Source: Gammaproteobacteria bacterium (GTDB taxonomy: Bacteria; Pseudomonadota; Gammaproteobacteria; Pseudomonadales; Litorivicinaceae). Taken from it: 64,000 bases of DNA. This document shows, piece by piece, positions 1 through 64,000 of this stretch. The notes under the pieces were generated by a model that saw nothing but the letters and a program-made list of their open reading frames with translations, did no database searches and had not been told where the DNA came from. The first letter of the stretch is position 1; each line of letters begins with the position of its first letter. Made by a program: the position numbers and the translations under genes. Where the stretch lies: assembly GCA_024640985.1 (NCBI GenBank), contig JAHEDY010000001.1, positions 35,769 to 99,768 of the forward strand. Direction: 5' to 3'.

Positions 1-5
1 GGACG

Positions 6-29
6 AAAAGGGCGCTTAGGCGCCCTTTT
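6..29 (-). terminator. Rho-independent terminator of uvrA (usable in both directions)
   Basis: Perfect 10-bp stem aaaagggcgc / gcgccctttt (6-15 / 20-29) with loop TTAG. The uvrA stop codon (TAA, 18..16) sits in the loop. On the minus strand the stem is followed by TTTT. Confidence 0.6.
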
Positions 30-2850
30 CGCGTTCAAGCAGTGGTTTGAGGAATCGGCCTGTATGGGAGTGAGCGAGTTTAGCGATGTCCTCAGGCGTC
101 CCCTCAGCGATGATTTTTCCGCCACCAGAACCACCTTCAGGACCTAAGTCAATCACCCAATCTGCCGTCTTAATCACGTCAAGGTTGTGCTCGATCACCA
201 CGACGGTGTTGCCATGATCTCTCAGTCGATGCAGAACAGTGAGCAACTGCTGAATATCCTCGAAGTGCAAACCGGTAGTGGGCTCATCGAGAATATAGAG
301 CGTTCTTCCGGTATCGCGCTTGGACAATTCTCGAGCGAGTTTGACTCGCTGCGCTTCACCACCAGACAGAGTGGTCGCAGATTGTCCGAGCTTTAAATAT
401 GATAGTCCGACGTCGACCAGCGTCTGAAGCTTTCGCGCCAGGGTTGGGATTGCATCGAAGAACGCTCGCGCGTCCTCGACGGTCATCGCTAAGACGTCAT
501 GAATTGATTTTCCTTTGTAGAGAATATCCAAGGTTTCCCGATTGTATCGAAGCCCTTTACAGGTATCACACGGAACATAAATATCTGGCAAGAAGTGCAT
601 TTCGACTTTAATCATGCCATCACCCTGGCAGGTCTCGCAGCGCCCCCCTTTGACGTTAAAAGAGAAACGTCCTGGGGAATATCCGCGCGACCGAGCTTCC
701 TGAGTTTCTGCGAAAATTTCGCGGATCGGCGTGAATAAACCGGTGTAGGTTGCTGGATTTGAACGTGGTGTCCGACCAATCGGACTCTGGTCAATATCCA
801 CCACCTTGTCGAGTTCATGAATCCCATGACAGTGCTCAAACGGAGCTGACTTCAGCGTCGTGGCTTTGTTGAGGACCTTGGCGGTATGTGGGTAGAGGGT
901 TCGATTAATCAGCGTAGATTTGCCGGATCCTGATACACCAGTGACGCAGGTTAAAAGCCCCAGTGGCAGGTTTAAACTGACATTTTGGAGATTGTTTCCA
1001 GTACACCCTTCCAAGACCAGTTGATGATCTCCAAGCGGGGTCCGGCTATCGGGGATTGCGATGGCTTTCTTACCAGAAAGATATAACCCGGTAATAGAGT
1101 GTTCATTGTCCATCACGTCCTTCGGCGTTCCAGAGGCCACAATCTGACCGCCATGCACTCCCGCTCCCGGGCCGATATCGACCAGATAATCAGCACTCCG
1201 CATCGCGTCTTCGTCGTGTTCCACGACGATGACAGTATTCCCGAGATCCCTGAGATGGAAGAGTGTGTTGAGTAAACGTTCATTATCTCGCTGATGCAGA
1301 CCGATGGAGGGTTCATCTAAAATGTACATCACGCCGACCAGACCTGCCCCGATCTGACTGGCGAGTCGGATGCGTTGGGCTTCCCCACCGGATAGGGTCT
1401 CAGCACTTCGATCCAAAGAGAGATAATCAAGACCGACATTGACTAAGAAACCAAGCCGAGCTTGGATCTCTTTTAAAATCTTGTCGGCGATTTCTTGTCG
1501 TCGGCCTGGAAGATTTAACGAATCGAAGAATGCGAAGCATTCACCAATTGGCAATTTGACCAATTCTGGTAACCGGGTTTCCCCAATAAACACGTTGCGG
1601 GCTGCAACGTTGAGTCGGGAACCTCCACAATCTGGACAGGGTGCGTGGGTCATCAATTTTGACAGATCGTCGCGTTGCGACTGGCTATCTGTCTCTTTAT
1701 AGCGGCGTTCGAGATTGCGAATAACGCCTTCAAAAGGATGATTTTTGGTCACTTCCCGACCACGATCCGAGACGTAGCTGAAGTCGATCGATTCCGAGCC
1801 CGATCCGTATAAAATCTTATGTTGATGCTCTTCGGACAGATCCTGCCATTCGGTATCAATGCTGAATCCGTAATGACGCGCCACACACTTCAATAGATGG
1901 TAGTAATACATGCTCCGACGATCCCAGCCTTTGATGGCCCCGGACGACAGTGACAGTTCCAGATCGACTATCAGTCGATCGGGATCAAAAAATTGATGAA
2001 CACCTAAGCCATCGCAAGTCTGACATGCCCCAAACGGACTATTGAACGAAAAGATTCTCGGTTCAAGCTCGGCAATCGAGTACCCGCAGTGAGAGCAGGC
2101 GAATTTGGATGAAAACATCAGTGGCTGAAAGGCATCGTCCATCGACTGAATGATGATTTGACCATCGGAGAGGTTTAGTCCTGTTTCAATCGATTCGGCG
2201 AGGCGAAGGCGTTGCGAATTATCGACTTTCAATCGATCAACAACGGCATCGATCGAGTGTTTTTTCTTTTTATCGAGATGAGGGGCTTCGTCTAAATCAA
2301 TGACTAATCCATCGACACGAACACGAATGAAACCTTGAGATTTGAGCTCCTGAAAGACGTGGAGATGCTCGCCTTTCCGCTCGCTGATCATCGGTGCGAG
2401 CACCAGGATTTTCGAACCTTCTGGTAAAGCCAGCACTTGGTCAACCATTTGGCTGACTGTTTGAGCTTCGAGGCTTAGGTTGTGATCGGGGCATCGCGGT
2501 TCACCGGCCCGCGCGTAGAGTAGGCGTAAATAGTCATAAATTTCGGTGATTGTGCCGACAGTCGATCGCGGATTATGGCTGGTGGATTTTTGCTCGATCG
2601 AGATGGCGGGAGACAAGCCTTCAATATGGTCAACATCGGGCTTCTCCATCATTGATAGAAATTGCCGCGCATAGGCAGACAATGACTCAACGTATCGACG
2701 TTGACCTTCCGCGTACAGGGTGTCAAAAGCCAAAGAGGACTTTCCGGAGCCTGATAATCCGGTGATCACAATCAGTTGGTCGCGTGGCAGATCAAGTTGA
2801 ATATTCTTCAGATTGTGGGTGCGCGCCCCACGGATTTGTATTGAGTCCAC
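16..2850 (-). CDS. uvrA: Excinuclease ABC subunit A (UvrA)
   Basis: Two ABC ATPase modules ([14 protein letters not shown]; [10 protein letters not shown]; two LSGGE signatures), Zn-finger CxxC pairs, and an N-terminus [14 protein letters not shown] typical of UvrA. The ORF-track start (2919) adds a non-homologous leader. An in-frame GTG at 2850 gives the canonical N-terminus. Divergent from ssb, as in E. coli. Confidence 0.95.
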
Positions 2851-3026
2851 AGCAATCCGTATTAATAATGACAAAAGTACCAGTGTACCTGTTGATTGGG
2901 TTTTTATGCATGGATTCAATGCAGAAAATCAGAACTGTCGGACAAGCCTCGGCGATTGTCGCTGACACCGGCTTGTCCGTGCTACATTACGCTGTATTCG
3001 AAGTATTGCTCACATAGGATGAATTC

Positions 3027-3497
3027 ATGGCCCGCTCAGTCAACAAAGTCACCTTGATTGGAAATCTTGGTAACGATCCGGAAATGAAAGCACTGCCGTC
3101 TGGCAGTCAGGTTGCGAACTTAAGCATTGCGACGACAGATTCATGGCGCGATCGGACCAGTGGCGAAATGCAAGAGCGGACTGAATGGCATCGCGTGGTG
3201 TGTTTTGATCGTCTTGCGGAGATTTGTGGTCAATATCTTCGCAAGGGCTCACGGATTTACATCGAAGGTAGCTTGAGAACTCGGTCTTGGGAACAAGACG
3301 GGCAGAAGCGCTATGCGACAGAGATCGTCGGTCGTGAAATGATGATGCTTGACGGCCGCGGGGAAGGTGACGTGAGTGCACCGTCGCCGATGCAATCCCG
3401 ACCACAAACGAGCTCTGCTCCACAACAACAGGCGGCTCCTCAGCCTGTCAGCCAGCCGATGCCTGATCCTAATATCGATGACGAAATCCCCTTCTAA
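3027..3497 (+). CDS. ssb: Single-stranded DNA-binding protein
   Basis: OB-fold N-terminus ([15 protein letters not shown]...TEWHRVV), a Pro/Gln-rich linker and the canonical acidic tail DDEIPF. Confidence 0.95.
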
Positions 3498-3537
3498 GCC
3501 AGCGAGCTTCGAGGACGAGTCAGATCATCGATTTCCA

Positions 3538-4440
3538 ATGGCTCGCGTGCTCGTCATTGGTGGAGAGACCAGTTTAGCGGCGGCATTTTTTGAAGCTGAG
3601 TCAAGCGGTGGTCAACAGCGGATCGTATTACCGAGTTCTGTCAACTTGGCAGATGATCGTGAGATTTTTGAATCCATTCGGATGCGTCGACCCGATTTCG
3701 TGGTCAACTGTATGGTGGAGTCTGGGGTCGACCGGGCCGAGTTAGACCCCACCGAATGCCGTCAGATCAATCATGACTTACCCGTCAGTCTGGCGATCGC
3801 ATGCCGAGAGTTTGATACGACTCTGGTGCAGCTGTCGACGGACTATATTTTTGATGGGCAGAAGGACATCGCCTACTTCGAGGATGATGCCCCGAGTCCG
3901 TTGAACCTTTACGGGCAAACACGTCTTGAAGCAGAGCGCGACATTGAAAGCCTTTTGGATCGCCGAGTGATCTTGCGGGTATCTCATTTATTTGCACCGG
4001 GACCCAATAGCTTTGTGGCGAGTCTCTTAGATCGCGCACGTGTTGAATCTGAATTGCCGATGATTCAAGACGAACGCGGCTGTCCAACATCAGTGTTTGA
4101 TGTCGGTCGTGTGATTTCCGCGGTGATTGATCAATTGCACGCAGGTGCCGGAGCTTACGGTGTGTATCACGTCGGTTGTCAGGGCGATGCCTCGTGGCTC
4201 GAGCTTGGCGAATGCATCATCGCGCAGGCCCGGCAATTTGAAGACTTGGCTGTTGAGGAAATTCTTGGAATTTCAGGTCAGTCCATTCAAGGCCGTGCAG
4301 AACGACCTCGGCGTCTGGTGTTATCAACGCGAAAGCTTTTGTATACCTTTGGCATCAAGCCAAGGCCATGGAGACAAGAGTTGGCAGACACCGTAGAACG
4401 GCACTACGCAATAGAAGGAGCCTCTTATGCGGCGGTTTGA
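3538..4440 (+). CDS. RmlD-like NAD(P)-dependent reductase (dTDP-4-dehydrorhamnose reductase family SDR)
   Basis: LVIGG nucleotide-binding start and an STDYIFDG motif characteristic of the RmlD substrate-binding domain. I chose the ATG at 3538 because the ORF-track start at 3376 overlaps ssb. No rmlABC genes are nearby, so the true substrate is uncertain. Confidence 0.65.
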   Translation: MARVLVIGGETSLAAAFFEAESSGGQQRIVLPSSVNLADDREIFESIRMRRPDFVVNCMVESGVDRAELDPTECRQINHDLPVSLAIACREFDTTLVQLSTDYIFDGQKDIAYFEDDAPSPLNLYGQTRLEAERDIESLLDRRVILRVSHLFAPGPNSFVASLLDRARVESELPMIQDERGCPTSVFDVGRVISAVIDQLHAGAGAYGVYHVGCQGDASWLELGECIIAQARQFEDLAVEEILGISGQSIQGRAERPRRLVLSTRKLLYTFGIKPRPWRQELADTVERHYAIEGASYAAV

Positions 4441-4535
4441 CTCAAGCTCTGTGATTCGTCAACGGATGCATCGGTTGAAGAAGCGAAAGACCATTCTCAG
4501 AAGACAACAAAGTCTCCGAGAGAAAATGTTACTCG

Positions 4536-5135
4536 CTAAGCCTGAGGATCAGTTAGCTGATACGCAGGAACCATTTGCTGGAATTGAGTCAACCACAGAG
4601 CAAGATCAGTAAATCGCGTTCTCCATTCGCCTGAGAACCGAAAATCTAAATATCCCAGTGAGACAGCCAAACCGATTTGATCCAAGGTCGGTGTTGATTG
4701 CACTGAGGTAATGTTTTCAGTCCACCACTTTAACCCGCCAAGGACCTTCTGGTTCTGCCGGTGCAGCCAGTCAGCATTGATCTGAGAGGGTTCTCTAAAG
4801 CGTCGTTCATAAACCATCAAGAGTGCGGCTTCAGTGATTCCGTCTGCAATCGCGGCGCGACTTAAGTAGTCAATACGATGATCTTCAGGAAGCATTTCTG
4901 TCCGCCCTGAGGCTTGGATGAGATATTCACAGATGACCTTTGAATCGACGATCAACTCCCCTGACTCCAGTGCTAATGTCGGTATCTTATTCAGCGGATT
5001 GGGATTGATCTGAGCGCTCTCAGGATCATTACCGTCAATGGTGACCACCTCTAGCTGATCATAAAGACCAGTGAGATGGGCTGTGATTTTGACTTTTCGA
5101 CCAAAGGGAGAAGGTGATGACGAGTACAGCCGCAT
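4536..5135 (-). CDS. Glutathione S-transferase family protein
   Basis: Thioredoxin-like N-domain ([17 protein letters not shown]..., KIPTL..., ESKVICEYL) plus a helical C-domain. Its start ATG overlaps the fabB stop (TAATG). Confidence 0.7.
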   Translation of the reverse strand: MRLYSSSPSPFGRKVKITAHLTGLYDQLEVVTIDGNDPESAQINPNPLNKIPTLALESGELIVDSKVICEYLIQASGRTEMLPEDHRIDYLSRAAIADGITEAALLMVYERRFREPSQINADWLHRQNQKVLGGLKWWTENITSVQSTPTLDQIGLAVSLGYLDFRFSGEWRTRFTDLALWLTQFQQMVPAYQLTDPQA

Positions 5136-6346
5136 TAACTGAGTTTCTGGAAGGTCATACAGGCATTGGTCCCGCCAAATCCAAATGAATTTGAGAGGAT
5201 AGTATTGAGCGGTTGGTCGATCCGCTCAAGCGCAATGGGCATCCCATCTGCTCCAGGATCGAGTGTTTCAATGTTCGCTGATGCTGCGATGAAATCGTTT
5301 TGCATCATTAAGATGGAATAAATCGCTTCCTGAACACCGGCTGCGCCTAAGGAATGCCCTGACAGCGACTTTGTTGAACCGATGATTGGCGCATTGGACC
5401 CAAAGACGGTTTTGATGGCATTGAGCTCGACGATATCGCCGACAGGTGTCGATGTCCCATGCGCATTAATATAGTCTATCGGACCCTCGACGTTTTCGGT
5501 GGCCAGTTGCATGCACCGAATTGCGCCTTCGCCTGATGGTGCAACCATGTCAGCACCATCACTGGTTGCCCCGTAGCCAACGATTTCCGCATAGATGGTT
5601 GCCCCACGCGCTTTGGCGTGTTCGTACTCTTCGAGTACTAAGGCGCCACCACCACCTGCAATCACGAAACCATCGCGATTGGCATCATAAGCTCGGGACG
5701 CTTGTGAAGGCGTATCATTGTACTTAGACGAGAGCGCTCCCATCGCATCAAACAGACACGACAGCGTCCAGTGTTCTTCTTCACCGCCACCGGCAAACAC
5801 AATATCTTGTTTGCCAAGTTGGATCTGCTCCATGGCGTTACCCATACAGTGCAAACTGGTCGAGCAGGCAGATGACATGGAGTAATTCACACCTTTGATT
5901 TGAAATGCGGTGGCTAGATTCGCAGATACCGTTGAACCCATGGTCTGAGTCACTCGGTAGGGACCAACACGTTTGACGCCACGTTCTCGCAGAATATCGG
6001 CAGCCTCGACTTGGCTTTGCGAGGAGGCGCCGCCAGATCCCATGACCAACCCAGTTCTTGGGTTACTCACGTCTGATGACTCAAGGCCTGCATCGTTGAT
6101 TGCTTGTTGTAATGATAGGTAGGCATAGGCTGCGGCATTCCCCATAAACCGGAGGAGTTTTCGATCAATATGCTCAGAAAGATCCAAGTCAATGGAGCCG
6201 GAAATTTGGCTTCTCATGCCGAGTTCTGCATAAGTGGGGTTGGCAGTAATTCCTGAGCGACCTAGTCGAAGACTCTCAGTGACGGCCTTTGCATCAAGGC
6301 CAAGGCAGGAGGTGATTCCCAGTCCAGTGATGACTACTCTACGCAT
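5135..6346 (-). CDS. fabB: 3-oxoacyl-ACP synthase I (KAS I)
   Basis: Thiolase-fold condensing enzyme with active-site SSACSTS, HGTSTP and GHSLGAAG motifs. It lies directly downstream of fabA. Confidence 0.9.
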
Positions 6347-6376
6347 ACTGACTCCTTTCTCGTCGTGCGTTTGTTA

Positions 6377-6886
6377 TTAGAATCCGTCAGTCGATGTGAA
6401 TAGGCCGACTTTCAGGTCAGTGGCGTGATAAATCGCACGACCATCGACGCGAACCACCCCGTCGCCGAGACCCATGACTAAAGAACGCGCGATCACGCGT
6501 TTCATTTCAATTTCGTAAGTCACGGTCTTCGCGGTTGGTAGGATCTGGCCTGTAAATTTGACTTCGCCGACACCCAGTGCGCGTCCCTTTCCAGGATGCC
6601 CGCTCCAGCCAAGGAAAAAGCCAACGAGCTGCCACATGGCGTCGAGTCCTAAACAACCAGGCATCACCGGATCACCAGGGAAATGACACGCAAAAAACCA
6701 AAGACTGGGATCAATATCGAGTTCAGCGATCATGTGACCTTTTCCATGCTGTCCACCGTCTGATGTGATGGTGGTAATCCGATCCATCATCAGCATGTTC
6801 GGCGCGGGCAGTTTCGCATTCCCTTCACCGAATAATTTGCCGTGTGCGCAGTCGAGAAGTTCTTCCCGGTTGTATTGATTTTGCAT
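6377..6886 (-). CDS. fabA: 3-hydroxydecanoyl-ACP dehydratase/isomerase
   Basis: Hot-dog fold with [24 protein letters not shown] (FabA catalytic His/Asp region). I chose the ATG at 6886 ([11 protein letters not shown]...), giving about 169 aa. The upstream extension to 7021 has no homology. Confidence 0.9.
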
Positions 6887-7069
6887 TAATCCTCGTAGCC
6901 TCTTGGGGCAGCTATGATCAAAAACAGAAGTGTACCAGAAACCCGGCTTGAGGCTGAATGATGTGCAGTTTTTGCATGAGATGGTCGTTTCATCCTTTCT
7001 GAGAATACGTTTTTCGAGCACTTCTGGTAGGCTTCAGATCCCATCTCAACAACGAAGGATGATGACCTC

Positions 7070-8584
7070 ATGACCGCGATTCGCCAGGACGATTTGATCG
7101 ATAGTGTCGCCGATGCACTTCAGTTTATTTCCTACTACCACCCGGTGGATTTTATCCAAGCAGTGAATGAAGCTTATGAGCGTGAAGAATCGCCTGCAGC
7201 GAAGGATGCGTTGGCACAAATTCTGATCAATTCGCGAATGTCAGCGATGGGTCATCGGCCGTTATGTCAGGACACCGGAATTGTCACCGTCTTCATCAAA
7301 GTTGGTATGCATGTGACTTGGGATGGGGCAACCATGTCTGTCACTGACATGATTAATGAGGGTGTGCGCCGAGCGTACACGCATCCGGATAACGTGCTGC
7401 GCGCATCGATTCTTGAGGACCCCGATGGCGCACGGAAGAACACTAAAGATAATACACCGGCCGTGATTCACTACGAGATTGTTGAAGGTGATACGGTTGA
7501 TGTTCAAGTCGCGGCGAAGGGTGGTGGATCGGAAAATAAATCGAAGATGGTCATGCTGAATCCGTCGGATTCGATTGTTGATTGGGTCGTCAAAACTGTG
7601 CCCACCATGGGCGCAGGGTGGTGTCCGCCAGGGATGCTTGGGATTGGGATCGGTGGCACAGCCGAAAAAGCGGCGGTGATGGCGAAAGAATCACTGATGG
7701 ATCCGATTGATATTCATGAGTTGCGCGAGCGAGGTCCAAGGACCCGTGCGGAAGAGCTCCGTCTGGAGATTTTTGAAGCGGTAAACAATTTAGGGATTGG
7801 CGCCCAGGGTCTTGGTGGATTGACGACCGTTTTGGACATTAAGATTAAAGACTATCCAACGCATGCGGCGTCAAAGCCTGTCGCGATGATCCCGAATTGT
7901 GCAGCAACCCGGCACGCGCATTTTGTTTTGGATGGGTCAGGCCCTGCACTGCAGAAAGCGCCATCGATCGATCAGTGGCCTGATATTACTTGGGACGTTG
8001 GCCCGAGTGCGCGCCGGGTGAATCTCGATACCTTAACGCGTGATGAGGTGACGTCTTGGAAGCCAGGTGAGACGTTATTGTTAAGTGGAGTCATGCTGAC
8101 TGGTCGTGATGCTGCCCATCAACGGATTGTGGCCATGCTCAACCGGGGTGAAACTCTGCCTGTCGACTTGTCGGGTAAGGTGATTTATTACGTTGGGCCC
8201 GTGGACCCGGTTCGGGATGAAGTGGTTGGACCGGCGGGTCCTACGACCTCGACTCGAATGGATAAGTTCACCGATCAAGTTCTCGAGCAAACAGGGCTGT
8301 TTGCGATGGTTGGTAAGGCGGAACGTGGGCCTGTTGCGATCGAGGCCATTAAGAAACATCAGGCGGCCTATCTGATGGCTGTCGGTGGTGCGGCTTACCT
8401 GGTTGCGCAAGCGATTAAATCTTCCCGCATTATTGCGTTTGAGGATTTGGGTATGGAGGCGATTCACGAATTTGTGGTGGAAGACATGCCTGTGACTGTT
8501 GCCGTTGACGCAGAAGGAACCAGTGTTCACCAGACGGGTCCGGCGGAGTGGGCACAAAAAATCTTGGCCAAAAACATTGGATAG
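7070..8584 (+). CDS. Class I (Fe-S) fumarate hydratase, fused alpha/beta type
   Basis: CQDTGIV and NCAATRH Fe-S hydro-lyase motifs in the N-terminal half, and GPAGPTTSTRMD plus KAERG in the C-terminal half. About 504 aa single-chain form. Confidence 0.85.
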   Translation: MTAIRQDDLIDSVADALQFISYYHPVDFIQAVNEAYEREESPAAKDALAQILINSRMSAMGHRPLCQDTGIVTVFIKVGMHVTWDGATMSVTDMINEGVRRAYTHPDNVLRASILEDPDGARKNTKDNTPAVIHYEIVEGDTVDVQVAAKGGGSENKSKMVMLNPSDSIVDWVVKTVPTMGAGWCPPGMLGIGIGGTAEKAAVMAKESLMDPIDIHELRERGPRTRAEELRLEIFEAVNNLGIGAQGLGGLTTVLDIKIKDYPTHAASKPVAMIPNCAATRHAHFVLDGSGPALQKAPSIDQWPDITWDVGPSARRVNLDTLTRDEVTSWKPGETLLLSGVMLTGRDAAHQRIVAMLNRGETLPVDLSGKVIYYVGPVDPVRDEVVGPAGPTTSTRMDKFTDQVLEQTGLFAMVGKAERGPVAIEAIKKHQAAYLMAVGGAAYLVAQAIKSSRIIAFEDLGMEAIHEFVVEDMPVTVAVDAEGTSVHQTGPAEWAQKILAKNIG

Positions 8585-8686
8585 CTCGGATGGTCGCTGA
8601 GAGAATCGACCTCAACGAACTCTTGATGCTGTGTTTTTGCGTGATAAACTGTTGTTCTACTTGAGTAAAAATTAATCAGAGAGGTG

Positions 8687-8950
8687 ATGATGGAGCGCGC
8701 CCCTCAGGATTGGAAAAAAGAGCTGAAAAGTGGAGTTCAGGTGCTGACGCGCACCTTTCAGTTCGATGATTTCAGTCAAGCGATGGCGTTTGCGACCCGT
8801 GTTGGTGAAGCTGCTGATGCTGCAGACCACCATCCGGAAATTACGGTGAGTTGGGGCCGTGTGCGGGTCGATTGGTGGTCTCATGATGCAAAAGGTGTGA
8901 CGTCTCGCGATATTTCGCTTGCCGAGACGACCAATCGATTGTATTCATAG
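8687..8950 (+). CDS. phhB: Pterin-4a-carbinolamine dehydratase
   Basis: The DHHPEI motif and about 87 aa size are typical of PCD/DCoH. An RBS (AGAGAGG) lies at 8677-8683. Start is ambiguous among GTG 8684, ATG 8687 and ATG 8690. Confidence 0.8.
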   Translation: MMERAPQDWKKELKSGVQVLTRTFQFDDFSQAMAFATRVGEAADAADHHPEITVSWGRVRVDWWSHDAKGVTSRDISLAETTNRLYS

Positions 8951-8982
8951 CGCCGCTTTTGATCTCTACCGCGGAGGGTTCC

Positions 8983-10038
8983 ATGCGGATTGCTTTTGTT
9001 GTGGCCGATTGGACCGAGATGACGCCTGGAAAGAGTTCAACACTCGCCATGATTCGTGAGGCCGTGGCTCGTGGTCATCAAACCTATATTTTGTATCCCA
9101 GAAACCTGACTGTGCGCGATAACGTGGCTTATGGCTTTGCTCGTCGTGTCAATGTTGAGGGCAAGGTGTCTGATTCGGTGCCAACGTTTTATAAGAAGGT
9201 CACCCTCTCTGAGAAAATGCTGCCACTTCATTCACTGGATGCCATTTTTGTTCGTCGGGATCCGCCACTTGATCCAATTGTTCTGAATTTCCTTGATTCC
9301 ATCAAAGCAGAGACAGTGGTTCTGAATGACGTGGATGGCATTCGTAAGGCAAACAATAAAATTTATACCACCAGCTTCCATACCGTTGGACCTGAGTATC
9401 TTCCAGAAACTTACGTCTCTAAAAACAAAGAATATTTGAAACGAATCATTCGGGAATCTGACCGAGATTGTTGGATTCTGAAGCCGTTAGATGGATCCGG
9501 TGGGCGCGGCGTCATTCTCCTAGAGACCAAAGCCCAGGGGTCGCTGAATTCATTACTCGATTTTTACATCGATTCGAATCATGGCCAGAGTAACTACGTC
9601 ATTCTCCAAGAATATCTTGAAGCCGCTCAAGAAGGCGATGTTCGAGTGTTGATGTTGGGCGGAGAATATCTAGGAGCTTATCAACGTCGACCGTCACCTG
9701 ACGATATTCGAGCCAATATCCAAGCTGGTGCAACAGCGCACGCGGTGACGTTATCAGACGAACAGCATCAACTGCTTCGGAAAATTGGTCCGCAATTGAT
9801 GGCTGATGGACTGCACTTCGTGGGTTTAGATTTAATCGGCAATAAGCTTTTAGAGGTGAATGTTCTAAACCCAGGCGGCATTACTAACATCAATCGCCTG
9901 AATCGAAAAAAGCTCGAAAAGAAGGTCCTTGATTATGTTGAGCGCCTGGTCGCAGAGCGTCACGCGAAGCACTCGGAGTTGGAGCTACGGTTGAGTCGAC
10001 TGGCAGAACTTCGGCAGCACCTCGACGGCGCGCATTAG
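8983..10038 (+). CDS. Glutathione synthetase-like ATP-grasp enzyme
   Basis: N-terminus MRIAFVV...SSTLAMIREAVARGH matches the GshB N-domain. ATP-grasp core (ILKPLDGSGGRGV, DVRVLMLGGE, LEVNVLNPGG). ATG at 8983 is preceded by GGAGG. Carries an extra C-terminal coiled-coil-like tail of about 35 aa. Confidence 0.65.
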   Translation: MRIAFVVADWTEMTPGKSSTLAMIREAVARGHQTYILYPRNLTVRDNVAYGFARRVNVEGKVSDSVPTFYKKVTLSEKMLPLHSLDAIFVRRDPPLDPIVLNFLDSIKAETVVLNDVDGIRKANNKIYTTSFHTVGPEYLPETYVSKNKEYLKRIIRESDRDCWILKPLDGSGGRGVILLETKAQGSLNSLLDFYIDSNHGQSNYVILQEYLEAAQEGDVRVLMLGGEYLGAYQRRPSPDDIRANIQAGATAHAVTLSDEQHQLLRKIGPQLMADGLHFVGLDLIGNKLLEVNVLNPGGITNINRLNRKKLEKKVLDYVERLVAERHAKHSELELRLSRLAELRQHLDGAH

Positions 10039-11027
10039 GCGCGCACGTCAATCAGAATCCGTCCTGACACTTCATTGTTAATGAGTTGCTCAGCGGTGTC
10101 TTTCACGTCTTCAAGCCCAATGGTCCGTGTGCTGGCATCGAGTTGATCGGTGGTGACGTTTTCTGACAATAATTGCCACGCGCGTTCACGAGCTTCTGTG
10201 GGTGCATGAACTGAATCGACACCCTGTAACCGAATGTTTCTCAAGATAAAGGGGAAGACGGTTGTAGAGAGCTGGAAGCCACCGGCATTTCCGGTGGCTG
10301 CAATGACACCGTTATACATGATCTGAGGAATTAAGGTCGCAAGGATCTGGCCGCCTGCGGTATCAATTGCACCGGCAAATCGGGTGCTTTCTAATGGTTT
10401 TGGATCGCGAGTGAAATCGGCTCGATCGAGAATTTCTGTGGCGCCCAATTGTTTCAATCGCGCATGTTCGGACTCACGGCCGGTAATCGCATGCACTTCA
10501 TAGCCTAGGGTGGACAGTACGGTGGTGGCGATGCCTCCGACGCCGCCACCGGCTCCAGAGACTGCGATGGGGCCATCAGCGGGTTTGAGGCCAGAATCCA
10601 ATAGCGCGATGACGCAAAGCATCCCCGTCAGACCACCGGTCCCAAATTGCATCGCTTGACGACTGTCCAGCGCATGAGGTGTCTTAACGAGATAAGAGCC
10701 AGGTACCCGAACTTGTTCTGACATTCCGCCGGTGTGTGTTTCGCCAACACCGTGTCCGGTCAGAATCACGTGCTCGCCAGGATGAAACTGTGGGTCATCA
10801 GATTCCAAGACCACACCGGCTGCATCAATACCCGGAATCATTGGGAAATGACGGATAATTTTTCCTTTGCCCGTCACAGCCAGCGCGTCTTTGTAGTTGA
10901 GGGAACTGAATTCATTGGCAATCAACACATTCCCGGTGGAGAGATCATCAGCAGTTAGGCGCTCAATCTTCACGTCTGGAGTCGCAGTGTCTGTTTGGTG
11001 TAAGCGGAGTGCGCGAAAGTCATTCAT
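10035..11027 (-). CDS. YhdH/AcuI-family NADPH:quinone (acrylyl-CoA) oxidoreductase
   Basis: MDR zinc-free family pattern: SSLNYKDALA, IPGIDAAG, GAGGGVG Rossmann motif. ATG at 11027 with AAGGA upstream. Its stop overlaps the convergent 8983-10038 stop. Confidence 0.8.
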   Translation of the reverse strand: MNDFRALRLHQTDTATPDVKIERLTADDLSTGNVLIANEFSSLNYKDALAVTGKGKIIRHFPMIPGIDAAGVVLESDDPQFHPGEHVILTGHGVGETHTGGMSEQVRVPGSYLVKTPHALDSRQAMQFGTGGLTGMLCVIALLDSGLKPADGPIAVSGAGGGVGGIATTVLSTLGYEVHAITGRESEHARLKQLGATEILDRADFTRDPKPLESTRFAGAIDTAGGQILATLIPQIMYNGVIAATGNAGGFQLSTTVFPFILRNIRLQGVDSVHAPTEARERAWQLLSENVTTDQLDASTRTIGLEDVKDTAEQLINNEVSGRILIDVRA

Positions 11028-11071
11028 GGGGAATATCCTTATCAATTTCCCCTAATGGTAGGGTGTTTTAA

Positions 11072-11102
11072 CCAAAAAAAAAGAGGAACCGAAGTTCCTC
11101 TT
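11072..11102 (-). terminator. Rho-independent terminator of phaP
   Basis: On the minus strand: aagaggaac-UUCG-gttcctctt, a 9-bp stem with a UUCG tetraloop, followed by a run of 9 T. Confidence 0.75.
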
Positions 11103-11122
11103 TTCTCGAGTCGACTTAGCGA

Positions 11123-11488
11123 TTAGTGCTTAGTCGCAGTCTCGATAGCGCCTTTAACAACGTTAGTTGCTTCGTCGCGGCTCTTCACAAGAGTTTCTTG
11201 TGAAACTTTAGCAGCGTCGATCAAGCGAGCTTGAAGGCCCTGAAGGTAAGACTTCTGTGATTCAACAACAGCAGCCAAATCTTTTTCAGCTGACAGAGCT
11301 TTTGCTTGCTCCATCGCGCCTTCTGCGAGTTCTTTAACAAGTGCAGTCTGCTGTTCAGCAAGAGCTTCAACAGTTGCCTTGTTGATTTCGAACAGGTCAG
11401 TCATTGGCTTCATTGCAGTTTCGTAAGACTTCATGTCAAACGCTTGCTTCATGTTAGCCTGCATATCTTCGATCATTTTTGCGTACAT
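11123..11488 (-). CDS. phaP: Phasin (PHA granule-associated protein)
   Basis: Small, Ala/Glu/Lys-rich helical protein with the phasin-type N-terminus (...FDMKSYETAMKPMTDLFEINKATVEAL). Adjacent to phaR and phaC. The second ATG (11488) has better RBS spacing (AAGGGGA). Confidence 0.7.
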   Translation of the reverse strand: MYAKMIEDMQANMKQAFDMKSYETAMKPMTDLFEINKATVEALAEQQTALVKELAEGAMEQAKALSAEKDLAAVVESQKSYLQGLQARLIDAAKVSQETLVKSRDEATNVVKGAIETATKH

Positions 11489-11510
11489 AATCATTCCCCT
11501 TTCAATGGTT

Positions 11511-11584
11511 TTGTGCGATGCACAAGATTTGAGAGAAAGATATCATGTTGCAGTGCAACGTCAACACTTTTTTGTGCGTTGCAC
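11511..11584. promoter_or_regulatory. Three TGC/GCA palindromes in the phaR-phaP spacer (candidate PhaR operators)
   Basis: TTGTGC-gat-GCACAA (11511-11525), GTTGCA-g-TGCAAC (11547-11559) and GTGC-gtt-GCAC (11574-11584). A fourth, TGCG-ag-CGCA, lies at 12100-12109 in the phaR<>phaC spacer. Confidence 0.4.
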
Positions 11585-11592
11585 CAAAAAAC

Positions 11593-12048
11593 TTATTCGT
11601 CTTTAGTCGAAGGCTTGCCGCCCAGTATTGTTTGAGACATGGATTCCCAAAGTTTCATGTTGTCTTCAGTCATTTTCTGGAGCACGCCAATGGGTGAGGT
11701 CGCACCGATCACGGAGCGCACTTGATCCTGCATGACTTCTTGTTGGTTCAAGAAAAATGAAATGGATTGTTCGAGGAAATGCGCCATGTTGGTTTGCATG
11801 CCGGATCCGTAGAAACGGATTAAGTGCTGAAGCACTTCATTGGTAAGCACGTGCTCGCCAGCATCGTTTTCCTGTTCCATAATGATCTGGAGTAGGATGG
11901 ATCGGGTGAGGTCGTCTCCCGATTTGGAATCCACCACACGAAAGCGTTCATGGCCAAGCACTAAATCCCGGACGTTATCTATGGTCACGTAGCAGCTTTG
12001 CGAGGTGTCGTAGAGTCGGCGATTGGGGTATTTTTTCAGTGTTCGCAT
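11593..12048 (-). CDS. phaR: PHA synthesis repressor PhaR
   Basis: N-terminus MRTLKKYPNRRLYDTSQSCYVTIDNVRDLV is the diagnostic PhaR DNA-binding motif. Divergent from phaC. Confidence 0.88.
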   Translation of the reverse strand: MRTLKKYPNRRLYDTSQSCYVTIDNVRDLVLGHERFRVVDSKSGDDLTRSILLQIIMEQENDAGEHVLTNEVLQHLIRFYGSGMQTNMAHFLEQSISFFLNQQEVMQDQVRSVIGATSPIGVLQKMTEDNMKLWESMSQTILGGKPSTKDE

Positions 12049-12129
12049 GGGAATGCCTGTTTATGTGAATTATTCTTACGGAAGATACTCACAAATTGAT
12101 GCGAGCGCAAAAAGTTTGAGAGGCTGGGT

Positions 12130-13728
12130 TTGCAAGGATTACAGGGCTTTGACCCGTCAAAACACGAATGGATTCAGGCTTGGCTTGCCAGGCTGACCGC
12201 GGAAAGCCAATTACTTTCATTCTTTGAACCGTCTGGAGCCCATGATTTCGGGCGTTTGCTCACGGCGCTGTCGGTTGAGGACCCTGATCGATTTCGGGCA
12301 TTCTCGAGTCAACTCTTCCCCAAATTACTCAGCGCTCTTCTGGATGCCGATACTGACGACTCCGTTTGGTCGCGACTATTTGACGAGGTCAGCTCGTCAT
12401 TTCCAGAGGTGGGTGGTTTTGATCGATCGCAGATTTTGTGGATGATCCGACAAGTTCAGGCGACTGACGATCTGCTGGTCAAACTCCGGTCCACGTTTGA
12501 GGCCGGCGAGATGAACGTTGAGCAAGGCCTTGAGAATTGGCGCCAAGATATTCTTGCCGGTGCCATCTTGCCGGATACGTTAAGACCCGATGCGTTTTCT
12601 TTGGGTCGTAATTTGGCTTCAACGCCAGGCGATGTGGTTTTCGAGAATCAACTGTTTCAATTAATTCAGTATCGACCATCGACCGACTCGGTGCATCAAA
12701 ATCCGATTCTATTAATTCCCGCTTTTGTGAATCGCTTTTATATTTTGGATCTCTCTGGCGAGTATTCGATGGTCCGTTGGCTCGTTGACCAGGGCCATAC
12801 CGTGTTTCTGATGAGTTGGATTAATCCAACAGAAATGCTGGCGCCCTATGACATGACGCATTATGTGTTGGACGGTGGGTTGGCTGCACTGGATCAGATC
12901 GATCGCATGCTGCCGAGGACTCGAACGCAATTGATGGGATACTGTGCCGGCGGTGTGGTTGCAACGCTTCTCACTGCTTGGTTGAAGGCGCGCGGTGAAG
13001 ATCGCATCGCCTCATTATCGCTCTTAACAACCCTGTTGGATTATTCAGATCCAGGACCCTTGGGCCATTTCGTGTCCAAGGAGACGATTGAATCGCTTCG
13101 CAAACCTTTAACAGAGATGGGTTATTTGCCGGCCGAACTGATGTTGCGGACCTTTGCAAGTTTACGACCTCATGATTTGCTGTTTGGGCGTATGTTGAAT
13201 TCGTATGTGCTAGGTCAACGTGCAAAGCCCTTTCCCCTCCTGCACTGGCTTGGTGATGGCACTCGGACTCCTGCATCCTTGGTGTTGTGGATTTTGGAAC
13301 AACTGTATTTGAAGAATGCTTTGGTGAGTGAGTCACCGATGCAACTGGCCGGCCAGTCGATTGATCTCTCTACTATCGACTGCCCAACCTTTCTTCTCGC
13401 CACTGAAAGCGATGACATTAGCCCTTGGCAGAGTGTGATGATGGCCGCCGATCGCTTTGGTGTGGAGCCTGTGTGCGTGCTTGGACAGGGTGGACATAAT
13501 GCGGGCGTCATCAGTCCACCCAGCAAGCAACGGCATGATTACTATCGCTTAGATTCATCGGACTGGTTGAATAAAACGATCGCAGTACGATCTGAGGGAA
13601 GTTGGTGGTTGCCCTGGAATGAATTCCTAGAGAAGCAGCAAGGGTCATCTGTGTCACCACCGTTGCCAGGAGGGGGGATTAGACCTGTGATCGAGGAAGC
13701 GCCGGGTCGATACGTTAAACAATCCTGA
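12130..13728 (+). CDS. phaC: Poly(R)-hydroxyalkanoate synthase (class I-like PhaC)
   Basis: Alpha/beta hydrolase with lipase-box GYCAGG (catalytic Cys) and a PhaC-type N-domain. TTG start at 12130, 5 nt after GAGAGG. At 532 aa it is somewhat shorter than typical class I enzymes. Confidence 0.85.
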   Translation: MQGLQGFDPSKHEWIQAWLARLTAESQLLSFFEPSGAHDFGRLLTALSVEDPDRFRAFSSQLFPKLLSALLDADTDDSVWSRLFDEVSSSFPEVGGFDRSQILWMIRQVQATDDLLVKLRSTFEAGEMNVEQGLENWRQDILAGAILPDTLRPDAFSLGRNLASTPGDVVFENQLFQLIQYRPSTDSVHQNPILLIPAFVNRFYILDLSGEYSMVRWLVDQGHTVFLMSWINPTEMLAPYDMTHYVLDGGLAALDQIDRMLPRTRTQLMGYCAGGVVATLLTAWLKARGEDRIASLSLLTTLLDYSDPGPLGHFVSKETIESLRKPLTEMGYLPAELMLRTFASLRPHDLLFGRMLNSYVLGQRAKPFPLLHWLGDGTRTPASLVLWILEQLYLKNALVSESPMQLAGQSIDLSTIDCPTFLLATESDDISPWQSVMMAADRFGVEPVCVLGQGGHNAGVISPPSKQRHDYYRLDSSDWLNKTIAVRSEGSWWLPWNEFLEKQQGSSVSPPLPGGGIRPVIEEAPGRYVKQS

Positions 13729-13780
13729 GGTTTGGCGTTTTTCAAACACTTCTATACACTTCGCGCGCTAGAAACCCTGA

Positions 13781-15373
13781 TTGAGACCCAACGTGAATCA
13801 AATTGAACGGGAAGGTGCGATTCGACGCACATTCGCCATTATTTCGCACCCTGACGCTGGTAAAACCACCATGACCGAAAAGCTCTTGCTGTTCGGTCAT
13901 GCGATTTCGGTCGCAGGCACTGTTAAGGCAAGAAAAGCAGCGCGACATGCAACATCTGACTGGATGCAGATGGAGCAAGAACGTGGCATTTCGGTGACCA
14001 CTTCGGTGATGCAATTTCCCTATCAGGGTCGAGTGGTCAACCTTCTGGATACCCCTGGGCATGAAGATTTTTCCGAAGATACCTACCGGACTCTGACTGC
14101 AGTGGATTCGGCATTGATGGTGCTTGATGGCGCCAAAGGCGTCGAGGATCGCACCATTAAATTGATGCAGGTATGTCGATTGCGGACTACGCCGATTGTT
14201 TCATTCGTCAATAAGTTAGACCGTGATATTCGTGACCCAATTGAATTGATGGATGAGGTCGAAGAGGTCTTGAAGATCTCCGTCACTCCAGTGACTTGGC
14301 CGATTGGTATGGGGCCACACTTCAAAGGTGTCTATCACCTGAGAACAGATACTCTGCACGTCTATGTCAAAGGCCAAGGCGACCGTATTCCCGACGATAT
14401 CCGTATTCAGGGGTTAGATTCTGATGAAGCGCGTGAGTTTTTAGGGAGTGAGTGGCAGGATTTTTCAGATCAGGTTGAGCTGGTCAGAGAAGCGACTCCT
14501 GCCTTTGAGGTCGATCGATTTTTGGCCGGTGAGTTGACGCCCGTATTTTTTGGTACAGCAATGGGTAATTTTGGTGTGCGGGAGATGCTGAATGATTTTG
14601 TGGAATATGCTCCAAAGCCCATCGTACGAGAAACAGAAACACGTGCAGTGAATCCTTCGGAAGAGAAGTTCAGCGGGTTTGTCTTTAAGATTCAGGCGAA
14701 CATGGATCCGAAGCATCGCGACCGCATTGCCTTTTTACGTGTGTGCTCAGGAGCCTACAAAAAAGGCATGAAGATTAAGCATACGCGCATTGGTAAAGAC
14801 GTCAGGATCTCAGATGCCGTGACCTTTTTAGCCGGTGATCGTGCATCTGCCGAAGAGGCATACCCCGGTGATATTTTAGGTCTTCATAATCATGGCACGA
14901 TTCAAATTGGAGATACCTTTACCGAAGGAGAAGATCTTCAATTTACGGGGATTCCTCATTTTGCGCCTGAGCTATTTCGACGTGTCCGTCTGAAAGACCC
15001 ATTGAAAACCAAGCAGTTACAGAAAGGGCTCACCCAGTTGTCGGAAGAGGGTGCGACTCAGGTATTCATGCCGCACAAAAACAATGACTTAATTGTCGGA
15101 GCCGTCGGTGTTCTGCAGTTTGATGTGGTGGCCTTTCGATTATTGGATGAGTACAAAGCGGAAGCGGTTTATGACCAAATCAATGTGTACACAGCCCGAT
15201 GGATCAAATGTGACGATCCAAAAATGCTCGCTGATTTTAAAAAGAAAGCGTATGAGAATCTCGCCGACGATGGTGGTGGGTATCTCACGTATCTGGCGCC
15301 ATCACGGGCGAATTTGCAACTCATGCAAGAGCGTTGGCCAGATGTTCAGTTCTTGGAAACCAGAGAGCATTGA
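13781..15373 (+). CDS. prfC: Peptide chain release factor 3
   Basis: Translational GTPase with [24 protein letters not shown] and NKLD motifs, about 529 aa. Start is TTG 13781 or GTG 13793. Confidence 0.9.
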
Positions 15374-15376
15374 TCC

Positions 15377-16114
15377 GTGTGGGTCGATATCAACGTTCAT
15401 CTCGAGTTGATGTCGGCCTCATCTGAGTCAGTCAATCAAGTCGCCAATGCGTCATCGGTGAATTTCATCGCCACAGGGACCCATCCTGATCAGTGGCGTT
15501 GGCTTGTCAGTCGAACGCGTTATTTGGCCTTTGGGCTACATCCTCACTATGCGGCAGATTCGTCTGACTGGTTAAGTCTTCTTGAACACTATTTGTGCAG
15601 TCATCCTTGTTTGGCAATCGGTGAGATTGGGCTCGATTTTAGGCCATACATGCCAGCGCGAGAGATTCAGCAGCGCATATTTGAGCACCAACTCGCTCTG
15701 GCAAAAGAACTGGATCGTCCGGTGATTATTCACGCAGTGAAATCGCACACTGAGGTGATTTCAACGCTCAAGCGCGTCGGTCTCAATCGGTTCGTGATTC
15801 ATGCATTTTTGGGATCTGAAGACGTTGCCGCCGCATATTTAACTCTCGGTGGATACTTAAGTGCCGGAGGTCTTATGACACGAACACCGAGGCCCCGTGC
15901 GTTGGATGTATTTCGCAATATGCCAACATACCGGTTACTTCTGGAAACCGATTCTCCAGATTTGCCTCTGACTGGGATGATTGAAGGCTCTCCCGAGCAC
16001 TTACCAATGATCGGTCGATCACTGGCAGGAGACCTGGGGATTAGCGTATCGGCCCTTGAACAGTTGAGTTACTCAAATGCGTGCGTGTTGTTCGATCACG
16101 ATTTCGCTCAATAA
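15377..16114 (+). CDS. TatD-family metal-dependent hydrolase
   Basis: TIM-barrel TatD motifs GEIGLD, VIIHAV, VIHAF and ETDSPDL. GTG start 4 nt after the prfC stop. Confidence 0.75.
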   Translation: MWVDINVHLELMSASSESVNQVANASSVNFIATGTHPDQWRWLVSRTRYLAFGLHPHYAADSSDWLSLLEHYLCSHPCLAIGEIGLDFRPYMPAREIQQRIFEHQLALAKELDRPVIIHAVKSHTEVISTLKRVGLNRFVIHAFLGSEDVAAAYLTLGGYLSAGGLMTRTPRPRALDVFRNMPTYRLLLETDSPDLPLTGMIEGSPEHLPMIGRSLAGDLGISVSALEQLSYSNACVLFDHDFAQ

Positions 16115-19100
16115 GACTCAAGACCGACGGCACGATCATCAAGACGAGCACGGTGCCGTACGCCAGGCCAAAGACGATGGTTGTTGCCATGGGAATTAAA
16201 AATTGAGCCTGAGGTGAGGTTTCAAAAAGGATCGGTGTCAGTCCGGCAATCGTTGTCAGTGATGTTACCAACACAGCTCGGAAACGGAGACAACTCGCTT
16301 TGACAATGGCCTCTATATGATCTTCACCTGCATCGATCAAGCGTCGGTAGGTGTCCACCAGTACAATGGAATCATTAATCACGATGCCAGATAAACCAAA
16401 AAAGCCGAATAACGAAAGGACAGTCAGGTCAAGGCCCATGAGCCAGTGGCCTCCAATCGCACCAGTTAATCCTAAGGGGATGGCAATCAAGACTGCAAAG
16501 GGCCACGAATAACTGGAGAAAACCCAGGCGAGAATAATGTAGATCATGGTCAGCGCGACTAATACACCGACTTTCATATCTGCGAAAGTTTCTTCACGAT
16601 CTTGAGCGCGGCCCTGAATGTTGGACTTCAGTCCGAACTTGGCTGTGATTTCTGATAAAGCCGTGGCGCGAACATCGGACAGAATTTCGGACGCATTTGC
16701 GATGAGATTATTCACATCGGCACTCACCACAATGCTCATTTGGCCATCGGTCCGCCGTAATTCATCCAGTCCTCGTCTGGATTCAAATGTCGCAACGACC
16801 GGAAGTGGGACAATGCCGCCTGAAGCGGTCACGATCGGCAATTGATCGAGCGTTGCCAGGCGATCACGTTCTGACTCCGACAGCGACAGAAGCACATCCA
16901 CCTCAATGCCATCCTCGTAAAAAGTTTGCAGTGTGCGGCCTTCAAAAGCACCTCGAAGTTGGCGTGCTAACTGCTGTGACGTGAGATTGAGCTGTCGGCC
17001 TTGCGGTGTTAATTGGACCACTAATTGCTCAGCACCAAAGGGAAGATCATCGTCAATGTTGGAAACACCGGGGTAGCGTCTCAAACGATCCTGAATTTCA
17101 AGAGAAGCGGCTTTTAAGGTTTCAGCATTGCCACCGGTGAGCTTGATCTCAATCGGTTTCGATGGCGGCCCGCCTTGTGCTTGACGGATGGAGAATTTTT
17201 CAATCCCTCCAGGTAACTGAATTCTTTGCCGCCATGCGTCGATGATGACGTCATTCGGAGGCCCGTCGAGCTCTCCGGTCAGCATGACCTTCAGTGTCCC
17301 ATAATGATCACCGGTTCCTCCGCGCACACCTGGAGCCGAGAGCTGTCTGTGTTGCATCAATGTATGACGAATGACGGTGCCGCCAAACTCGTCGTTGACT
17401 GCATTTGCAGTCTCTTCGAGGTGATCCAGAAATCGATCGACGTCATCTGGGGTCGTGCCAGAGGTGAACTGGGCGCCGGCCCATAGAGTGGTGCCATCAA
17501 TCGAGGGGAAAAACGTGAATTTGACACGACCACCAGAAATGAGGCCCACCGATAAGATAAAGAGCGTCAGGGCGGTCATGAGGGTGAGTGCGGGGGCTTT
17601 GAGAATCACGCCAACGAATGGTTTGAAAACATGATCTCGAAAATTGAGAAAGCCGCGATCCAAGGCCTGTCGAATTTTGCCTTCGTCATGCCGATGGCCG
17701 CGATTGAGGCTTTGTTGTAAATGTCCGGGAAGAATGAGAAAACACTCGATCAGCGAGGCGACGATGACACAAATCACGATAATCGGAATGTCCTTGAGGA
17801 TTGACCCGATCACGCCGCCGACAATTAATAGCGGTGAAAAGGCAGCGATGGTCGTGAGGCTTGACGACACCACAGGTGCAAGCATGCGTTCTGAACCCTG
17901 CAGAGCCGAATTAAGTGGCGTTTGTCCGGATTGATAAAGGGTTAAGGTGTCTTCTGCGACCACGATGGCGTCATCGACAATCACACCAAGCGCCATGATC
18001 ATTCCAAATAGGCTGATCATATTGATGGTTCCGCCGATCATCCAAAGAATCGCCAGAGTTGCCAAGAACGAGACCGGGATGCCGAGGGTGACCCAAAACG
18101 CGACGCGCTGATTCAAAAACAGATACAGAATGATGATGACAAAGAGTAAACCGGTCAGTCCGTTTTCCAGTAAGAGATTGATGCGGTCATCGAGGTATTG
18201 CCAGCGTTCATCCAGAACAATCAACTCAGTGCCTTCGGGGAGTTGGGCACGAGCCTCAGTGATCCATTGGTTGGTGATTTCTGCCATTTCTAAGGTGGAG
18301 TCATTCTCAGTACGTTGTGGAATGATTTCGACAGCGGATTGGCCTTTGTAAGTCAGATAAGGTGCTTTTGGATCCACTCGATCCCGAACAGTGGCGATGC
18401 TGCCAAGACGCATTCCCACAGGGGAACCATCGAGCGAGATAATGGTGTTGGCGATGTCGGTTTGATTACGGCCTTGCTCCAAGCTTCGCAGTTGGCGTTC
18501 TCCATCGTCGCGGCCCGCGGTCCCTGCGGGTAAATCACGCGCTTGGGTGAGAATTCGATCCGCAAGCGTATCCAGGGTTAAGCCAAGTGAGGCGAGGGTT
18601 TCTGCGCTTGTTTCAATTTGCATTTCACGCGTCGGCAGGCCTCGAAAGTCGACTTTCCGAATTCCCCGTGCCAGCAGTTCTTGTTCGGCCTTCAGTGCCA
18701 ATTTCTGTAATTCAAACGGTGTGAGCGGACCGGTAATCAGTAGATTTGAGATGTCCTCGTAGCGCGTCAGGGAGGAGACCATGGGGTCTTCAGCCCCTTC
18801 AGGGAGCGTGAGATTCTGGTCGATTCGCTGGCTAATATCATCAAGTGCTTGTGATAGATTCGCCCCTTCCGCTAACTCAATTCGAAAGCTTGCCGACCCA
18901 AACTGGCTGGTCGCGTCAATTGAGTCAATGACAGCGAGTTCTTCAATTGAGTTTTCAATTGGGACAGTGAGGCCTTCCTGGACGTCTTCAGCGGTCGCGC
19001 CTGGCCAGGCGACGGAAACGGTGATGATGTCGAGTTCAAAACTGGGGAAAAACTGTGTCCGCAATCGATCAACACCGATTAAACCGGCGATGATCATAAT

Positions 19101-19160
19101 GATCATCAAGAGATTGGCGGCGACTCGATGTTTGGCAAACATGTGCACAAAAGTAATCAC
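16041..19160 (-). CDS. RND efflux permease (AcrB/AcrD/AcrF family)
   Basis: About 1039 aa, 12-TM RND architecture with two large periplasmic loops and conserved TM4 region (GMIMALGVIVDDAIVV). Overlaps its adaptor gene by 4 nt. The 3' end overlaps the tatD 3' end by 74 nt. Confidence 0.9.
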   Translation of the reverse strand: MITFVHMFAKHRVAANLLMIIMIIAGLIGVDRLRTQFFPSFELDIITVSVAWPGATAEDVQEGLTVPIENSIEELAVIDSIDATSQFGSASFRIELAEGANLSQALDDISQRIDQNLTLPEGAEDPMVSSLTRYEDISNLLITGPLTPFELQKLALKAEQELLARGIRKVDFRGLPTREMQIETSAETLASLGLTLDTLADRILTQARDLPAGTAGRDDGERQLRSLEQGRNQTDIANTIISLDGSPVGMRLGSIATVRDRVDPKAPYLTYKGQSAVEIIPQRTENDSTLEMAEITNQWITEARAQLPEGTELIVLDERWQYLDDRINLLLENGLTGLLFVIIILYLFLNQRVAFWVTLGIPVSFLATLAILWMIGGTINMISLFGMIMALGVIVDDAIVVAEDTLTLYQSGQTPLNSALQGSERMLAPVVSSSLTTIAAFSPLLIVGGVIGSILKDIPIIVICVIVASLIECFLILPGHLQQSLNRGHRHDEGKIRQALDRGFLNFRDHVFKPFVGVILKAPALTLMTALTLFILSVGLISGGRVKFTFFPSIDGTTLWAGAQFTSGTTPDDVDRFLDHLEETANAVNDEFGGTVIRHTLMQHRQLSAPGVRGGTGDHYGTLKVMLTGELDGPPNDVIIDAWRQRIQLPGGIEKFSIRQAQGGPPSKPIEIKLTGGNAETLKAASLEIQDRLRRYPGVSNIDDDLPFGAEQLVVQLTPQGRQLNLTSQQLARQLRGAFEGRTLQTFYEDGIEVDVLLSLSESERDRLATLDQLPIVTASGGIVPLPVVATFESRRGLDELRRTDGQMSIVVSADVNNLIANASEILSDVRATALSEITAKFGLKSNIQGRAQDREETFADMKVGVLVALTMIYIILAWVFSSYSWPFAVLIAIPLGLTGAIGGHWLMGLDLTVLSLFGFFGLSGIVINDSIVLVDTYRRLIDAGEDHIEAIVKASCLRFRAVLVTSLTTIAGLTPILFETSPQAQFLIPMATTIVFGLAYGTVLVLMIVPSVLSLIERNRDRTTRTHLSNSTVQGPIR

Positions 19161-20404
19161 TGAATGACCTCAACCTTCAGACCAGTGACGGCAGCCGGTA
19201 AGCGCGAGACAAGGATGAGATCACCAGTTTGGATCTCAGCGGAGCGCACCAGGATTTCGGTCTTATTTTCCCCGGGGCGTTGGCCTAGGCGTTCTACTGT
19301 CACAGCTTCAAGTGTGTTGTCGGATGTGACGCGGTAAATGAGATTGCCACCGTAAAGGGCATCTGTCGGTAGGACAACGACCGACGACTCAGCCACTAAT
19401 TCAACGGAAACCGATAACACGCTCCCTGTGGGGGGGAGTTGAGTGTCTGAAGTAAAAAACGCATCAATCGATCCGGTATTGTCACGAACAGCACCGCTGA
19501 CCCGAGTCAGTTGCAGCTGATGTCCGCGGTCGGTTGAGGCGGTCACTGGAGTTTGTGTACGGATTGCGTTGGATAATGCGAGGCCAACTGATGCTGGAAC
19601 CTGAACTCGAATCTCGCGTCCGGAGTCGGGTGCAAAGATCAGTAGGTGTTGGTTGGATTGAACTCGGTCGCCGGCCACCACGTTGACCTCGATCACTTGT
19701 CCATCTGCCGGTGCTTTGACCTGAGTGGATTCAAAGTCGCGGGTAGCGGCGCGTACTTCAGCATCAAATCGCTGAATGGCGGTCGTCAATTGGATCCGCT
19801 TTGATTCCACGGTGGCTAAGGCCAGTTCTCGGCGATTGATTTGTAGTTTCTGGCTGACAACCGCTTGTCGAGCGGTGTCTAGATCTTGTTCGCTTGTGAG
19901 ATTGCGTTGTCTTAAATCCTGAATCCGGGCCAGCTTGTGGGTTAAAATATCCAGCGCTTCCTGATCCAGGATTAGCGCTTCTCGATCTTTGGATTCAGTC
20001 GCATTTAAAGCGATGAGATTGGCCTTGGCATCTGCTAAGTTGGCTTTGGCTTGTGAGAGTTTGATTTCCGCATCGGTGGCATCAAGCTCGATTAAAACGC
20101 GACCTGCTTCAGTACGAGCACCTTCCCGGACGTGGAGTGCAGCAACATCGGTTGCGATCCGCGCTTTGAGAGTCTGCGTATCTGGATTTTGCACCGAGCC
20201 AAATCCATTGAAAACTGGGGACACCGTTTGCAATTGAATGGTTTGCGTCGAAACGCGCCAGACGGCCGCGGGGACTTCCCGGATCTCTGCTGTTGGTTTG
20301 GATTGGGTTAATAAAAAAAATCCGCCGATTCCTGCGCCAAAAATCGCAAGACCGACCGCAATCGATTGAAATGGGATACGTCTCATGGGGAGCCTTTTGT
20401 TCAT
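19157..20404 (-). CDS. RND efflux periplasmic adaptor (HlyD/MFP family)
   Basis: N-terminal TM anchor, lipoyl/coiled-coil/beta-barrel layout (VLIELDATDAEIKLSQAKANLADAKANL...; VKAPADGQVIEVNVVAGDRV). Confidence 0.85.
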   Translation of the reverse strand: MNKRLPMRRIPFQSIAVGLAIFGAGIGGFFLLTQSKPTAEIREVPAAVWRVSTQTIQLQTVSPVFNGFGSVQNPDTQTLKARIATDVAALHVREGARTEAGRVLIELDATDAEIKLSQAKANLADAKANLIALNATESKDREALILDQEALDILTHKLARIQDLRQRNLTSEQDLDTARQAVVSQKLQINRRELALATVESKRIQLTTAIQRFDAEVRAATRDFESTQVKAPADGQVIEVNVVAGDRVQSNQHLLIFAPDSGREIRVQVPASVGLALSNAIRTQTPVTASTDRGHQLQLTRVSGAVRDNTGSIDAFFTSDTQLPPTGSVLSVSVELVAESSVVVLPTDALYGGNLIYRVTSDNTLEAVTVERLGQRPGENKTEILVRSAEIQTGDLILVSRLPAAVTGLKVEVIQ

Positions 20405-20446
20405 GTCGTGTGAGATTACACGCGGCTCCCCCGGGAGGCCAGAGGA

Positions 20447-20650
20447 TTACTGTCCGATAGCGTACTGCTGCGTGTCAGAATCCTGGGTTTCGTTCTGGAT
20501 CTTGACGTAGATCTCCTCTCGATGGATATCAACAGATTTCGGTGCGTTGATTCCGAGTCGAACATGGTTACCAAATAATCCAAGAATTGTGACGGACACC
20601 TCGTCGCCGATCATCACTTTCTCGCCAATTTTTCGGGTTAATACCAGCAT
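20447..20650 (-). CDS. csrA: Carbon storage regulator CsrA/RsmA family
   Basis: [24 protein letters not shown]...[19 protein letters not shown] is near-canonical CsrA. ATG at 20650 with GAGAGG RBS. 67 aa. Confidence 0.9.
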
Positions 20651-20877
20651 GGGCTTACCTCTCATTTCTATCCGTAGTTTGATTTTGTCCAGTTATTGTC
20701 CTAAACATTGCTATGATTTTTCTGGGGCGTCAACTGTTTTCGTCCGAAAATCGTGAAATTTAGGGATTTTTTGGGAAGAATCTTTTGGAATTGGTGATTT
20801 GTTTCTATTTTGTCCTGGTTTTGTTTAAAAATTGAGATGGCCTGTGAACTTTTATTGTCATCAAAGAGGAAATCGCG

Positions 20878-21201
20878 ATGTATAAGTTGATTGTATTCGT
20901 GCCGGAGGCGGCAAAAGAATCATTGAAGTCAGCGCTGTTTCAAGCTGGTGCTGGATCTCTTGGCGCCTACAGCCACTGTGCATGGGAATGCTTGGGAACT
21001 GGTCAGTTCCTTCCTGGTGATGCTGCACATCCTCATATTGGAACCACAGGGTCCATTGCGTACGTCCCTGAGTGGCGGGTAGAAATGTTGGTTCCAGATC
21101 CGGTTGTTGAGTCGGTTAAAGATGCGCTCTATCAGTCGCACCCTTATGAGGAGCCTGCCTTTGATCTGCTTCGTGTGGAAGATGTGATGTCTCGAACTTA
21201 G
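20878..21201 (+). CDS. YqfO/Nif3-insert-like small protein (PII-like fold)
   Basis: 107 aa. MYKLIVFVPE...ALFQAGAG..G.YSHCAW...G.F.P...A.P.IG and HPYEEPAFDL resemble stand-alone homologues of the Nif3 insert domain. Assigned from pattern memory only. Confidence 0.5.
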   Translation: MYKLIVFVPEAAKESLKSALFQAGAGSLGAYSHCAWECLGTGQFLPGDAAHPHIGTTGSIAYVPEWRVEMLVPDPVVESVKDALYQSHPYEEPAFDLLRVEDVMSRT

Positions 21202-21749
21202 ATTCGGGCTGATACAGGTGTTTCGTCGCGATCGATGCAATGCAGACGAAACTGTCCTGTTTGTAAATCCTCACTCAATTGAAGCAAAGTGTCACGGACG
21301 GTGTGGAAGGCCAGTTGATCCCAGGGGATCTCGTCAATATGAAAGAGTTGGGTCTCAAGACTCTCAGGTCCTGTACCGTACTGACCGTCGGTCAGAAAGG
21401 CGAGGTAGAGCATGTAGACTTGACTGATCGTTGGTATCGAAGTGACGACATACAGTTGGTCGAGCTTCGGAGTCGCCCGCGCTTCCTCCCAGGTTTCGCG
21501 GAGTGCAGCTTGGGCCACTGTCTCACCATTCTCCATAAAGCCTGCAGGGAGTGTCCAGAGCCCATAGCGCGGTTCAATGGCGCGCTTGCAAAGCAACACT
21601 TTGTGATCTTGCAACACCACGCAGCCCGCGATGATTTTTGGGTTCTGATAATGAATTGTGCCGCAGTCTTCACACAGGTCTCGTGGTCGGTTATCACCCT
21701 CGGGAACGCGGCGACTGGTTTCTGCGCCGCAATTTGAGCAAAAGTTCAT
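21198..21749 (-). CDS. Nudix hydrolase with N-terminal zinc ribbon
   Basis: CSNCG...CEDCG zinc ribbon, then Nudix box GFMENGETVAQAALRETWEEA. Confidence 0.8.
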   Translation of the reverse strand: MNFCSNCGAETSRRVPEGDNRPRDLCEDCGTIHYQNPKIIAGCVVLQDHKVLLCKRAIEPRYGLWTLPAGFMENGETVAQAALRETWEEARATPKLDQLYVVTSIPTISQVYMLYLAFLTDGQYGTGPESLETQLFHIDEIPWDQLAFHTVRDTLLQLSEDLQTGQFRLHCIDRDETPVSARI

Positions 21750-21783
21750 ATGGCTCTCCTCGCTTTGTTCTTATACTAACCAA

Positions 21784-22371
21784 ATGCATGTGACGAAACA
21801 GGATGTCCAGAAAAAACTTCATTCGACTGAGCCGAGCCATTTGCCGCATTGTCGAGGGCGAGCTGCGGTCGCTTTTGTGATTTCTGGGCGTTCAAATCCG
21901 ATGTTAACGCTTTGTATTAAGGCGTCACATTTACGCAAACATGCGGGGGAGGTGTCGCTTCCTGGCGGCAAATTGGAAGACCAAGATGTTTCTGCAGTTG
22001 CTGCGGCACTTCGAGAATTGCACGAAGAAACAGGCTTACAGCTCAAGCAACATGATTCGCTTGGGTATTTAAACCCAATCGAGAGTTTGCATGGGTTGTC
22101 AGTCATTCCCTGTGTATTTTGGTCAGACACCATCCTCCAAGGATCGCCCCAAGAACAGGAAATTGCTGACGTATTCACCATTCCATTGATGGAATTTGTG
22201 GAACAAACGCCGCGTTTTGAGTTAAGTAGACGCCGCTTGCCTGAGTGCTGGATGCCAAGATGGCGCTACCACAATGCCGATATCTGGGGTTTGACTGCGC
22301 TCATCGTGAACGATTTTTTCGAGACCGTGTTCAACGCTCGATTTCAGGAAGCTCCACCTTCCAAGCCCTGA
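21784..22371 (+). CDS. Nudix hydrolase, CoA pyrophosphatase (NudL-like)
   Basis: SHLRKHAGEVSLPGGKLE...AAALRELHEETGL: a Nudix box preceded by the CoA-pyrophosphatase-type motif. I chose the ATG at 21784. The ORF-track start at 21658 overlaps the divergent Nudix gene. Confidence 0.75.
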   Translation: MHVTKQDVQKKLHSTEPSHLPHCRGRAAVAFVISGRSNPMLTLCIKASHLRKHAGEVSLPGGKLEDQDVSAVAAALRELHEETGLQLKQHDSLGYLNPIESLHGLSVIPCVFWSDTILQGSPQEQEIADVFTIPLMEFVEQTPRFELSRRRLPECWMPRWRYHNADIWGLTALIVNDFFETVFNARFQEAPPSKP

Positions 22372-23626
22372 CCGAGCGGACGCGATTGTCCTGAATGGCT
22401 AAGACTTCCAATCGATAGTCTCCCCACTGAATCCCGAGCGTGTTTTCAGGAATAAACTCAAGTAACTCGACAATGAGTCCACTAACAGTCCGTGGCCCAT
22501 CGGTTGGAAGTTCCCACTCGAGCATACGATTCAGATCTCGAATGGTCGCAGAGCCATCAATAATAAAGGTTCCATCATCTTGGGGATGAACGTCTGGCGA
22601 GGTTTCCTGAATATGATCAGTGGTAAATTCCCCGACAATTTCTTCTAAAATATCATCGATGGTGACCAGCCCTTCAATTTCCCCGTACTCATCGACAACG
22701 ACAGCCAGCCGTTCTCGCTCTTTCTGAAAATTGTAGAGTTGGGTATGCAATGCCGCGCTGTGTGGAACGTAATAGGGCTCTTCACAAAGCTCGGTCAGTC
22801 GGTTCTTAAATTCGGTTTCATCTGTCAGAAGCCCAGGATTATCGAGAAGCTTCAGTGCTGTTCTGGCATGAAGGACGCCGACTAACTCTTCGACGTCTTC
22901 ATGAAACACAGGAAGTCTTGTGTGTTGGGTCGAGCGAAGTTGACTGACCAGTTCTTCGATTTCATCGGTCAGATCAAGACCCACAATCTCACCTCTTGGG
23001 ACCATGATTTCGTCAACCTGGACTTTCTCAAGATCAAGAATTGATAACAGCATGCCGTGTCGCCGCGCAGGAATGCGGTGTCCGCTTTGCATCATGAGCG
23101 TGCGAAGCTCTTCCTTGGTCAACCGATCACGATTCGAGCTCTCTGGGTTAATACCTAAAATTCGGAGTAATCCGTTGGATAATAGATTGGTCATCCAGAC
23201 CAGGGGGTAGGCTAATCGTAGCAAGGGAACAAGAATTAAACTCGCAGGTTTTGCAATCCGTTCGGGATGCAGGGCTGCAAAGGTCTTTGGCGTGACCTCG
23301 GCAAAGATAAGAATGACAAGGGTCAGGACGCCTGTGGCAATGGCAACGCCTGCATCGCCAAAAACACGGACTGCTAGGACGGTGGCGATGGCGGAGGCCA
23401 AGATATTCACAAAGTTATTGCCGATCAGGATCAGTCCAATGAGTCGATCAGGGCGATCCAGCAGCGAAAGAATACGAGCCGCCGCCTTTGATCCTTCTTC
23501 GGCTTGGTGTTGAAGTCGAACACGATTAATCGCCATGAGACCCGTTTCGGAGCTTGAGAAGAAACCGGATAAGACGATTAACAGCAGTAGAATTCCGGCT
23601 AGGGCTTCGTTGGAGATATCACTCAA
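22331..23626 (-). CDS. CNNM/HlyC/CorC-family transporter (DUF21-CBS pair-CorC_HlyC)
   Basis: N-terminal 4-TM DUF21 region, a CBS pair (IMVPRGEIVGLD...; YGEIEGLVTIDDILEEIVGEF) and a C-terminal CorC/HlyC transporter-associated domain. Confidence 0.85.
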   Translation of the reverse strand: MSDISNEALAGILLLLIVLSGFFSSSETGLMAINRVRLQHQAEEGSKAAARILSLLDRPDRLIGLILIGNNFVNILASAIATVLAVRVFGDAGVAIATGVLTLVILIFAEVTPKTFAALHPERIAKPASLILVPLLRLAYPLVWMTNLLSNGLLRILGINPESSNRDRLTKEELRTLMMQSGHRIPARRHGMLLSILDLEKVQVDEIMVPRGEIVGLDLTDEIEELVSQLRSTQHTRLPVFHEDVEELVGVLHARTALKLLDNPGLLTDETEFKNRLTELCEEPYYVPHSAALHTQLYNFQKERERLAVVVDEYGEIEGLVTIDDILEEIVGEFTTDHIQETSPDVHPQDDGTFIIDGSATIRDLNRMLEWELPTDGPRTVSGLIVELLEFIPENTLGIQWGDYRLEVLAIQDNRVRSVRAWKVELPEIER

Positions 23627-23638
23627 AGTGTGTGTCCG

Positions 23639-24430
23639 TCACAACAGGAATTCCAAAATGGCTTTACTACCGAGGTAACCGACACAGAGTAATGCAGCCG
23701 CACCAATGGCAGTCTTCCGCATGGTGCGTGTCACACCACCTTCTTTCAAATGTTGCCAAAGTGCGAGCGCCATTCCGCACCAGGCAAGGACCGACAGCGC
23801 AGTTTTGTGTGCCAGGTGCTGCGCCCAGAAGTCTTCAACGTACATCACTCCGGTCACGAGGGCGATGGTGAGTACGACCCAAGCAGTCTGAACGGTCCGT
23901 AAAAATAAATATTCCATTGCATCAAGCGGCGGAAGCGCGGCGATCAGGGGCGTCAGAGGGCGCTCTTTCAGCTTGGCATGTTGCCAGGACAATAAAATCG
24001 CCAAGGTTCCTGCGTAGGCGACTGCGCCATAGGCGACGATGGACGTTGCGACGTGAACAGCGGTTTCTAAGGTGAGGGGATTCATGTGGCTCGACACAGG
24101 TCCCGCAACTGAGGTCCCTAAGGTAAACAGTCCAGTGAGAGGCGCCACACCAATTAATAAGGCATTGACTGGATGTTTGATGCTGGACCCTAGAATAATC
24201 ATCAAAAGCAGCGCCCCCAGCAAGGTCCCCATGAGGCCGGTCGTGGGGCGTCCACCGTTATCGCTCAAGCCTTGGATGACCAGAAAAACGGCAAGAATGC
24301 ATCCAAGAACCCCCAGAAGTAGCGAGGTCGCATCGCGAATCTCACCCTGCTTAAAGGCGTTGAGTTGGCAGATCCCCGATGCAAACAGGACTGAGGTTGC
24401 GAGTAATCCCGGAACTAATAAAGACATCAT
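23639..24430 (-). CDS. Cytochrome c assembly-family inner membrane protein (YpjD-like)
   Basis: Polytopic membrane protein divergent from ffh, the same arrangement as E. coli ypjD<>ffh. CcsA-like Trp-rich segments. Confidence 0.7.
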   Translation of the reverse strand: MMSLLVPGLLATSVLFASGICQLNAFKQGEIRDATSLLLGVLGCILAVFLVIQGLSDNGGRPTTGLMGTLLGALLLMIILGSSIKHPVNALLIGVAPLTGLFTLGTSVAGPVSSHMNPLTLETAVHVATSIVAYGAVAYAGTLAILLSWQHAKLKERPLTPLIAALPPLDAMEYLFLRTVQTAWVVLTIALVTGVMYVEDFWAQHLAHKTALSVLAWCGMALALWQHLKEGGVTRTMRKTAIGAAALLCVGYLGSKAILEFLL

Positions 24431-24491
24431 CCTACTCTGAGTCGATTTTTCGTTATCATAGTGCGTTCGAACTCCTTGCTAAAGAGATCAC

Positions 24492-25859
24492 ATGTTTAAT
24501 TCATTAAGTGAACGTCTTTCGAAGACACTACAGTCGATGGGTAAAAAAGCCCGTCTCACCGAAGACAATATAGCGAGTACGCTGAAAGAAGTCCGCAAAG
24601 CATTGCTTGAAGCGGATGTTGCCTTGCCTGTTGTGAAACAATTTGTGTCTCAGGTTCGTACACGTGCGCTCGGTCGAGAGGTGCGGGCGAGTCTGACCCC
24701 AGGCCAGCAATTCCTGAAAGTGGTGCAAAGTGAACTCGAGGCGGTCTTAGGCGGTCCGTCAGAGTCGTTGAATCTGGCGCAGCGCCCGCCCGCCGTGGTC
24801 TTATTGGCTGGATTGCAGGGCGCTGGTAAAACGACGACGGCTGCGAAACTGGCGAAATTCCTCACCGTTCGCGAAAAAAAGAAAGTCTTGATGGTGAGTG
24901 TGGATGTCTACCGTCCGGCGGCAATGGAGCAATTAGCGACGCTTGGGGGTCAGATTGAGGTTGATGTGTACCCATCGACGCCAGATCAGGATCCAGTGGC
25001 GCTTGCTAAGGCTGCGCGACAAAAAGCGGAAACTGCAGCCTATGACGTTCTGTTGGTCGATACCGCCGGGCGATTAGGTATTGATCAGGAGATGATGCAG
25101 GAGATTTCAGGGCTTCACCAAGCGGTGAATCCCGTTGAAACCTTATTTGTGGTGGACTCGATGACCGGTCAGGACGCGGCAAATACGGCGAAAGCCTTTT
25201 CAGAGGTGCTGCCTTTGACCGGGGTGATTTTGACCAAAGCAGACGGTGATGCACGCGGTGGTGCTGCCCTCTCTGTGAAAACCATTACAGGCCAGCCGAT
25301 TAAGTTCATGGGGGTCGGTGAGACCGTGGATGGACTGGAAGCCTTTCATCCCGATCGATTGGCATCACGGATCCTTGGAATGGGCGACATTCTTGGCCTG
25401 ATTGAGGAAGCCGAGCAGAAACTCGATAAAGAAAAAGCGGAAAAAGTTGCCAAGAAGGTTTTAAAAGGAAAAGGCTTCGACTTAGAGGATTTTCGTGACC
25501 AACTGCAGCAGATGCGCAATATGGGTGGCATGAAAGCACTGCTGGAGAAAATGCCGGGAATGGGGCAGATGGGATCGCAAATTCAAAACCAAGTGGACGA
25601 CAAACAGTTTGTTCGCATGGAAGCGGTGATTAATTCGATGACGCCCATTGAACGACGAGACCCCGAGGTGATCAATGGATCGCGCAAACAACGGATCGCT
25701 GCAGGTTCTGGCACTGACGTCCAAGAAGTCAATAAGGTCCTCAAACAACATAAACAAATGTCAAAGATGATGAAAAAAGTGGGCAAAAAAGGTGGCATGC
25801 AAAAAATGATGCGTGGAATCTCAGGAATGATGCCGCCCGGTGGTATGCCGCGGTTGTAA
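24492..25859 (+). CDS. ffh: Signal recognition particle protein Ffh
   Basis: NG domain (GLQGAGKTTTAAKLA, DTAGRL, TKADGDARGG) and a Met-rich M domain. Confidence 0.95.
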   Translation: MFNSLSERLSKTLQSMGKKARLTEDNIASTLKEVRKALLEADVALPVVKQFVSQVRTRALGREVRASLTPGQQFLKVVQSELEAVLGGPSESLNLAQRPPAVVLLAGLQGAGKTTTAAKLAKFLTVREKKKVLMVSVDVYRPAAMEQLATLGGQIEVDVYPSTPDQDPVALAKAARQKAETAAYDVLLVDTAGRLGIDQEMMQEISGLHQAVNPVETLFVVDSMTGQDAANTAKAFSEVLPLTGVILTKADGDARGGAALSVKTITGQPIKFMGVGETVDGLEAFHPDRLASRILGMGDILGLIEEAEQKLDKEKAEKVAKKVLKGKGFDLEDFRDQLQQMRNMGGMKALLEKMPGMGQMGSQIQNQVDDKQFVRMEAVINSMTPIERRDPEVINGSRKQRIAAGSGTDVQEVNKVLKQHKQMSKMMKKVGKKGGMQKMMRGISGMMPPGGMPRL

Positions 25860-25936
25860 GTTGTACGCAAAGTCATTATCATTGCGCGCCTTTGAATTTT
25901 AGGCTCTAAAACGAGCGAACACAGGATTGAGAGAAC

Positions 25937-26185
25937 ATGGTAACGATTCGTCTTTCACGCGGCGGCTCTAAGAAGCGTCCTTTCTATCACCTGACGGTGA
26001 CAGATCACAGAAATGCGCGTGACGGCCGCTTCATTGAGCGCATTGGTTTCTTTAACCCAATGGCACAAGGGCAAGCAGAGCGTCTGCGTGTTGACCTTGA
26101 GCGCGTCGATCACTGGATCGGCTTGGGTGCGAAAACCTCTGATCGCGTGAAGCGTTTGATCAAGGACGCCCGTCAGGCAGCCTAA
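25937..26185 (+). CDS. rpsP: 30S ribosomal protein S16
   Basis: [21 protein letters not shown]... is canonical S16. First gene of the rpsP-rimM-trmD-rplS operon. Confidence 0.95.
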
Positions 26186-26727
26186 TGGCTGATCGGATGG
26201 TCGTGGGGCGAATACGATCGCCCTATGGCGTGCAAGGCTGGGTTTGGATGGATAGCTTCACCGAAGACCCGGCGACGGTGTTTGAGTGGACACCATGGGT
26301 TCTAACCCGGCCAGCTGACCCGGTCAGTGGACGGCCCGCGGTGGACCGGATTGAAACGACTCCAGAGGTCTGGAAGTTGCGCGACAAAGGATGTGTCGTG
26401 AGATTAGTTGGGTTTCCCGACAGAGCCGGCGTGGAGTCGCTGGTGAATTGTTTGATTGAAGTGGATCAAAGTCACTTGCCACAATTAGACAACGATGAAT
26501 TTTACTGGCGCGATCTCGAAGGATGTCGTGTCGAGACAACCAGCCAACAGGTGTTAGGTGTTGTCAAAACAGTGATCCCAACCGGTGCCAACGATGTCTT
26601 GGTGGTTCGGGGGGATGACGACAGTATGGATCGAAAGGAACGGTTGATTCCGTTTATTGATCAGACCGTTTTAGACGTGGATTTAGCGACACGTTTAATC
26701 CGGGTCGATTGGGATCCAGAATTTTAA
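26185..26727 (+). CDS. rimM: 16S rRNA processing protein RimM
   Basis: [15 protein letters not shown]... (RimM N-domain) and a PRC barrel (ERLIPFI...V). TAATG overlap with rpsP. Confidence 0.9.
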
Positions 26728-27464
26728 TGAAGTGGGGTGTTGTCACCCTGTTTCCGACCATGGTGGCCGATGCGTTGGCTCACGGTGTGATTGGACGAGC
26801 GATAGACAAGGGATTGGTTGACTTAACGACCTTTAATCCGCGAGTTTACGCGACCGATGTGCACCAAACTGTGGATGACAGGCCTTATGGTGGCGGTCCG
26901 GGAATGCTGATGAAAGTCGAGACGTTAAGAGCCTCGATTGCTGATGCGAAAGCCGAATTGCCAAGGGCACCTGTCGTGTACTTAAGCCCTCAGGGTGAAC
27001 CACTGACGCAACAGATGGTTCAAGAACTCGCGGCTCTGCCGGAAATGATTCTGGTTTGTGGTCGTTATGAGGGGATTGATGAGCGAGTCATTGAGCTCGA
27101 CATTGATCGAGAGATTTCCCTGGGAGATTTTGTGCTGTCAGGGGGGGAGCCGGCTGCTGTTGCACTTTTCGATGCAGTGGGCCGTCTGGTTCCCGGGGTA
27201 CTTGGCCATGCGAGTAGCGCAGCTCAGGACTCATTCAGCAATGGTTTGTTGGATTGTCCGCACTACACGCGACCCGAAGAAATTGCGGGTTTGAAAGTAC
27301 CGGATGTCTTACTGAGTGGGCATCACGGTGACATTGCCAAGTGGCGCCGTAAACAGGCCTTGGGGCGGACGTGGTTACGTCGGCCTGAGATAGTGGAGAA
27401 GCAGGAGCTGTCTGATGAGGATCAGCTACTGCTGGATGAATTTATTAGGGAGTCAAAGCCGTGA
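26727..27464 (+). CDS. trmD: tRNA (guanine37-N1)-methyltransferase
   Basis: VVTLFP..., [33 protein letters not shown]-type motifs. The ATG at 26727 overlaps the rimM stop (TAATG). Confidence 0.9.
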
Positions 27465-27466
27465 GC

Positions 27467-27820
27467 ATGAATCCGATCATCGAAGCGCTCAACAATGAGC
27501 AAATGAAGACAGACTTACCTGCGTTCGCGCCCGGTGACACGGTTGTGATCCAGGTGAAGGTGAAAGAAGGTTCGCGCGAGCGTCTTCAGGCCTATGAGGG
27601 AGTTGTGATTGCAAAATCAAACCGCGGTCTACACTCGAATTTCATTGTCCGGAAGATTTCGCACGGTGTCGGTGTTGAGCGGACATTCCAACTGCATTCG
27701 CCACTGATTGACTCAATTGAAGTCAAGCGTCGTGGTGACGTTCGCAAAGCCAAGCTTTATCACTTGCGTGCTCTGTCTGGTAAGGCGGCACGGATCAAGG
27801 AAAAGCTGGATACCAAGTAG
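27467..27820 (+). CDS. rplS: 50S ribosomal protein L19
   Basis: [32 protein letters not shown]...[13 protein letters not shown] is canonical L19. Start is ATG 27467 or GTG 27461. Confidence 0.93.
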
Positions 27821-27902
27821 TTTGGTACGACAGTCGACAGCGGCAGAGGTGGGGCTGACTCAGCGCGGACGCTGTCGAAACTCTTGATTCCCTTAGACCA
27901 AG

Positions 27903-27931
27903 AAGACCGGCATGAACTTGCTGGTCTTTTT
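27903..27931 (+). terminator. Rho-independent terminator of the rpsP operon
   Basis: aagaccggca-tgaact-tgctggtctt: a 10-bp stem with one G-U pair, followed by TTTTT. Confidence 0.6.
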
Positions 27932-28131
27932 GCGTTAATGCACGTCAGACCCGTTCAGCGAGACGACATTCTGTTTCGCCCAGGGGTTTCTTGCGGCCGG
28001 TTTGCTCTCTCCATTTAGCATGGCGTATTGGATGTTCAGTTTGGCGCCATTGGTTGTCATGGTAGTTACCATCATCGTGTTTATGCGACTCACTCGAAAC
28101 TTTGCAGAAGAGCGTGCTAATCTCGGTACTC

Positions 28132-29019
28132 ATGAACACGCGCTCGGATTTTGATGCCTATTTGGACGCGCTCTATCTTGAGCGCGGTCTCTCGGAAACG
28201 ACTTTGCGCGCTTATCGGGTCGATCTCGAGAGCGCCTCTTTATTTGCGGAGTCCCTCAATCAATCTCTGGACACACTCGCCGAGTCAGATATCAATGCCT
28301 GGATTGGCTCGTTGTTCGCCGATGGTTTAAAAATCACTTCCATTCAGCGAAAGTTGTCTGCCCTCCATGGGTTTTATAAGTATCAGATTCGCCATAGACG
28401 GCGAGAAGACGATCCGATGGCTCGCATTCAACGGCCGTCCAAAGGTCGGCCACTTCCCAAGACGCTCTCTGAAGCCGATGTGAACAAGCTCATTCATACG
28501 CCCGATACCGACACGTTAATCGGTCTAAGGGACCGGGCCATGCTGGAAGTCCTGTATGCATCAGGACTTCGTGTGAGTGAATTGTGCGGCCTAGAGCGCT
28601 CCAATATTAGTCTTGAGCAGGGTGTTGTTCGTGTCCTTGGTAAAGGAAATAAAGAGCGATTGGTTCCGTTAGGAGATGCAGCCAGGCAGTGGCTGCAACG
28701 CTACTTCCTGGAAGCACGTCCTCAGTTGCCAGATCCACGAGGACAATCGGTATTTCCCGGTCGGTCTGGCCGACCGATGACGCGTCAAACATTTTGGCAT
28801 CGATTGAAGCTGATCGCACAAGTAGCCGGAATCCATGGCGACTTGAGCCCTCATACGCTCAGGCATGCATTTGCGACGCATTTGGTGAATCACGGTGCAG
28901 ATCTTCGGGTCGTCCAACTACTTTTAGGTCATGAGGACCTTTCAACTACGCAAATCTATACCCATGTAGCGAGAGAGCGGCTCAAGCAGTTGCATACCGC
29001 ACATCATCCACGCGCTTGA
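28132..29019 (+). CDS. xerD: Tyrosine recombinase XerD
   Basis: N-terminal SAM-like domain (FDAYLDALYLERGLSETTLRAYRVDL) and catalytic residues in ...GLRVSEL..., HTLRHAFATHL, LLGHEDLSTTQIYTHV. Followed by dsbC, as in E. coli and Pseudomonas. ATG at 28132 preferred over the 28102 start. Confidence 0.9.
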   Translation: MNTRSDFDAYLDALYLERGLSETTLRAYRVDLESASLFAESLNQSLDTLAESDINAWIGSLFADGLKITSIQRKLSALHGFYKYQIRHRRREDDPMARIQRPSKGRPLPKTLSEADVNKLIHTPDTDTLIGLRDRAMLEVLYASGLRVSELCGLERSNISLEQGVVRVLGKGNKERLVPLGDAARQWLQRYFLEARPQLPDPRGQSVFPGRSGRPMTRQTFWHRLKLIAQVAGIHGDLSPHTLRHAFATHLVNHGADLRVVQLLLGHEDLSTTQIYTHVARERLKQLHTAHHPRA

Positions 29020-29054
29020 GTTACACTTTCGGTTCCATTTGAAGAGGACAAACT

Positions 29055-29768
29055 ATGCGTTGGTTGGTGTTGGTATTCACCCTTGTTTCGATCACAGTGA
29101 TAGCTGACGAAGCGCGGATAAAACAAGCAATTACAGGGATCAATCCGATGATTCAGATCGAATCGGTGAGCGCGATTGATCAAACTCCGTTTTTCGAGGT
29201 CACCCTCACGACCGGAGAACGCATTTACACAGACGCGGCGGGATCGCACTTTATTGCTGGAGATCTGTACCAAGTAAGCGCCGGCGGAGTGAAAAATCTC
29301 ACCGATATCGGTCGACGCACGGACCGTCAAGCACTTCTTAACGGTCTTGATGAATCAAAGCTTGTGGTGTTCTCGCCGTCGGGCGAGGTGAAGCATCGGC
29401 TATTGGTGTTTACAGATATCGATTGTGGATATTGCCGCCGTCTTCACAGTGAGATCGAGCAACTGCTTGAGAACGGGGTTGAAGTTCGTTATGCAGCATT
29501 TCCGAGGGCAGGCGTTGGGTCGGAATCGTATACCAAGTACGTGTCTGTTTATTGCGCAAAAGATCAAAATGGAGCGATGACCCGAGCCAAACAGGGCGAG
29601 ACGCCTGACGGGGCGACTTGTGATAACCCGATTGCTGACCAATACCAACTGGGTCAAAAGCTTGGAATTACAGGGACCCCCACTTTGATTTTCGAATCAG
29701 GCGAAATGCAACCCGGTTATGCGCCTTGGCAGGACCTTCTAAAGCGAATGAATCAGCTTGGTTCTTAA
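29055..29768 (+). CDS. dsbC: Thiol:disulfide interchange protein DsbC
   Basis: Signal peptide, dimerisation domain and a thioredoxin domain with active site CGYC. Confidence 0.85.
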   Translation: MRWLVLVFTLVSITVIADEARIKQAITGINPMIQIESVSAIDQTPFFEVTLTTGERIYTDAAGSHFIAGDLYQVSAGGVKNLTDIGRRTDRQALLNGLDESKLVVFSPSGEVKHRLLVFTDIDCGYCRRLHSEIEQLLENGVEVRYAAFPRAGVGSESYTKYVSVYCAKDQNGAMTRAKQGETPDGATCDNPIADQYQLGQKLGITGTPTLIFESGEMQPGYAPWQDLLKRMNQLGS

Positions 29769-29806
29769 GCTACAATTAGCGGTTTCAACTGGACTGAGTA
29801 TTATTA

Positions 29807-31006
29807 GTGGACACACGATTCCCTCGCATTGAGCGTCTTCCTCCTTATGTCTTCAACGTCATCGGTGAAATGCGTCAGAAGGCTCGAGCGGCGGGCGAAG
29901 ATGTTATTGATTTTTCGATGGGGAATCCGGATCAACCGACGCCGGATCACATTGTTAAAAAATTGGTCGAAACGGCCAATCGCGAAGACACTCATCGGTA
30001 TTCTCAGTCGAAGGGAATCCCGAGGCTGCGTCGAGCCATGGCTAATTGGTATAAGACGCGTTACGACGTTGATTTGGACCCAGAATCCGAAGTCATCACC
30101 ACAATTGGATCGAAAGAGGGTCTTGCTCACCTGGCGATGGCGACATTGGGACCTGGTGATGCAGTTCTAGTGCCAAACCCTGCTTACCCGATTCATCCGT
30201 ACGGGTTTGTGATTGCTGGAGCTGACATCCGTCACGTACCCTTATTGCCCGGTGAGGATTTCTTTGGCGAACTGGTTAAAGCGATTGAGACGTCATGGCC
30301 TCGACCAAAAATGTTGGTGCTGAATTTTCCAGCCAACCCAACGGCGATGTGCGTTGAGCTCGATTTCTTTGAAAGAGTCGTCGAAATTGCGCGTGAACAC
30401 AACATTTGGGTGGTGCAAGACATCGCCTATGCGGACATCGTGTTTGATGGCTATGTCGCACCCTCGATTCTGCAGGTTCAGGGAGCCAAAGAAATTGCAG
30501 TCGAGTTCTTTTCCCTATCGAAAAGTTACAACATGCCGGGTTGGCGTGTTGGTTTTGCGGCTGGTAACAAAGAATTGATTGGCGCTTTAGCGCGGATCAA
30601 GTCCTATCTCGATTACGGGACATTTACCCCGATTCAGGTAGCAGCGATCGCGGCACTTGAAGGCGACCAGGATTGCGTAAACGACATTCGTGACATGTAT
30701 CAATCGCGTCGAGATGTGTTGTGCGAGGGGCTGAATGCACTGGGTTGGCCGGTTGAGAAGCCGAAAGCCACTATGTTTGTGTGGGCCAAGATCCCGGAAC
30801 AATACCTGGAAATGGGATCGCTCGAATTCGCGAAGAAATTGATTCGTGATGCCAACGTTGCGGTGAGTCCGGGGATTGGTTTTGGCCAGTACGGCGATGA
30901 TCATGTGCGCTTTGCTCTGATTGAAAATGAACATCGAACGCGGCAGGCGCTTCGGAATATCAAGCGCTTATTTCGTGTCGAATCCACTATGACCCAAACT
31001 TTCTAA
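29807..31006 (+). CDS. Class I/II PLP aminotransferase (AlaC-like alanine transaminase)
   Basis: RLPPYVF...[10 protein letters not shown]-terminus, NPANPT-type motif (FPANPTA) and PLP-Lys motif [17 protein letters not shown] start. Confidence 0.8.
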
Positions 31007-31016
31007 GGATCCATTC

Positions 31017-32327
31017 TTGAAACCTATTTCTGTTGGCCTCGTTGGCCTCGGTACCGTCGCTCAAGGCACGCTGAACGTGCTTGCTAATAATCGTGAAGAA
31101 CTGGCTCGTCGCGTGGGTCGTGAGATTCAGATTACCCACGTCGGTGCGCGGCGAGATCGCGATGAGGTCGATTTGTCGCAAGTGAAGGTGTCACGGAATT
31201 TGATGGACGTCGCGCTTGATCCGGAAGTGGAAATTTTTGTTGAGCTCATTGGTGGATGTGACTACGCACTGGAGCTCATCGAGGCTGCGATTGATTCTGG
31301 CAAACATGTGGTGACAGCGAACAAGGCGTTGATCGCAGAACATGGGAATGCTTTATTTGAGAAAGCTCAGGCCAAAGGTGTGACGATTGCGTTTGAAGCC
31401 TCGGTTGCTGGCGGCATCCCAGTGATCAAGGCGTTGCGTGAAGGTCTGGCGGCCAACCAAATTAGTTGGTTGGCAGGGATCATCAATGGGACGGGTAATT
31501 TCATCCTGACCGAAATGCGCGATAAAGGGCGTGATTTCGCAGATGTGTTGGCCGAAGCGCAAGCACTTGGTTATGCCGAAGCTGATCCGACATTTGATGT
31601 CGAAGGGATTGATGCGGCTCACAAGCTTTGCATCCTCGCGTCGATTGCGTTTGGTATTCCTTTGAATTTTGCAGCGGTCTACACCCAGGGGATTTCCACC
31701 ATTGATTTGATGGATCTGGATTATGCGGAAGAGCTAGGGTATCGCATTAAACATCTGGGTATTGCGCGCCGGACCGACAAAGGCGTGGAAATGCGCGTCC
31801 ATCCCACATTAATTCCGGAATCTCAATTACTCGCGAATGTGAATGGCGTGATGAACGCCGTACAAATCCATGGAGATGCGGTGGGTTCAACCTTGCTGTA
31901 TGGCCCAGGTGCTGGCTCGATGCCAACGGCGAGTGCGGTGGTTGCTGATTTGGTGGATGTTGCGCGTGTTCTGACTGCCGATCCAACCAATCGAGTGCCT
32001 CATCTGGCGTTTCAACCCGCACACATTGATGACTTGCCGATTCTTCCAATTGAAGAAACGGTCTGTCCTTTTTATGTGCGATTGTCTGTTCGTGATGAAG
32101 TCGGTGTTTTGGCGCATATCACCAGAACGCTGGCCGATCATGACGTTTCGTTAGAAAGCGTGATTCAGAAAGATGGCATCGTCGGCGAGCCTGTGGCTTT
32201 GATCTTATTGACCCACGCGGTCCGTGAAAAAGATGTCTTGGCCGCATTGAGTCAGATTGAGAAACAAAGCTTTGTTCATGCAACCCCTGTGGTGTTGCGT
32301 TGTGAGACGCTTGGGGGTGCGGAATGA
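31017..32327 (+). CDS. hom: Homoserine dehydrogenase
   Basis: VGLVGLGTVAQG Rossmann start, catalytic domain (GIINGTGNFILTEM, DVEGIDAAHKL) and a C-terminal ACT domain. TTG start with AAGGA RBS. Confidence 0.9.
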   Translation: MKPISVGLVGLGTVAQGTLNVLANNREELARRVGREIQITHVGARRDRDEVDLSQVKVSRNLMDVALDPEVEIFVELIGGCDYALELIEAAIDSGKHVVTANKALIAEHGNALFEKAQAKGVTIAFEASVAGGIPVIKALREGLAANQISWLAGIINGTGNFILTEMRDKGRDFADVLAEAQALGYAEADPTFDVEGIDAAHKLCILASIAFGIPLNFAAVYTQGISTIDLMDLDYAEELGYRIKHLGIARRTDKGVEMRVHPTLIPESQLLANVNGVMNAVQIHGDAVGSTLLYGPGAGSMPTASAVVADLVDVARVLTADPTNRVPHLAFQPAHIDDLPILPIEETVCPFYVRLSVRDEVGVLAHITRTLADHDVSLESVIQKDGIVGEPVALILLTHAVREKDVLAALSQIEKQSFVHATPVVLRCETLGGAE

Positions 32328-33703
32328 AATTCGTATCAACCCGCGGACAGGCCCCAGTTCTGGGATTTGACGATGTTGTCTTGACAGGGCTTGCCTCGGA
32401 TGGTGGCCTCTATGTTCCTGAGTCACTGCCGACAGTCTCTGAGGCGACCTTCAGGCAATGGCAGAGTTTGCCTTACGATGCGCTGGCGATTGAGGTCATG
32501 TGGCCTTTCGTCGAAGGCTCAATGGCACGGGAAACCTTTGAAGCAATGGTGCGTGACGCCTACCGCTCATTCCGTCATACCGCGATCGCACCGAGCAAGC
32601 AGTTAACTCATGACACCTGGCTTTTGGAGTTGTTCCACGGGCCGACTTTGGCCTTCAAGGATTTTGCGCTGCAGTTGCTCGGCCGTTTACTCGATTATTT
32701 CCTGGCAGAACGTGGTGAGCGCGGTGTGGTGATGGGTGCCACCTCTGGTGATACGGGGTCGGCGGCCATCGAAGGTGCGCGTCATTCAGAGCATTTAGAT
32801 GTGGTGATTTTGCATCCTTACCAGCGCGTCAGTGAAGTCCAGCGTCGACAGATGACAACAGTTCTTTCAGATAACGTGCATAACGTGGCTGTGAGAGGAA
32901 ATTTTGATGATTGCCAGGCCATTGTGAAGGCCTCCTTTATGGATCAAGCCTTTGTCAATCCGAATCGCTTGCTGGCTGTGAACTCGATTAATCTCGCTCG
33001 GATCATGGCGCAAACCGTCTACTATATTTATTCGGGCCTCCGGCTTGGTGCACTGGATCGTGAGATTGCCTACAGTGTGCCGTCAGCAAATTTCGGCGAT
33101 GTTTTTGGTGGGTACCTGGCCAAGCAAATGGGCTTCCCAATTGCACACTTCACAGTGGCGACCAACGCCAATGATGCCTTAGTACGTGGCTTGAACGGTG
33201 ATCTCTCGAGAAAGCCGCTTGAGAAAACCCTATCACCATCAATGGATATTGTGGTGAGTTCGAATTTTGAGCGGTTATTGTTCGATCTGCACGATCGCGA
33301 TGGAGCCAAAATGGCTGATCTGATGCACGCGTTCCAATCCGGTTCTGTCACACTTGAGGATTCTGTGGTCGATCGAGCCCGAGCCCTCTTTTCAGCGCAT
33401 GCGGTCGATGATGAGCAAACCTGTGCAACGATTGCACGGATCTATCGCGAAACCGGGGAATTGATTGATCCTCATACAGCAACTGGCGTTGATGCGTTGC
33501 AAGTCACACCTCAAGGGATGACCAAAGTCGTCTTGGCGACCGCGCATCCAGCAAAATTTGCTGAAGCAGTCGAAAAAGCTGGGTTCGATGAGGTTCCTCT
33601 ACCGCCTGATATGGCAGATCTGCGAGAACGAGAAGAACGTTATACCGTCTTAGAAAACGATTTGAATGATGTCCAGTCATTTGTTCGTTCTGTGATGGGG
33701 TAG
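32324..33703 (+). CDS. thrC: Threonine synthase (long form)
   Basis: MKFVSTRG start and PLP-Lys motif (GPTLAFKDFALQ). ATGA overlap with hom. Confidence 0.9.
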   Translation: MKFVSTRGQAPVLGFDDVVLTGLASDGGLYVPESLPTVSEATFRQWQSLPYDALAIEVMWPFVEGSMARETFEAMVRDAYRSFRHTAIAPSKQLTHDTWLLELFHGPTLAFKDFALQLLGRLLDYFLAERGERGVVMGATSGDTGSAAIEGARHSEHLDVVILHPYQRVSEVQRRQMTTVLSDNVHNVAVRGNFDDCQAIVKASFMDQAFVNPNRLLAVNSINLARIMAQTVYYIYSGLRLGALDREIAYSVPSANFGDVFGGYLAKQMGFPIAHFTVATNANDALVRGLNGDLSRKPLEKTLSPSMDIVVSSNFERLLFDLHDRDGAKMADLMHAFQSGSVTLEDSVVDRARALFSAHAVDDEQTCATIARIYRETGELIDPHTATGVDALQVTPQGMTKVVLATAHPAKFAEAVEKAGFDEVPLPPDMADLREREERYTVLENDLNDVQSFVRSVMG

Positions 33704-35469
33704 TGCGCGAACCCCGTCCAATTGAAGCCTCAGTTTTTGCTGAGGCTCGTTCTCGTGGATTAGACCCTGTGATTGCCCGCATTGTTGCAGGCCGAATCTC
33801 CGATAAGACCCCGCTCGATGTGGTCTTGGATCCGCAACTTCAACAGATTGCTCCACCATCTAAACTCACCGATATCTCCAAAGCTGCCGATCGACTGCAA
33901 ACCGCGATTCGAGATGGTGAGCGGATTGGGGTGTTAACAGACTACGATGCCGACGGCCTGACAAGCCATGCGGTCATCACGGAATCATTGCAGCGATTTG
34001 GTGTATCGCCTCTGAACATCTCTCATTGGATTGGTCATCGTTTGGAAGATGGATATGGGATCTCGGAGACCTTGGTTGATCGATTATTGGAATCGTCACC
34101 GGTCCCACAGGTGGTGATTTCAGCAGACTGTGGCTCTTCGGATGAGGTGCAGATCGGTCGACTGAAGGACGCCGGTGTCGATGTCATCGTGACCGATCAT
34201 CATCGAGTCTCTGATCGCGGACCGCCAGCGAGTGCTTGGGCGGTCGTCAATCCGAATCGAGCGGATTGTCTCTATCCAGATAAGGCCATTGCCGGTTGCA
34301 TGGTGTCCTGGTTGGTTATGAGTTTCTTGAGACAACGCTTAATCGATCAAGGGGTACTTGTTCCGGCGACACCAAAACTCGGTGATCTCTTGGATTATGT
34401 CGCACTGGGAACCGTGGCTGATTGTGTTTCACTGGGGTCGAGCGAAACCAACCGGGCCGTGGTCAAAGCCGGATTGTCGCTGATCGCGCGCCAACAGAGA
34501 CCGTGCTGGCAGGTCGCTATTTCCCAATTGACGCGTGCACCGCGTGACTTGAATGCGGAATTATTGGCCTTTCAGTTGGCTCCTCGTTTGAACGCTCGCG
34601 GTCGAATCGCACACTCACTGAGAGGTTACGAATATCTTGTCGCAACGTCCGTTTCAGAGGCATCCAATGCATTTTTAGATCTGGATGCAGACAATAAAAC
34701 CCGACGCGCCATCGAAAAAACTATGGTTGAACAAGCCAAGCCTTTGGCAAAACGCCAGCACCTGCATGGTGGCTTAGTGTTGTGCGTTGTTTTGGAAAAT
34801 GGACATGCTGGAGTTCAAGGAATCGTTGCCAGTCGTTTGGTTGAAGCAGAAGGGCGACCCACGATCGTTCTGACAACGGGAATGGAGCCCGGGACACTCT
34901 CTGGATCCATGCGATCAATCCCAGGCGTTGATGCGAAGATGCTCTTAGATCGGGTGAATGCCGTACTTCCCGAAGCTATGGTTCGCTATGGTGGACATAC
35001 GGGTGCTTGTGGCATGACGCTTCATCAAGCGGCACTTGCGGAATTCAGTCGCGAATTGCAAGACATTTATCGCTCAGAGTATGCAGATGTGGGCCCTAAA
35101 CCGCAGTTTTTAGTGGATGGTGAATTGCTTCCAGAGCAATTCAGTATCCCTTGGATTGAGCAAATGGAAGCGCTCGGTCCATTTGGTCGTGGGTTTGATC
35201 AACCACTGTTTGTCGGACTGTTTCAGGTCGTTTCAGTGCGCCCAGTGGGACAGGATCGGACCCATTTGAGTATGTCTTTGGCGCTCGAGGGTCGGCAAGT
35301 CCAAGGGATTTGGTTTTCTGCACTCGAACCGCACGAACCTCCTCCTGTAAACTCGGGCGATTGGGTCGAATGTGTCTACAGTCTCTCGATCAACACCTTT
35401 CGTGGCCAGGACGTGTCACTGACAATTCGCCATGGACAAGTCAAACAAAAAGGAAACATGCATGTCTGA
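33703..35469 (+). CDS. recJ: Single-stranded-DNA-specific exonuclease RecJ
   Basis: DHH family motifs DYDADGLTS, ADCGSS and VTDHH, plus DHHA1 (GGHTGACG). The GTG start overlaps the last base of the thrC stop. Confidence 0.9.
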   Translation: MREPRPIEASVFAEARSRGLDPVIARIVAGRISDKTPLDVVLDPQLQQIAPPSKLTDISKAADRLQTAIRDGERIGVLTDYDADGLTSHAVITESLQRFGVSPLNISHWIGHRLEDGYGISETLVDRLLESSPVPQVVISADCGSSDEVQIGRLKDAGVDVIVTDHHRVSDRGPPASAWAVVNPNRADCLYPDKAIAGCMVSWLVMSFLRQRLIDQGVLVPATPKLGDLLDYVALGTVADCVSLGSSETNRAVVKAGLSLIARQQRPCWQVAISQLTRAPRDLNAELLAFQLAPRLNARGRIAHSLRGYEYLVATSVSEASNAFLDLDADNKTRRAIEKTMVEQAKPLAKRQHLHGGLVLCVVLENGHAGVQGIVASRLVEAEGRPTIVLTTGMEPGTLSGSMRSIPGVDAKMLLDRVNAVLPEAMVRYGGHTGACGMTLHQAALAEFSRELQDIYRSEYADVGPKPQFLVDGELLPEQFSIPWIEQMEALGPFGRGFDQPLFVGLFQVVSVRPVGQDRTHLSMSLALEGRQVQGIWFSALEPHEPPPVNSGDWVECVYSLSINTFRGQDVSLTIRHGQVKQKGNMHV

Positions 35470-36259
35470 AGACGCAGGTGGACAATCCAAAACCTTAGTT
35501 CGTGGCTTATCGATTTTAAACGCCTGCTCGGGATCGCGCTCTGGTTTGACGCTGGTTGAAATTGCGGAGGCGACTGATTTGGCTCCATCCACGGTGCATC
35601 GTTTGTTAACGACTTTGGAAGCCCTATCTTTTTTATCGGTTAATAGTGAGACAGGCCGATGGCGGATTGGTGTTGCTGGATTCCGGATGGGCAATGCGTT
35701 TGTTCGCTCACGAGACTATGTTGCACAACTGAGACCACTGATGATCGCGTTGTCGGACCAGACGGGTGAAACCGTCAATTTGGCCATTTTGTCCGGGCAC
35801 AAAGCCCTGTTTGTCTCGCAAATCGAAAGTGCGAACATGATGCGAATGGTCGCGCCCTTGGGAAGTTTATCGCCACTCCACGCATCGGGTGCCGGAAAGG
35901 CGTTACTTGCTGCCCTCGGTCAGGATGAGCGGAGTGCGTTGATGGAACAAATCACTTACGAAGCGCTGACAGACAAAACGCATCGATCCCAAGCTTCATT
36001 GGACGCTGAGATTCAGACCATTATCGCCGAGGGTCGATCCTATGATCGGCAAGAGCATGTTGATGGAATGCAATGTGTCGCGGCCCCGGTATTTAACGAA
36101 CTCGGCTCGCCGATCTGTACCTTGAGTATCAGCGGACCCAGTGTCCGTATCAGTGACGCTGTATTCATTGACCACGGTGATGCTGTGGCTCAAACCGCTC
36201 ACACGGCGACCCAGTTGCTTGGTGGGATTCCACCAAATCATTGGATGTCAAATGACTGA
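35462..36259 (+). CDS. IclR-family transcriptional regulator
   Basis: wHTH (LVRGLSILNAC...LTLVEIAEATDLAPSTVHRLLTTL) plus an IclR effector domain. ATG at 35462 with AAGGA RBS. Overlaps the recJ 3' end by 8 nt. Confidence 0.8.
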   Translation: MSEDAGGQSKTLVRGLSILNACSGSRSGLTLVEIAEATDLAPSTVHRLLTTLEALSFLSVNSETGRWRIGVAGFRMGNAFVRSRDYVAQLRPLMIALSDQTGETVNLAILSGHKALFVSQIESANMMRMVAPLGSLSPLHASGAGKALLAALGQDERSALMEQITYEALTDKTHRSQASLDAEIQTIIAEGRSYDRQEHVDGMQCVAAPVFNELGSPICTLSISGPSVRISDAVFIDHGDAVAQTAHTATQLLGGIPPNHWMSND

Positions 36260-36986
36260 GACGATCCTCGCAGTCCGAGGACTGCGAAAATCTTACGATG
36301 ATGTGGTCGCGGTTGATGGACTCGATTTCGAGATCGAGTCTGGTCAGTGCTTTGGTCTTCTTGGGCCGAATGGTGCTGGAAAGAGCACGACGCTTGCGTT
36401 GCTTGAAGGGATGGAACTCCCCACCAGTGGTTCGGTGACCTATCGCGGTGGAGCGCTTCCTGCGGACTACCAAGACCGCGTTGGCATTCAATTCCAGGCG
36501 ACCGCGCTACAGGATTACCTGACGCCTTTTGACAACTTAAAGCTGTTTTCCAGTTTCTATGATGATCCGATTTCGATGGATCGGTTAATTGAACAATTTC
36601 GCTTAGGTGAGTTCCTTCACCGCGATGCACGACGACTGTCGGGCGGACAAAGACAGCGGTTATTGCTCGCTTTGGCACTTGTTCACAATCCGGAAATCGT
36701 TTTTTTAGATGAACCGACAACCGGTCTCGATCCGCGTTCGCGGCGGGATCTTTGGGATGTGGTGACGGATTTAAAAGCCGACGGTCGGACGTTGATTTTG
36801 ACCACACATTACATGGAAGAGGCTGAGGTCTTATGCGATCAGTTAGTCATCCTTTCACATGGCCAAACCCTGCTTCAAGGAACTCCCAAACAGTTGATCA
36901 AAGATGCCGGAGTGGTCGATCTGGATACACTGTTTTTGTCGCTGACCGGTGAACCGTTGGTGAAGACTCAGGAGGTGATTGAATGA
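36252..36986 (+). CDS. ABC transporter ATP-binding protein (ABC-2/DrrA-type exporter)
   Basis: Intact Walker A GPNGAGKST, signature LSGGQRQR and Walker [13 protein letters not shown]. 8-nt overlap with the IclR gene. Confidence 0.85.
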   Translation: MTETILAVRGLRKSYDDVVAVDGLDFEIESGQCFGLLGPNGAGKSTTLALLEGMELPTSGSVTYRGGALPADYQDRVGIQFQATALQDYLTPFDNLKLFSSFYDDPISMDRLIEQFRLGEFLHRDARRLSGGQRQRLLLALALVHNPEIVFLDEPTTGLDPRSRRDLWDVVTDLKADGRTLILTTHYMEEAEVLCDQLVILSHGQTLLQGTPKQLIKDAGVVDLDTLFLSLTGEPLVKTQEVIE

Positions 36987-37993
36987 AATCAGCCATGAGA
37001 TCACTGAAACGCATGAAAGCGGTGTTTGTTGCCAGAAACCTCGAGTATCTCCGAGATCGAGCCAGTTTTGGATGGAACTTAGTCTTCCCAGTTTTAATCG
37101 TGTTTGCCTTGGCTGTGGTGTTTTCTGGGCCGACCAAAGCGTTATTTACCGTGACCACAATCGGTCAGGAAGCGCTTCCTGAATTGGTGAAGTTTCCTGG
37201 TGTCGAGAGCCTCGAAGCAGATCGAACCAAGGCGCTCGAGCGATTATCTCGACAACAAACGGATCTGGTTCTGGAGGTCAGGGATCAGTCTGTGAACTAT
37301 TGGGTCAATGGGAATTCGGCCGCCGGTGCAATTTTAGAAATCTTGCTTCAGTACACCGAAGACCGTCCGTTGGAGCGTGGTGAGACTGATGGCCAAGCGA
37401 TCCGTTATGTGGATTGGGTGGTGCCTGGCATTCTCGGCATGAATATGATGTACAGCGCACTTTGGGGTGTGGGTTATGTGGTGGTTCGGTATCGTCAGTC
37501 GGGGTATTTACGGCGATTGAAAGCGACCCCGTTGACGAAGTTTGAGTTTTTATCCGCGCAAGTTCTGTCGCGCCTTTTAGTCACTTTAACTGCCAGCAGC
37601 ATTGTCTTCATCGGGACCAATTTGATCCTCGATTATAAAATGGTGGGCAGTATTGCGTTACTGGTGTTGATTGCGCTGATGGGTGGTCTGGCAATGATTA
37701 CGCTGGGTCTCGCGATTGCTTGTCGCACCGAAAGTAAAGAATTCGCTGATGGACTGCTCAATGCTGTGACCTTTCCGATGTTGCTTCTGTCGGGTGTCTG
37801 GTTTTCTCTGGATGGATCCCCACAATGGGTACAAACGATGGCGCAGGTCCTACCGTTAACCCATGTATTGGAAGCAGCCCGCGCAGTGATGCTCGATAAT
37901 GCCGGATTTGCTGATATCGCCCTACACCTCTCGGTGCTTGTGGGATTCTGTGTTGTCGGAATGGGTGTCAGTATTAAATTATTTAAATGGTGA
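36983..37993 (+). CDS. ABC-2 type transporter permease
   Basis: About 6 TM with an enlarged first extracytoplasmic loop. ATGA overlap with the ATPase gene. Confidence 0.8.
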   Translation: MKSAMRSLKRMKAVFVARNLEYLRDRASFGWNLVFPVLIVFALAVVFSGPTKALFTVTTIGQEALPELVKFPGVESLEADRTKALERLSRQQTDLVLEVRDQSVNYWVNGNSAAGAILEILLQYTEDRPLERGETDGQAIRYVDWVVPGILGMNMMYSALWGVGYVVVRYRQSGYLRRLKATPLTKFEFLSAQVLSRLLVTLTASSIVFIGTNLILDYKMVGSIALLVLIALMGGLAMITLGLAIACRTESKEFADGLLNAVTFPMLLLSGVWFSLDGSPQWVQTMAQVLPLTHVLEAARAVMLDNAGFADIALHLSVLVGFCVVGMGVSIKLFKW

Positions 37994-37997
37994 TCAT

Positions 37998-38732
37998 GTG
38001 AATCAATCTGCACTGATACAGGGAGGCGCAGGCGGTCTAGGACGGGCCCTGGTCGATCGGGTCTTGGAGTCAGATCGATTTGATCGAGTCTTTGTCACTG
38101 CTCGTGACTCCAGTCGAATTGTGTCCGAGGATCCGCGCGTGGTTCCGATTGCTCTTGATCTGACCGATGATGCATCGATTGCTGAAGCCGCTGAAACAAT
38201 CCGCACACTGACCAATCATTTGCATCTCGCGATCACGACAGCGGGTTTGTTGCAAGACGACGCGACTGGCCTTAAGCCCGAAAAGAAACTGGGTGATTTG
38301 ACGAGAAGTCATTTGCAGCGGGTGTTTTCGGTGAATTGTTTCGGTCCGTTTTTGTGGTATGCCGCATTGGGCCGCCTGATTCGCCATCGAGATCCAGTGA
38401 TCATAGCGACGCTCTCAGCGCGGGTTGCATCCATTGGTGATAATCGATTAGGTGGCTGGCACAGCTATCGAGCCAGTAAGACCGCACAAAATATGCTGAC
38501 GAAAAATTTAAGTCTCGAGCTTGGACGCACGAACCCAAACGCAATCGTCATCGGCCTTCACCCAGGGACAGTTGATACGAACTTGTCGAAGCCATTTCAG
38601 GCTGGTGTTTCGCCTGAGCGATTATTCACCCCCGAGCAATCGGCGGGTTATCTGTGGGATGTGCTGTTGAACTTGACGTCTGAGCAGTCAGGGCAAGTGA
38701 TCGCCTGGGATGGCCAGGCGATCGTACCTTAG
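37998..38732 (+). CDS. Short-chain dehydrogenase/reductase (CsgA/C-factor-like SDR)
   Basis: GGAGGLG cofactor motif right after an in-frame GTG at 37998, and YRASK catalytic motif. The ORF-track start at 37899 lies inside the permease gene. Confidence 0.75.
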   Translation: MNQSALIQGGAGGLGRALVDRVLESDRFDRVFVTARDSSRIVSEDPRVVPIALDLTDDASIAEAAETIRTLTNHLHLAITTAGLLQDDATGLKPEKKLGDLTRSHLQRVFSVNCFGPFLWYAALGRLIRHRDPVIIATLSARVASIGDNRLGGWHSYRASKTAQNMLTKNLSLELGRTNPNAIVIGLHPGTVDTNLSKPFQAGVSPERLFTPEQSAGYLWDVLLNLTSEQSGQVIAWDGQAIVP

Positions 38733-38733
38733 A

Positions 38734-39174
38734 TTAGGCGGAGGCGACTTCAGCCGGTGATTGGTAGGGTAAGCGCGCTTTGAACCAGTCAGTATTGTCG
38801 ACAGCATATTTGCCAGCGCCCTGAAGACCGACACTGATCGCCAAAGCGACCAGTAAGAGCGGGAATTCCCAGCCACCGCCTTCGGCCGAAAATAACCAGC
38901 CGTTTCCGAGATGCATCCAGGTTGCCCCGAGCAGTATTGGTAATGAAAGCCATGCGGCTAGCTTTGTGAAGATGCCAAGGATTAATGCGATGCCACCAAT
39001 GACCTCTCCGCCGATCACCAAATAGGCAACAAGCGCGGGTAATCCGATACTCTCAAAATATCCCACCGTTCCAGCGATGGTGAACGTGCCGATCTTCAAG
39101 AGATAGCCGTGAGCAAATAAAATCACGCCCAAAGCAATCCGTGTGACAGTCAATCCTAAGTCTTGATGATTCAT
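38734..39174 (-). CDS. DoxX-family membrane protein
   Basis: 146 aa, 4 TM, with ARIALGVILFAHG and GG.EFP motifs typical of DoxX. Divergent from a LysR regulator. Confidence 0.75.
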   Translation of the reverse strand: MNHQDLGLTVTRIALGVILFAHGYLLKIGTFTIAGTVGYFESIGLPALVAYLVIGGEVIGGIALILGIFTKLAAWLSLPILLGATWMHLGNGWLFSAEGGGWEFPLLLVALAISVGLQGAGKYAVDNTDWFKARLPYQSPAEVASA

Positions 39175-39224
39175 CGTTATGTCCTCTGTTTTCCGATATC
39201 CATAGAATGACTGATTATTTTTAG

Positions 39225-39259
39225 GAATTAAATTATGATAAAAAGCACTTGTTTAATTC
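39225..39259. promoter_or_regulatory. AT-rich inverted repeat in the DoxX<>LysR divergent promoter region (candidate LysR operator)
   Basis: GAATTAAA (39225-39232) and TTTAATTC (39252-39259): perfect 8-bp arms with a 19-nt spacer. Confidence 0.3.
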
Positions 39260-39310
39260 TATTTTGGAACTAATAAGACAGGTGTGATTCACACGCGAAT
39301 TGATGAGGGA

Positions 39311-40234
39311 ATGATGGACCGCCTTTCACGAGTACCAATTTTTGTCGCTGTCGCACGCCATGGTAGTTTTGCTGAAGCAGCCAGGCGTCTTGGGATGACA
39401 GGTTCTGCAGTCAGTAAACAAGTCCAGCGCTTAGAGAATGATTTAGGTGTTCGATTGTTTCACCGAACCACTCGTCAATTGAGTTTGACTGATGAGGGTT
39501 CATTTCTCTTTGAGCGTTCCGCTCCGCTGGTTGAGGGTATTGAAGAAGTTGGTGAAATGCTCGCTGGTCGAAAAGCCAAACCTGAGGGGTCCCTACGAAT
39601 CTCTGCACCAGTGGCCCTGGCACAACGTGTTCTCAAAGAGCCGTTGACCTCCTTTGCTTCGCATCATCCGAGAATACAGTTGCATGTGGAGCTCTCTGAC
39701 CGTTTTGTCGATTTGGTGGGAGAGGGCTTTGATCTGGCGATTCGGATCGGTCATCTGGAGGATTCTTCATTGGTTGCTCGACGATTGTCTGATGTTCCGA
39801 TGGTGCTCGTCGGTGCGCCGATCTTATTGGCGGAATACGGCACACCATCAACGCCAGACGATCTCACGAACATTCCATTTATTCATTATGCATCAGAGCG
39901 TGCGGTGCAACGTCTGAAGTTGCAGCGCGGCTCGGATGAGCCTGTGCAGATTGCGACACAGGCGAACCTTTCAACCAACAATGATCAAATGATGGTTTCT
40001 TTTGCTCGAGCTGGCCAAGGCTTGATTTCATTGCCACGGTTTATGGTGGAGTCTGAGCTCGATGATGGGCGCTTACGGGAAGTCTTGCCCGATTATCGAT
40101 TGTTCCCTGAACGTAAATTGTATGCGGTCTTTCCGCACGGGCGGCATTTGCCATTGAAGACACGAGCATTGATTGATTTTTTGGTTGACGAGCTGGCCAT
40201 AAAAAACCCGAGCACAAAGGGCTCGGGTTTTTAG
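39311..40234 (+). CDS. LysR-family transcriptional regulator
   Basis: HTH (FVAVARHGSFAEAARRLGMTGSAVSKQVQRLENDLGVRLFHRTTRQLSLT) plus a LysR substrate-binding domain. ATG at 39311. Confidence 0.85.
   Translation: MMDRLSRVPIFVAVARHGSFAEAARRLGMTGSAVSKQVQRLENDLGVRLFHRTTRQLSLTDEGSFLFERSAPLVEGIEEVGEMLAGRKAKPEGSLRISAPVALAQRVLKEPLTSFASHHPRIQLHVELSDRFVDLVGEGFDLAIRIGHLEDSSLVARRLSDVPMVLVGAPILLAEYGTPSTPDDLTNIPFIHYASERAVQRLKLQRGSDEPVQIATQANLSTNNDQMMVSFARAGQGLISLPRFMVESELDDGRLREVLPDYRLFPERKLYAVFPHGRHLPLKTRALIDFLVDELAIKNPSTKGSGF
40205..40232. terminator. Bidirectional rho-independent terminator (LysR gene / maeB)
   Basis: An A-run, then acccgagc-(7-nt loop)-gctcgggt, then a T-run. The hairpin is encoded within the last 11 codons of the LysR gene. 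Confidence 0.65.
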
Positions 40235-40252
40235 GGTCTCACTGACGGAGTG

Positions 40253-42526
40253 CTAGTCGTCGCCGCGATTCACGTTGGCGAGCGCGACAGCTGCCATATT
40301 GAAAATTCCGCGTGGTGAATTCGAGGCCGTCGCTACATGTGCCTCTTTTTCAAGACCAAGCAAAACCGGACCAACAGTCACGCCATTGCCCAACACTTTG
40401 AGCAAGTTCCTCGCGATGTTTGCCGAATCGAGGTTCGGACAAATCAACAAGTTTGCTGAACCTGTGAGTTTGCTTTCTGGCAGAAGGTCTAGGCGAACTT
40501 TCTCATCGAGTGCCGCGTCAGCATGCATCTCGCCGTCAGACTCAATGTCCGGGTAGCGTTCCATAAACATGGCAGTTGCTTCACGAACCTTGGTCGCCGA
40601 TGGAGTACTCGATGAACCGAAGTTTGAGTGCGACAGAAACGCAGCCTTCGGCTGAATCCCAAAGCGGCGGATCTCGTCTGCGGCGAGTTTCGCAAGCACG
40701 CACAACTGTTCCGCTGTTGGATCAAAGTTGACATGCGTGTCTGTGAGGAAAATCGTTCCTTGCGGCAAAATCAATACCGTCAAAGCGCCGACGACTGGAG
40801 ACTCTTTTTTACGGCCGATAATCTCGTCAACCATTTGCAGGTGTTTGCCATAGGTACCAAAAGTCCCGCAAAGCATCGCATCAGCATCACCACGACGAAG
40901 TAGCATTGATGCCACCACGGTGGTATTGGCTCGAACTCGGGTTTGCGCAGCCTTTGGTGTCATTCCCTGGCGAGCCATCAGCCCGTGGTATTCCTCACCG
41001 ATGGATGTGATCACGTCGTCGTTCAGGTTATCGACGATATCGAAATCTTTGCCTGGGACAATCGAGAGACCCATGGATTTGATCTTGTCCTCGATCACAT
41101 GAGGCCGACCAACCAAGGTGACATCAGCCAGTTGTTCGGACACGATCAGCTGGCAGGCCTGGAGCATTTTTCCACCTTCTCCCTCGGCCAACACCAGTCG
41201 GCGTTTGGTCGAGCGAGCGGCTTCGAACATGGGTTTCATCAGCATGCCTGAGCGGAAGACAAATCGACTGAGGTCATCGCGATAGGCATCAAGATCTTCA
41301 ATGGGGCGGGCGGCGACACCTGATTTCTCAGCGGCTTTCGCGACACCAGGAGGAATTTCCATGATCAAACGTGGATCAAACGGTTTCGGAATCAAGTATT
41401 CAGGCCCGAAGGTCAATTGTTCACCTTGATAGGTGCTCAACACTTCATCCGAAGGTGGTGAGTGCACCATGGCAGCGATGGCTTCGGCGCAAGCTGCTTT
41501 CATTTCTTCATTGATGACTGTCGCACCGCAGTCCAGGGCGCCTCGGAACAAGAATGGGAAGCACAAGACGTTATTGACTTGGTTCGGATAATCCGAGCGA
41601 CCCGTGGCAATCAGCGCATCAGGGCGCACTTCTTTGACAAGTTCGGGCATAATTTCAGGCGTTGGGTTGGCTAACGCGAAGATGACTGGGCGGTCAGCCA
41701 TGTTCTTCACATCGTCTTGGTCGATGACGCCTGGAACAGAAAGCCCGAGAAAGGCATCGGCGCCGACTAGCGCTTCTTTTAAAGTCGTGAGATCTGTCTC
41801 TCTCGCATAGCGTGCTTTATATTGATCCATTGGTGCTTCGCGATCATGTCGAAGGACACCGTGTTGATCGCACACAATGATGTTCTCGTCTTTAACACCG
41901 AGCGTTTTCAACATATTCAAACAGGCTAATGCGGCCGCACCGGCACCTGAACAGACAAGCTTGATATCACCCATATCTTTGCCGAGGTAACGCATGGCAT
42001 TGAGCATGCCCGCTCCAACCACAATTGCGGTTCCGTGCTGATCGTCGTGGAACACTGGGATTTTCATCTTCTCACGCAACCGTGATTCGATTTCAAAGCA
42101 TTCGGGTGCTTTGATGTCTTCTAAATTGATGCCGCCAAATGAAGGCTCAAGTGCTGATACGACGTCACAGAATCGATCCACGTCTGTGGTGTCCACTTCG
42201 ATATCAATGGAGTTGATGTTGGCAAACTTTTTAAAGAGAACCGCCTTGCCTTCCATGACAGGTTTGGATGCCAGTGGGCCGATGGCGCCAAGGCCAAGGA
42301 CGGCTGTTCCGTTGGTAATGACAGCAACCATGTTGCCACGCGCGGTGAGCTCAGCAGCTTTACTTGGGTCTTCGGCAATCTCGGTACAGGCATAGGCAAC
42401 ACCAGGACTGTAGGCGAGTGCTAAATCTCGCTGTGTTGCCATGGGTTTTGTTGCTGCGATCTCTAATTTTCCAGCGGGCGCAGCACGGTGGTACCGGAGC
42501 GCCGCTTCACGGAGGTCATTCGACAT
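40253..42526 (-). CDS. maeB: NADP-dependent malic enzyme (MaeB type, with C-terminal PTA-like domain)
   Basis: YSPGVA, malic enzyme NAD(P)-binding GAGAAA, and a phosphate acetyltransferase-like C-terminal half of about 330 aa. ATG at 42526 ([13 protein letters not shown]...). Confidence 0.9.
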
Positions 42527-42604
42527 AGAAATGATTTCCAATTTGTTGCGGGGTTGTTTTCCGGTAGTGTAACGCACTTCTTGAAATAGGTAAGAGGACA
42601 AACG

Positions 42605-42985
42605 ATGTCGATTCGCCGAATGGGGATAGTTTTTGGGTTAGCGCTGGTGGTGGGATCCATCCTGTCGATGTGGTTGCCGGAAAGTGAATCAACCATCGAA
42701 GAACGATTATTTAACGAAATCACCTATCAAATGAGCGAGCTCAAACTCGTCACAGACACCTTGGTCGAGACACGAAACTCCGTCAATGGCACTGCACAAC
42801 GCCAGATTGATGCTGAACTGCAGCGCGCCGCAGATTGGCTGATCGCGTTTCAACCGACAGGTGACACGCATGAGGCCCGTAAAGCCTATCTCATGGAGGA
42901 GCGGGATCGAGTCACGCGTTTGGTCGAAGAGCTGGGAAAAGTGAGAGATTCGGTTTTACAGTCGAAACTCACGACGGCTCAATGA
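42605..42985 (+). CDS. Hypothetical membrane-anchored coiled-coil protein
   Basis: N-terminal TM/signal anchor (GIVFGLALVVGSILSMWL) followed by a helical, charged region. Good RBS (AGAGGA). No recognisable family. Confidence 0.45.
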   Translation: MSIRRMGIVFGLALVVGSILSMWLPESESTIEERLFNEITYQMSELKLVTDTLVETRNSVNGTAQRQIDAELQRAADWLIAFQPTGDTHEARKAYLMEERDRVTRLVEELGKVRDSVLQSKLTTAQ

Positions 42986-43015
42986 TAAACTCGCGTTTTG
43001 TCTGGGATAGTCTCC

Positions 43016-43582
43016 ATGAGCACGCGTCTTCGTTTTTCCTACGCTGATCTCCATCAGACCATTGCTGATGGAGTCGAAAAAATCATCGCCAGCGACTTCC
43101 GGTTCGATGTCATTTTAGCGATCGGTGGAGGCGGATTTATTCCGGCTCGTATTCTTCGGACCTATGTGGAAAAGCCGCTCATTGCGATTTCTCTTGCCCG
43201 CTACCATCCTGATGAACCTCCGTCGGAGATTCCCTACAAGCTGCAATGGGTTGAGGGCGTCAACAACATGATTACTGGAAAGCGCGTTTTGTTGGTCGAT
43301 GAGGTTGATGATGAACGCACCACCTTAGCGTTTGCAATCGGTGAGCTGATGGCAGAAGAACCGGAAGAGATCGGTGTGTTTGTGATGCATAACAAACTCA
43401 AACCAAAAAAAGCGGAATTTCCAGAGGCAGTCAAGCATGTGTTCGTTGGAAAGGATATCGAGGATGTGTGGGTCGATTATCCCTGGGACGCTCGGGACAT
43501 TGTTCAGCATGAACGCGATGCGGCCAGAGGCGGTGTCTTAGAGGTCAACGAAGCCGAGGCGAAGGCCGCCTATCGTAATTGA
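43016..43582 (+). CDS. Phosphoribosyltransferase (purine PRT-like)
   Basis: PRPP-binding motif VLLVDEVDDERTTL. Start is ambiguous (TTG 42998 or ATG 43016). Confidence 0.7.
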   Translation: MSTRLRFSYADLHQTIADGVEKIIASDFRFDVILAIGGGGFIPARILRTYVEKPLIAISLARYHPDEPPSEIPYKLQWVEGVNNMITGKRVLLVDEVDDERTTLAFAIGELMAEEPEEIGVFVMHNKLKPKKAEFPEAVKHVFVGKDIEDVWVDYPWDARDIVQHERDAARGGVLEVNEAEAKAAYRN

Positions 43583-43586
43583 TGAC

Positions 43587-44387
43587 TTATCGCGAAATGC
43601 CTTGAAACCAGGGGTCTGCAGGTAATGCCTGAAACCAGTATCTCCGGATCAGGAAGGCAATGAAAGTCATGACTGCGGTCAGTGCAATATAGAGAAATGC
43701 GGCTCCTCCGTAGACCCACAAATCGTAGCTTCGAGAAAAGACTGTCCTGGCGTGCCCCATCAAATCAAGGACGGTGACGGTGCTCACTAAGGCACTCGCC
43801 TTCAGAAGCAGGATTCCCTCATTGGCAAGCGCGGGCCAGGAGGCTCTCAACGCCTGTGGAAACAAGATCTGACGGTAGGTTTGTCTCTGACTTAAGCCAA
43901 GCGATTGCGCTCCTTCCAATTGTCCTGAGGGCAGGTTCTGGATCCCTCCAATCAAAATATTGGTTTGGTAGGCTGCCGAATTCAGTGTCAGAACAATCAG
44001 GCCAACCCACCATCCACTGCCGAGAAGCGTCCAAGCGATCGACTCGCGAATCCATTCAAATTGAGCGAGCCCGTAATACATCAGCCACAACTGGATCAGG
44101 ATCGGCGTCCCTTGGAAGACATACACATAGGCTTGAATCAATCGATGCGTCCATGACGGTCCAACAGCGAGCATTTGTGCAAGGGTTCGCGCCAGTACAA
44201 ATGCGAGAATCAATGCAAGAATGACTAGTTCGAAGGTGGTGAAAAAGCCATCAAACAGTCTCGGGCAGTGCGGTCCAATGGATGCGGGCAAAACCGCTTG
44301 CAACGGTGTACAAATCGCTTCTCCAGCATCGTAGTGCCAGCCTTTCAACCAAAAATAGAGACTTTTCATCATAGGTTCTAGCATCAC
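43587..44387 (-). CDS. Polar amino acid ABC transporter permease (HisM-like)
   Basis: EAA loop GAQSLGLSQRQTYRQILFPQALR. GTGA overlap with the upstream permease gene. Confidence 0.8.
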   Translation of the reverse strand: MMLEPMMKSLYFWLKGWHYDAGEAICTPLQAVLPASIGPHCPRLFDGFFTTFELVILALILAFVLARTLAQMLAVGPSWTHRLIQAYVYVFQGTPILIQLWLMYYGLAQFEWIRESIAWTLLGSGWWVGLIVLTLNSAAYQTNILIGGIQNLPSGQLEGAQSLGLSQRQTYRQILFPQALRASWPALANEGILLLKASALVSTVTVLDLMGHARTVFSRSYDLWVYGGAAFLYIALTAVMTFIAFLIRRYWFQALPADPWFQGISR

Positions 44388-45091
44388 TGGCGCCCAACGA
44401 GCGACACGCGGTTCTCAATTCGAGTCTTGGCATGATCACTCACATAGGTCATCAACAGATAGAGGGCGCCTGCTGCAAAGAAAAAGAGAAAGGGTTCGCG
44501 TTCAGTCTCACCCGCCACTTTGGCTGTTCTTAACAATTCATCAAAAGCAATGACCGCGACTAATGATGTGTCTTTCAACAAGACCAACCACAGATTCATT
44601 AAACCGGGCAACGCATACCGCCACATTAAGGGCACATGGACTTGCCGAATGGTCTGGAATTGGCTGAGACCCAAAGCATGTGACGCTTCAATCACACCCT
44701 TGGGGACCGCTAAGTAAGCACCTTTGAACACCTCAGAGGCATACACTCCAAAGATCAACCCGAGACCGAAAGCGCCCGCCCAGAATTTCGGTGTGGAGAG
44801 GGTGAGTTCGATCGACAATGCGCGTAAAAGGGCGTTCAGAAGAATATCCAGACCAAAGAACACCACCAGAATCACGAGAAACTCGGGAGTGCCTCGGAAT
44901 AGAAGCGTGACCGCATGAGCGACGGTTCGAAAAAAGCGGTTCGGTTGGAGTTTAAAAAACGCCAGCTTGCCACCGATGATTAAGCCGATCAGCACGGAGG
45001 CAAGCGCGAGGCCAACTGTCATGACTGCACCGATCAGGAGCTCGTCGCCCCAGCCGGTCGATCCAAATGACAGTTTGCCTAATGATTCCAT
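44384..45091 (-). CDS. Polar amino acid ABC transporter permease (HisQ-like)
   Basis: EAA loop EASHALGLSQFQTIRQVHVPLMWR. 5-TM type I permease. Confidence 0.8.
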   Translation of the reverse strand: MESLGKLSFGSTGWGDELLIGAVMTVGLALASVLIGLIIGGKLAFFKLQPNRFFRTVAHAVTLLFRGTPEFLVILVVFFGLDILLNALLRALSIELTLSTPKFWAGAFGLGLIFGVYASEVFKGAYLAVPKGVIEASHALGLSQFQTIRQVHVPLMWRYALPGLMNLWLVLLKDTSLVAVIAFDELLRTAKVAGETEREPFLFFFAAGALYLLMTYVSDHAKTRIENRVSLVGRQ

Positions 45092-45124
45092 GGAATGAGC
45101 GGGGACAACCGTCCCCGCCGCGAC

Positions 45125-45868
45125 TTAATAAATATCAGCAGCGAAATATTTTGCGTTGATCTCAGCGTATTTTCCGTTGGCTCGGATTGCTTCGATCGCT
45201 CTGTTGAACGCTGCTTTGAGATCTGCTTCGCCTTGACGGATACCAATCCCAATTTGGTCATTGATGTCAATCTTATCGCCGGCAAGCGCATAACCAGAGT
45301 TGTCTTTTAACCAGTCCATGGCTGGGTAAATGTCAGACACCATCGCATCCAAACGACCTGCCGATAAATCTGCATAAGCAGCTGTCTGGGTGTCGTAGAG
45401 TTTGACGTCGGAACGGCCCATCAGGTTGTCTTCTGCCCATTGCGAGGCGAGTGTTGAACGCTGTGCGCCAACTGATTTCCCTGCCAGTTTGTCAGGGTCT
45501 GCAACGGCTCCTTTTGGTCCAATCACTGCCAAATAGTTTGAGTAATATTTGTTCGTGAAGTCGATGGTTTGCTTGCGCTCATCGGTAATGGACATCGATG
45601 CAATGATGGCATCGTATTTGTTAGCCACTAACGCTGGGATGATTCCGTCCCAGTCTTGCGCGACCAATTCGCAATTCGCCTGCATTTCTTCGCAGAGTGC
45701 CATCGCAATATCCACGTCAAAACCGATGAGGTTCCCGTTAGCATCCACGCCATTGAATGGAGGATATGCACCTTCGGTCGCAATGCGAAGTGGATCAGGG
45801 ATACCGCCGGCAACCGACGCCTGGGTGGCCAGAGTTAACGCGAGAGCGGTGAGGATTTTTTTCATCAT
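45125..45868 (-). CDS. Periplasmic polar amino acid-binding protein (family 3 SBP; Lys/Arg/Orn/His type)
   Basis: Signal peptide plus LRIATEGAYPPF...GFDVDIA...WDGIIPAL..KYDAIIASMSIT..R, the classic HisJ/ArgT pattern. Confidence 0.85.
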   Translation of the reverse strand: MMKKILTALALTLATQASVAGGIPDPLRIATEGAYPPFNGVDANGNLIGFDVDIAMALCEEMQANCELVAQDWDGIIPALVANKYDAIIASMSITDERKQTIDFTNKYYSNYLAVIGPKGAVADPDKLAGKSVGAQRSTLASQWAEDNLMGRSDVKLYDTQTAAYADLSAGRLDAMVSDIYPAMDWLKDNSGYALAGDKIDINDQIGIGIRQGEADLKAAFNRAIEAIRANGKYAEINAKYFAADIY

Positions 45869-45910
45869 AGTTAAAGTCCTTATTGTCGTTTAGTCGGAGT
45901 TTATCAGTTT

Positions 45911-46351
45911 TCACCAAGAGCCTGTATTGGACATGGACAGCCATGGCTCTGATGGTGGGAGTGCATCACCAGATTGCAACAGCTCGATTGAAATCCCATC
46001 AGGACTTTTGACAAAAGCCATATACCCGTCTCGCGGCGGACGATGGATGGTGATTCCGAGATCTTGGAGATGCGTGCACAAGGCATAGATATCATCAACC
46101 CGATAGGCAAGATGCCCAAAATTTCGACCGCCAGTGTAGTCTTCTGGATCCCAGTTGTAGGTTAATTCGATGAGCGGTGCCTTCTGGATTCGCGCGGTAT
46201 CCATATCCTCGTTCGCCGCGAGAAAAATCAGCGTAAACCGACCACCTTCGCTGTCATATCGGCGCACCTCAGAAAGCCCTAAACCATCACAGAAAAAGCG
46301 CAACGAGGCATCAATATCGGTGATTCGAATCATCGTGTGAAGGTACTGCAT
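45911..46351 (-). CDS. gloA: Lactoylglutathione lyase (glyoxalase I, VOC family)
   Basis: MQYLHTMIRITDIDASLRFF...LG parallels the GloA N-terminus. Paired beta-alpha-beta-beta-beta modules with metal ligands (H, E, H, E positions). ATG at 46351. Confidence 0.75.
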   Translation of the reverse strand: MQYLHTMIRITDIDASLRFFCDGLGLSEVRRYDSEGGRFTLIFLAANEDMDTARIQKAPLIELTYNWDPEDYTGGRNFGHLAYRVDDIYALCTHLQDLGITIHRPPRDGYMAFVKSPDGISIELLQSGDALPPSEPWLSMSNTGSW

Positions 46352-46442
46352 CGACGGCTCCAAATTTTTTTTAGAAATGACTTTTATTTATTGAGAATAA
46401 AGCGCATAAAGCAATTTCAGATTACTACAGAAGTCGAATGTC

Positions 46443-47522
46443 ATGCGTCAGATTTTGATCGGTTTTTCTTTGCTCTTTTCTCAATCGTTGATTGCCGAAG
46501 GAGTTCCTGTTTATGTGGATCGTGCGGTGAGCGCTCAGGTGCAAACAGGAACATCGGTCGCAGGGCGCATCGTCGCCGGTGAAATCTATACCTTATCCGC
46601 TGAGGTCTCTGAATCGGTGTCAGCGATGAATGTTCGCGTCGGCGACACCGTCATAAGCGGTGATGAGTTGGCGCGACTTGACGATACTGAAATACGCAAT
46701 CACTTAAAGAGCTTGAAGGCGCGGCAAGCGTATCTGAGGGCGCATCTTGATCTTCTAAAACAACGGAAGACGGTTCGCTTACAGCAATTGGAACGCGCCA
46801 AAGGCTTGACGTCGCGCGACCTATTAACACGTGATGTGACAGAACAAGCAGAACTCAATGTCATTCAAACAGAAAGTGATGTGGTGAAGACAGCCTACGA
46901 GCTTGAGGATCTGAAAATCGACATCGCTGATAGTGAGCGTCAGTTGAAGCAGACCCGCATCCTTGCGAATGCCAGTGGGCGAGTGATCGAAGTCAGTGTG
47001 ACTGAAGGTCAATATGTCAAACCAGGCGATCAATTATTTCAGCTGCTTCCAGAGCTTGGGGTCGAGGTTGAGGCAGAAGTCAGACCAGAAGCCTATGAAT
47101 CCATGTCGGTAGGCCAGATTGTTTCAGGACAGCTCAGGAAATCCTCAGCCGATCTGAAGGTGCGGGCGTTGATTGCTGAGCAGAATCAGAGGACGGGATC
47201 GAGAGTCATTCGCTTAGAGTTCGTGAGTCCTCCTAAGGCGACCTTAGTGTTGGGTGAGTCGATTGATTTGAAGCTGCCGATCGGTCAACTGACAGAGCAA
47301 GTGACGATTGCCAAGGATGCTGTGATTCCTGGTAAAGAGGGGCATCGTGTCGTTGTCATTGTCGATGGAAAAGCTGAGTCTCGACGCATTGAACTGGGTG
47401 CCGGAGTCGGTGATCGTATCGTGGTCATGAAAGGTGTCACTGCTGGTGATTTAGTTGTCACCCAAGGCCAAGAAGGGCTCCGTAAAGGACAACAGGTCAG
47501 TGTGGTCGGAGGTCAATCGTGA
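46443..47522 (+). CDS. RND efflux periplasmic adaptor (MFP)
   Basis: Signal peptide, lipoyl/coiled-coil/barrel pattern (ILANASGRVIEVSVTEGQYVKPGDQLFQL). 4-nt overlap with the RND gene. Confidence 0.8.
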   Translation: MRQILIGFSLLFSQSLIAEGVPVYVDRAVSAQVQTGTSVAGRIVAGEIYTLSAEVSESVSAMNVRVGDTVISGDELARLDDTEIRNHLKSLKARQAYLRAHLDLLKQRKTVRLQQLERAKGLTSRDLLTRDVTEQAELNVIQTESDVVKTAYELEDLKIDIADSERQLKQTRILANASGRVIEVSVTEGQYVKPGDQLFQLLPELGVEVEAEVRPEAYESMSVGQIVSGQLRKSSADLKVRALIAEQNQRTGSRVIRLEFVSPPKATLVLGESIDLKLPIGQLTEQVTIAKDAVIPGKEGHRVVVIVDGKAESRRIELGAGVGDRIVVMKGVTAGDLVVTQGQEGLRKGQQVSVVGGQS

Positions 47523-50500
47523 ATGGATTGATCCGAGGTGCAATTGCGCATCCGATTGCCGTCTTGGCGATTGTGCTATCCATGATTTTGTTTGGCGTCG
47601 CATCCTTGCAGACCATTCCGATTCAAATGACACCGGACATTGATAAACCGGTGTTACAGGTGCGCGTCAGTTGGCCTGGTGCATCGCCGAAGGATGTAGA
47701 ACAAGAAGTCGTACTTCGTCTTGAACGCGAACTGACGGGGTTATCAGGAGTGCAAAGCGTCGAAAGTGATAGTCGTCGCGGCCAAGCTCGAGTGACTTTA
47801 ACCTACAGTGTCGGGCAAGACATGGATTCGGCCTTAGTGAAATTGCTTGGACAACTGGCCCGAGTTTCTGGTTTGCCCAGTGATGCCAAGCAACCAGAGG
47901 TGAGAACATCGAATTCTGACGATTCACCGATCGCTCGGATGGCGCTGGTGGCGAATGATGGCGTCTCTGTCGATATTGATACCTTGGGAGAATTCGTCGA
48001 TACGGTGATTCTGGAGCCTTTGAGCCGAATCGCTGGTGTGTCTGAAGTCACGTCCCGAGGCGGTGCTGCCCGCGAAATCCGCATTGCACTGGATATGGAC
48101 CGCGTGGCCGAATTTGGTTTGTCGATTTCCGAGATTGCTGATGCCATTCGCGCATCGTCTGCCGAAGTGACTGCTGGAGAAGTGACTGAAGGAAATCGGA
48201 GTTTCACCTTAAGGACAGAGGCCATTAGCTACACCCCAGAGACGGCGAAGGAACTGGTGGTTCGAACAGAGCTCAGAAATGGCCGTGTTTTCAATGTGAA
48301 ATTGTCGGATGTCGCTGATGTTGAACTGGGTTATAAAACGCCCGATAGTTTCCGTCGTTTAAACGGGAGACCCGCAATTACATTTTCGGTACTTCGTGAG
48401 CCAGCATCCAATGTGGTCACCACGCTCGATGCTCTGAAGGCGGAAGTTGATGCGTTAAACCAGGGAGTCTTGGCTGAGCGGGGCCTTGACCTGCGGATCG
48501 TTTATGACGAGACGGTTTACATCGGATCGGCGTTGGATTTGGTTCAAAATAACATCATGATTGGTGGCGTTCTGGCGATTGTGGTGTTGCTCACTTTCCT
48601 TCGTGCGCTCGCACCAACAGCGATCGTGATGATTGCCATTCCGGTCTCGATCATCTCAACTTTTGTGGTGATCGCCGGACTGGGTCTTTCCATCAACGTC
48701 ATTTCGCTCGCCGGACTCGCCTTTGCAGTCGGTATGGTTGTGGATGCATCCATTGTGAGCTTGGAGAATATTTATCGATTAAAGCAATCGGGTGTGGCCA
48801 CTCTAAAAGCATCCTATTGGGGGGCGCGACAGGTCTGGGCCCCCATTCTGGGTTCGGCATTAACCACGGTGGTGGTTTTCATTCCAATCCTGATCCTTGA
48901 TCTTCCAGTTGGTCAATTGTTCCGAGATATTGCCGTCGCGATCAGTGCATCTGTCATTGTGTCAGTGATTGTCTCTGTCACCGTGATTCCTGCGCTCGCA
49001 TCGCGTCTGATCAAAGATGTGAAAAGTTTCGATCAACAACGACGGATTCCGATTGTGGATACCTTAGCTGGTGGCTTTAAGCGTTTGGTATTGGCTTACG
49101 GTCGGAAGGTCGTGCAATCCACAACCCTCGGTTTAGTGATCGTCTTTGGCCTCATTGCTGGATCTGTTGTGACCTTAATTGTGATGATGCCGCCGCTTGA
49201 TTATTTGCCTGACGGAAACCGCAACTTCGTGTTTGGCCGAATATCGGTGCCCTCGGGGTATACGCGGGAAGCGACGGTGAATTTTGCGCAATCGATGGAA
49301 GATGTTGCGCGCCCCCTGTGGGAGAACCCGAATCCTGAAAAACTCCCACACATTGATCGATTCTTTTTTGTGGCATACAACGGAGGTGCCTTTGCAGGTG
49401 CTGCTACTGAAGATGCTGGGCGGATTCGTGAGCTGATACCGGTGTTATCAGAGCCTGTCGCAAAAGCGCCCGGTGCGCGGGCGTTTGTCACACAGGCATC
49501 ATTGTTCGGGCGCTCTGTTGGAGGGTCGAGGGGGATCTTGATTGATGTCTTGGGCCCTGATTACGAGAGCGTTGAGCCGGCCTTTCGTGACATTCGTCGG
49601 CAAGTCGGAGAGCTCTTTCCCCGAAAAGATGGGCATCAAATTCGAGTTCGGCCCTCAGAAAATGCGGTCAGCCCGGAGCTTGTCGTGAGGCCTAGTCCAG
49701 ATGCGCTTGCCCGCGCTGGGGTATCTGCTCGTGATTTTGCGCAAGCCTTAGATGTCTACAACGATGGGATTTTAGTCCGTGAAATTCCGTTGGGTGGTGA
49801 ATTGGTTGAACTCATTTTAACAACCCAAACTCGAGAGACGGCAAAAATTGAAGACATTGCTGATATTCCAGTGATCGCCAGAGATGGATCGCTGGTGAAA
49901 ATCGGTCAAGTCGCGGAGGTGTCGATTGAGTCGGCCCCCAACCAGTTGTTGCGAAAGGCCGGGAGGCGTGTCGTGACAATTGAGCTTCGACTGCATGAAT
50001 CGATTCCATTGGAGACAGCCATTGCGACCATTAATGACCAGGTCGTCGCGCCATTTAACATTGGTTCGAAAAACGGCGTTCGTCTTGAGCTTTCGGGTGC
50101 GGCTGACGAGCTGTCAAAAGCCTGGAGTGCGATGCAGGCGAATGTGATTCTGGCGATTGCCGTGATCTATTTATTATTGGTGGTTCTGCTCAAGAGTTTT
50201 GCACTGCCACTGGTGATCTTGGTCACCGTTCCGATTGCGGCAACAGGTGGTATTTTGGGGCTTAGCCTTCTCAACCTCTTTATGGATCAACCCCTGGATA
50301 TGTTGACCATGCTTGGGTTTATTATTTTGACCGGTGTCGTGGTGAATAATGCGATCCTGATGGTTGAGCAGACGCTGTGGCATATTCAGCATGACGGGAT
50401 GGCTTCGGCCGATGCCATCCTTGAAGCAACAAGTAATCGTATTCGACCGATTTTTATGTCGACACTCACCAGTCTCTTTGGTCTATTGCCTTTGATTGTG

Positions 50501-50692
50501 TTCCCAGGTGCCGGTTCAGAGCTGTATCGGGGAATCGGAATCGTTGTGTTTGGCGGCTTGCTGTTATCGACCGTGCTGGCACTGTTCTTCATTCCGCCAT
50601 TGCTTGCGGTGTTAATGAAACGCTTCCAGCCATCCAGTCCAGTGGGTGACGTCACCGAAGAGATGACGGCACCACTTTCTCAAACTGCCTGA
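47519..50692 (+). CDS. RND efflux permease (AcrB family)
   Basis: 1057 aa, 12 TM with two periplasmic loops and an AFAVGMVVDASIV TM4 motif. Confidence 0.9.
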   Translation: MNGLIRGAIAHPIAVLAIVLSMILFGVASLQTIPIQMTPDIDKPVLQVRVSWPGASPKDVEQEVVLRLERELTGLSGVQSVESDSRRGQARVTLTYSVGQDMDSALVKLLGQLARVSGLPSDAKQPEVRTSNSDDSPIARMALVANDGVSVDIDTLGEFVDTVILEPLSRIAGVSEVTSRGGAAREIRIALDMDRVAEFGLSISEIADAIRASSAEVTAGEVTEGNRSFTLRTEAISYTPETAKELVVRTELRNGRVFNVKLSDVADVELGYKTPDSFRRLNGRPAITFSVLREPASNVVTTLDALKAEVDALNQGVLAERGLDLRIVYDETVYIGSALDLVQNNIMIGGVLAIVVLLTFLRALAPTAIVMIAIPVSIISTFVVIAGLGLSINVISLAGLAFAVGMVVDASIVSLENIYRLKQSGVATLKASYWGARQVWAPILGSALTTVVVFIPILILDLPVGQLFRDIAVAISASVIVSVIVSVTVIPALASRLIKDVKSFDQQRRIPIVDTLAGGFKRLVLAYGRKVVQSTTLGLVIVFGLIAGSVVTLIVMMPPLDYLPDGNRNFVFGRISVPSGYTREATVNFAQSMEDVARPLWENPNPEKLPHIDRFFFVAYNGGAFAGAATEDAGRIRELIPVLSEPVAKAPGARAFVTQASLFGRSVGGSRGILIDVLGPDYESVEPAFRDIRRQVGELFPRKDGHQIRVRPSENAVSPELVVRPSPDALARAGVSARDFAQALDVYNDGILVREIPLGGELVELILTTQTRETAKIEDIADIPVIARDGSLVKIGQVAEVSIESAPNQLLRKAGRRVVTIELRLHESIPLETAIATINDQVVAPFNIGSKNGVRLELSGAADELSKAWSAMQANVILAIAVIYLLLVVLLKSFALPLVILVTVPIAATGGILGLSLLNLFMDQPLDMLTMLGFIILTGVVVNNAILMVEQTLWHIQHDGMASADAILEATSNRIRPIFMSTLTSLFGLLPLIVFPGAGSELYRGIGIVVFGGLLLSTVLALFFIPPLLAVLMKRFQPSSPVGDVTEEMTAPLSQTA

Positions 50693-50702
50693 CGAGACGC
50701 CT

Positions 50703-50728
50703 GAGATTCTGTAGAATCTCGGGCTTTT
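50703..50728 (+). terminator. Weak candidate terminator after the RND operon
   Basis: gagattc-tgta-gaatctc (7-bp stem), then GGGCTTTTC. Confidence 0.35.
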
Positions 50729-50748
50729 CAAATGCACTGAGACCATCC

Positions 50749-51847
50749 ATGGAAATTAACGCCCGCAATGCAATGATGGCAGACCTGAAAGCGCGTACTG
50801 ACGTGCTGAGGGGGTATCTTTGACTACACTGCCAAACGCGAACGACTTGATGAAGTCAATTTAGAACTCGAAGACCCAAATGTCTGGAATGATCCGGCCA
50901 AAGCACAGGCTTTGGGACGAGAACGGGCCAGCTTAGAAGGTGTGGTCGAGACCATCGATGAGCTGGATCAAAGCCTCGACGATCAGAAAGAACTCACAGC
51001 GATGCTTCTTGATGAAGGCGATGAAGATGGGCTATCGGAAGTGGATGAGGAGCTTGAACGGCTCGAAACCCTTGTCGGTGGTCTTGAATTTCGTCGAATG
51101 TTTTCCGGTGAAGCCGACAGCAACAATTGTTACCTCGACATTCAGGCGGGCTCAGGAGGAACGGAAGCCCAAGACTGGGGCAATATGTTGCTTCGGATGT
51201 ACCTACGGTGGGCTGAGAAAAAAGGCTTTAAAGTTGAGGTAGTTGAAGTCTCCGAAGGAGAGGTCGCAGGCATCAAGAGTGCGACGATCCACGTCCAAGG
51301 TGAATACGCCTACGGTTGGCTTCGGACGGAGACTGGTGTGCACCGGTTGGTCCGCAAAAGCCCGTTTGATTCCGGAGCCCGGCGACATACCTCATTTTCA
51401 TCTGTGTTTGTCTCGCCAGAGATCGATGACAATGTCGAGATCGAAGTGGATCCATCAGATCTTCGCATTGATACCTATCGGGCATCGGGAGCGGGTGGTC
51501 AGCACGTCAACCGAACTGACTCTGCGGTTCGTATTACCCACGAGCCTAGCGGTATTGTTGTGCAGTGTCAGAGCCAACGGTCGCAGCATCAGAACAAAGA
51601 CTTTGCGATGAAACAGCTCCGCGCTAAGTTGTATGAGCGCGAAATGGACGCTCGGAAAGCCGAAGCACAGGCGCTTGAGGACTCAAAGGCAGATATCGGG
51701 TGGGGTAGTCAGATTCGGTCATACGTTCTGGACTCTAGCCGAATTAAAGATTTGAGAACGGGTGTGGAATCATCCAACACGCAGGCTGTCCTCGACGGCG
51801 CCTTAGACCCATTTATAGAAGCAAGCTTGAAGCAGGGATTGTCATGA
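50749..51847 (+). CDS. prfB: Peptide chain release factor 2, made by a programmed +1 frameshift: join(50749..50820, 50822..51847)
   Basis: Frame 0 encodes [24 protein letters not shown] and then hits TGA at 50821-50823. The +1 frame continues [12 protein letters not shown]... into the supplied 50912..51847 ORF. It has the SPF tripeptide (RKSPFDS) and GGQ (SGAGGQHVN). Total length 365 aa. Confidence 0.92.
50809..50824 (+). other. RF2 autoregulatory +1 frameshift site
   Basis: AGGGGG-TAT-CTT-TGA-C: an internal Shine-Dalgarno-like element, slippery CTT, in-frame TGA and a following C. Matches the E. coli prfB frameshift site as I recall it. Confidence 0.9.
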
Positions 51848-53358
51848 CTGAACAACACTCTCCAGAGGTCGAAATCGATGAGAATCAACTGATCGCTGAG
51901 CGACAGAAAAAACTAGCCCTGATTCGTGAATCCGAGGGCCCAACGTTTCCTAATGATTTCAGACGCAGCCATCGAGCCGGTGAGTTGGCGGCTGCGCATG
52001 GTCACGAAGAAAAAGAGGGATTGGCTGAAAAATCAATCGAGGTTGCCGTCTGCGGACGCATCATGTTGCGTCGGATTATGGGTAAGGCAAGCTTTCTGAC
52101 CATTCAAGATGTGAGTGGTCGCATTCAACTGTATGCCCGAAAAGCGGATTTGCCTGACGGTGTCTATGATGATTTCAAAACCTGGGATCTCGGCGATATT
52201 GTTGGTGGTCGCGGGACATTGTTTAAGACCAATACTGGCGAATTATCGGTGCATCTCACCGAGATTCGATTATTGACCAAATCGTTACGTCCATTGCCAG
52301 ACAAGCATAAAGGACTGACAGACACTGAGCTCAGATATCGGCAACGTTATGTTGATTTGATGACCAATGATGGCACCCGAACGGTCTTCACCATGCGCTC
52401 TAAAGTGATTGCTGCGATTCGTCATTTCTTTGAATCTCGTGATTTTCTGGAAGTCGAGACACCCATGTTGCAGGTGATTCCGGGTGGTGCAACTGCACGT
52501 CCATTTGTGACGCATCACAACGCATTAGATATCGATATGTACCTTCGAATCGCCCCCGAGCTGTTTTTGAAGCGCTTGGTGGTTGGTGGTTTTGAGCGGG
52601 TGTTTGAGATCAATCGTAATTTCCGAAACGAAGGGCTTTCAACGCGACATAATCCTGAATTCACGATGCTCGAATTCTATTGGGCGTATGCTGACTACCG
52701 AGATCTGATTGAAACGACAGAATGCTTGATTCGTGAGGTTGCACAGAAGGTCTGCGGGAAAACTGTGTTTACGCTCGAAGATGGATCGCAGGTGGATCTC
52801 GAGCAACCCTTCGATACATTGACGGTGAAAGATGCCATTTTAAAATATTGCAGCCAAGCGACTGAAGCCATCTTGGATGATCTTGAGCAGGCAAGGGCGC
52901 TTGCTCAATCGCTCAGCCTCAAAGTCGAGCCGTCATGGGGGCTTGGTAAGGTCCAAATTGAAATTTTCGAAGCAGTTGCTGAAGAGCAACTGATGCATCC
53001 AACCTTCATTACCGAATATCCTGCAGAGGTCAGTCCACTGGCTCGACGGAATGACGACAACCCCTTTGTGACTGATCGCTTTGAGTTTTTCATCGGGGGG
53101 CGCGAGCTGGCTAATGGCTTCAGTGAGCTCAACGACGCAGAGGATCAAGCAGAGCGTTTTCGTGAGCAGGTTGCGCAAAAAGCGGGCGGTGACGACGAGG
53201 CCATGTTCTATGACGACGATTACGTCAGAGCCTTGGAATACGGATTACCGCCGACTGCTGGTGAGGGTATTGGCATTGATCGGTTGGTGATGTTTTTGGC
53301 AGAACAACATTCCATCAGGGATGTGATTCTGTTCCCAGCAATGCGCCCGCAGGCCTGA
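51844..53358 (+). CDS. lysS: Lysyl-tRNA synthetase (class II)
   Basis: OB anticodon-binding domain plus class II motifs ([20 protein letters not shown]; [14 protein letters not shown]; GIGIDRLVM). ATGA overlap with prfB. Confidence 0.95.
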
Positions 53359-53439
53359 TCATGGGATTCTGTGGATTCGTGCAAGTCATCGGCTTCCACG
53401 GCCGTTTGTGATGCCATTGAATGCACTGAGGGTGTCTCG

Positions 53440-53850
53440 ATGAATCCATGGATTGCGCATCTTGAAAACCAGGACTTGAAGTGGATCGTTGATCAGGGCC
53501 AGGGGATCTATTTGGATCCCGGAATTGAGATCCATTTCCCACACCCGACACTGATTTTAGATGGTGAGCTTGAGTGTCGAGGCCACGTTCGTGGAGGGGG
53601 TGCGTTACTTGGTCTTTCCGAATGGTATTTGGAAATTGATCAAGGAAGCTTTTGGCATGTCAATACGCCCGTTTGGGGTCTTGAATTGCCGTTAACAGCG
53701 AAACATAAAGCTGCCTGGAGCGTTGCTTTAGCAGTCGCTATGTCAGCAGAAATCCGATTGGCTCAACCTGATGCACAGGGACTGGCTGATGTCGAAGCAG
53801 CGCGTCTGAAATTCCGGTATGTTGTGAGCCAGTTGGAAACTACTTTGTGA
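53440..53850 (+). CDS. Small cyclic-nucleotide-binding-like (beta-roll) protein, hypothetical
   Basis: 136 aa from ATG 53440 (RBS GAGGG). LENQDLKWIVDQGQGIYLDPGIEIHF..PTLILDGELEC...GLSEW resembles a degenerate CAP effector-domain layout, read by eye only. An in-frame GTG at 53371 is an alternative start. Confidence 0.45.
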   Translation: MNPWIAHLENQDLKWIVDQGQGIYLDPGIEIHFPHPTLILDGELECRGHVRGGGALLGLSEWYLEIDQGSFWHVNTPVWGLELPLTAKHKAAWSVALAVAMSAEIRLAQPDAQGLADVEAARLKFRYVVSQLETTL

Positions 53851-53859
53851 GGAATTTCA

Positions 53860-54366
53860 GTGGCTGAAGAATCGCGTCAGTCGGCAACTGATGGACTGGG
53901 ATTGCCGCGCCGGATGTGGTGGCTGTGGCCTTTCGTGGTCTTATTGATTGTGATCTGGGCAATCAGTTTGTGGGCGGTCCGTGTGGCTGATACGGAAACA
54001 ACGCTCGGCGTTGTGACCTCCCACCGAGGCTTGGGTAATACCGCACGTGCCGAGATTGCTCTCTTTGTTCCGTCATCGATTCAACCGCGAGTTCTTGGTG
54101 AAGCAGTGGACGTGACCTGTCAGGGTGTGACCTTAAAAGCACAAGTTTTTTCTGAGTCGGGCGATATTCTCTCGGTTCAGGATATTCGTGATTGGGTGGG
54201 GAGTCGCTTGTTGGCCGAGCGGCTGTTTAATGATGGAGTCCGATTGCAACAGGTAGTGACAGAATCAGGAGCGCATATTCCAGCGCCGGGTGAACATTGT
54301 GATGTGACTGTCATCAGTGGTCGTGTGCGTTTGCTGGAGCTCCTTGGGCGCAGCCTTCAGTCATGA
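53860..54366 (+). CDS. Truncated HlyD-like adaptor (TM anchor plus C-terminal barrel only)
   Basis: 168 aa, GTG start with GAGGA RBS. One TM (MWWLWPFVVLLIVIWAISLWAV), then a beta-rich segment ending ...GEHCDVTVISGRVRLLELLGRSL, like the C-terminus of type I secretion HlyD proteins. No room for the lipoyl or coiled-coil hairpin. Confidence 0.5.
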   Translation: MAEESRQSATDGLGLPRRMWWLWPFVVLLIVIWAISLWAVRVADTETTLGVVTSHRGLGNTARAEIALFVPSSIQPRVLGEAVDVTCQGVTLKAQVFSESGDILSVQDIRDWVGSRLLAERLFNDGVRLQQVVTESGAHIPAPGEHCDVTVISGRVRLLELLGRSLQS

Positions 54367-55592
54367 CAGCGATTGTCGATGGACTGATTGCAACTGGGGC
54401 AACCTTCGAAGCGGTTGCAGATGAGGCTCGCTCTCTTGGTTACCGCCTGAAAGAACGTCGTCTTAAGCCTCCATTCGCCGGATCTGTTTTTGTTGACTCC
54501 ACGGGGCGACTTCATCGGATTCGTTATGCAGTCCTTGGCTGGGTTGCCAGCATCGATGGCGACTCGAAGCTTCATCTGACCCGATGGAGAAAAGCCTTTG
54601 CGGTTGGTGGTTATGTGCTGGAGCCAGAGCGAGCGGATTACAATTTAACCGTGCAATGGTTTGCTCTGACGCTGGTTGTGGTTGCGCGCCTGTTGCTGGT
54701 GATGCTGGTCAGTATCCTTGGGCAAGTGAGTGACCAGACTTTGGCACCATTGTGGATTCTGACTGCGCTAATTCTGGCATCAACCACCTACACATCCATC
54801 ACCTTAATTCATCGCTCTCAATGGCATGATCTTGAAGCTGCACTCGATGCCATGGCCCCAGACTGGATTCCTCGTTTATCTCGAGATGTGGGTGGAAGAA
54901 TCCTCGCAGTGACAACCCTGTTTGGCATGTTGATCTTGGATCGGGTGCTTGAACTGTCGCCTGCGATTTGGGTTGTCGGGATTGGCTTTTTGTTCCTTGA
55001 TTTGATGCCGACTCGCCATTTTAAGCAAGCCAAGGCGCTTACACTGACGCCAGAAGTACGCACAGCAAGGGAGCCACGTCAGTTGATGGCGCAGTTGACG
55101 ATGCTTTTGAAGGTTGTCGGCCCTGGAGTCTACGTACTTAACACGCAATTTCCAGAACGGCTGTTGGCCGCCAGTGAAAATCTCGTTCGAGCCGGCGAAC
55201 CCTTAACGGTATTAGGTCCTGAAGCGGAGTTTTTACCGGGCACGCTCAGGAGTAACTTTGCTTGGGATGCTAGTGACATCGGGGAGTATCACTTTAGTAA
55301 CTTGATGGATTTGGTCGGATTTCCGCACTGGAAAGCGCGTTTTGGTGGTTCATTAAACTATCAAGTCGGTCCCAATAATCAGGGATTATCATCGTCAGAA
55401 GCTTCGGCGCTTCAAGTGGCTCGTGCGCTTGCTCAAGGTGCGGATACGCTCATTTTGGTGGACGCATTAGCTCCGATGTCGGCCGATCGACAAATGGAAT
55501 TATTGAACCGTTTAGCGGCAGCAAGTTGTCGTGTCTTTGTGTTTTCGAGTGTTTCAGATTTGTGGGATAGTGATGTCATCGATCTCGACTGA
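54363..55592 (+). CDS. ABC-exporter-like membrane protein with degenerate (pseudo) nucleotide-binding domain
   Basis: 409 aa with about 4 TM. The C-terminal about 150 aa align by eye to an ABC NBD. The signature is LSSSEASALQVARAL (canonical LSGGQ.QR.A.ARAL). Walker B is TLILVDALAPMSAD (Glu replaced by Ala). The Walker A position reads LGPEAEFLPGT, with no GxxGxGK[ST]. Confidence 0.55.
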   Translation: MTAIVDGLIATGATFEAVADEARSLGYRLKERRLKPPFAGSVFVDSTGRLHRIRYAVLGWVASIDGDSKLHLTRWRKAFAVGGYVLEPERADYNLTVQWFALTLVVVARLLLVMLVSILGQVSDQTLAPLWILTALILASTTYTSITLIHRSQWHDLEAALDAMAPDWIPRLSRDVGGRILAVTTLFGMLILDRVLELSPAIWVVGIGFLFLDLMPTRHFKQAKALTLTPEVRTAREPRQLMAQLTMLLKVVGPGVYVLNTQFPERLLAASENLVRAGEPLTVLGPEAEFLPGTLRSNFAWDASDIGEYHFSNLMDLVGFPHWKARFGGSLNYQVGPNNQGLSSSEASALQVARALAQGADTLILVDALAPMSADRQMELLNRLAAASCRVFVFSSVSDLWDSDVIDLD

Positions 55593-57408
55593 AACGCAAA
55601 GCTTCCATCTCAACCAAGGCAAATTATCGGCAGGCTTGGCGCGTGACCGGCTGTGGCAAGTGAAAGAGGGTCAAGCCCGACTTCGTTTGGTAATTTCAGG
55701 TGAAACTGTCGGTGAGATGTCTGTCCCGGAATCGGGTTGGTTTTTAGTTCCAGAAAGCGGCTATTTACGAGTTCAACTGATTGCGGAAACCGACATCACT
55801 TTTGAAAGTCGCCTGCCCTTAGGCTTGATCCCACGGCTGGGTGATTTAGGCCGTCGGCAACTAATTCAGCCGATTCGCCAGATGATGGCTGCTGCAGGAA
55901 TCGACGACAGCTTGGTCGACTGGAATGTGAAATTGGCACAACCAAGCTTCCGCTCTTGGTTTGGTGAATCACTCGATCAAGCGATTCAACAGAAACAACC
56001 GCTGTCACCAGATGTCTTGACTCCATTAATCGCAGATCATGTTCCACGGACGATTCTCGAACACGATGTTGCCGTCGAAGAGCACCGAGTGGTTTGGGTG
56101 TTAATGACTGTTTGTGCGTTATCGATGGTTGCTGTGGTGAGCTGGCTTGGTGCATTGGTTGCCCTGGAAGCACCGGGTTTTTCATTGAGTACCCAGTACT
56201 TTGCCGTGATCGCCGCTTGCCTCGGATTCATTATTGCCTCGGTCGGAGTGATTCATTCGTTAGCCGCATATTTCCGAGACGTCCGTCCAGTGGGGTTGGC
56301 GGCTGCCTTGTCGATGACGATCTTAATTCTTCTCTTTGAAGCGCCAACGCTTGCGTTATCACTGCTATTTTCAGGCGCATTAATTGCTGGAGCCTATTGG
56401 ATTTACGTCAGACGTTTGTTGCCGGATTTGCCAGCGATTGATCAACCGATGCGCTGGTTGTCGCTGCGTTTGGCTCGCGATGGTGTGCCTTCGGTTCGTG
56501 AACGGGTTTTGACTGTCTGGGATCAGGCCAGACAATGGGTGATTGCGCGGATTGAGTTGGTCGCTGAATACAGTCGTTTCAGTCGTTCGGTCATCGCTGC
56601 GAGTTTGGTGATTCCCGCTATTGCGTCAACAGACGACAGTCGACCGATTGTGCTCACCGGCTTATCTTTGGCGGCACTGATTTTATTGGAGCGATTACGG
56701 GCAGCCATTCCTGTGAGTGTGGAGTCAGAGACTGTGACTCAATCCCCATCGGCTCGACCGCTGGCACTGGCAGGGGATGTGAACTATGAAGGAATTGTCT
56801 ATCGACGTCACGCAGGTGAAGCTCCGTTATTTGATCAATTAAACTTTCACTGTGCCGATGACAGTTTGGTTCGAATCACTGCAGCCGAAGGAGCTGGGCT
56901 CTCGACACTCAAGCATCTGTTGATGCGTCAAGTCTCACCGGAACGAGGTGTCGTGCGTGTTGGTGGGATGGATGTGGCAAGACTGGATCCCAATCTTCTC
57001 GCATGTTCGGTGATTACACTTGACCACCCCAAAGATTCGGAAGTCTCGACAGTGGGCGACTGGTTATTCATTGAACCAGGCATTGAGCCTTCAACGTTAG
57101 AGACTCACCTTCAAGCACTGTCTGTCAGTCACTGGATCGAATCCCTGCAGGACCGGCTGAATACACCCTTGGGTGTCTTGCAATCGATGGCCGGTCCGCA
57201 TGGAATGAATCGGTTGAAATTGGCGCGAGCGCTATCGCGGCAAGGGCAGTTGATGTGGCTTGATCATTGGTTAGTAGGCCTTGACCAATCAGCCCGGACG
57301 CATGTGGTTGAGAGCTTAGTCGAGCGTTCAGGAACACGATTTGTGGTTGATCGCAACGGGCTCTTTAGAGGGAAACCGTCGATTCATTGGGAGATTGGCG
57401 GTGATTGA
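55573..57408 (+). CDS. cNMP-binding-like domain / ABC-exporter-like membrane protein with degenerate NBD
   Basis: About 611 aa. N-terminal beta-roll-like region (LWQVKEGQARLRLVISGETVGEMSVPESGWFLVP...), then about 5-6 TM. In the C-terminal NBD-like domain, Walker A is AAEGAGLST (Lys replaced by Leu). The signature is MAGPHGMNRLKLARAL. Walker B is LMWLDHWLVGLD (Glu replaced by His). The H-loop position is FVVDRNG (His replaced by Asp). Confidence 0.55.
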   Translation: MSSISTETQSFHLNQGKLSAGLARDRLWQVKEGQARLRLVISGETVGEMSVPESGWFLVPESGYLRVQLIAETDITFESRLPLGLIPRLGDLGRRQLIQPIRQMMAAAGIDDSLVDWNVKLAQPSFRSWFGESLDQAIQQKQPLSPDVLTPLIADHVPRTILEHDVAVEEHRVVWVLMTVCALSMVAVVSWLGALVALEAPGFSLSTQYFAVIAACLGFIIASVGVIHSLAAYFRDVRPVGLAAALSMTILILLFEAPTLALSLLFSGALIAGAYWIYVRRLLPDLPAIDQPMRWLSLRLARDGVPSVRERVLTVWDQARQWVIARIELVAEYSRFSRSVIAASLVIPAIASTDDSRPIVLTGLSLAALILLERLRAAIPVSVESETVTQSPSARPLALAGDVNYEGIVYRRHAGEAPLFDQLNFHCADDSLVRITAAEGAGLSTLKHLLMRQVSPERGVVRVGGMDVARLDPNLLACSVITLDHPKDSEVSTVGDWLFIEPGIEPSTLETHLQALSVSHWIESLQDRLNTPLGVLQSMAGPHGMNRLKLARALSRQGQLMWLDHWLVGLDQSARTHVVESLVERSGTRFVVDRNGLFRGKPSIHWEIGGD

Positions 57409-57865
57409 GCAACAACTGTTTCTTGGTGCTCTGACCGAACAAGAGTATCGGCATTGGCTCGATAATGCTGTGGTGAAAACACTCAGTGCCGGTGAGACCT
57501 TGATCACTGAAGATGATTTTCCAGACATTTACCTCGTGTTGCGCGGGCAATTCACGGTCCGTCGTGGTGAGCGGTCACCTGGAATGGTGGGGCTTGATGA
57601 ATTTTTAACGGGCTGGATGACGGATCGAGAATGGATTGCTGATCGGTCGATGACCCTGCTTTCGATTGATTCAGGACGATTTGGCCAGATGTTATCCGTT
57701 GAACCTCACCGAAAGCGTCTCTTCCATCAGAGTGTTACGCCAATGCTTGCTGGCCGGTTGCACCGAGATTTGTGCGCAACAACGGAGATTCCTATCGCAT
57801 TGGTCCAAGACTTTGAGCGCGGTGTTCGGCGCTTTTTTGAACTTAGACAGAATTTTCTGAAGTGA
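57401..57865 (+). CDS. Stand-alone cyclic-nucleotide-binding (CAP_ED-like) domain protein
   Basis: 154 aa from GTG 57401 (GGGAG RBS; GTGATTGA overlap with the upstream stop). LFLGALTEQEYRHWLDNAVVKTLSAGETLITEDDFPDIYLVLRGQFTV... follows the CAP_ED consensus. The phosphate-binding cassette is non-canonical. Confidence 0.6.
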   Translation: MIEQQLFLGALTEQEYRHWLDNAVVKTLSAGETLITEDDFPDIYLVLRGQFTVRRGERSPGMVGLDEFLTGWMTDREWIADRSMTLLSIDSGRFGQMLSVEPHRKRLFHQSVTPMLAGRLHRDLCATTEIPIALVQDFERGVRRFFELRQNFLK

Positions 57866-59028
57866 CCACACCCAACGCAACGAATCGCCATGGAGAGGGT
57901 TTTCTATATCTCTCGATCATGATTTGTTTTTGTGTGCTCTATGCACCGCAACCGATGCTTTCAGAATTGGCTGACCGATTTATGGTCTCCAAACCAGAGG
58001 CGGGACTTCTGGTTTCCGTCACTCTGATTCCACTGGCGATCGCGCCTTTAAGCTATGGCATTTTTTTAAAACAACTCAGTGCGTTAACCATTCTCAAGTG
58101 GGCACTTCCGACCTTGGCCTTGGCGATGGCCTGGTCTGGGTTCGTGCAAACCTATGAGGGAATGCTCACGCTTCGGTTGATCCAGGGCGCGCTCCTGCCC
58201 GCCATTATGACCGCGACGATGGCCTATTTAACGTCAGGCCGTGAGGGAGGTGAGCTCTCTCGAGTCATGGCTTGGTATATTTCAGCGACGATTTTTGGTG
58301 GGATGGCCGGGCGAGTCATTTCCGGACAGTTAGCGTCCATGATTGCCTGGGAATGGGTGGCTTTGATTTGGGCTGGGCTTCTTCTCATGGTGACCTTGAT
58401 GCCTTGGCGTCGAGCGACTCCGAAGCCACTGAACTTAGTAAAGCCTGACGCACAGTTAATCCGACAGGCCATGACCAGCCGCGGTAATGCATTGATTTAT
58501 GTCTCAGTCCTTTGCATGTTTTGGGTGTTTGCGGGTTATCTCAATTACTTACCCTTTCGGATTAATGAACTCGATGCTTCGGCATCGACTGGATTGATTG
58601 GTCAAAGTTATTTGGGTTACAGCATTGGGATTGTGTCTGCCTTGACAGCCGGTTGGCTTGCGAAGCGCGTCGGGGGCGTGATTCGTGCGGCACTGATTGG
58701 ATTTGCGGTCATGATTGGTTCATTACTGTTGGCGCTCGGCAATGTCTGGATGTTGATCACTCAGGTCTTTGTGATGTGCCTTGGGATGTTTGTGATTCAT
58801 ACGCTAGCGGCATCGGAAGTGAACCATAACGCGCGCTCTTTGAGTGGTGTGGTGAACGGTCTCTATGTGTCCTGTTATTACGCAGGCGGTGCTCTTGGTG
58901 CTTGGTTGATGGGGTATGTGTATGAGCTCTTTGGGTGGACCACTTTTGTCGTTGTCCTCTCATGCATTGGCATGGCCGGAGCACTATGCATGTGGCTGTA
59001 TGGTCGTCAGTGGGCTGCTGGTCGATAG
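57862..59028 (+). CDS. MFS transporter (YnfM-like)
   Basis: 12-TM MFS with a YAPQPMLSELADRF N-terminal motif resembling the YnfM family. GTGA overlap with the preceding gene. Confidence 0.85.
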   Translation: MTTPNATNRHGEGFLYLSIMICFCVLYAPQPMLSELADRFMVSKPEAGLLVSVTLIPLAIAPLSYGIFLKQLSALTILKWALPTLALAMAWSGFVQTYEGMLTLRLIQGALLPAIMTATMAYLTSGREGGELSRVMAWYISATIFGGMAGRVISGQLASMIAWEWVALIWAGLLLMVTLMPWRRATPKPLNLVKPDAQLIRQAMTSRGNALIYVSVLCMFWVFAGYLNYLPFRINELDASASTGLIGQSYLGYSIGIVSALTAGWLAKRVGGVIRAALIGFAVMIGSLLLALGNVWMLITQVFVMCLGMFVIHTLAASEVNHNARSLSGVVNGLYVSCYYAGGALGAWLMGYVYELFGWTTFVVVLSCIGMAGALCMWLYGRQWAAGR

Positions 59029-59453
59029 ACTCCGGAATTTTTGTCATTCTCTCGACATTCCACTTCAAGCAAGAACGATCGATCATTAGTTTGCTGACGA
59101 ATCCACCCATCGACATAGTGAAAAACGAATTCAGCGGTGCGTTCCATACTGACGTTGGGTAGGACCCTGAGATCCACGATCTTCTTCTCATGAAGTTCGT
59201 GGAATAAGGCGCGCTCTGGATCGTCTTCATTGATCAGCAGGGTGTGATCAAACCAGTGGGATAACCAGGATTTAATCTCTGAAAACTCACCGAAATCGAC
59301 GCCGAACCCGGATTCCGTCAGTTCCGTGCAGCCAAAAGTCATTTTAAAGCTACGTGAATAACCGTGAATGAATTTACAATGGCCTGAGTGTCGCCACTGC
59401 CGATGACTGCATGGAAAGTTGTCGAAGGTTTTAATGGTTTGATAAACACTCAT
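59007..59453 (-). CDS. 6-pyruvoyl-tetrahydropterin synthase / QueD-family protein
   Basis: FPCSHRQW..HSGHCKFIHGYS (Zn-binding His cluster plus catalytic Cys) and DHTLL motif. ATG at 59453. Confidence 0.7.
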   Translation of the reverse strand: MSVYQTIKTFDNFPCSHRQWRHSGHCKFIHGYSRSFKMTFGCTELTESGFGVDFGEFSEIKSWLSHWFDHTLLINEDDPERALFHELHEKKIVDLRVLPNVSMERTAEFVFHYVDGWIRQQTNDRSFLLEVECRENDKNSGVYRPAAH

Positions 59454-59483
59454 GCACAAAGTATACGAGGTTTCGAGATCCCT

Positions 59484-60158
59484 ATGAATTGGAATTCCCC
59501 CACACATCCTGAATTTTTAACCACAGATGGTCGCCGTCTTCCTATCAACCGTGTGTTTTGTATCGCCAAAAATTATGAAGAACACGCGAAAGAAATGGGT
59601 GGTGAAGTGGATCGGAAAGCGCCGTTTCATTTTCAGAAAAGTTTTGACGCGTTGACTTTTGGGCCTGAGGTTCGCTATCCAACCCAGACTGATGATTTGC
59701 ATCATGAGGTTGAGCTGGTGGCTGTGTTGGGCCAGGGCGGTCGTCATCTCAGTCTCAAAGACGCTGAAGCGACGATTTTTGGTTATGCGGTTGGCCTCGA
59801 TTTCACACGGCGAGATCGTCAAGCCGAAGCCAAGGAAAAAGGTCGGCCTTGGGAGATCGCCAAGAATTTTGATGATGCTGGAGTGATCGGAGTGGTCACA
59901 CCAAAAACAGAGACAGGATTCATGGAGCACGCGGCCATTTCTTTAGACGTCAACGGCGAGACGCGACAGTCGGGTGATATTGATCAGATGGCTTACAACA
60001 CGGTTGAATTGATTGCCTTTTTATCCACTTTGCAAGAACTGAAAGCAGGTGATTTGGTCTTTACCGGTACCCCATCGGGCGTCGGAGCTGTGGTCCGAGG
60101 CGATCATCTGGTCGGCAAGATCGATGGGTTACAAGATCTCCAGATGACGATTGTTTAG
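59484..60158 (+). CDS. Fumarylacetoacetate hydrolase (FAH)-family protein
   Basis: VFCIAKNYEEHAKEMG, HHEVELVAV, DFTRRD and TGTPSGVG motifs of the FAH/YcgM family. ATG at 59484. Confidence 0.8.
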   Translation: MNWNSPTHPEFLTTDGRRLPINRVFCIAKNYEEHAKEMGGEVDRKAPFHFQKSFDALTFGPEVRYPTQTDDLHHEVELVAVLGQGGRHLSLKDAEATIFGYAVGLDFTRRDRQAEAKEKGRPWEIAKNFDDAGVIGVVTPKTETGFMEHAAISLDVNGETRQSGDIDQMAYNTVELIAFLSTLQELKAGDLVFTGTPSGVGAVVRGDHLVGKIDGLQDLQMTIV

Positions 60159-60451
60159 GGCAGACGAATCCCCAACCGGCGGAGGAATTTTTTTTCGAAT
60201 CGCCAAAAATAGGTGAACTGTCCGGCCAATGTGCCTACGACGATCAAGAGGCATTGGTAGATTGGGAAAATAATTAGAATACGGAGTGGCCAAAAAATCC
60301 ACGGCGAAAGAGTGTCAGTGGTGATTCCAAAAAATTGAAGTACGGGTTCCGCCAGGATAACGGAGGCCGATCCAGTGACTGAAAAAACGGTAAAGATCAC
60401 AATTAATTGCCACGGTGAATCTGCCTTGAATAGGGTCATTAGTTTTTGCAT
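60155..60451 (-). CDS. Small hypothetical membrane protein (2-3 TM)
   Basis: 98 aa with hydrophobic segments (WQLIVIFTVFSVTGSASVIL; IFWPLRILIIFPIYQCLLIVVGTL) and a basic C-terminus. Confidence 0.5.
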   Translation of the reverse strand: MQKLMTLFKADSPWQLIVIFTVFSVTGSASVILAEPVLQFFGITTDTLSPWIFWPLRILIIFPIYQCLLIVVGTLAGQFTYFWRFEKKFLRRLGIRLP

Positions 60452-60484
60452 GCATGAGTCTCAGGCTGGGAATCGTTTTTTCAA

Positions 60485-61606
60485 TTAACGCATTAAAGCT
60501 TTTGCTCTCTCTCTTGCGCGCGTTGCTTGAATATTATCACCTGATGCTTCATAACAATAACCTAACAATAGTTCACTAATTGGATCGGATGAATTGAGAT
60601 CGCGGACGCGCAGTGCTGACTCAATGGCCTCTCGCGGTTGTTGATTGGCGACCAGCAGTTCGGCATATAACCGCCAAGCACTATGTTCATTTGGCAGGAT
60701 TTTCAGCGCTCGCGTGGTGAGCGATAAAGCCGACCCAAATTTTTTCTCGGCTCCTTGTTTTCGAGCCTCTGAGATGAGAGTCAACCCACTTTCTAGTGAT
60801 TGAATTTCCGTTTTCGCACGAGTGAATTCAGGACTGGTGATTTGGCCTTGGTTTGGATATTTCGCGACTTCAGCTCGAATGGCAGCGAGTCGTTCGCGAC
60901 TGATGGGGTGTGTGCCGAGGAGTTTCTGCGCCACAGAATTTCCGCCTGCACCAAGCTCAGCAAGCTTTTCTTGCATACCAACAGCACCATTTGGATCAAA
61001 ACCCGCCCGGACCATTAAGTCCACACCCACCCGATCTGCTTCGAGTTCATTGGACTGGCTGTACTGCCCCATTAAAATATTTTGACCAAGGCCAATCAGT
61101 TTGTTGGAACCCGGTTTGGTTCCAGGTTCGGAGATTCCAATCTCAATGACTTGTGCTGCTAGTCCAACCAAAGCGCCGAAAGTCTCACGACCAGTGCCGT
61201 GAAGCTCAATGCTGTGCGCCATCTCATGACCCAAGACCGAGACAAGTTCGGCTTCGGTTTCAACGGCATTGATCAAACCGTAGTTCACGCCCATTTTGCC
61301 GCCAGGCAGCGCCCAAGCGTTGATTGAACCTTCATTGATCAACCGAATCTCCCATGGAAATGGCGAGTTGGCTGTTTTTGCTAATCGTTGAATGAGTCCG
61401 TTTAAATAATTGGTCGTTACCGGAAACTGGGTGAGATCACCGCCTGATTGGGCCAAAGCAAAGGGGTATTGGCGTCGGCCTTTTTGGATTTCTTGTTGTG
61501 GATCCGTGACCACTTGAACGACTGAATCGATGGGATCCCTAACCGGATTTTGACATCCGACAAGCGTGGTTGCTGCCAGACACAGGGCAAGGATCGATGT
61601 CTTCAT
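60485..61606 (-). CDS. M48-family Zn metalloprotease lipoprotein with C-terminal TPR region (BepA/YcaL-like)
   Basis: Lipobox LVGC, HEMAHS (HExxH), downstream E ligand (NELEADR) and TPR-like helical repeats. Confidence 0.8.
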
Positions 61607-62625
61607 AACTGCTTAACAGGAATGGCATTCTGTCCAAGGGATGCGTTCGAAATTCCCGCATTATTTTTCAATAAGGCCTGTTCGGCTCGATAGCTCGAGC
61701 GGACCATTGGACCCGAGACGACTTCAAGAAAACCTCGCTCTAACCCCCATTCCCGATACTGATCAAATTGTTCAGGGGTGACGTATCGGTCGATCGGGAG
61801 ATGATTAACCGTCGGTCTCAGATATTGACCAAAGGTGACGATATCGACTTGGTGTTGCCGCATGTCGTCCATGGCCTGTTTGATTTCATCATCGGTTTCA
61901 CCCAAGCCCAACATCAGGCTCGTTTTGGTTAATACATCAGGACGATGGTGTTTGCCGTGTGCGAGCACTTGCAGAGTTTGTTCATAACTCGCCCTCGGAT
62001 CACGGACCGGGTGGGTGAGTCGCTCGACGGTTTCGACATTTTGTGCAAAAACCTCCAGTCCCGAATCAACCAACACTTCGACATCCTTCATGACACCCTG
62101 AAAGTCAGGCGTTAATGCTTCAACTGCAGTTTCCGGACATTGCTGTTTGATGGCACGGACGGTGGCTGCAAAATGATTGGCACCGCCATCGGCGAGATCG
62201 TCACGGTTGACGCTTGTCAAAACCACATATTTCAGGCCCATTAGAGCCACGGACTCCGCAGTATTTTGTGGTTCTTCGAGATCCAGCCAACCTTTGGGAT
62301 TGCCCGTATCGACAGCACAGAATTGACATGCACGGGTACATACCGATCCCATGAGCATGATGGTTGCGGTGCCGGCACTCCAGCATTCTCCAATATTTGG
62401 GCACATAGCCTCTTCGCAGACGGTTGATAAGCGGTGCGTCCGCACGATCTTTTTTACGTCTTGGTAGCCTTGCCCACCAGGACTGACAAAACGCAACCAT
62501 CTGGGCTTGTCACCGCGTGGTGCTTGCTCATCTGTCCGGCGCTTTTGACCATTTTTGATGGCCTTGACACCCACATCATTGATGATTTTGTCTCCGCTTT
62601 TAGGGCGGACTTTCTGGTCTGTCAT
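61603..62625 (-). CDS. lipA: Lipoyl synthase
   Basis: Auxiliary cluster [12 protein letters not shown] and radical-SAM [12 protein letters not shown] overlaps on both sides. Confidence 0.93.
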
Positions 62626-64000
62626 GCAGCTTCCGTTGGTGTGTCAGCATAGTCCGAGAGTGGGGGACAACTGCACACGAGGTTACGATCACCATAAACA
62701 TTATCAATTCGAGCCACCGGTGGCCAATACCGATCTTTCTTCAATGCAGTGATCGGGAAGGCCGCTTGTTGACGTGAAAACGCGTGTGGCCATTCATTCG
62801 CGGTGACAGCTTCGACTGTGTAGGGAGCATGCCGAAGGACGGAATCGTCGGCCGCGCTCTCGCCATTCTCGATTGACGCAATTTCCTGGCGAATGGCGAT
62901 CATGGCATCACAGAAGCGATCGAGTTCAGCCAAGGGTTCGCTTTCTGTCGGCTCAATCATCAAAGTGCCTGCGACTGGCCAACTCATCGTTGGCGCATGG
63001 AATCCATAGTCAATGAGTCGCTTGGCGATATCATCGACCGTCACACCGGCGCTGTCTTTGACAACTCGTGTATCGAGAATGCACTCGTGAGCCACAAACC
63101 CTTGGCTGTCCTTGTAGAGGATCGGGTAGGCATCTTGAAGCCGCTTGGCGATGTAGTTCGCTGATAAAATGGCATTTTCAGTCGCCGCTGTCAGGCCGTC
63201 AGGACCCATCATGCGGATATACATCCAGGAGATTGGGAGAATCATGGCAGAGCCAAAAGGCGCTGCAGACACCGGACCAACTGCGGATGAAGCGCCGAAC
63301 TCCGGATGTCCCGGGATAAAAGGTGCTAGGTGTTCGGCAACCCCAATGGGGCCGACACCTGGACCGCCACCACCGTGAGGAATGCAGAAGGTCTTGTGTA
63401 AATTCAGATGTGATACGTCAGATCCGATGAGCCCTGGGCTCGTGAGGCCAACCTGCGCATTTAAATTGGCGCCGTCGAGATAAATCTGTCCGCCGACTGA
63501 ATGCACTAACTCACAGACCTCTTGTACCGCGACCTCGAACACCCCGTGAGTCGATGGATAGGTGATCATCAAACAGGAGATGTTGGTTCCATGTGTCTCC
63601 ACTTTGGCTCTCAGATCATCGATGTCGATGTTGCCATCGGGATCGCATCCAACCACGACCACATCTAATCCAACCATTTGTGCACTTGCTGGATTCGTCC
63701 CATGGGCTGAGGAAGGAACCAGGCAGATGGTCCGGTGACCTTCACCGCGAGACTGATGGTAGCCCTGAATTGCAAGAAGTCCGGCGTATTCCCCTTGAGC
63801 ACCTGAATTCGGTTGTAATGAGATCGCGGCATAATCAGTGATTTCGGACAACCAGTCATCGAGATTTTGGATCATTTCCTGATAGCCCAGACGCTGATTT
63901 TCTGGTGCAAACGGATGAATGAACGCAAATTCAGGCCAAGTGATCGGGGTCATCTCGGAGGCTGCATTGAGTTTCATGGTGCAGGATCCAAGCGGAATCA
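62622..64000 (-). CDS. gcvP: Glycine dehydrogenase (decarboxylating), C-terminal part (partial; continues beyond the window)
   Basis: [22 protein letters not shown]...[16 protein letters not shown]...[10 protein letters not shown]...[16 protein letters not shown] (PLP-Lys) matches the C-terminal half of single-chain GcvP. The reading frame stays open to base 64000. Confidence 0.9.

What the first reader, a model, noticed from the sequence alone, without database searches (positions are those of the whole stretch)
53440..59028. Six-gene coupled operon downstream of lysS: cNMP-like domains, mini-HlyD, two pseudo-ABC exporters and an MFS
Six same-strand ORFs begin right after lysS with no terminator in the 81-nt gap.

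Their junctions imply translational coupling:
- 9-nt gap at 53850/53860.
- ATGA overlap at 54363.
- 20-nt overlap at 55573.
- GTGATTGA at 57401.
- GTGA at 57862.

Read by eye, the products are:
- a 136-aa beta-roll/cNMP-like protein;
- a 168-aa HlyD remnant;
- a 4-TM ABC-like protein;
- a cNMP-like-domain/TM/ABC-like protein;
- a stand-alone CAP_ED protein;
- a YnfM-type MFS.

The parts list echoes the cyclic-nucleotide-regulated ABC bacteriocin exporter plus HlyD modules of type I secretion, which I recall as a cyanobacterial and proteobacterial architecture. Several things are missing here. Both NBDs appear catalytically dead. The adaptor lacks its coiled coil. I see no C39 catalytic Cys, no outer-membrane factor and no obvious GG-leader peptide gene.

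My hypothesis is an ATPase-dead ABC/HlyD scaffold repurposed as a small-ligand sensing or gating complex, possibly acting on the co-translated MFS. I do not recognise it as a described system.
Basis: partly seen in the sequence, partly recalled or inferred. Interest (0 to 1): 0.8.

Follow-up and report, generated by a model that had tools for sequence, protein, structure and literature searches.

The report
Clade-specific ATPase-dead ABC exporter-like operon
A small family of marine bacteria (Litoricola/Litorivicinaceae) keeps, under strong selection, a five-gene operon for a membrane complex that clearly descends from an ATP-driven peptide/toxin exporter but has lost the residues needed to burn ATP at both sites, so what it now does is unknown.

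Summary
The six same-strand ORFs and all five junctions are exactly as described.

The conserved unit is five genes (A-E), not six. A-E lie in the same order between lysS and a PTPS gene in every one of the 26 GTDB species loci that carry a D relative, all Litoricola/Litorivicinaceae. The MFS gene F is absent from nine of these loci and frameshifted in one.

- **D** is a type IV ABC-exporter-fold protein whose catalytic motifs are all replaced, invariantly across the family.
- **C** keeps only the C-terminal half of an NBD, with signature LSSSE.
- **E** is a divergent cNMP-binding-fold protein, and A is distantly related to E.
- **B** is a single-pass protein with a small beta-barrel that only weakly resembles the barrel of membrane-fusion proteins.
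- The N-domains of C and D match nothing.

dN/dS is 0.01-0.09 for B-F in two comparisons and for A in one, so these are not pseudogenes. An exhaustive profile search of 1.84 billion proteins finds no full-length relative outside the clade.

Best reading: a lineage-restricted derivative of a two-ABC + HlyD + CAP_ED export cassette that no longer hydrolyses ATP. Its present function is unknown; a ligand-gated conduit or sensor is inferred only. I class it as a new variant of a known kind, of moderate-to-high interest.

The parts
53359..53439 (+). lysS-A intergenic gap, with a weak terminator-like hairpin at 53390-53404 and a GGGTG Shine-Dalgarno-like motif before the A start codon.
   Evidence: The gap is poorly conserved apart from the SD-like motif, and relatives carry a stronger hairpin here.
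53440..53850 (+). Gene A, 136 aa, soluble. A distant relative of E (cNMP-binding-fold-like) that lacks the phosphate-binding Arg.
   Evidence: hhalign A family vs E family: probability 80%, E = 1.5e-5 over 93 columns. No Pfam or PDB sequence hit. Conserved in all loci. dN/dS = 0.01 against L007; the 0.29 against L004 rests on two differences.
53860..54366 (+). Gene B, 168 aa. N-in single-pass membrane protein (TM about residues 17-40) with a roughly 110-aa periplasmic beta-barrel. Possibly a remnant of a membrane-fusion (HlyD-type) protein.
   Evidence: Hydropathy. AF2 model with pLDDT 68 and six strands plus two short helices. Foldseek: TdpA barrel at 2e-3; MexA, MacA, EmrA and AcrA barrels at E = 0.13-0.4 with probability 0.8-0.96. 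No HMM hit. dN/dS = 0-0.013.
54363..55592 (+). Gene C, 409 aa. Orphan N-domain (residues 1-95), about 4 TM helices (residues ~100-215), and a truncated pseudo-NBD (residues ~268-409) in which the Walker A to Q-loop segment is deleted.
   Evidence: The profile matches IrtB at 8e-5 and CFTR NBD1 at 4e-4, over residues 267-405 only.
55386..55400 (+). C signature motif LSSSE (canonical LSGGQ), invariant in the family. It is followed by LILVDA, where the Walker B catalytic Glu is replaced by Ala.
   Evidence: Alignment A4. In-register alignment to IrtB LSGGE ... LLVDEA.
55573..57408 (+). Gene D, 611 aa. Orphan beta-rich N-domain (residues ~10-140), a compact TMD of about 6 helices (residues ~170-378), and a full-length but motif-degenerate NBD (residues ~400-611).
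56881..56907 (+). D Walker A position, AAEGAGLST. The P-loop Lys is replaced by an invariant Leu443.
   Evidence: Alignment A1 invariant columns G440, G442, L443 and T445. Aligned to GNSGAGKST of ABCB1.
57247..57267 (+). D Walker B position, QLMWLDH. Asp564 is kept and the catalytic Glu is replaced by an invariant His565. Nearby, the signature is GPHGM instead of LSGGQ, and the H-loop His is read as Asp593.
   Evidence: for Walker B and the signature. The H-loop position lies beyond the printed PDB alignment and is read from alignment A1 against recalled ABCB1 sequence.
57401..57865 (+). Gene E, 154 aa, soluble. A divergent cyclic-nucleotide-binding (CAP_ED) fold protein.
   Evidence: PF00027 at 1.4e-3 in the window protein. 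11 of 12 family members hit it, best 5.9e-5, all below the gathering score. PDB profile hits to PKG and PKA-R at 2e-3 to 0.04. TIGR03896 at 0.019.
57862..59028 (+). Gene F, 388 aa, an MFS transporter. It is an accessory neighbour, not part of the conserved module.
   Evidence: PF07690 at 6.5e-29, above its cutoff. Absent in L013, L014, L016-L018, L020, L021, L027 and L028; frameshifted in L011.

Best explanation
Genes A-E form a five-gene, translationally coupled operon restricted to the Litoricola/Litorivicinaceae clade. It encodes a heteromeric inner-membrane complex that descends from a type-I-secretion or bacteriocin-type export cassette (two ABC half-transporters, a HlyD-type adaptor, and CAP_ED accessory domains).

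**Shown**
- D has a type IV ABC-exporter-like fold with a complete NBD.
- C carries only the C-terminal half of an NBD.
- Every catalytic motif is replaced, and the replacements are invariant across the family. In D: Walker A Lys to Leu, Q-loop Gln to Asp/His, signature to GPHGM, and catalytic Glu to His; the H-loop His is read as Asp. In C: Walker A deleted and catalytic Glu to Ala.
- All six genes are under strong purifying selection.

**Inferred**
- C and D pair as a heterodimer.
- The only composite nucleotide site left is D's P-loop plus C's well-kept LSSSE signature. It could at most bind a nucleotide or another phosphorylated ligand and cannot hydrolyse it. The other site no longer exists.
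- The stretches read here, by eye, as coupling-helix-like (D 290-303 PMRWLSLRLARDGV; C PDWIPRLSRDVGG) are among the best conserved. This suggests the pseudo-NBD state is still transmitted to the membrane domain.
- The small CNB-fold proteins A and E and the orphan cytoplasmic N-domains of C and D act as ligand-sensing or regulatory inputs.
- B caps or stabilises the periplasmic face without reaching the outer membrane.

The most likely mode of action is therefore a hydrolysis-independent, ligand-gated conduit or membrane sensor rather than a primary pump. The adjacent MFS gene is a dispensable neighbour.
For: - **Conservation.** A-E are present in the same order in all 26 GTDB species loci that have a D relative, always between lysS and PTPS, at identities down to 42-48%.
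- **Selection.** dN/dS is 0.01-0.09 at dS of about 0.2-0.3 for B-F against L004 and L007 and for A against L007 (0.29 against L004, from two differences). lysS is 0.04. Synonymous sites are saturated while pN is only 0.07-0.17 against more distant relatives.
- **D.** NBD homology and in-register motif substitutions. AF2 model with pLDDT 76, and Foldseek matches to IrtB, YbtPQ, TM287/288, PCAT1, HlyB and MsbA at 1e-14 to 1e-15 over about 530 columns.
- **C.** NBD remnant and its motifs.
- **E and A.** E has a CNB fold. A is related to E.
- **B.** Topology and beta-barrel.
- **Precedent for the parts list.** Cyanobacterial bacteriocin cluster groups IV and V combine a C39-ABC, a CAP_ED-ABC without C39 and HlyD; group V adds a protein made only of CAP_ED domains (PMC3140520, PMC4558948).
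- **Why hydrolysis is unlikely.** Mutating Walker A or the catalytic Glu blocks ABC transporter function, and the degenerate sites reviewed map to NBS1 while NBS2 energises the cycle (PMC7756269).
- **F is dispensable**.
Against: - No experiment or complex model supports the C-D pairing, the stoichiometry or the gating.
- C/D paralogy in the TMD is not statistically detectable (hhalign probability 0.7%; BLASTP not significant).
- The link between B and HlyD is weak: no HMM hit, and Foldseek E = 0.13-0.4.
- The putative phosphate-binding Arg76 of E is Gln in L027, and A has no equivalent Arg, so cNMP binding is doubtful.
- D's TMD gets only TM-scores of 0.3-0.4 against real exporters, and PF00664 is not matched.
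- Descent specifically from the cyanobacterial CAP_ED cassette rests on parts-list resemblance only. D's NBD is equally close to CydDC, HlyB, MsbA and NHLP ABCs.
- Non-canonical catalysis cannot be excluded from sequence alone.
Confidence: 0.55

Rival explanations
1. The complex is still an ATP- or NTP-driven exporter that uses non-canonical catalytic residues. For example, the invariant His565 after the Walker B Asp could act as the base, and the invariant Arg411-Arg412-His413 next to the A-loop Tyr could replace the P-loop Lys. It would work with a single active composite site (D P-loop plus C LSSSE).
For: - The P-loop glycines and Ser444/Thr445, the A-loop Tyr410 and the Walker B Asp564 of D are all invariant, as is the near-canonical LSSSE signature of C.
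- Conservation of one composite site alongside complete loss of the other mirrors known asymmetric exporters (PMC7756269).
Against: - The Walker A Lys, the catalytic Glu and the Q-loop Gln are all missing from the one remaining site, and the H-loop His is read as Asp.
- Mutating either Walker A motif or the catalytic Glu blocks function in studied transporters (PMC7756269).
- I know of no precedent for an ABC NBD that hydrolyses ATP without the P-loop Lys.
Confidence: 0.15
2. One reading: the dead ABC/HlyD scaffold is a regulatory or gating partner of the co-translated MFS transporter F.
For: There is a GTGA start/stop overlap between E and F. F is under purifying selection where it is present (dN/dS = 0.05-0.07).
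Against: - F is absent from nine species loci that retain an intact A-E block (L013, L014, L016-L018, L020, L021, L027, L028), and it is frameshifted in L011.
- In L027 an EamA-type gene on the opposite strand occupies the position.
- L029 carries only a 41%-identical MFS there.
Confidence: 0.07
3. It is a working peptide, bacteriocin or type I secretion exporter (PCAT- or NHLP-like), and its substrate gene lies elsewhere in the genome.
For: - The parts list resembles cyanobacterial bacteriocin clusters (PMC3140520, PMC4558948, PMC2887384).
- There are weak hits to TIGR03796/03797 and TIGR03896.
- PCAT1 and HlyB are among the structural matches.
Against: - No C39 domain is detectable.
- No GG-leader ORF is present in the window.
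- The adaptor is too short to reach an outer-membrane factor, and the model has no alpha-hairpin.
- No energy-coupling site remains.
- Scores are far below the family cutoffs: 40 bits against 709-853.
Confidence: 0.06
4. It is a decaying relic of an exporter operon with no present function (pseudogenes in progress).
For: Catalytic motifs have been lost and one NBD is truncated. One metagenome contig (L006) has D split into two ORFs.
Against: - dN/dS is 0.01-0.09, similar to lysS.
- ORFs are intact, with conserved start/stop overlaps, in 26 species of a genome-streamlined clade at down to about 45% identity.
- The substituted motif residues are themselves invariant.
Confidence: 0.02

Closest known systems
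Heterodimeric type IV (type I exporter fold) ABC exporters with one degenerate ATP site, such as TM287/288, IrtAB, YbtPQ, CydDC, TmrAB, and CFTR as a channel derivative
   Same: - Overall fold of D (Foldseek 1e-14 to 1e-15).
- NBD sequence homology.
- Two unequal half-transporter genes lie side by side.
- Asymmetry between the two composite sites.
- The stretches read by eye as coupling helices are highly conserved.
   Different: - Both sites are non-canonical here. One is physically deleted (C lacks the Walker A to Q-loop segment). The other lacks the P-loop Lys, the catalytic Glu and the Q-loop Gln, and the H-loop His is read as Asp.
- In the asymmetric exporters reviewed, NBS2 stays canonical and energises the cycle (PMC7756269).
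- The TMD is much shorter: about 210 aa in D and about 4 helices in C.
- PF00664 is not matched.
- The N-domains are orphans.
Cyanobacterial/NHLP bacteriocin export cassettes (TIGR03794 HlyD, TIGR03796 C39-ABC, TIGR03797 ABC, TIGR03896 CAP_ED-only protein; groups IV and V of Wang et al. 2011)
   Same: The gene inventory matches: two ABC half-transporters, one membrane-anchored adaptor, and stand-alone CAP_ED-fold protein(s). The ABC proteins carry N-terminal cytoplasmic extra domains (PMC3140520, PMC4558948, PMC2887384). E gives a weak hit to TIGR03896.
   Different: - No C39 peptidase and no GG-leader precursor.
- The adaptor lacks the lipoyl and alpha-hairpin domains.
- HMM scores are far below the family cutoffs.
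- The NBDs are catalytically dead.
- The host is a gammaproteobacterium, and the block sits at a fixed housekeeping locus (lysS-PTPS) rather than in a biosynthetic cluster.
Membrane-fusion/periplasmic adaptor proteins (HlyD, MacA, EmrA, MexA, AcrA)
   Same: B has the same topology: a cytoplasmic N-terminus, one TM helix and a periplasmic domain. Its beta-barrel superposes on MFP beta-barrel domains at rmsd 3-5 Å over about 100 residues.
   Different: - B is only 168 aa.
- It has no barrel-sandwich (lipoyl), alpha-hairpin or membrane-proximal domain.
- No HMM similarity is detectable.
- The best Foldseek hit is actually a HerA-type HAS-barrel (TdpA, 2e-3).
CAP/CRP-type cyclic-nucleotide-binding domains (PF00027)
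   Same: The E family hits PF00027 in 11 of 12 members and hits the CNB domains of PKG and PKA-R. An invariant G-x-x-E ... R segment sits where the phosphate-binding cassette would be.
   Different: - All scores are below the gathering threshold.
- The cassette Arg is not invariant in E and is absent in A.
- There is no DNA-binding or other output domain.

Membership tests
ABC transporter NBD (PF00005 ABC_tran) | Significant sequence or profile similarity to the NBD. | tested here: met
   D: NCBIfam CydD 1.8e-15 and HlyB 1.3e-14; PDB profile about 4e-17 per domain to ABCB1. Pfam gives 23.0 bits, just below the gathering score of 25. C matches only over residues 267-405, at 8e-5 to 4e-6.
ABC transporter NBD (PF00005 ABC_tran) | Walker A GxxGxGK[ST] with the P-loop lysine. 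| tested here: not met
   D has AEGAGLST with an invariant Leu443. In C the Walker A segment is deleted.
ABC transporter NBD (PF00005 ABC_tran) | Signature LSGGQ, Walker B hhhhDE with the catalytic Glu, and the H-loop His. | tested here: not met
   D: GPHGM, LDH (Glu to His565) and Asp593 read at the H-loop position. C: LSSSE (near-canonical), VDA (Glu to Ala) and Ser read at the H-loop position. The H-loop assignments are by-eye readings of the family alignments.
Type IV ABC exporter TMD (PF00664 ABC_membrane) | Six long TM helices with two intracellular coupling helices, and an HMM match. | tested here: inconclusive
   There is no PF00664 hit. The AF2 model has about 6 helices within residues 170-378. 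Foldseek aligns about 530 columns to IrtB, PCAT1, MsbA and HlyB at 1e-14 to 1e-15, but TM-scores are only 0.3-0.4. C has only about 4 TM segments.
HlyD / membrane fusion protein family (PF00529, PF13437, TIGR03794) | HMM match, and barrel-sandwich plus alpha-hairpin domains. | tested here: not met
   No Pfam or NCBIfam HlyD hit in any of the 11 B-family members. The model has no hairpin and the protein is only 168 aa.
HlyD / membrane fusion protein family (PF00529, PF13437, TIGR03794) | N-terminal TM anchor and an MFP-type beta-barrel domain. | tested here: inconclusive
   One TM segment around residues 25-43. Foldseek hits MexA, MacA, EmrA and AcrA at E = 0.13-0.4 with probability 0.8-0.96. 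hhalign against the window's own RND MFP gives probability 0.9%.
Cyclic-nucleotide-binding domain (PF00027) | HMM match at or above the gathering score. | tested here: inconclusive
   E: 19 bits against a cutoff of 27.5, but 11 of 12 members hit (best 5.9e-5), and the profile hits PKG and PKA-R in the PDB. A: no hit, linked only through E. D N-domain: no hit.
Cyclic-nucleotide-binding domain (PF00027) | Phosphate-binding cassette with conserved Glu and Arg. | tested here: inconclusive
   E has an invariant G64, L65 and E67, and R76 in 11 of 12 members (Gln in L027). A has G58 and E61 but no Arg at the equivalent spacing. The registers were set by eye against recalled CAP and PKA cassettes.
NHLP / cyanobacterial bacteriocin export cassette (TIGR03796, TIGR03797, TIGR03794, TIGR03896) | Family HMMs above cutoff, a C39 peptidase with catalytic Cys/His, and a GG-leader precursor nearby. 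| tested here: not met
   D scores 40 bits against cutoffs of 709-853, and E scores 14 against 161. There is no PF03412 hit and no PDB C39 hit for the C or D N-domains. A crude scan found no GG-leader ORF.
Major facilitator superfamily (PF07690), for F | HMM above the gathering score, and about 12 TM helices. | tested here: met
   MFS_1 at 6.5e-29 and 101 bits against a cutoff of 33.4. There are multiple hydrophobic segments. YnfM subfamily membership was not tested, and no equivalog hit was found.
Known anti-phage defence systems (PADLOC), e.g. Pycsar cNMP-binding effectors | Match to any PADLOC model. | tested here: not met
   None of the six proteins gives a hit.

The most novel reading that the evidence does not exclude
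A-E encode a bacterial ABC-exporter-derived complex in which neither nucleotide site can hydrolyse ATP; I know of no described natural example. The ABC/adaptor scaffold has been converted into a hydrolysis-independent device, either a ligand-gated conduit or a transmembrane sensor. Its state would be set by ligand binding to the CNB-fold proteins A and E, to the orphan N-domains, and to the relic D-P-loop/C-signature pocket. This would be conceptually parallel to CFTR or SUR in eukaryotes but taken further.
Probability: 0.3. Interest if true: 0.75.

Novelty: new variant of a known kind. Interest (0 to 1): 0.6.

Why it matters
ABC exporters are defined by ATP hydrolysis, and the asymmetric ones reviewed in PMC7756269 keep a canonical NBS2 that energises the cycle. 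Here a complex has one site deleted and the other stripped of its catalytic residues. It is nevertheless kept under selection as strong as an aminoacyl-tRNA synthetase, in a genome-streamlined and widely sampled marine clade.

That would show what the ABC/adaptor scaffold can do without its motor: gating, sensing or passive conduction. It also gives a natural experiment on which NBD-TMD contacts matter independently of catalysis.

The clade includes cultured strains (HIMB30, LSUCC0096), so the question can be tested. The practical caveat is that the family is confined to one bacterial family and its physiological role is completely unknown.

Tried and rejected
1. **Fusing A and B for one structure job.** The plain-letter fusion was misaligned by MAFFT. 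I dropped the idea and modelled B alone.
2. **Concatenated A+B homologue search.** It returned only B relatives, so A needed its own search.
3. **Looking for a C39 remnant in the N-domain of C.** By eye it resembles the C-terminal two-thirds of a C39 domain. No PDB or Pfam signal supports this. I did not adopt the idea.
4. **D N-domain as cNMP-like.** hhalign against the E and A families, against a Streptomyces NHLP ABC, and searches of Pfam and the PDB were all negative. It remains untested at fold level, because the full-length D model's Foldseek hits are dominated by the ABC core.
5. **C/D TMD paralogy.** It is not statistically supported.
6. **B against the window's own RND adaptor.** Not significant.
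7. **Defence-system reading (Pycsar-like cNMP effector).** There are no PADLOC hits, and the block sits at a fixed syntenic locus in every species.
8. **Pseudogene reading.** Rejected by dN/dS.
9. **First literature search** (Litoricola + ABC + cyclic nucleotide). It returned nothing relevant.
10. **The L007 D coordinates** were out of frame, and that row should be ignored.

Full report
**1. Observation**

The six ORFs are present as described.
- A/B: TGA, 9 nt, then GTG.
- B/C: ATGA overlap.
- C/D: 20-nt overlap.
- D/E: GTGATTGA.
- E/F: GTGA.

Independent gene calls on six metagenome contigs give the same genes. The same start positions and overlaps are found in orthologues down to about 45% identity.

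The lysS-A gap holds a weak GC hairpin followed by a short U-rich run (z = -0.5). Relatives L008, L010 and L019 hold a clearly stable hairpin there (z = -2.9 to -3.5), with a U-run after it in L008. In L020, L022, L023 and L027 about 1.1 kb separates lysS from A; in L027 this is a 375-aa gene. Apart from an SD-like motif, the gap is not conserved. Co-transcription with lysS is therefore possible in this genome but is not a property of the module.

**2. Organism and distribution**

The closest D protein (96% identical) is named as a hypothetical protein of a Litoricola sp. MAG. Litoricola is now Litorivicinus, family Litorivicinaceae, order Oceanospirillales.

A scan of one genome per GTDB species found 26 loci encoding a D relative. 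Those that carry a family- or genus-level name are Litoricola, Litorivicinus or Litorivicinaceae, and the set includes the cultured strains HIMB30 and LSUCC0096.

tblastn with all window proteins shows A-B-C-D-E in the same order in every locus that is long enough. The block always lies between lysS and a convergent PTPS gene, at identities down to 42-48%.

F behaves differently. It is absent from L013, L014, L016, L017, L018, L020, L021, L027 and L028, and it is broken into several frames in L011. In L027 an EamA-type gene on the other strand lies there. The conserved unit is therefore five genes, and the MFS is an accessory neighbour.

**3. Are the genes functional?**

Against two close relatives (dS of about 0.2-0.3), dN/dS is 0.00-0.09 for B to F, and 0.011 for A against L007. 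The value of 0.29 for A against L004 rests on two differences. lysS gives 0.04 (the L007 D row was out of frame and is void). Against more distant relatives, synonymous sites are saturated (pS of at least 0.69) while pN is 0.07-0.17. These are genes under strong purifying selection, not decaying relics.

**4. What the proteins are**

*D (611 aa).*
- Pfam ABC_tran scores just under threshold (23 bits against 25). NCBIfam exporter models (CydD, CydC, HlyB, MsbA-related, NHLP ABC1/2) score 1e-10 to 1e-15 over residues about 370-592.
- A family profile hits the ABCB1 NBDs at about 4e-17 per domain.
- That alignment is in register and shows the following substitutions. Walker A GNSGAGKST becomes AAEGAGLST. 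Q-loop SQEP becomes LDHP. Signature LSGGQ becomes GP(H/L)G(M/L). Walker B LLDEA becomes WLDHW. I read the H-loop His as Asp593 from the family alignment; that position lies beyond the printed PDB alignment.
- The substituted residues are invariant or nearly so in 20 family members spanning 43-96% identity. The degenerate state therefore predates the radiation of the family.
- The AF2 model has mean pLDDT 76. It shows an N-terminal domain of seven beta-strands plus helices (residues about 10-140), a helical membrane region (170-378) and the NBD.
- Foldseek against the PDB returns only type IV ABC exporters at the top: IrtB, YbtPQ, TM287/288, PCAT1, MsbA and HlyB, at 1e-14 to 1e-15 over about 530 columns. 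TM-scores are only 0.3-0.4.
- PF00664 is not matched, and the TMD is about 90 residues shorter than usual.

*C (409 aa).*
- It has an N-terminal soluble domain of about 95 aa, about four hydrophobic segments and a C-terminal region. That region matches only the second half of an NBD (IrtB 8e-5, CFTR NBD1 4e-4, CydD 4e-6).
- Read against IrtB, FLPGTLRSN aligns with the post-Q-loop LFxGTIRDN. LSSSE aligns with LSGGE. LILVDALAPLSA aligns with LLVDEATSALDA.
- The sequence runs directly from GEPLTVLGP into EAEFLPGT. I read this, from the sequence, as a deletion of the Walker A to Q-loop segment.
- These motifs are invariant in the family.

*E (154 aa).*
- PF00027 cNMP_binding scores 1.4e-3 in the window protein. 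It is hit in 11 of 12 family members (best 5.9e-5), always below the gathering score.
- The family profile hits the CNB domains of PKG and PKA-R in the PDB at 2e-3 to 0.04.
- TIGR03896, the CAP_ED-only protein of cyanobacterial bacteriocin clusters, scores 0.019.
- The most conserved stretch (G64, L65, E67 ... R76) lies where the phosphate-binding cassette would be. R76 is Gln in L027.

*A (136 aa).* It has no Pfam or PDB sequence hit. hhalign relates the A family to the E family (probability 80%, E = 1.5e-5, 93 columns). By eye, it lacks the cassette Arg.

*B (168 aa).*
- No HMM hit of any kind.
- One TM segment preceded by Arg-Arg, which suggests an N-in orientation.
- The AF2 model (pLDDT 68) gives a six-stranded barrel with two short helices.
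- Foldseek finds nothing at E of 1e-3 or better. The best hit is the HAS-barrel of TdpA (2e-3). It is followed by a run of membrane-fusion proteins (EmrA, MexA, MacA, Spr0693, AcrA) at E = 0.13-0.4, probability 0.8-0.96 and rmsd 3-5 Å over about 100 residues.
- hhalign against the window's own RND adaptor is not significant.
- "Mini-HlyD" is therefore a plausible reading but is only weakly supported.

*N-domains of C and D.* They match nothing in the PDB or Pfam. They also do not match the A and E families or a Streptomyces NHLP ABC protein.

*F.* A bona fide MFS_1 protein (6.5e-29).

None of the six proteins matches a PADLOC defence model.

**5. How isolated is the family?**

An exhaustive hmmsearch of the D profile against 1.84 billion representative proteins found 13 proteins at E of 1e-30 or better. 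Three are full-length and the rest are short (62-187 aa) matches to parts of the profile, which I take to be fragments of the same family. Every other hit (112 bits or less) aligns to the NBD only.

Word-based searches for A and B likewise returned only clade members annotated as hypothetical.

**6. Mechanism**

*Shown:* the fold and homology of D, the half-NBD of C, the motif substitutions, the conservation and selection, the dispensability of F, and the topologies.

*From established knowledge:*
- An ABC ATP site is built from Walker A, Walker B and the H-loop of one NBD plus the signature of the partner.
- Mutating either Walker A motif or the catalytic Glu blocks transporter function.
- In the asymmetric exporters reviewed, the degenerate site maps to NBS1 while a canonical NBS2 energises the cycle (PMC7756269).

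*Inferred:*
- C and D form a heterodimer.
- The site made from C-Walker A and D-signature no longer exists.
- The other site keeps D's P-loop glycines, Ser/Thr, A-loop Tyr410 and Walker B Asp, plus C's LSSSE. It has lost the Lys, the Glu and the Gln, and on my reading the H-loop His. It can at best bind a ligand and cannot turn it over.
- The stretches I read as coupling helices (D 290-303; C PDWIPRLSRDVGG) are among the most conserved. This suggests that the pseudo-NBD state is still transmitted to the membrane domain.
- A, E and the orphan N-domains are all predicted to be cytoplasmic, given the even TM counts, and are candidate ligand or regulatory inputs.
- B sits on the periplasmic face and is too short to bridge to the outer membrane.

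I therefore favour a hydrolysis-independent gated conduit or sensor. My confidence is about 0.8 in the anatomy and evolutionary derivation, and about 0.3 in the mode of action.

**7. Comparison with what is known**

The parts list echoes groups IV and V of cyanobacterial bacteriocin clusters. These have a C39-ABC, a CAP_ED-ABC without C39 and HlyD; group V adds a protein made only of CAP_ED domains (PMC3140520, PMC4558948). It also echoes the three-gene NHLP transport cassette (PMC2887384).

Membership fails every test, however: the HMM cutoffs, the C39 domain, the GG-leader precursor and a complete adaptor. D's NBD is no closer to those ABCs than to CydDC, HlyB or MsbA.

The block is best filed as a new, lineage-restricted variant of the heterodimeric type IV ABC exporter plus adaptor theme, with loss of both catalytic sites as its distinguishing feature.

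**8. Verdict**

- Confirmed: the dead ABC scaffold and the lack of any described family.
- Weak: the cNMP assignment for A and the HlyD assignment for B.
- Not supported: the cNMP assignment for the D N-domain, the functional link to the MFS, and the link to lysS.

Interest is 0.6.

Noticed in passing
window 50750-51847: prfB (RF2) carries the classic +1 programmed frameshift site. The ATG is at 50750, followed by AGGGGG-TAT-CTT-TGA-C at 50809-50824, and the main frame continues to 51847. It overlaps lysS by ATGA at 51844.
   Followed up: partly
L004 7141-12726 compared with window 53440-59028: Metagenome contig L004 is mosaic relative to the window. lysS and A are essentially identical (1-2 differences). 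B to F differ at dS = 0.20-0.32, the same divergence seen against L007. This implies a recent homologous-recombination breakpoint near the A/B junction within the population.
   Followed up: no
L006 5732-7566: In one sediment-metagenome contig the D gene is called as two ORFs (402 + 209 aa). The split falls just before the NBD. It is either an assembly or sequencing frameshift or a natural split variant.
   Followed up: no
L027 6719-7846 and 12229-13194: In the most divergent Litoricola genome a 375-aa gene is inserted between lysS and A. An EamA/DMT-like 321-aa gene on the opposite strand replaces the MFS after E. A canonical-looking CydC/CydD-type ABC gene (544 aa) lies just beyond PTPS.
   Followed up: no
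window 59007-59342 (- strand) against F's end at 59028: The convergent PTPS (6-pyruvoyl-tetrahydropterin synthase/QueD-like) gene overlaps the 3' end of F by about 22 nt. In species without F, PTPS follows E after a short gap.
   Followed up: no
L008 4017-4085, L010 7799-7867, L019 4083-4157: The lysS-A intergenic region of relatives holds a stable hairpin (z = -2.9 to -3.5), followed by a U-run in L008. In the window it is much weaker. It may be a terminator or attenuator separating lysS from the module.
   Followed up: partly
window 46443-50692: An RND efflux pair lies immediately upstream of prfB-lysS: a 359-aa membrane-fusion protein and a 1057-aa AcrB-type pump. It is unrelated in sequence to B.
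   Followed up: partly

What the first reader, a model, noticed from the sequence alone, without database searches (positions are those of the whole stretch)
56779..57408. NBD of the 611-aa protein has every catalytic ABC residue substituted
The motif order and spacing of an ABC NBD are preserved, but the chemistry is gone:
- Walker A reads AAEGAGLST (56881-56907) instead of GxxGxGK[ST]; the essential Lys is Leu.
- The Q-loop region reads SVITLDHP with no Gln.
- The signature is MAGPHGMNRLKLARAL (57187-57234) instead of LSGGQ.
- Walker B is LMWLDH (57250-57267), with the catalytic Glu replaced by His.
- The D-loop GLD is retained.
- The H-loop position reads FVVDRNG, with His replaced by Asp.

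Retaining the structural scaffold (ARAL, hydrophobic Walker B strand, D-loop) while losing all catalytic residues is what a selected pseudo-enzyme looks like. It is not what random decay looks like.
Basis: partly seen in the sequence, partly recalled or inferred. Interest (0 to 1): 0.6.

Follow-up and report, generated by a model that had tools for sequence, protein, structure and literature searches.

The report
Exporter pair with both motors dead
A common marine bacterial genus keeps, intact and under strong selection, a five-gene descendant of a peptide-export pump in which both ATP-burning subunits have lost their catalytic parts, so the machine must now do something other than ATP-driven export.

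Summary
Observation confirmed, with corrections. The 611-aa protein keeps an ABC nucleotide-binding fold but has lost Walker A Lys, Walker B Glu, Q-loop Gln, H-loop His (to Arg594, not Asp593), the signature and the A-loop Tyr. The Mg-binding Ser/Thr/Asp remain; the D-loop Asp is not conserved. It is not a pseudogene: orthologues occur in 27 of 30 genomes of the OM252 ('Ca. Halomarinus') genus, NBD dN/dS is 0.08, and none of about 74 restores Lys or Glu. The upstream 409-aa partner has lost its P-loop altogether, so both composite ATP sites are dead. The two genes sit in a fixed five-gene cassette (cNMP-fold, mini-HlyD, ABC1, ABC2, cNMP-fold) that most likely descends from an NHLP/Nif11 peptide exporter (about 80%). 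It has lost the protease Cys, two membrane helices and the adaptor hairpin, and no Nif11/NHLP cargo was found. Best reading: an ATP-independent inner-membrane sensing or scaffold complex (about 45%); rival: gradient- or ligand-driven translocator (about 30%). Inactivity is inferred, not measured. This scan noted other dead-NBD exporters on other DNA, in different families.

The parts
55573..57408 (+). 611-aa ABC2-like subunit: small beta domain, 6 predicted membrane helices, pseudo-NBD
56767..57405 (+). pseudo-NBD (residues 399-611), dN/dS 0.08
56800..56811 (+). A-loop region; Tyr replaced by Arg412; Arg411, Arg412, His413 invariant
56881..56907 (+). Walker A remnant; Lys to Leu443, first Gly to Ala; Gly440, Gly442, Ser/Thr444, Thr445 kept
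57022..57030 (+). Q-loop: Gln to Asp484, followed by invariant His485 and Pro486
57190..57204 (+). signature position, AGPHG in place of LSGGQ
57250..57285 (+). Walker B (Asp564 kept; Glu to His565, Asn or Gln in others) and D-loop (Asp571 variable)
57334..57357 (+). H-loop region; His to Arg594
56419..56601 (+). intracellular loop 2 / coupling helix (283-343), the most constrained part (dN/dS 0.035); contacts the partner NBD in the complex model
55585..55818 (+). N-terminal beta domain, weakly matching the N-terminal region of NHLM ABC2 (E 2.5e-4 to 2e-3) and none of the five other exporter profiles
54363..55592 (+). 409-aa ABC1-like partner: C39-like remnant without the Cys, 4 membrane helices, NBD fold with no P-loop (55053-55097), signature LSSSE (55386-55400), Walker B Asp and Glu lost (55446-55478)
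53860..54366 (+). 168-aa mini-HlyD: one membrane helix plus barrel, no hairpin or lipoyl part
53440..53850 (+). 136-aa cNMP-fold protein, best match NHLM-associated cNMP proteins (89%, E 2e-6)
57401..57865 (+). 154-aa cNMP-fold protein, non-canonical phosphate-binding cassette

Best explanation
The 611-aa protein is one half of an ATPase-dead heterodimer with the upstream 409-aa protein, the core of a five-protein inner-membrane complex descended from an NHLP/Nif11-type peptide exporter and repurposed on the stem of the OM252 genus. SHOWN (sequence): both NBDs keep the fold, neither has a Walker A Lys or catalytic Glu, all five genes are intact, syntenic and under purifying selection. INFERRED: (a) no ATP hydrolysis at either site (about 0.92); (b) the two subunits pair like an exporter heterodimer (about 0.85); (c) descent from the NHLM cassette or a sister split-peptidase cassette (about 0.8); (d) mechanism: the NBD pair acts as a clamp. 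One site (611-aa P-loop facing the partner's LSSSE) has been rebuilt with fixed Arg/His/Asp residues around the retained Mg ligands and binds a small anionic ligand, a metal, or directly the partner. The other site is demolished. The reduced 10-helix membrane part and the periplasmic barrel of the mini-HlyD couple the periplasm to this clamp and to the two cNMP-fold proteins, so the complex senses or scaffolds and does not pump. The confidence given is for the whole statement including (d).
For: Motif loss fixed in about 74 orthologues, and no Walker A pattern in 77 + 25 sequences. dN/dS 0.06-0.18 in 8 independent pairs, NBD 0.08, lysS 0.02-0.15. 147 synonymous against 44 non-synonymous variant codons among 11 near-identical haplotypes. 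Present in all 14 genus genomes at least 90% complete, not found in 7 sister-genus genomes. Former ATP-site positions are more conserved than the rest of the NBD (0.94 vs 0.75, P 0.002; polar ones 0.91 vs 0.69, P 0.004). Complex model: score 0.75, best of 3 controls 0.00; the mark was reached by 58 of 80 solved and 2 of 110 mismatched pairs; runs agree in at least 88% of contacts; partner pLDDT at least 76. It shows a swapped coupling helix and an NBD-NBD contact, but may pass by likeness to solved heterodimers. Gene order HlyD-ABC1-ABC2-cNMP as in Azospirillum and four other proteobacterial loci. Helices 1-4 of the 611-aa subunit are poorly conserved (0.42-0.64) with no fixed charged residue. 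The adaptor lacks the hairpin that would reach TolC (168 aa vs about 430). No Nif11, NHLP-precursor or C39 match in the genomes searched.
Against: No output domain (kinase, DNA-binding, enzyme) is in the cassette, so what a sensor would control is unknown. Walker and P-loop positions are also structural, so their conservation need not mean a ligand; for the five substituted positions alone P is only 0.065, and His565 varies. NBD trees cannot place the protein. Its NBD scores as well against LssB-type T1SS profiles (143.5) as against NHLM ABC2 (139.5), and the 154-aa protein scores higher against generic cNMP proteins over its beta-roll. The partner has an invariant intramembrane Arg109 and Asp213 that could serve ion coupling.
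Confidence: 0.45

Rival explanations
1. ATP-independent translocator: the 10-helix heterodimer still moves a small solute, peptide or lipid across the inner membrane, driven by the proton or sodium gradient (as SbmA does) or gated by ligand binding to the dead NBD site and the cNMP-fold proteins.
For: The swapped coupling helix is the most constrained part (dN/dS 0.035), as expected if conformational coupling persists. The partner's helices are conserved (0.62-0.87) with invariant Arg109, Tyr143, Thr147, His150 and Asp213. SbmA is an ABC-derived, proton-driven transporter (PMC13316013).
Against: Two of twelve helices and one intracellular loop per subunit are missing. The 611-aa subunit's first four helices have no fixed polar residue. 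No cargo or binding protein travels with the cassette.
Confidence: 0.3
2. Still an ATP-using transporter: ATP binds and is slowly hydrolysed at the rebuilt site by substitute chemistry (Arg412, Arg594 or His565 standing in), or binding alone drives the cycle.
For: Gly440, Gly442, Ser/Thr444, Thr445 and Asp564 are kept, and the partner's signature keeps Leu-Ser. Degenerate sites in known exporters still bind ATP tightly (PMC7756269).
Against: In those exporters a second, active site powers the cycle. Here the second site has no P-loop. Lys, A-loop aromatic, Gln, Glu and His are all lost together, and His565 is Asn or Gln in 12 orthologues.
Confidence: 0.12
3. Purely structural accessory: the complex has no ligand and serves as an obligate membrane scaffold for another machine encoded elsewhere, for example the genome's TolC/RND system or envelope assembly.
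For: No output domain. Trp content is 2-4.4% against 0.7-1.2% in NHLM references, as for a rigid packed assembly. It behaves as a core-gene set in a small genome.
Against: Fixed polar residues at the old ATP site; two cNMP-fold proteins are kept, which suggests ligand or partner sensing.
Confidence: 0.1
4. Pseudogene or slow neutral decay of an abandoned exporter.
For: Very long stem branch (5.2 substitutions per site), and loss of every hallmark of the ancestral function.
Against: dN/dS comparable to lysS. Open frames of the same length down to 44% identity. The one apparent frameshift among the genomes sits at an assembly gap of Ns; only 2 of 35 metagenome loci show a break.
Confidence: 0.02

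Closest known systems
NHLP/Nif11 (NHLM) three-gene export cassette, TIGR03794 HlyD + TIGR03796 peptidase-ABC + TIGR03797 ABC (PMC2887384), with its cNMP partner (TIGR03896-like)
   Same: Order HlyD, ABC1, ABC2, cNMP. Among NHLM components each protein matches its positional counterpart best. ABC1-type NL.LWD motif and first coupling loop in the 409-aa protein; ABC2-type end-of-TMD motif, TRxV motif and N-terminal domain in the 611-aa protein.
   Different: Both NBDs dead; C39 Cys gone; 10 rather than 12 helices; adaptor 168 aa; two cNMP-fold genes; no Nif11 match in 37 genomes; no match over the curated cut-off in 37 family genomes (TIGR03797, TIGR03896).
Heterodimeric type IV exporters with one degenerate site (TM287/288, TmrAB, TAP, CFTR; PMC7756269)
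   Same: Exporter fold; a non-hydrolysing site kept under selection as a structural hub.
   Different: They keep one active site, and by general knowledge the degenerate site keeps its Walker A Lys. Here neither site has Lys or Glu.
SbmA/SLiPT (PMC13316013)
   Same: ABC-exporter-derived membrane domain that works without ATP.
   Different: SbmA is related to the ABC membrane domain only; here two dead NBDs are retained and constrained, with an adaptor and cNMP-fold partners.
HetC of Nostoc (PMC10986499)
   Same: Peptidase-type exporter tied to a cNMP-fold domain; that domain binds ppGpp in vitro.
   Different: HetC needs its protease and ATPase catalytic residues; here both are lost and the cNMP folds are separate genes.
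Two-ABC type I secretion cassettes next to giant adhesins (locus L109)
   Same: Two unlike ABC subunits plus HlyD; top full-database non-family hits of the NBD.
   Different: Order ABC, ABC, HlyD; no cNMP genes; full-length adaptor; lower profile scores for both subunits.

Membership tests
ABC NBD (PF00005 fold) | NBD fold with motif order A-loop, Walker A, Q-loop, signature, Walker B, D-loop, H-loop | tested here: met
   (Z 17.7, rmsd 3.2 A, 209 residues to ComA NBD)
Active ABC ATPase | Walker A Lys, Walker B Glu, Q-loop Gln, H-loop His, LSGGQ | tested here: not met
   Lys, Glu and Gln absent in all of about 74 orthologues; His in 1 of 71
Active ABC ATPase | measured ATP hydrolysis | not testable with these tools
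   needs purified protein
Type IV ABC exporter half-transporter | six-helix membrane domain fused to NBD, with two long intracellular loops | tested here: inconclusive
   611-aa: six helices and exporter fold, but the first loop is about 6-10 residues; 409-aa: four helices only
Asymmetric heterodimeric exporter | one degenerate plus one consensus site | tested here: not met
   partner has no P-loop and lacks Walker B Asp/Glu
NHLM cassette (TIGR03794/03796/03797) | score over curated cut-offs | tested here: not met
   39.6 bits vs 709.4 for TIGR03797; ABC1 E 2e-4 at best; HlyD no hit
NHLM cassette (TIGR03794/03796/03797) | three adjacent genes HlyD + peptidase-type ABC + second ABC | tested here: met
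   order and positional homology; the HlyD profile match alone is weak and not NHLM-specific
NHLM cassette (TIGR03794/03796/03797) | C39 peptidase with catalytic Cys on ABC1 | tested here: not met
   no Cys in the first 25 residues in 20 of 21 orthologues; PF03412 not found in 5 near-complete genomes
NHLM cassette (TIGR03794/03796/03797) | NHLP or Nif11 precursor in the genome | tested here: not met
   PF07862 0 of 37 genomes; TIGR03793 none over cut-off in 5, the weak hits lie in 216-221-aa frames, the size of nitrile hydratase alpha
NHLM cassette (TIGR03794/03796/03797) | NBD groups with ABC2 in a tree | tested here: inconclusive
   long stem; AU p 0.22 for ABC2, 0.27 ABC1, 0.59 CydC-like, 0.29 MsbA-like
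Type I secretion system | adaptor with alpha-hairpin able to engage TolC | tested here: not met
   168-aa protein is anchor plus barrel only; a TolC gene exists elsewhere in the genome
SLiPT (SbmA-like) | proton-driven transport | not testable with these tools
   needs proteoliposome assay
Pseudogene | frameshifts or stops, dN/dS near 1 | tested here: not met

The most novel reading that the evidence does not exclude
A whole peptide-export machine was domesticated into a genus-defining, ATP-independent trans-membrane signalling device, in which a dead NBD dimer carries a new ligand pocket (nucleotide messenger, phosphate compound or metal) and talks to two cNMP-fold proteins and a periplasmic barrel.
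Probability: 0.25. Interest if true: 0.85.

Novelty: new variant of a known kind. Interest (0 to 1): 0.62.

Why it matters
Known ABC exporters with a degenerate site keep one working ATPase. A heterodimer with both sites dead, retained with its adaptor and regulatory partners as core genes in a small-genome, globally distributed bacterioplankton genus, would show that an entire exporter can be repurposed for a job that needs no ATP hydrolysis. Cultured strains (HIMB30, LSUCC0096) carry it, so the question is directly testable. These genes are invisible to standard annotation (no family cut-off reached).

Tried and rejected
Pseudogene: rejected; the apparent frameshift in L031/G003 is at a run of Ns. 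MFS gene 57862-59028 as a sixth member: rejected; it is missing next to the cassette in 10 fetched loci and is a neighbour of lysS in the sister genus, which lacks the cassette. NBD phylogeny to name the ancestor: unresolved. Within-genome ranking with family profiles: the 611-aa NBD did not rank NHLM ABC2 first; the 409-aa and 136-aa profiles found nothing; the 154-aa profile hit the NHLM cNMP gene in one of five genomes and generic cNMP proteins across 400. N-terminal domain profile over 400 genomes: nothing. Search of 1.84 billion representatives: no full-length relative outside the family. Expression: contigs in four RNA libraries cover cassette genes, but two run evenly across the convergent gene boundary, so DNA carry-over is not excluded and transcription is not shown. 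LanC search rang nowhere, controls included, so it is uninformative. Promoter and terminator scan at chance level. Literature searches found no description of this family or of a both-sites-dead exporter; the OM252 genome paper does not mention bacteriocin or secretion. The library is incomplete.

Full report
1. Observation. The ORF 55573-57408 (+) encodes 611 aa, and the quoted motifs lie at the stated coordinates. A profile of 27 orthologues aligns to solved ABCB1 NBDs (E 6e-29) with Leu443 on the Walker A Lys, Asp484 on the Q-loop Gln, AGPHG on LSGGQ and His565 on the catalytic Glu. The AlphaFold model (mean pLDDT 77, pTM 0.42) matches type IV exporters, and residues 397-610 superpose on the ComA NBD (Z 17.7, rmsd 3.2 A, 209 residues). 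Four corrections follow from alignment to NHLM ABC2 and from orthologue counts. The H-loop His corresponds to Arg594, not Asp593. The A-loop Tyr is also lost (Arg412). The Mg-binding Ser/Thr444, Thr445 and Asp564 are kept. The D-loop Asp571 is variable (50 of 73).

2. Not decay. About 50 sequence clusters from 96% down to 44% identity were found, most about 610 aa long. Named hits place the genome in the Litorivicinaceae genus that holds HIMB30 and LSUCC0096, described as OM252 or 'Ca. Halomarinus' (PMC8269220). The gene is in 27 of 30 genomes of the genus, including all 14 that are at least 90% complete. Of the three without a match, one has the upstream gene at a contig end, one also lacks lysS and one is 60% complete. 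It was not found in 7 genomes of the sister genus, where lysS and the same flanking genes are present without it. No full-length relative exists outside the family among 1.84 billion representatives. In 8 independent genome pairs dN/dS is 0.06-0.18 for the gene, 0.08 for the NBD and 0.035 for residues 283-343; lysS gives 0.02-0.15 (Nei-Gojobori; one pair is inflated by an assembly gap). Among 11 near-identical haplotypes there are 147 synonymous and 44 non-synonymous variant codons. Two of 35 metagenome loci show a break, and a few database proteins are short or read through; I did not check these at DNA level. The substitutions are fixed: Leu443 74/74, Arg412 74/74, Asp484 73/74; position 565 is His, Asn or Gln and never Glu.

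3. The unit is five genes. Genes of 136, 168, 409, 611 and 154 aa follow lysS with short gaps or overlaps and stay together in every locus long enough to tell; the downstream MFS gene does not. The 409-aa protein has an NBD fold (Z 13-14), but its P-loop region is unrecognisable, its signature is LSSSE and its Walker B lacks both acidic residues in register. No orthologue of either subunit contains a Walker A pattern. In ABC dimers each site is built from the P-loop of one subunit and the signature of the other (established knowledge), so both sites lack Lys and Glu. A complex model scored 0.75 against a best control of 0.00; the mark was reached by 58 of 80 solved and 2 of 110 mismatched pairs, runs agreed in at least 88% of contacts, and partner pLDDT was at least 76. 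The best-defined contacts join helix 335-346 to the partner's second helix and the coupling helix 301-302 to the partner NBD; the interface lists also include the 611-aa P-loop (439-444) and the partner's signature (343-346). The pass may come from likeness to solved heterodimers and does not show binding.

4. Ancestry. I built reference alignments from 15 NHLM loci. Azospirillum oryzae and four other proteobacterial loci have the order HlyD, ABC1, ABC2, cNMP, as here. Among these references, the 611-aa protein matches ABC2 best (98.7%), the 409-aa ABC1 (91%), and the 154- and 136-aa proteins the cNMP partner (96% and 89%). Position-consistent extra matches cover the ABC2 N-terminal region, the C39 region of ABC1 and its first coupling loop. 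The 168-aa protein resembles short HlyD/LcnD-type proteins (Atlas score 0.92-0.96). Against this: NBD trees leave the protein unplaced on a stem of 5.2 substitutions per site, AU tests reject no placement, an LssB-type profile scores as high for the NBD, and generic cNMP proteins score higher for the 154-aa beta-roll. I put descent from the NHLM cassette or a sister split-peptidase cassette at about 0.8. It is not a member by cut-off, protease or cargo. The long stem and short crown branches suggest a burst of change followed by renewed constraint (inference).

5. Mechanism. Export as in the ancestor is implausible: no hydrolytic site, no protease Cys, 6 + 4 helices, and an adaptor without the hairpin. 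What is conserved points to what is used. The inter-subunit helices and coupling helix are strongly constrained, while helices 1-4 of the 611-aa subunit vary freely and have no fixed charge. The positions that once lined the ATP site on the 611-aa side are more conserved than the NBD average (0.94 vs 0.75, P 0.002), though the five substituted positions alone reach only P 0.065. I therefore favour a clamp-like pseudo-ATPase dimer with one rebuilt pocket, coupled to a periplasmic barrel and two cNMP-fold proteins, serving sensing or scaffolding (0.45). A gradient- or ligand-driven translocator is the main rival (0.3), supported by invariant Arg109 and Asp213 in the partner's helices and by the SbmA precedent (PMC13316013). 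ATP use by substitute chemistry (0.12), a ligand-free scaffold (0.1) and decay (0.02) follow. No step of the mechanism is shown experimentally, no output partner is known, and expression is not shown.

6. Comparison and novelty. Described asymmetric exporters keep one active site (PMC7756269). HetC joins a cNMP fold to a peptidase exporter but needs both catalytic residues (PMC10986499). I found no paper on this family or on an exporter heterodimer with both sites dead, within an incomplete library. Unchecked notes of this scan report dead-NBD exporters in other families, some paired with cNMP proteins, so the theme recurs; this case differs in being a heterodimer with both subunits dead, a shrunken adaptor and a genus-wide core distribution. 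Verdict: real, selected pseudo-ATPase; new variant of a known kind; interest 0.62.

Noticed in passing
L079:6880-11150 (G315): An NHLM-type cassette with a Nif11 precursor in which both ABC subunits keep Walker A Lys and Walker B Asp-Glu but show eroded Q-loop, signature or H-loop motifs and long branches; a possible independent, earlier stage of the same erosion.
   Followed up: partly
L067:5991-7118: A 375-aa gene that reads like a deacylase (by eye) lies between lysS and the cassette in this early-branching member; four other such loci have a gap of the same size there, and a similar gene lies near lysS in the sister genus. It is absent at this place in the window's lineage.
   Followed up: partly
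window:57862-59028: The MFS gene is missing beside the cassette in 10 fetched loci and appears broken in L035 and L045, while the cassette stays intact.
   Followed up: partly
window:53440-57865: All five proteins are Trp-rich (2.0-4.4%) against 0.7-1.2% in NHLM references; GC and GC3 are close to the neighbouring genes, so the acquisition is old.
   Followed up: partly
L084:8941-15860 and L086:7251-15342: Plasmid NHLM export cassettes in Azospirillum and Bradyrhizobium with a stand-alone cNMP gene but no annotated precursor or maturase within 9 kb.
   Followed up: no
L103 and L104: NHLP-leader-like matches in 216-221-aa frames in two genus genomes, probably nitrile hydratase alpha subunits; not found in the window's genome.
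   Followed up: no
L033, L034 beyond position 14600: About 6 kb of extra DNA between the FAH-family gene and the M48 protease gene, containing a stretch similar to an ABC NBD.
   Followed up: no
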